Assembly (NCBI RefSeq): GCF_001186125.1
Contig: NW_014040386.1
Span: 51,661 to 88,158, forward strand
DNA: 36,498 bases
Direction of reading: 5' to 3'
From: Sphaeroforma arctica JP610
Lineage: Eukaryota
How positions within the stretch are numbered: the stretch's first letter is position 1; each line of letters starts with the position of its first letter. The translations under genes were made by a program, and so were the position numbers. A model generated the notes under the pieces. The model did no database searches, was not told where the DNA came from, and saw only the letters and a list, made by a program, of their open reading frames with translations. Shown here piece after piece: positions 1 to 36,498 of the stretch.

Positions 1-423
1 GGACAGGTCCAATACTTCCTTTTCACTCCGGATTTGTGCAGGAGTGTCCTTTAGATGTGGAGTTATAATGTCCCCGACATTCGTATCCACGAATTTTCCA
101 GCCTTTCGACGTTTATCCCCAATATTTGACGGCACGTGGTCAGGGGGCAAGTTGGGGTCCTGAGCTTCACTCCCAGGTGATACACGGACGCTGGCGAGCC
201 TTTCCGCGGCAGTAGATACCTCTTCTTCCAAGGCTTTAGGATCCGACGAGTCATCCTCAGAATTATCCTCTGTACCAACCTCAGAATTGGCTTCCCCAAC
301 AGTTTCCTCGGCAGGCTCAACTCCAAACAGGCTAGGTGTTTCCACAGGGACCTCAGGAACCTCGGCAGGCTTAGCAGGCTTAGAGCTAGCGGCTCCCTTG
401 CCTTTAGAAGTACCCTTAGCCAT
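1..423 (-). pseudogene. 5' end of gag-like ORF of LTR element family D (continues out of the window)
   Basis: ATG at 423 (MAKGTSKGKGAASSKPAKPAEVPEV...), basic/acidic low-complexity start, frameshifted. It lies about 80 bp downstream of the LTR at 503-709, like the gag starts of families A and B. Confidence 0.55.
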
Positions 424-502
424 AGTATTTGCTGGATAGTAAATCGATGTTAGACAGTCTAGAAGCAGTACACTACTGTAACTACTAAATAACTGAAAAA
501 TA

Positions 503-709
503 TGTAAACTTCGATGGAAATTACTAGGTTTCATCTGAAGAAAAGTTAAAAAAAGAAAAAGGCTATTGGAGCCATCAAAGTGAATTTAGAACACTTTGGA
601 AATATTGGAAAAAGAGCTTGTATTAAATTATTTAAAGTACAAATAAAAACCAATGTATTATCTCAATTGATCTTGATATTTTAGACTGACCGGAGGCCGT
701 ATTTCTACA
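503..709 (-). repeat. Internally deleted 5' LTR of family D, inserted into the start of the methyltransferase domain of element B
   Basis: TGTAAAC...TTCTACA termini. Colinear blocks match the 614-bp LTR at 13601-14214 (e.g. gagccatcaaagtgaatttagaacactttggaaatattg). Confidence 0.8.
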
Positions 710-2557
710 CCACCTAGAATTGGTCATCCAATATGTAGCTAGTAACTTCCTAACCATCTTTTTAAAGTCTGGTACGAAGCGAGACAACATGTCGGGTAAG
801 TGATTGTGAATACCCGGTATACGTGTTATGCCGAAAGAAAATTTCGCGATCGTGTCATGCCACTGACTGACTAACTGTGAGTTAGGCTTCATGTCCTTTA
901 GGTGTTGCAATGACTTCTGATCACATAGCACGTTAAAGTGCGTGCCATATAGATAGTCCTTAAAATGAGTGAGTGCAGTAACAATAGCCAAAAGCTCTTA
1001 TTGCACGTTTGGGTAATTGATCTGAGACGAATTCATAGCCCTGCTAAAGAACTGTACATATCTTGGTTTCCCATCAATCATTTGATACAAGACGCCACCG
1101 AGTGCCATGTCGGACGCATCTGTTGCTACCATGAATGGAATAATGCGTCATCACAGTCTTTGGTCCACAGTGCGCCTTGTTTGCCTTTTATGACATCTCA
1201 AATGTCCAAAGGGCTTTAAATAACTTGCCAGGTGTGGTACTCCGTCAGACAAAAAGTTGCCGAATCCGCACATGCTGTTGACATCCTTACCCGTGGTAGA
1301 AGTTCTCCAGTCTAGCAAGTGGTCGACCTTCCCGGGATCGATCATGATTCCATCCCCGGATACTCGGTAACCCAACAGCTGAATCTCGTTACCACCGAAG
1401 TGACGTTTCTTGCTGTTGACCTTAAAGTTGTGCATGTTGAGTCTGCATAGAACCTCTCGCACAACCCTTTCATGCTTCTCTTTGGTTTTGGTGAATACCA
1501 CAATGTCATCAATGTATACTTGTACATTGTCCATGTCCCTAAACAAGTCTTGCATAATTTGTTGAAAGAACGCAGGTAACATGTGTAACCCAAAGGGGGC
1601 ACCTTTAAACGAATATTGCTGACCCTCCCAGGTAAAGGTGAAATACTTCCGGTGTGGTTTGTAGATCTTCATCTGGTGGTAGCCCTGCTTCAGGTTGATA
1701 ATGGAGAGTATCTTAGCTCCCTCCATGCGCCTGAGTAGTTCGTTTATCCTTGGTAAGTGAAAGTTGTGTGTCGGTATCAAAGCGTTAATTGGACTCATAT
1801 CCAAACACACCCGAACTTTCTTCAGCGTCCCGTTAGAGTTGAATTGGTCGACGGCTAAAAGCGCTAGGTTGCGGGAGTCGGCTCGTAGTTGACTGCGATC
1901 ACTCCGTCATCTAATCATGCTTTAACCTGTTCTCGTACGACCTGCTCATGACGCTATGCAATACAGTTACTTGTAGGACACTTAAGCTTCGAGAAATCTA
2001 CTCTCGTCAGGTCTAGACTAACGTATCCGTTATTGAATTTGAACTTAGCCCAGTCAGTGATCTGGATCTTGTCGTTCTCGAAAATCAAGTCCTTGAGTTT
2101 CTCTGTGAAGTGAGGGATCATCTCCTTCACAGTCTTCGAAGGTTTATATATCGGTTTCAACAAGTTATCGTCCGACTGATTCTTCTGTGGTTCAATCTTA
2201 GTAGGTAAGCATGTAATTGTGATACCTAATGACAATAAATCACTCATACCTACTATGAGATCATAGTCTGGTGAAGTGTTACATATGACAACTATAGTAC
2301 GTTGGTCTGTCAATGTAAACCTAAGATCGATTGCTATTTCTCTGCAAGTGATTTCTCTTTCATCAGCCAGTTTCAACATAGTTGGCTCTGACTTACGAGT
2401 TACGTCTGTTATTTTACAGAATCTAGAGGATATACATGAAATTTGCGAGCCCGGATCCAGCAACGCTTTTATTCCATGTCCGTTAACTCGTATATAAGAT
2501 TGCACGCTCGTCTTGAGGTGCGTCCTTTTGTCTTAATGACAATACCCGGTATGTTTG
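710..2557 (-). pseudogene. pol: pol of element B: aspartic protease, reverse transcriptase, RNase H and first motif of the MT domain; frameshifted
   Basis: ORFs 1954-2505 (KALLDPGSQISCIS), 1151-1810 (LPRINELL, GYHQM, APFGL, VYIDDIVV) and 632-991 (THFKDYLYG, CDQKSL, PGIHNHLPDMLSR, LATYWMTNSRW). Confidence 0.92.
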
Positions 2558-5362
2558 TCACTTAACTTCAACTTTTGGTTTCGCCTTGCAAGTATGCTTG
2601 TGGTAACCTCCAGTCCCGGTACAGTCGACACACTTCTCGATAAAGTGCTTACACTTTTATGCGTGCCTTCCATTCCATCCGCCATTCGGCTCATGTTGGG
2701 TCATTCGCCAATTGCAATCAGTCTCACTACAGTTCTTGATCTCCCTATGCCTGGGCTTAGGGTTGGCTGCCGGCGGCCCATTTCTGTTGGTCTGGTTACC
2801 CTTAGGGATGACATTGTTCTTGTGGCTTTCAGAACCATTTGTTTTTTTGATCTTATTGCCACCCTTGTCACCCCCTTTGTATACCTTCTGACCTCCATTA
2901 GCGGACTGAGAGTCTCGACCATTGCCTGATCCCCCGGTAAGATTGCCGCCGACCTTCCTCTGAGCATTAGTGACTATCACCACGGAACTAGGGCGTTTGG
3001 TAAACGTCTGATCCGCTCTCGAGTGAAACTCAGCTCAGGTTAAGTCCGCTAGCTTCATTATGCCGTAGGTAGGTCCTTCGATGGAGATCTCTCGTACCTT
3101 ATCCGGGTAAGATTGATGCATATCAGCGTACAGGATCTCTTGATCTCTCCTATGTAGGTTTGACTAAAAGATTGTCTGCACCCATAGTACACACATGGAT
3201 AGCTTATCAGGTGACATCTCCTGAGTCTGTGCCCGTGACATGTGTGTGTCCAACTCTAATAAGTAATGGGACACCGGCGTTCCTTCTTCCGGTGGTATCA
3301 TGATCGATACAAGCAATTCCGGTCGAGGGTCCGTCGAAAATAAATGGACTATCATCTCACTCTGCTCTTTCCACGTTTTCAGCTTAGTGATCGCTTGTTT
3401 CGCCTTCTCTAACTTGTTGGACTTGTAAGAGGACGGCTTAAAGCTCTACTGCGCTGCTTCGAACCATAGGTTCTTCCGTAGATTGGCTGTAAGCTTAATC
3501 TGTCCAAACTCTTTCAAAGACCTAGATAACAACGCCAGACTGCTAGTATCGATTGGATCCTTTCGGTCCTTTCGATCAGATCTGTATGTCGTTGGTAGTT
3601 TACCTATGTCCTTTACGAACTTCTTGCCTTCCACAGCCTTCTCGGTCTGAATCACTCTTAGTTCTGAATCAATCTTAGTCTGGAAGTGCGTAGCCATTGT
3701 TATATAAAGACTAGCGGCATCAATCCTACCTAGATCCATCGCCTCGAGTGAAGCTGCCTCAGCCTTGTTCATTTGAACAGTGAATTCAACAATTTTCATA
3801 TCACTACTAGAGTGATCTGATCCCTTCTTTTCTAACTGCATCTGACCATGCAGTCAGTTGTCTGCCTCATCCTTTGATCCATCGACCTGTTCAATGTGAA
3901 TGAACGCTTCTGATGGGACAGCATCTTTTGTCGTCGTTGGGATAGTCGCTGGGGGCGAGCTGTCTCCCGATGACAAAGATTTTCTAGCTTCCACCTGGTC
4001 AGGTTTAGGCTCTTCGGTCGGTTTGTCCTTCGGAAATACCTCTGGGGCACTCTGTGGATTTCCTTACGGTGGTGGATTTGGATTAGGCTTCTGTTCAGAT
4101 GCCATTCGCGACAATGCTGTTGCGTCCAATCCAGGAGAAGATTGAGCTTCGGATGACGAAGATTGGATTCTGTTTGCCCCTCCATTGTCTGACAATATCT
4201 CAAACGCCAATATGGCTTGATAGAGTGCCAAATGGCTTGATATCAAGTCGGGAAGGTCTCCAAGAAGATCCCGAATTGCGTACCATATTAAGTGTGCAAT
4301 AATTACATCTCTCCTAGTTCCGAATACCTTCGGTAGTATCTTTTGAAACTGACGGCAATATTTGCGTGCTTGCTTACCTTCGTCAGTTTTCATTGATATT
4401 AGCCAATTGTAATATTTAGAACCCCTAAACAAATCGTACCCAAACTTTCTTACCGCTGCATTCATCACATACCTCGGTGAGATGGTACCTTCCGGGTTGG
4501 TCTTCATTACGTCCGGAAAGTACGTTCCATACGTATTTCGAAACACCCATGCTCGGTTGGCCCGCTGACAGATCAACTCTCGTTGACCCTCTTTTGTATA
4601 TCAATCTGAGTCTAATATGGATGGCTCAGATCAAAGTTCTGTCGCCAAGCCGGTCGGAGTGGTGTTTTGGGTAAACGCAGGAATTGTGAATCCAACCTGG
4701 TGTCTGAATCGTCGTCCTGATGGTGAAGCGTATGGTCCACATTATCCGGACCTATATCCACGAAACGCAGTTGTTCTTCCGTTACGTTGATTTGGAGTTG
4801 ATCCAACAGTGTTTGTGCTATTGGCTCATCTTCCGAGTCATCCTCCCCTGATTCACCATGACTTTGATCCTTCGCTGCGGCTTGCTTTTTCTTCCGCTGC
4901 TTAGTATGTCTCAATTCATGTACCATTGGTTGGTAGTTCTTCAGGAAGGCACTCCTATCTCTTGCTATCATATGATAGGTAGGATTTTACCTACGTGCTG
5001 TGCGCGTGTCCACTGGTGGGGATGATACATCTGATTCCAGTGCATGTCGCACTTCCTCCACAGTTGAATTTTCCGAGAATTGCGTTTTCCCGGCTTTTCC
5101 TTTTCGAGATTTCGCCTTCTTCGCTGGTGGCTTCTGTGGCTCCGTAGTCACATTACCTCCGGATGCACCTACAACCGAGTCAACCAACTTCTTACGTTTC
5201 CGTTTAGTCAGAGTTGGTACCGGTTGTACCGGCGTGATCTCAGTTGCTTCAGCTTCCACTGATGGTGCCGGGGGTGTTTTCTGCTTTTCATCGCCTACAG
5301 TAAACCCTTTCACGTTTGTAGCCTTAGCTACATTTACTGCCTTATTTTTTTACTTTCGTCAT
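2558..5362 (-). pseudogene. gag: Long gag-like ORF of element B (about 935 codons, with stops and frameshifts) ending in a Cys/His cluster
   Basis: ATG at 5362 just after the LTR. Consecutive minus-strand ORF pieces run from 5313 down to 2657. The C-terminus CSETDC..H...C..CVDC.....YHKHTC is homologous to the family A gag end. Confidence 0.7.
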
Positions 5363-5393
5363 AATATCGATAGCGTATATAAACTTAAAAATA

Positions 5394-5848
5394 TGTAAAA
5401 GTCGGTCTCCTCTAGGCTGACTATTCGATACCAAGACGTTTATGTTATTAAGACGATACGTTAATACGTTTAAATGCAAAATGTTAAATAAGTTTAGCTT
5501 CATCCCTTGGTAATGAGCAAAAGATTAGGGGATTTTAGACTGAGATTATTGTCTATATGCTCCGCTCTAACCACTCACTACTTCGGTCTAGATTTATTTA
5601 TGTTTTAGTTACTAAGACTAAATATCATTTCATTCCGTACAATTCTAATTTCAGTGGAAAACCCAATCTATATTTAGAAAACCACCTAGTTGTCCACAGT
5701 AGAGTCCCATACTCTACTGAGTACTGTCACATGTTCAGAATCTTGAATTTCTCATTTCTTGTTCATGTCCAATTCGTTAAACATATTCCAGTATTATAAG
5801 TATAAACGTTATTATGTTTATACGTTTTTAATATACGTTAACTGTGCA
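5394..5848 (-). repeat. 5' LTR of family B
   Basis: Starts TGTAAAAGTCGG at 5394. Positions 5394-5634 match the copy at 28716-28958. The right end near 5848 is inferred only. Confidence 0.75.
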
Positions 5849-5859
5849 ACTACTATTAG

Positions 5860-6590
5860 GAACTCGCTATTTCTACATCGAGCAAATTAACTCCGTGACG
5901 ATTTGCCCACCAAATGCTCATTAAACTTTGTGCCAAAGTGAACAACCTCGAATCCAAACTCCGGGACGTTAAATCCCAAACCTGTGCACCTCTAAATGAT
6001 GGCACACCTAATACCTTCCGATTTGGCTCCACAAGCCCGCCTGCTCCGCTAGTAAAAAGACCGCGGTCAAGGGCGCCCAATAGCAGCAGTGAGCCTCCCA
6101 GCTACTGCTCAAAAATGGGCAAACCCGCAAAACCGAGCCCCATAAAATGATTGACCCCACTAGCTTCACAGCCCCTACTGCAGCCGCCAGTACCCGTACA
6201 CCTTTTGACAAAAGTGATGGGCTACCCGATGCCGGACAAATCTCTCCACAAAATGAATGACATAACTCCGGTATGGCTGTTCTTCCGGGCAACTTTCCCT
6301 AATGACAAGCCCCCATCCCAATAATTATTTGAAAATTACTGGAATGCCCAAACGCACCTCAAATGCCATCACTTTCTTTGGCACCTTCCGTCCAAACTAG
6401 TTTCTCAACCAAATCGCCGCGGAAATTCCACCAGTTTTATCCGCCTTTGTGTTCCTAGTGATGCTGTCGCCCAGGTGAAACGACATGCAACACGTACATG
6501 GAAATAGCAATCTGATGAAACCATCGACCCACGCTCCCAACATTATCCCGACTCTACGAAAGCAGCTTTGATACACTATCACATTATTCT
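5860..6590 (+). pseudogene. Remnant of a LINE ORF1-like region, related to 30441-30880
   Basis: 6520-6582 reads IDPRSQHYPDSTKAALIHY. The minus strand near 30805-30870 reads IDPRSQQHPDATKAALIHY, upstream of an APE ORF2. Confidence 0.5.
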
Positions 6591-7260
6591 AAAACGAGAT
6601 ATTCGTCGAGCGAATTCGATGGAGCAACGCAATGGAGTATTGGCTGTCAGGGATAAAGTAAAATATTTGAAGTTATATGTGTAGTACTACATTCTGCGGT
6701 AAAATACATCAACGCTGTTTTTAACACACATCGCAATCGCGAGCATCCATATTTTACTCACATATAAGCATACCTTTGAAAATTAAGTGAATATTAGAAT
6801 ACACCATACGTATATAGGGGTTCTACACACCACAAAGAACAATTAAATAACTTGTAAATATGACTACCCACAGAGGGTGAGCCGAGCTCAGTAGGCTTCG
6901 CCGTTTTAGACCCGTTCTCCTCGCCACACTTCATAGAAGTAATCACAGTTAAATACGACAGTGGCAGTAGTCCTAAATTAGTATTTAGTATAAGAATGCA
7001 GTACGAATTAACGACATTATAACTATCTAAGTCGTATATTCCAAAATTGACCAATACAATTGAAGATTCTAAAGATAAATATTCATTGGTCCATCAGATA
7101 TGGGGATGTCTGCTATTTGAAAGTCCTCAGTATATTCCGAAATTTCCAGTTTTGACAGAATTCCACAATTCACGTACAAAATACGCATAACAGCGTTTAT
7201 GACCCTGCGGGTGATGAAAAACTATGAATATATTAGAAGAAGAAATTTTTTTTTTTTGAG

Positions 7261-7660
7261 AGGGCACTAAGTCCTTAGTTGTCTACGGATGGCACGAAAA
7301 ACAAATTGCGGATAAACACCTATGTAGTAAAGTAGATGAATGACTCAATCAACTAATCTAGTACTAGGTTGATTGGTTGAGTCATTCACCTACTTTACTA
7401 CAAAACTGGAAGTGTCGCGAGTACTTCAAGTTCGTTCGCACGATCCTTAGACGAAGAAAAGAAAAAAATATTGAAAGGGCACCAAGTTCTTAGTGGTCTA
7501 CAGATGGCACGAAAAACAAATTGCGGATAAACACCTCCGTAGTAAAGTAGATGAATGACTCAACCAACTAATATAGAACTAGGTTGATTGGTTGAGTCAT
7601 TCACCTACTTTACTACAAAACTGGAAGTGTCGCGAGTACTTCAATTTCGTCCGCACGATC
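7261..7660. repeat. Two tandem copies (period 215 bp), each containing a 78-bp near-perfect palindrome (7324-7401, 7539-7616)
   Basis: Arms gtagtaaagtagatgaatgactcaa(t/c)caa and ttggttgagtcattcacctactttactac are reverse complements with 1-2 mismatches. Confidence 0.92.
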
Positions 7661-7991
7661 CGCTCCTGGGAGGACTTCTCTGAACATTTCACGCTGTGAT
7701 CACCACTTCTGAGCGGGTTTCTCTGAACTTTCCGCGCTGGGCAATAGTGCTGGCCTAGTACCATTTGATTGGCACCCAAGACAAATATAAAACTCGCGAC
7801 CTTCCCGGTTTTCTAGTAAATTAGGTAAATGATTTAAATTAGGACATTCACCTTTTTTACTACACCTAGTTGGAACTATACACTGCGTCATAAGTTATTA
7901 CTGTTTGTTTGCAAACTTCGGCGATCTTTTGTCCCGCATCCGGTTCATACATATCTGATACAGCAAAGATATACAGTATCCGATAAGTGGG

Positions 7992-8187
7992 AGGATAACG
8001 AACATAACTTGATAAGAAGTAACTTCATTTAACTCTCTTAGTGAGAGTCTTATAGGGCTCTACCGCTCAGGGCGGGAGCCTCTTTTGCTTTTGACATGGT
8101 GTCAGTATATTGATGACACCGTTCAGTTCACGTACCGAACTATATATATTCTTGAGATAAATATCTGCTAGTTTGATATGGCTAACA
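7992..8187 (-). repeat. Copia 3' LTR (outer 6 bp degraded)
   Basis: Direct repeat of 13009-13204. Preceded on the minus strand by the purine tract at 8188-8195. Confidence 0.9.
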
Positions 8188-8344
8188 CTCCCCTGAAAAC
8201 AGTAGATGTAGAATCAAGAGAATGAAATCTTATGCTAAGTCTCCCCTGGATTGATTCTCGGAGACAGTCTCGGGCTCGGGCGGAACCTCTCGCAATAGCG
8301 TGCGGGTATGTCGCGAGTGTGTAGGACGTGCAGTGTTTTTGGTT

Positions 8345-8752
8345 AAATATTGTTAGGTTATCCGCGGAAGTGACGTATTCGACTCGAATGACCCCGCTTT
8401 CCTGGAGTTCCTTGATATGTTGTACGCGAGCATCGATGTGTTTAAGGTGCTTCGTAGGACCAGTGGATGTAATGGCATGTATCGCTGATTTGTTATCGCA
8501 CTGTAATACGGTAGGGGTCTGCTGAGAGAAGCCGAGTTCCTCGAGAGTATTTCGAAGCCATTGAATATGTTTGGCGGCCTCGGACGCAGCAAAATATTCT
8601 GATTCCACAGACCTAGTAGAGATGGTTTTCTGCCGATGAGACTTCCACGCTACGAGTATGTGGTTGATTCGTAGGATAGAGCCTGTTGTGGAGCGTCTGG
8701 TGTCCGGGCAGGAAGCATAGTCGGCGTCAGAGACAGCATCGGCAATTGGGGG
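8345..8752 (-). pseudogene. Copia RNase H domain
   Basis: Reads SDADYASCPDTRRSTTG, AWKSHRQKTISTRSVESEYFAAS, CDNKSAI, KHIDARVQHIKE and YVTSADNL. Confidence 0.93.
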
Positions 8753-10401
8753 TGTAAGATTCGGTCTGTTAAGGCAATATTGACGTCTTAGAGTAGTTAA
8801 ACGTAATAAAGTCTTCTAAAGATCGAATGAAATTAAAGCAAAATATACATAATTAGTCTTTTAGTAAAGTTAGGTTTGCCTCGTGAAAACAGCAATACTC
8901 TGAAGGATTGTGAGGCTGAGACATTGCCTATATATAATCTTCTCAGTACTGCTTTCGCCGAAGAATTTTATTTGGTGTTTCGTTGTCGCTCTATTAGAAA
9001 CCATGGTATGTTTCGTTGTCGCCCTATTAGAAATTATGGTACGTTTCGTTGGGGCGAATCCGAGAGACTCATAAAATCATATCTTTAGACAAAAAGAAAA
9101 GAAAAAAGAAAAATACTCCTGATGTCCATAGTTATTGCATTAACCAATAACTTGCCACTTATCAAGAATTACCGACTTAGCCTTCATCAGACTGGCACAT
9201 CTGGTTGGCTGAACGGAGGATAAACTAAGCAACGCTAATAGTCCTTAGAAACCTATGTTCGGTTGAGCCATCTTGCTACCGAAGTATTCAGATTTAAATA
9301 GATTTGGAAAGTAAATATAGTTCTATTAATAGAACTAGACCAAATCCTATGTTTTGGTATTTTACTGGGGCCTTTTAATGGCCTTGTCCAAATATCTGAT
9401 CTGTAAAATGGAAAAGGTATTAATTAATAAAACCGTTAAAAACCATTTAGGAAATTTAAGTTCCTCGTACTATTAAGAGTACCTTTATAGTTTACATACT
9501 GCTTAAGAGTACGTTTATAACATAAGAGTCTAATGTGGAGGCCCGGCTATTACACAGCCCCCACCCAGCTTTGAGACCCAGGAGAAGCAAGCTGTTCACT
9601 CAAGCTGATTATGGGTCAAAAAGCGAGAAAGGAAAAAAACGGGTCGAAAACATTTAGTAGCATAACGTATAGTTTTTGTTTCTCAGGCGGAGAAGTTAAG
9701 CGTTCTCGGTTACCCTGTGAGTTTTAGGCTTAGGTCCAGTAGGTCCGTGGTGGTCGACTGGACGTTTCTTACGCTTCAGTGTCTTAAGCACATACGAAAG
9801 GTGAGCATTAAAGCTCGGGATAAATGCTGTAGGCGGGTAAGTTTTAACTTCCGTGCCTTCAGACGATGGAAACATGCTATCTTTTTCAGCTTGTGACTTA
9901 TGCAGGCGTTTACGCCATTTTCGATTAACGGCTTTTAAATAGTCTTGATTATCGAAAGCATATGAAGTCAACTCAGCGATTGTACCGTCTATAAAGCGTG
10001 TATGATAATATGTATAGCCTCCCTTATCCGTTCTCCATATAATGTCTTTAAATTCAGAACGATCAAGAGGGGCATTAGAGTCATGTCTTCTTGCGAGAAT
10101 AATCTCAGTAGTCGGAATCCGACTAGTGCCTATATTTAAAGTACTGGAACCGTCGGGTTTATTAACCTCATAGGTTCCACTTTTAACGTCAGCTACAGAG
10201 ATTATATATGGTCCTATCCATTTAGATGATAATACAGTAGCATCGGAATTACGTTGACGGGTGTAAACTCTGTCTCCAACCTGATACTCTTCTATCTTTT
10301 TGCATAACGTATAGTTATTGTTTCTCAGGCGGAGAAGTTAAGCGTTCTCGGTTACCCTGTGAGTTTTGGGCTTATGTCCAGTAGGTCCGTGGTGGTCAAC
10401 T
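8753..10401 (-). mobile_element. 3' fragment of a family A Gypsy element (integrase C-terminus, PPT, 3' LTR 8753-9554) sitting where the Copia RT should be
   Basis: 8753-9554 is the reverse complement of LTR 21613-22364 / 29616-30345 (TGTAATAGCC...CGAATCTTACA). ORF 9696-9971 is nearly identical to 29217-29476. Confidence 0.92.
9696..10299 (-). pseudogene. Gypsy integrase C-terminus: GPY/F module plus chromodomain-like tail
   Basis: Open frame YQVGDRVY...LSSKWIGPYII...SEFKDIIWRTDKGGYTYYHTRFIDGTIAELTSYAFDNQDYLKAVNRKW. Confidence 0.8.
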
Positions 10402-10859
10402 TTGGCGGGCGCGTTGGCGTGTCATCCGCATGTTATTGGGTAGGTGGGGTTTGTTGAATGTTCCTGTATTCTGGCGGGACTCGAGTAATAATCCACAAAG
10501 TGTACGGGATTTTGGGTGACGCTGAATATGTGGTTGTAATGCGGTGTTGATACTATCTTCCATAGCTGGCGCAGTGTGCGATGGAATTGTTGTGTTGGGC
10601 GTAGGCAGAAGTGGGCGTGGTATGGAGTGTGTTATTGGGGTAGGTAGCAGTGCAGTTGAGAGATCCCGCAGATTATTGTCATTTGTTGTGGCTGGGTTGA
10701 CGATCTCGTCTGTTTGTGTACCAATAGAGGTTGTTGTGGTGATGTGTGTGTTGCTGGCAGGGAACCTATCCGGGTGAAGCGCTAATGTTAATTCCTGAAT
10801 GGTGGGTATGTCAGTGACAGCAGTATCAAAGTGTGGAACTGGGGTGTTGCCTACCATAG

Positions 10860-11615
10860 TCCATTTTGGAAAGACGTGGTAATTGAATTTAACATCACGA
10901 GAGTGACATATTTCACCCGTCTTTAGGTTGAGGATCCGGCATTCGTCATAGTATTTGGACTGGCGGTCGTGGCCTAAGTATACACTGATATTGGCGCGGT
11001 CGTCCAGTTTGCCGTCGCGTGACTAATTGATGAACGCAACTTGACAACCGAAAGGGTGTATGTGCTTGATTCGTTCAGTGAGTTCGAATCCCCAGAAAAC
11101 TTCCAATGAAGACTTTTGATCCTTGTTGATTTTGTTGTTGTGTACAGATTTCTTCAATGCTGCAAACTGAATGGCCTCGCCCCACATGTTGTCCGGCATG
11201 TTAGCTTGTTTCATGTCGCTGAGCATGATATCATGAAGTACGCCGATAGCACGCGTGGAGTGCAGGGGTGGCTGTGGGAACGTGTAGTATCTGAATATGT
11301 TCCTGGGTATTGACTTTGTTGAATGCTTGGGAAACGAATTCACCACCTCGATCACATTTAAGCTCGCGTAGTGTAGCGAGGATTGTCGTTGTCAATCTCT
11401 GTATAGAATTGGTCAAGTACACCGGTGGCGTCATCTTTGTGTTTGAAGTTATAGACCAACGTGTAGCCGCTGTTGGCATCCACAAATTTGATATCACAGG
11501 TGTAGCCGCTGGGGGTGATGGGCAGGCCGGTGTGGCGATCTGCATGGAAGACCGTACCTACAGGTGGGAGTGTGTCATTGTCCTTGCTGGTGTGCCGGAC
11601 TGTTCGTCGTCGCAT
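10860..11615 (-). pseudogene. Copia integrase core and SH3-like C-terminal part, frameshifted
   Basis: Reads VFHAD, FVDANSGYTLVY, CDRGGEFVS, MWGEAIQFA, HPFGCQV, GKLDDRA..VYLG and SRDVKF. Confidence 0.9.
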
Positions 11616-11623
11616 TTTTCCTT

Positions 11624-12806
11624 TTACAGAAGGAGTGCAGAATTGAAGGTCGACAGGGTGGGCAATAGTATCTGCTTCGGCAGTAAGTAGTGCAGCCGCC
11701 CACGCTGGTGATCCCCTTCATACTTGAGCGTGAGCCGGTAGACCTCATTGATGTCGAGTTTATCAGTGTCCATAGCGAATATTGCTGAACGAAGTAATTG
11801 GTATTCATCGCTCAGGCTGTATAGCAATGCGCAGATCAAGTACTTGTCAGGGATGTGTTCACCAACATCGAGGAGACCTTGGCGGATTTCCTTCAACTGC
11901 TCCATACTCTTTTCGGTAGATCCAGTTGCCATAGATGATGTGAGGCGCTTCATTGCGTCACAGAAACGGCCGTGACTGCCGGTGTTGTTAGTAATGCATA
12001 TGTAATTAAAGAATTCAGATGGTCGTTTGACATAGTGATTCTTGTATACCGTGTTGACAAGTTCCTTTTTGATCGAATCGATCATTATGCGTCGGCAGCG
12101 CGCATCAACAAGTGCGTCGACGCCAAAGATTTCTTCGCAGTTGGGGTGTAGTCTATGGAGCCCTCCGAAGTAGGCAAGCTTCATTTTGATACCCATGAGC
12201 CAATTACCGAAGTTCTCCCAGTTTTCAAGCTTGGTGCGGTTGTAGTTGTCCTTATATTTAGGACAGTCAGAGAGTGGAACATCTGGGTCAATAGCAGAGA
12301 TACCATATCTCTCGGCATATGAAGATGGTTCATCATCTGTGGTAGTTGATGCTTTGAGCGCGCCTATAGTGTCGAGCGCTTCATGGTGGAGCGCGAAGAA
12401 GTTACCTGTAGGTTTCTCGCTTTGTTCGTAGAGACGTGATTGTGCTGTTGTGAGACGTTCTGATATTTGTTTGTGTTCGATCTGTAGTGTCTCGTGTTTT
12501 TCTAAGAGGACTTTGTGTTCGTTCCTTAGTTGCACGTTGTGGCGTTTGTAGTTATCTAGGTCAGCTTGCACATCTTTCTTCTATTTCTTGGCGTGGTATA
12601 GTTCACTACGGGCCATTGTGAGATGTGCAAGTACAATCGCTGTAGAGCCATAAGTTGTAGTTCGCGGATGACGTTGTTAATAGCTTCTAAATGGTTGTTT
12701 GCGGAATCGAGTGTCGTATATCAAGTATGCGAGGCCAAAAATCCCGAGCGAAGGTATTAGCTGCCTCTAGAGAAGTGAAAGCTTTAGGCCAATTTATTGT
12801 CTCCAT
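11624..12806 (-). pseudogene. gag: Copia gag with coiled-coil-like N-terminal extension
   Basis: ORF 11624-12571 has ENFGNW..IKMKL and LKEIRQGLLDVGEHIPDKYLICALLYSLSDEYQ. The upstream part is interrupted and the start near 12806 is inferred. Confidence 0.8.
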
Positions 12807-12995
12807 TGTGTTACGTGTGTGAGCTTTGTTTACGTGTGTGATCTTTGATTACGTGTGTCAGTTTAGCTGACTGTAGTGATCTGTGAGACGTGTGGGGGGG
12901 GGAGTAGTATCTGAGGGTCAGAGTTGTTTGGGGGGTGGGGTAGGGTGTAGTTGAGTGCTTGTTGTAGTTTTGACTTACTAACGTGTGGGTAAAAA

Positions 12996-13008
12996 CAGGC
13001 CCATAACC
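12996..13008 (-). promoter_or_regulatory. Copia primer-binding site of the half-tRNA-iMet type
   Basis: GGTTATGGGCCTG immediately follows the LTR ...TCTTACA, the type used by Drosophila copia and yeast Ty5. Confidence 0.85.
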
Positions 13009-13204
13009 TGTAAGACGAATATATCTTGATACGAAGTAACTTTATTTAACTCTCTTAGTGAGAGTCCTATAGGGCTCTACCGCTTAGGGCGGGAGCCTCT
13101 TTTGCTTTTAACATGGTGTCATTATATTGATGACACCGTTCAGTTCATGTACCGAACTATATATATTCTTGAGATAAATATCTGCTGGTTTGATATGGCT
13201 AACA
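13009..13204 (-). repeat. Copia 5' LTR
   Basis: TG...CA, 196 bp, direct repeat of 7992-8187. Confidence 0.93.
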
Positions 13205-13600
13205 TATGGAGACATGCGTAGATGAGGGTCAAACTCTCCGTATTAGATGATACATATCTCACGCAACAGCCAATATAGGAAATGTCTCAAAAAGTATGTC
13301 CACTATAATTTTTGAGCGACATTAAAATATCAATTTGTTTTGTTTTGTAAAACACTATTAGTTTGTTTGAATTCATACAGCCAAAAGCGGCCTGAGGAGG
13401 ATAACGAGGCTGGAATGTCTGATGCACTAGTTTAAGAGATATCCTACCACAAGATCATAAGCAGCTTGAAGACTGAGAGCCTCAAGAACATCTCCTGCAA
13501 ACTCAAAACGTTCTTTTCCTCAATAATGGCCGATAGCACACACCGATGAACGTAATACGCCCAAACAGCAAACAAAGCCAGTGGTACCCAAACCAATATC

Positions 13601-14214
13601 TGTAAACTTCGACGAATATTACTAAGTTCAAACCCATGTTCAATAGACTAGGGTACAATTCAAGTCAGTTTAAGCAGTGGTAGCTTGTGTAAAAATGGTC
13701 GGGACTGGTTCTTGGTAAAAGCCTTAATATCCTCGATCACACAGGACATACCTCTAGTTGTACTTTATTGAACAATTCTCACTAGAAGTACAAGTATTTA
13801 TGACCATACACATGACTAAGTTGTAGATAAACACAAAAACGTGAGTCACGTTAATACATTAGCTATCAGAAGTAAAGTTCCATCTGAATAGAAGATAAAA
13901 AAGAAAAATACATTGGATTTTATGATTTGCAGGAAAACCAAAATTTATAAGTACAGTAGCAGTTCAGAGATAATAAAATTTAGTTTATACCCTACATCTA
14001 CTAATGTCTCAGATAGGTCCAAGTAAATCAGCCATACCAAATACTCAGGCTATAAGAGCCATCAAAGTGAATTTAGAACACTTTGGAAATATTGAAACAG
14101 AACTTGTATTAAATTAATTATATACAAATAAATACCAATGTGTTATCTCATTTGATTAACCAATGTGTTATCTCATTTCAATATTGTAGACGGACTGGAA
14201 ACCGTAATTCTACA
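13601..14214 (-). mobile_element. Solo LTR, family D
   Basis: TGTAAAC...TTCTACA, homologous to 503-709. Flanks tatc/gatc fit a 4-bp TSD with one mismatch. Confidence 0.78.
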
Positions 14215-14510
14215 GATCTATCAATCCAACATTTCGGACTCTCAGAGATTACATAGTTCCTGTGGAATTAGGTTCAAACAACAAGAATCATATGTCCAAT
14301 GATACTAGAAACAATGGTCAGGCTACTGCTAATATCCAAACCTGTACCGATAGTAGTGATCCGACCCTTTTCCATTCAATAAACTATACAAAGGAACGGC
14401 CTCCACTGTCGATAGACATCTGACTAGATTATGGATCGAGAACAAACCAGGTATCCTATACAACTTCCTGTCAAACTACAACCGCGATACACCGGGGTTG
14501 AGAGGCTAAA

Positions 14511-15117
14511 GATCTCAGACCAGATTTTACATCAAGAAACCCTCATTAATTTATAGAAACTTTCGGAGTAAACTCGATCTCGAGAGCTAATCAAGATTTT
14601 AAACTCACTCTCGAAAGTTGTGTTATTTACGTAACCGACTCCCGAGAGTTAAATATTTTCCTCAACTGACTCAAATGTTGACTATGTTTGTTAACCGCAA
14701 CAATATAAAAATAGCTGCGTCCCTATGAGAGTCGCAGCTTATGAGGAAGAAATCATGTGATCAGCGGAAGATTAAGTCGCAGGGAAGTCAAACCAAAATA
14801 GTATCTATGCAGAAGGTTTCCCACACTCACAATAAGAAGTTTTTACCTGGCCAACCCAAGCGGCTGAACACGAGTACAAACACTTTAGGTATAAAATAAG
14901 AGACTACAGGTCTCAGGCCAGATTTTACAGCAAGAATTCCTCTTTGATTTATGGAAGCCATCAGAGTTAGCACACTCCCGAGAGCTATGTTATCAGAGAT
15001 AGCTCACTCCCGAGAGCTACCGAGAGCTAATCAAGTTGCTTAATTTACTACCAAAAGTTGAGTTGATACTTAACCGACTTCTGATAGCAGACTAAGTTTC
15101 TCAACCGATTCCCGAAA
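14511..15117 (+). repeat. Non-coding repeat of about 395 bp, 1.5 tandem copies with internal (aaccga)ctcccgagag sub-repeats
   Basis: tctcagaccagattttacatcaagaa at 14513 recurs as tctcaggccagattttacagcaagaa at about 14910. An inverted third copy lies at 15875-16275. Confidence 0.75.
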
Positions 15118-15815
15118 TGGCATGATACGACATCAAAGTTTTACTTCAAAATCAAACATTTACCAGGAATAAAGAATCATTGCCTGATATATTATTCAGG
15201 TTTAACCCCGACTTTAATAATTCGGTGCGAGAGCTTTAGACCACTGATTAGAAATGTAATCTACAGTTTGAGCTAGCCAAAGAAAATAGTAATTTTTTGG
15301 GGTCACATATCATAGATATGTTCGCTGGGCATCATAATGCACAGTTAAAAGACTTCAGGACGCCAAATCCTCCTCAAGGAGATGCTTTTCAAACAGATAT
15401 CTATAAACATAATGTGTGGGCAAACCCACAGTGGCAATTACTTGCCCAGCTACTAAATTACGTTCATATACTTTAAGATATCATAACGTTGTATTATCCA
15501 TTACGGAAATTGGATCCGTGGCACACTAAACTCATAAGTATGATACAATGTGAGCTTGTATATGTTCATAAAGAAGTAGATTTCTTCTTCTATTAGGGTA
15601 CTCGAGTAAATTAAAAAACTCCATGGAGACATAATGTCGTATTGGTCCTGCAGGTACTACCACATGCACACCCTCTGATATCTTGTTGATAGTATGTACT
15701 GTATAAGAGCGCACTAAATACCTCTACTACAAGCAGCACAGGGGTCTGAATACGCGAGTTGTGTATTCTCAACACCCTACCTTTGTTGTGGAAGAGCAGA
15801 TTATTAGTGTGCAAT
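15118..15815 (+). pseudogene. Degenerate RNase H end plus adenine methyltransferase domain of a family A-related element
   Basis: Reads HLPGIKNHLPDILFR, SHIIDMFAGHHNAQL, GDAFQTDIYKHNVWANPQWQLLAQLLNYVH and KTPWRH, with several stops. Confidence 0.88.
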
Positions 15816-15874
15816 GTAGTAGACTTTAAATAAAGTGCAAATGTATATATTTAATTATGACCTCTCCTTTGGTT

Positions 15875-16275
15875 TTCCGTTTGTGCTGGTGTACAGTCGC
15901 TTGGGCTGGCCAGGGTAAAACCCTATATGGCTAGTATGAGAAACCTTCTGCAGAACACTTTAACACTTCGCTGCTGTTCTATTTCGATTCCTCTGCAACT
16001 AAATTTTACGTTGATCACATGATGCCTTTCCACATAGATTGTGACTTACACAGGGACGCAGCTATTTTTAGAATGTTGTGGTTGACAAACTTAATCAACT
16101 TTCGGGAGTCGGTTGAGAAAATGAATCAGCTTTCGGGAGTCGGTTAAGTATTAACTCAACTCTCAGGAATAAGATAAGCAACTATATTAGCTCTTGGGAG
16201 TGAGCTAACTGATGATTTCTATAAAAGAAAGAGAGTTTCTTGCTGAAAAATCTGGTCAGAGACCTATAATCTCTC
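15875..16275 (-). repeat. Inverted copy of the 14511-14905 repeat
   Basis: The reverse complement contains aaaaatagctgcgtccct, atcatgtgatca, tgcagaaggtttc and cctggcca.cccaagcg in the same order as 14707-14866. Confidence 0.8.
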
Positions 16276-16289
16276 AGGAATGAGGGTAA

Positions 16290-16895
16290 TATCCTCTCCT
16301 GGCTCACGCAAAGCCATATGTTAAGCACCATAATGTAGTAGAGGCACTAAAAAATGCCAAGCGTAATGGAATAGCACATCCAAAGCTAGCAACATAGCGG
16401 ACAAAGTGTATCAGTCCCGTACACACTGTGATCTCCGCCAGATCAAGCGCTATGGGTTCGCACCGTTTAAGAGTATAACAAACAGTGTTATATGGCACAG
16501 CACACAGGCGACCGCTATGTATGCCATTTCTTTGACGTGGCGTCACAATTTAACTTGCTCTATCTTCTTTTAAAGGATAAGAGTATGCACCCCGCTGCCG
16601 AATTAGGTTGCTAAGTCTTTGCTGACCACGGGCGGCCAGGTTTGTTCTATATGTTCTGATAAGGGTAGCGAGTTTGTGACGTAATAGAATCACTAGTACT
16701 CGTATCGAACATTTGCCACAAGACAGGTGTCCAATATAAACTACAATCGCAAGGCGCAAATGAAACGCGCCATAGAAAGCTTAAGTTCTCGCGTATTGCA
16801 CCAGCGGACAATGCAGAAAATTGGTCTTACAATCTTAGATGGGTACAAACACAGATGAACGAATGTGCTGATCCTGTTACAGGAACAACACCCGC
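16290..16895 (+). pseudogene. Degenerate integrase fragment of the same family A-related element
   Basis: Colinear with 28095-28715: SHML.HHNVVEAL, YQS.THCDL.QI.RYGFAP, CHFFDVAS, SDKGSEF and QSQGANE. Confidence 0.85.
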
Positions 16896-17989
16896 TTGGA
16901 AAAAAAACATTTCAACATTGTTACTCGACCTAGATGGAGGTGAATTTTACCTCTACTATAAGCGGTGTTTGGTTGTTGGGAGTGAAGTATTCTCCATCTG
17001 AGGCTGCTTTGAACAATCCTATGAGCTTATCGCTAATTAATTGGTATATTCCGGGGATTTTGTTCCGTCAAGGTTGCACAATGTTTCCGTTGCCTTTTTT
17101 GCTGACAACTTTGTATCGTATACATGGCGCTGTCTTTTGTTCATTTTCTTGGTAACGGAGCATGATTAAATCACTTGCATTGAAGCTCAGATATTGCCTT
17201 TGGAACCTGCGGTCAAATACTGCACGAAATTGTTCTTGATATGTTGATATGTTGGTTGCACAGCAGTGGCATAAGATTTCTGTGTGCTCGTTCGTTTGCG
17301 CCTAAGACTTTAGGTTGGTATGGTCGAGAGATTAGGTGTTGTGTTGGCGTTTGTGTAATGATTTTTGACAGAATATAATTGACATATTCGGTCCCTTGGT
17401 CAGTTTGTGTAACCTGTTTACACATTATAGGCATCAGCGTTCTTGCTACTGTAGCTGCTGATTTGTCCATCATTGATCGGGGTATGATGTAGAACGAGTG
17501 TACTTCTAGGTTTTGCCTCTTTTTGACTCAAGCAGTGGTTATAAAATGACAACTTGTTTTTTTTCCCCTGGCAACGCGGCCGATTGATTGCAGGAGTTGG
17601 AATATCTTTTAGCGGATTTGTTCTTAAGACACGGTACGGTACACAACCCTTGATGTATCTTTGTACATGTTCCCGGATTTGTGTCTGGTTGTGTTCATCT
17701 ACTTTCAGCTTGCTTATTGTCTCCTCTTATGTGCATTGACCTATGTTATGGTATTGCTCTATGATATTGGCTTGTGCCTCATATGTAATCTCATTTGCGT
17801 CATTTCCATTGTTCACTGTTTGTGATGCTGAGTTGAGGCATGTATGGCTGATTGCTTTTGCCTAGTATCAAAGTGTGGAGATTTTGTGTCCTTTTATCTT
17901 GCTACCAGTGTGACGCCTCATGAAGTTTCCCATAAGCTTTTGTGCCCTCCTTGACAAGCGTGGTATTTGTGTTTCCAATAGCATCGGAC

Positions 17990-18284
17990 CTTCGTCTAAC
18001 AAGAACATGAATTCGAGGTACCACGTTGCATTCGGGTAGTTTGGTAGGCAATTAATGATGCTGGTCGACTCAAATACGATTTTGTCGAGGACATCAGATA
18101 TGAGTTCCCAAGATGAGTTCGCCCATGGGTTTTCTTCTTGCGCCCACTTTTGTGATAACGTATGTTGTTATTTGGTGTAGTATTTGTCCGTGTGTACATT
18201 GTGTGCCGATGCGAACAGATGTACTATGAACTTGCCAAATCTTCTTTCTGCTTCTTTGTAGAACCTGGGGTGTATTTTACAGTC
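17990..18284 (-). pseudogene. Adenine methyltransferase domain of family C (degenerate)
   Basis: Reads DCKIHPRFYKEAERRFGKFIVHLFASAHN...*QHTLSQKWAQEENPWANSSWELISDVLDKI...CLPNYPNATWY in one frame with one stop. Confidence 0.85.
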
Positions 18285-18562
18285 TATGGTTGATATAGTT
18301 ATTGGCTTGTTTTTCTTCAAGGTGGTGTACTTTTGGTTGTTGTGAGTCATTGTGGTTGTTTCTTTTAATACCTCTGAAGTTCTGGCATTAAGAGCGTCAT
18401 TATATATACGTGACAGTATATCTGCCATTTGGTTGTCCTCATCCGGCACATGCATTATTGAGAAGCGGTGGCGGAATGTTCTTTGCTACCTATTTAGCTA
18501 GCATTGGGTGTAACATAATTTGTGTAAGTGATTCATGATCCGTCCAAAGTGTTCTGTTCCAT

Positions 18563-18742
18563 TGTAGTAAAAGTCCCCTTAAACCACTATCAGTGTGGAG
18601 TTAGAATTAGTTTACAATTAATTCACACGAGGTGAATTATTTGTAGACCAAGTAGACAATCAAATATAAGAATAAATACACCGCACTGAGCCTCAGGAGG
18701 ACTCAGTAGGTTTTAGTATCGTATTTTGATGTGTTTACTACA
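18563..18742. mobile_element. 180-bp solo LTR (family E) inserted in the family C RNase H
   Basis: TGTAGTAAA...TTTACTACA 9-bp inverted ends with a perfect CCAT duplication (18559-18562, 18743-18746). Removing it rejoins the RNase H coding sequence. Confidence 0.85.
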
Positions 18743-20195
18743 CCATCCTTTAATGTAGTCCGAGAAGTGCTTCAGGCTGTAAACCAGCGCGAGTAGCTCC
18801 TTTGGTTTTAGCGGCATATCGCTATTTTGCTGTGTTCAAGTCTTAGAGAAGTACTAAATACCTCTTCTCAATCCGTCAATCACTTGGAATTAACATTTGC
18901 GTATGCCATAGTTACTGCCATCGTTCATAATCTGAAACGGCACCCTATTCGTTGGGTATGCCAGTGTCGCGGAGCATCCTATGGCCACTTTGAGTTCTTC
19001 TCACTTATTTTTAAGCTTCGGAGTTCATAATTTTGATATGTCTTAGTTCATTTTGACCTTCATCAAGTTGCGGAAGTGTATAGTGCTATGAGCAAAGTTG
19101 GGGACATGTCACGAAGGCTGTGGTAAGTCGATTGTTCGTTTTTGTTTCTCAGGGTCTACTTCGAGATCTTGTGTAGTGACTTTCACGCTAAGTATGTTCT
19201 TTGTTTAGATTACGAGGGCGCATTTCTGGTGATTGAGTCGGAGGTTTGCTTCGTTCAGTCTCTTGTTGAATTAACGTTTTGTCTTTCGATGTTCCTCTGC
19301 TGTGAGACTTGCAATTACTATGCCATCCACATACACCTATACTCCCTTTATGTCAATGAACAATGAACAGATTTGCCTGAACAGATTGGCCGTGACTCTT
19401 TGGAATTGTGCGGTGAGCGAGTGAAGTCTAAATGGCGCTGATTGAATGAATATTGTGGTCATCTCCATGATAATGTGAAAAGTGTCTGCTTGATTCATAT
19501 ACTAGAAAATTGTGGAACCCCCAAATGAGATCTAATTTCGAGAAGTATTGGGCTCTTGCAGGCTGTACAAAACATTTTGGTACGACCAATTTATCTTGCT
19601 CCTATTGGTGATTCATTTCTCTTGGGTCTAAGCATGTTCGAACTTTCTTGAGTAGACTTCTTTGGTCGTGTTGCCCTGTAGACAACAATGTCAAGTTCAA
19701 TGTTGTTGGCTGGGCAGTTTGTATATGTGGCTCCCTCTGAGCATTTTCGACCGTTGTGAAATGTACTTTGATATCATTTGCTGGTACTGTGACTTTGAGC
19801 TGGTAGATTGCAATGTATGTCTGGCGGTATGTTGAAATTGGTTTCTAATGACTCTGCGAGTGACTTACTAAATCTTCTTGTTTATGCTCTGAGGTTTCTT
19901 CATGTGGTATAAGTTATGATTCCCACTTTGCATCTGTTGGCCTTAATAGATTTATTAATACTGCGATATATATGCCTGTGTATGGGAGAATGTCAATACC
20001 TAGCAATATAGGTTATTTCTTGTTTGGTACGTACGGTACTTCGAAATACTATGAGCAGATGAGTCTGTCCGTTGGACTCTCACAACTGTTTGTGCTGGTT
20101 GTATGTAGCCAGGATGTGCTTTGACTGATAAATTTAGTTTTGCTATTATACTTTTGTCCATGCAGGAGCGTTGTGATCCCAAATCTACTAGCAGG

Positions 20196-21140
20196 GATCA
20201 ATATCGCCAGACATATGAAATCCCTGGTTGCAGCATCGTCTCTGGGTATCGCCTCTTTTCGCGCTTATGGCTTCCATGGCTTCAGCTGGCGACACACCCG
20301 CAACCGACTGGTGCTGTTCAAAACATTCATTCTATCCACGGCTACATATGGCCTGAACATTGTTGTCTGGGCTCCGCCTATATGGAAGGATGCGCTGGAC
20401 CCCCATAACTCAGCATTCATCCAAGCAGCAGCCATCATCACGGGCACTGAATACCCTAGGTTTCCCAAACATCAAACAAACTTACTCCACTTTTGTGGCC
20501 TGCTCTCCGCGAGACCATTCGCGGACTACCTCGGAGGTTGCCTTGGAATAGAACTCGACTAAATGGCCAGCACAAACCCACTCAACCCTCTGACGCCACC
20601 CGCCTAGGCCTACGACTAACAATCACCGCGCTTCCCGTACAGTATTTATGCCCACCTGAAAACTGCACACAAAATCACGGGCGGGCGTACACCCGACCAT
20701 GTAGCCCTCCGCCAGCGCTATGACGACTTAGGAAGAACTCAACAAAAACAAGGAGATCGCGGCAATGGCCCGCCGCCAATACCACTACCACTACCAACTG
20801 GTTATGGGTAAACCGCCAACCTCAAATGGGGACAAAGCCAGACACGACAGCTTCAACAATGGCTTCGAGCCTACACCAATCCGGCGCTGTGCTATGATTG
20901 TAACGAATACGTACATGTTCACATTGCTCGGCTACCGAACCGACGGCTGTCTCTGCCCTGTCGGGCCGGGTGGCCACAAATTCACCTCCAGCCACTTTAC
21001 CTGCATCCAACAATTGATCCGACGCATCCTGGTAGGCCCGAAACTGCCACCCATTGGCCTTGACCTCCTCCAGCAATTGCAGGAGCGCCACGACTTCCAG
21101 TCCACGAAACCTGGGATCCTTTCTTCCAGGCCAATGATAC
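20196..21140 (+). pseudogene. C-terminal (post-RT) portion of a non-LTR retrotransposon ORF2
   Basis: RLVLFKTFILSTATYGLNIVVW resembles the post-RT LINE motif. CLCPVGPGGHKFTSSHFTC is a Cys/His knuckle. Confidence 0.65.
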
Positions 21141-21149
21141 GCATGTTCT

Positions 21150-21612
21150 GTACCAGTTGAGCCGCCAGCATAGAGGTAGTCCAAGTGCCACGTATTTACA
21201 CAGGGTCTTCTCAATCGTTTTCATACATAGTCCGTGATTTGTAGATGCGTGGCCATACTTCCGGGCTTTGAAGTTGAAATCTCCCCACACGACATCTGGT
21301 TGGAAATTGCCAATCTCGGGGGGGTTTATGCATCGCCTGACGTCTTCTTCAGTAAGTGATTTGAGTGGAAGGTAGAACACGGCCATATGACCGCCAAAGC
21401 ACATAAAGGACATCGCGTACGGTGAAGAGTGTACAAGTTGAAAATTCGATGGGTGGTGTTTGGAAAAGATGCCAATACCACAGTGTGAAGGGTGCAAGAT
21501 ATTATGCCGTGTAGTGTGATTTAGAATATGGTAGTGTGTGTTCGAGCGTATATGATTAAGAAATGTGGTGTTATGCCAGGTTTCAACCACACACATAACA
21601 TCAACCTGACTT
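21150..21612 (-). pseudogene. APE-type endonuclease of a LINE ORF2, 3' part (split by element A)
   Basis: Reads VDVMCVVETWH, GIGIFSK, VFYLP and VVWGDFN. Confidence 0.88.
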
Positions 21613-22364
21613 TGTAATAGCCGGGCCTCCACATTAGACTCTATGTTATAAACGTACTCTTAAGCAGTACGAAAATTATAAACGTACTCTTAATAGTACG
21701 AGGAACTCAATTTTCCTAAATGGGTTTTAATGGTTTTATTAATTAATACCTTTTCCATTTTACATATCAGATATTTGGCCGAGGCCATTAAAAGGCCTTA
21801 GTAAAATACCAAACATAAGAGTTGGTCTAGTTCTATTAATAGAACTATATTTACTTTCCAACCTTATTTATAACTGAATACTTCGGTAGCGAGATGGCTC
21901 AACCGAATATAGGTTTCTAGGGACTATTAACGTTACCTAGTTGATCCTCCGATCAGCCAACCAGATGTGCCAGTCTGATGAAGGCTAAGTGGGTAATTCT
22001 TGATGAGTGGCAAGTTATTGGCTAAGACAATAACTAAGGACATCAAGAGTATTTTTTTCTTTTCTTTTTAAAGATAGGATTTTATGAGTCTCTCAGATTC
22101 GCCCCAATGAAACATACCATAGTTTCTAATAGAGCGACAACGAAACACTAAATAAAATCCCTTCGGCGGAAACAGTACTGAGAGGATTATATATAGGCAA
22201 TGTCTCAGCCTCACAATCCCTCAGAGTATTGCTGTTTTCACGAGGCATACCTAACTTTACTAAAAGTCTCATTTCGTTTATTTACTTTGAATTTTTCACG
22301 ATACTTAGAATTTACCTACGCGTTTATTTACTCTAAGGCGTTAATATCGTCTTCGAATCTTACA
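21613..22364 (+). repeat. 5' LTR, family A
   Basis: TGTAATAGCC...GAATCTTACA with a TATA-like TATATATA near 22188. Direct repeat of 29616-30345. Confidence 0.92.
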
Positions 22365-22490
22365 CATTTTAAAGTTAGCAAAGGTGTTAATTACTTTGAC
22401 TACTTAAGCGTAAGGTAGATTTACTACCACACAATTTTTCTTGTCTAAGCTAGTCCTTAAGAGATCAGCTAGCAGTCATAAGTTAAGATT

Positions 22491-35325: not shown

Positions 35326-36191
35326 AGGAACATAAGACTGCTCAGGGCAATTCATGACTTGTTTTGTAGACACCAGAGTTCGAGTCGGACAAGCTGCATG
35401 TAGTCTCAGCGAGTGTAATCAATGGGGAAGGTGCGCGCAAAGATTTTTTGTACTTCCTTATAAAATTCTGATTGTGATTGTATTTAAGTTCACATACGTG
35501 CACCAGTCTCGACTGGATAACGCCCTGTTCTTACGACTATCATGTCCCTCCAGCGGAACTACACTACACGCGTGGCGAAATGAAATTGATGGCATCTGTA
35601 TGTAAACATATAAATATTATTGTGAGCTAAGCGGCAGAGAGTGAGATCAATACCATGACCCTCTGGACAGAATCAGGGTCTCTGCGGAAAGAGTGGAGAC
35701 ATTGATAATTTTCGTTGAGACGCCATCCAGAGGACCATGTATGTCTTAAAAATAGATAAGACTTACCTGGTACCTCGCTTGATTTTCATGACCCCATAAG
35801 TCACAGGATTAGGTAAATAAATACAATTAGGCGATATAATAATAAGTCTATGTGACGGTTGTGTGACCTCCCCAGATATTTATTTTAGAGAGGGCCGTTT
35901 TTCTTCTTCAGAAAGTTAAACCCTAAACCCTATGGACAGTTCGGTTTTCAAAGGACAACAACTATTTTTTGTAATAAATAAAATTTGAAACGTCACGTGC
36001 ACCTTTTTTTTTCGCGGGCTTCTGCTTCTCTCACTCTATAGAGAGTCACACAGGCGAATGTATGATTCTGACGTATTGTATTTATTCTTTTTATTTTATT
36101 ATGTAAATATGTGCCTGTCCAAGTGTCCATATCTTTTAGACTCTCCAAAGCGACTATAATCTATTCATTGTCAACGTTTGCACTGCCGACC

Positions 36192-36498
36192 ATGGATTTA
36201 GACGATATCGAAGATATTGTTAGGGAAGGTGACGACTTTGGGTCGGCTGGTAGTGGGGTACGGAAGTACGTCGTTCCGCGAGCGCGCGTCACTACCAGAA
36301 AGGTACCAATACTGTCCAATCGTGACTACCAGAAAGGTACCAATACTGTCCAATCGTGATTGTGTTGCATCTACAGCATGTACTGTTGTCATCATCCCTA
36401 CGCCAGACTTCTTTTCATGAATGTCTTTTGGATCTTACAGTACACCGATTTCTTCGTATTTTTAACGATCAGCGAACAGATATATTTGCCTATTGAAG
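36192..36498 (+). pseudogene. Possible decayed PIF/Harbinger-like transposase N-terminus, with a 34-bp tandem duplication at 36288-36355
   Basis: MDLDDIEDIV...LSNRD, then HPYARLLF and VHRFLRIFND in shifted frames, loosely resembling the P.Y....F...F....FLRI motif. The duplication is certain; the family call is weak. Confidence 0.3.

Follow-up and report, generated by a model that had tools for sequence, protein, structure and literature searches.

Positions 20191 to 16933, on the minus strand of the analysed window (the whole stretch of 36,498 nucleotides of Sphaeroforma arctica DNA), are confirmed as one decayed Ty3/Gypsy element, a pseudogene with a Dam domain between RNase H and integrase. 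On the whole, this region is likely a dead and fragmented copy whose Pol carried an adenine-methyltransferase-like domain (MT) in this position; the domain probably goes back to a single capture from a DIRS element, and two element families of the window, A and C, would have inherited it, the decayed copy being a member of C. Its domains are colinear with those of intact relatives, which keep the NPPW motif of the methyltransferase intact, and families A and C share the ancestry of their reverse transcriptase-RNase H (RT-RH) and integrase (IN) parts. The architecture, known as the DAM-LTR, and the ichthyosporean lineage of these elements have already been published (Fernandez-Moreno et al., bioRxiv 10.64898/2026.05.21.726589, May 2026); the additions of the present work are a degenerate chromodomain and a PCIF1-like predicted fold of the MT. 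The remains of the family C copy are the following.

16933..20191, minus strand: decayed family C element, internal portion of a Ty3/Gypsy DAM-LTR (PR-RT-RH-MT-IN), colinear with residues 59-1214 of the intact protein P0006
19965..20191, minus strand: aspartic protease remnant, ends approximate (P0185 residues 59-150, 61-83% in short pieces; Pfam protease at P0185 46-145)
19180..19736, minus strand: reverse transcriptase remnant, ends approximate (RVT_1 E=9.7e-7, 29.1 bits, slightly below the cut-off; 47-61% to P0006)
18408..19030, minus strand: RNase H, interrupted by an insertion and ending in ADILSR at 18425-18408 (RT_RNaseH_2 E=7e-13, RT_RNaseH E=4.6e-9)
18288..18407, minus strand: RH-MT linker, in the same frame as both flanking domains (D.LSR to DxFA distance)
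17880..18287, minus strand: predicted Dam/PCIF1-like N6-adenine methyltransferase domain, pseudogenised (PF05869 E=2.1e-8; 61% to P0006, 54% to S. arctica SARC_09892)
17637..17783, minus strand: integrase zinc-binding (H2C2) remnant (36% to P0006 814-891; Integrase_H2C2 at P0006 849-896, E=0.0017)
17261..17608, minus strand: integrase catalytic core remnant, frameshifted (rve E=0.001-0.004; 70% to P0006 939-1025)
16933..17256, minus strand: remnant of the integrase C-terminus, following the loss of about 78 codons (P0006 1104-1214 matches 17256-16933)

The motifs quoted for family C in the earlier note on this DNA were all located on the minus strand, i.e., DCKIHPRF at 18284-18261, VHLFASAHN at 18224-18198 and CLPNYPNATWY at 18050-18018 in the MT, as well as TDQGTEY at 17404-17384 and GANER at 17302-17288 in the integrase. 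The RH-MT-IN order described there was likewise recovered, and the element was found to reach further upstream, through the RT (with VYVDGIV at 19336-19316, minus strand) and the protease to position 20191. Residues 59-1210 of the related protein P0185 match 20191-16942 of the minus strand piecewise and in order, with many frameshifts and stops. When the stops were read as X, the family C segment matched the Pfam Dam profile (PF05869) with 34.5 bits (cut-off 28.1); of its two MT halves, scanned one at a time, one gave E=0.0043 and the other no match, and the integrase core by itself is weak, its rve match lying below the cut-off. The PR-RT-RH-IN order with a Gypsy-type RT and RNase H places the copy in the Ty3/Gypsy class, in contrast to the DIRS class, which is defined by a tyrosine recombinase, a DIRS-type RT and the lack of a DDE integrase; here, a DDE integrase follows the MT and the RT-RH is of the Gypsy type. 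An element was considered a DAM-LTR when Pfam Dam PF05869 was detected within an LTR-type Pol with E below 1e-5, and the values obtained were 2.1e-8 for the window copy and 2e-12 to 4e-15 for P0006, P0185 and P0186.

The decay of the copy is extensive. The DxFA motif of its MT reads HLFA, and the motif-I aspartate is lost; a stop codon is present at 18170-18168, and frameshifts occur near 17973 and 17917, both in the C-terminal part of the domain. Among the 295 codons of the segment, 4 are stops, versus a mean of 17 after shuffling, which is a rough sign given that about 55 of these codons are off-frame. Judged from its sequence, the window copy cannot make the enzyme. Neither gag nor LTRs were found for it within the window, the copy being truncated at both ends; it stops just short of the chromodomain-like tail seen in intact relatives, and the integrase C-terminal remnant (16933..17256) gave no match to the chromo or tail profiles. 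The insertion that interrupts the RNase H corresponds to the following feature.

18563..18742, no strand assigned: 180-bp insertion present in high copy number, MITE-like or a solo LTR, that has TG...CA ends and a 9-bp terminal inverted repeat

This insertion is flanked by a 4-bp target duplication (18559-18562 and 18743-18746), and loose contig ends coincide with its edges, at 18563 and 18742; in run X11 its summed contig depth reaches about 350,000 versus 140 at unique bins, i.e., around 2500 times. It is a real nesting event inside the RNase H, located upstream of the RH-MT junction and devoid of MT. Nine-base ends that resemble those of this insertion are also present at 7323-7865.

Relatives of the element were collected with a profile built from the RNase H end plus MT of A, B and C; at E<=0.001, it matched 1803 proteins. 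Of these, the best 150 were used and the domain scan covered 34 of the 150, many of which are intact PR-RT-RH-Dam-IN polyproteins; as the MT set came from the A+B+C profile, the choice of the compared sequences is biased in this direction. Among the proteins compared, P0006 was the top match for all six family C segments tested, with identities of 47% and 61% for the RT, 56% for the RNase H end plus MT, 61% for the MT, 36% for the zinc finger and 70% for the integrase. Two further intact C-type proteins were found, P0185 (94%) and P0186 (64%); these three RT-RH-Dam-IN proteins come from three sources and show the same order. The remaining 117 RT-RH relatives listed carry no Dam, and their top score with the MT profile was 1 bit. 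A word-based search for longer relatives, with the decayed C protein as query, left none of 949 candidates, and one with the family A region gave a single DIRS-like match among 182 candidates.

These relatives bear on the possibility that a DIRS fragment came to lie between the pieces of an ordinary Gypsy element by local nesting or by an accident of the assembly. The window is indeed a nest of broken elements, and the 180-bp insertion sits within the same RNase H. Nevertheless, the RNase H end, the linker and the MT of the window copy lie in a single frame and are ordered as in one intact protein, and the three intact C-type proteins from three sources, with the same order, refute the idea. 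Moreover, single contigs with 0 differences cover 17400-18590 in three of the four contig runs (one of them possibly the source of the window), and because these unbroken contigs cross the junctions, the RH-MT-IN junctions are not an assembly chimera. We therefore give such an accident a negligible probability; the earlier claim that the fusion is not one of local nesting was upheld by the colinear intact relatives and by the contigs that span the junctions.

At the catalytic motif the window copy reads NSSW, encoded by AAC TCA TCT TGG at 18119-18108 on the minus strand. Each serine codon is a single C-to-T change away from a proline codon, so the description of NSSW as two such changes from NPPW was correct. 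At 18116 and 18113, contigs from other copies (80% likeness) have the letters of proline codons in 4/4 runs, with 2, 5, 3 and 1 contigs; these runs probably sample one organism, one of them possibly being the source of the window, and thus do not count as independent biological replicates. P0006 has WANPPW and CVPFFPNATWF at the corresponding motifs, and in the lineage, leaving the window copies aside, NPP is retained in 17/17 members and the motif-I aspartate in 16/16. The Asn-Pro-Pro triplet is thus a property of the family, found in these 17 members and in the sister-copy contigs, as had been anticipated, and NSS is found in the window copy. Since the sister-copy contigs keep the proline-codon letters, NSSW is decay private to this copy. 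The observed/expected CpG ratio is 0.72 in the family C copy versus 0.82-1.01 in four other regions; CpG depletion was rejected as the cause of NSSW because this bias is too slight and the two C-to-T changes are outside CpG.

Two other sets of MT-bearing sequences in the window served for comparison.

21613..30321, plus strand: family A element used for comparison, a DAM-LTR bounded by LTRs (93% identity along 674 bp; Pfam; 49-71% to P0005)
15118..16893, plus strand: "family B" fragments, A-like, with MT at 15291-15605 and integrase at 16498-16893 (68% and 74% nucleotide identity to A)

The family A element has an RT-RH-MT open frame at 26046-27737 (plus strand), with the MT at 27291-27632 and NPPW kept, followed by the integrase at 28269-28622. 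B was considered as a third deep family and rejected, given that the B MT groups with that of A at 100/100. A second A-type PR-RT-RH copy at 560-2532 (minus strand) ends right where the MT would begin. In addition, segments of the gag region of family A are tandemly duplicated at 22787-24505 (spacings of about 690 bp and about 1060 bp); the repeats surround an N gap, 23458-23477, and may be an assembly artefact. The surroundings include a Copia-type element at 7998-13204 (minus strand) whose 190-bp LTRs share 95% identity and which contains gag (Retrotran_gag_2) plus an SH3 domain, with a family A 3' end and its LTR interrupting it at about 8750-10300; a LINE-like remnant at 20125-21659, with an endonuclease (Exo_endo_phos, E=3.9e-6) at 21659-21000 (minus strand), which adjoins the family C 5' end and the family A 5' LTR; an exon at 34412-35020 that probably belongs to a host membrane protein (weak match to Tetraspanin, E=5e-4); and, within 33300-36498 and ahead of this exon, a long run of AT/CA microsatellite repeats that contains an N gap.

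The age of the fusion was addressed with trees computed under LG+G4, without a mixture model. The RT-RH tree included 44 of the 117 Dam-less proteins (a quick tree included all 117), the integrase tree 25 Dam-less rows, and the MT tree 38 DIRS-like proteins and 10 of 85 unassigned ones. In the RT-RH tree, A, C and nine other Dam-bearing proteins, two of them from Abeoforma whisleri, form an all-Dam clade of 16 rows at 100/98, with none of the 44 Dam-less proteins inside; the same clade was obtained in the quick tree (SH-aLRT 97, Dam-less inside 0/117), and the integrase tree gave a lineage clade of 15 rows at 99/93 (0/25). Because A, C and the Abeoforma elements share this all-Dam clade in both parts of Pol, an old fusion, retained as families A and C diverged, is supported over a local nesting event. 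This was the central proposal of the earlier note, and the NPP kept in 17/17 members agrees with it. One inherited fusion appears to be the simplest reading for A and C. In the MT tree, C grouped with S. arctica SARC_09892 at 100/99, and the union of A, C and the lineage relatives (Abeoforma included) obtained 80/87 and contained one unassigned protein; AU tests on this tree rejected neither C with DIRS (p=0.118) nor A, C and relatives together (p=0.128), the constrained searches having possibly ended at poor optima. Hence, of the expected monophyly of the A, B and C methyltransferases and their congruence with the rest of Pol, the joint clade in RT-RH and integrase stood, and the monophyly of the MT itself is weakly supported. 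MT distances correlate with those of the RT (rho 0.55) and the integrase (rho 0.62) across 10 lineage members, near-copies included and the p-values thereby inflated; between C and A the identity is 44% for the MT, 40% for RT-RH and 27% for the integrase.

The relation to the DIRS1-type tyrosine-recombinase retrotransposons is close in several respects: they carry a homologous MT directly after the RNase H, with the DxFA, NPP[WFY] and P.[WYF]...W motifs. In contrast, DAM-LTRs have a Gypsy-type RT-RH, a DDE integrase after the MT, and a longer RH-MT linker (41-120 versus 31-37 residues). The distance from D.LSR to DxFA is 67 residues in the window copy, 64-67 in the intact C proteins, 41 in family A and 31-37 in three DIRS-like proteins, "DIRS-like" being a label given by architecture (RT present, MT C-terminal, no integrase) and not a curated one. 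The earlier note had placed C closer to DIRS, and this did not hold: the intact A relative outscores the intact C relative against 28 of the 38 DIRS-like MTs, and 5/5 C rows, 12/12 other lineage rows and 36/38 DIRS-like rows have the P.[WYF]...W motif, in contrast to 0/3 A rows. The A copy of the window has a 7-residue gap at this site. These comparisons point to A as the drifted family, rather than to C as a DIRS-like one. In a different reading, A and C would have obtained their MTs in separate events, from different DIRS donors and at one and the same site, or exchanged them later. Such a course would suit the unlike linkers of A and C, the AU test that leaves C with DIRS (p=0.118), and the at least four captures from DIRS that the preprint reports across eukaryotes (bioRxiv 10.64898/2026.05.21.726589). 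It is, however, difficult to reconcile with the scores of the C MT, whose median is 114 bits against the lineage (n=12) versus 70 against the DIRS-like proteins (n=38), with a maximum of 92, nor does it account for the total absence of Dam-less elements within the A+C clade in the RT-RH, integrase and quick RT-RH trees. We consider independent acquisition very unlikely.

The preprint describes an ichthyosporean DAM-LTR lineage (bootstrap 97%) whose hosts are Pirum, Abeoforma and Sphaeroforma arctica, derives the methyltransferase family from prokaryotic Dams, and reports higher 6mA and expression on DAM-LTRs of S. arctica and A. whisleri; the domains, when expressed in E. coli, produced no gain of 6mA (bioRxiv 10.64898/2026.05.21.726589). 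As the named proteins closest to the family C lineage belong to two of these three species, A. whisleri and S. arctica, we infer that the family C element belongs to this published lineage, with which it shares the Ty3/Gypsy Pol, the Dam domain and the NPP motif. It differs in that the window copy is a pseudogene, in that deep subfamilies like A and C are absent from the main text of the preprint, and in the C-terminal end of the proteins: the lineage is described there as being without chromodomains, and the intact C-type and Abeoforma proteins carry a degenerate one. The metagenome proteins included some other arrangements. In P0127 (522 aa, partial), a Dam (E=5.6e-11) immediately precedes a Copia-type RT (RVT_2, E=2e-65), and from this one partial protein a Ty1/Copia DAM element is possible; the word "copia" is absent from the main text of the preprint. 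P0024 and P0101 show the order Exo_endo_phos-Dam-RT-RH-integrase, i.e., a Dam at a different position plus a LINE-like endonuclease; P0101 has a protease in front, and the cluster of P0024 has n=5.

The degenerate chromodomain lies at residues 1210-1260 of P0006, 932-984 of P0186 and 1345-1395 of P0010. Almost the full Pfam Chromo profile aligned to P0185 (E=0.015) and P0186 (E=0.0042), at 15.6-17.4 bits against a cut-off of 25.1, and an Abeoforma protein obtained 22 bits with a custom chromodomain profile. HHalign of 10 lineage tails against 8 canonical chromodomains gave 97.1% (E=5.7e-11). A tail profile, which includes the module before the chromodomain, matched 12 of 16 Dam-less proteins that have a Pfam chromodomain versus 7 of 101 that lack it; the family A-type tails of the window, at 10277-9876 (minus strand) and 29168-29293 (plus strand), match this tail profile and not the chromodomain profile. 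By eye, the central tryptophan is present in 9 of 10 rows and the third cage aromatic is absent, a pattern that resembles the group II chromodomains of plants (PMC3350952). The statement that the lineage has no chromodomain would thus hold only at the threshold used for it, the Pfam cut-off, and the degenerate chromodomain qualifies a published description. As in chromoviruses, a chromodomain-like module follows the integrase, and the lineage nests among chromodomain-bearing elements in RT-RH (100/100; 7 with Dam and 3 without) and integrase (100/98), the broader RT-RH clade having 26 rows, 23 Dam-bearing and 3 Dam-less; unlike in chromoviruses, the chromodomain of the lineage is below the Pfam cut-off, and these trees hold no reference chromovirus clades. 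A literature search that was not aimed squarely at either subject found no paper making the chromodomain or the PCIF1 point for DAM-LTRs, and PCIF1 is nowhere named in the main text of the preprint.

The likeness to PCIF1 comes from one partial AlphaFold model, that of SARC_09892 (128 residues, pLDDT 89). With this model, PCIF1 took the first six Foldseek ranks (lowest E=2e-3, no match lying at E<=0.001), with TM scores of up to 0.68 versus 0.39-0.43 for E. coli Dam. The VIA structure comparison gave PCIF1 a Z of 9.6 (rmsd 2.9, 118 aligned, 17% identity), and values of 7.1 for the next match, 6.3 for E. coli Dam and 6.1 for T4 Dam. The predicted MT fold is therefore nearest to the RNA cap enzyme PCIF1/CAPAM, a cap-specific adenosine N6-methyltransferase (PDB 6irx), and not to E. 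coli Dam; the common part is the catalytic core only, and the likeness is one of a predicted fold. A PDB sequence search with the A+B+C profile gave a catalase match at E=0.42, which was dismissed as chance. By predicted fold and motifs, the MT of live copies would fit an N6-adenine methyltransferase.

Pol products travel inside the particle together with the RNA and cDNA of the element. In live copies, the MT would be packaged into the particle alongside the RT and the integrase, and, while reverse transcription proceeds, would methylate adenines of the intermediates that the element itself forms, be they single-stranded or RNA:DNA hybrids; each new copy would thus enter the genome already bearing 6mA, a mark that the AMT1 system of the host would maintain as transcription-permissive. 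This methylation of DNA intermediates is put forward tentatively, with a probability that we place somewhat below even; the hybrid-substrate model is the proposal of the preprint itself (bioRxiv 10.64898/2026.05.21.726589). The substrate preference of PCIF1, reported as ssRNA > hybrid > ssDNA > dsDNA (PMC9178792), would fit the negative assay on dsDNA, and would fit a role on RNA only equally well. The enrichment of 6mA on DAM-LTRs is a correlation, of which host AMT1 alone could be the source.

Beside the marking of DNA intermediates stands the view that the MT acts like PCIF1 on the RNA of the element, through cap-adjacent or internal m6A that stabilises the transcript or helps its translation or packaging, the DNA 6mA being a by-product of transcription and host AMT1. 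PCIF1 was the top structural match in both Foldseek and VIA, the DIRS1 methyltransferases were assigned to the PCIF1 clade by Iyer et al. (PMC4738411), and the DNA of E. coli gained no 6mA in the preprint. Nevertheless, the domain is a bare catalytic core of about 135 residues, in contrast to the 467-494 residues of the matched PCIF1 chains, the tree of the preprint derives the family from prokaryotic Dams, and a common fold says nothing on substrate; an action on RNA is doubtful, although conceivable. The MT could also transfer no methyl group at all and be conserved as a pseudo-enzyme for the binding of SAM or nucleic acid, or else as a spacer in the structure of Pol. Iyer et al. (PMC4738411) judge the DIRS1 enzymes likely inactive, the heterologous assay in E. 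coli was negative (bioRxiv 10.64898/2026.05.21.726589), and NPP[WFY] is present in just 4 of 10 chromodomain-bearing DAM-LTR rows. The retention of NPP (17/17) and of the motif-I aspartate (16/16) in a lineage with RT-RH identities of 35-42% speaks against the loss of activity, which we hold to be unlikely.

The RT-RH parts of families A and C are about 40% identical, and their MT is equally conserved and catalytically intact in sequence; because such deep families keep a motif-intact MT to this degree, selection on the domain has probably been maintained for a long time. A broader view, speculative and in our opinion improbable as it stands, is that the "ichthyosporean" DAM-LTRs are cryptic chromoviruses that descend from one MT capture older than Ichthyosporea, made in an ancient chromodomain-bearing Gypsy lineage that corresponds to the 26-row RT-RH clade, and that their PCIF1-type enzyme marks RNA or RNA:DNA, not dsDNA. 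If true, one capture would have given rise to the ichthyosporean DAM-LTRs as well as to many unnamed metagenomic DAM-chromoviruses, and the failed E. coli assays would be explained. After the negative assay on dsDNA, the PCIF1-like predicted fold points to capped RNA, ssRNA and RNA:DNA hybrid as candidate substrates, and this question of substrate bears on the long-open role of the methyltransferase of DIRS and LTR elements.
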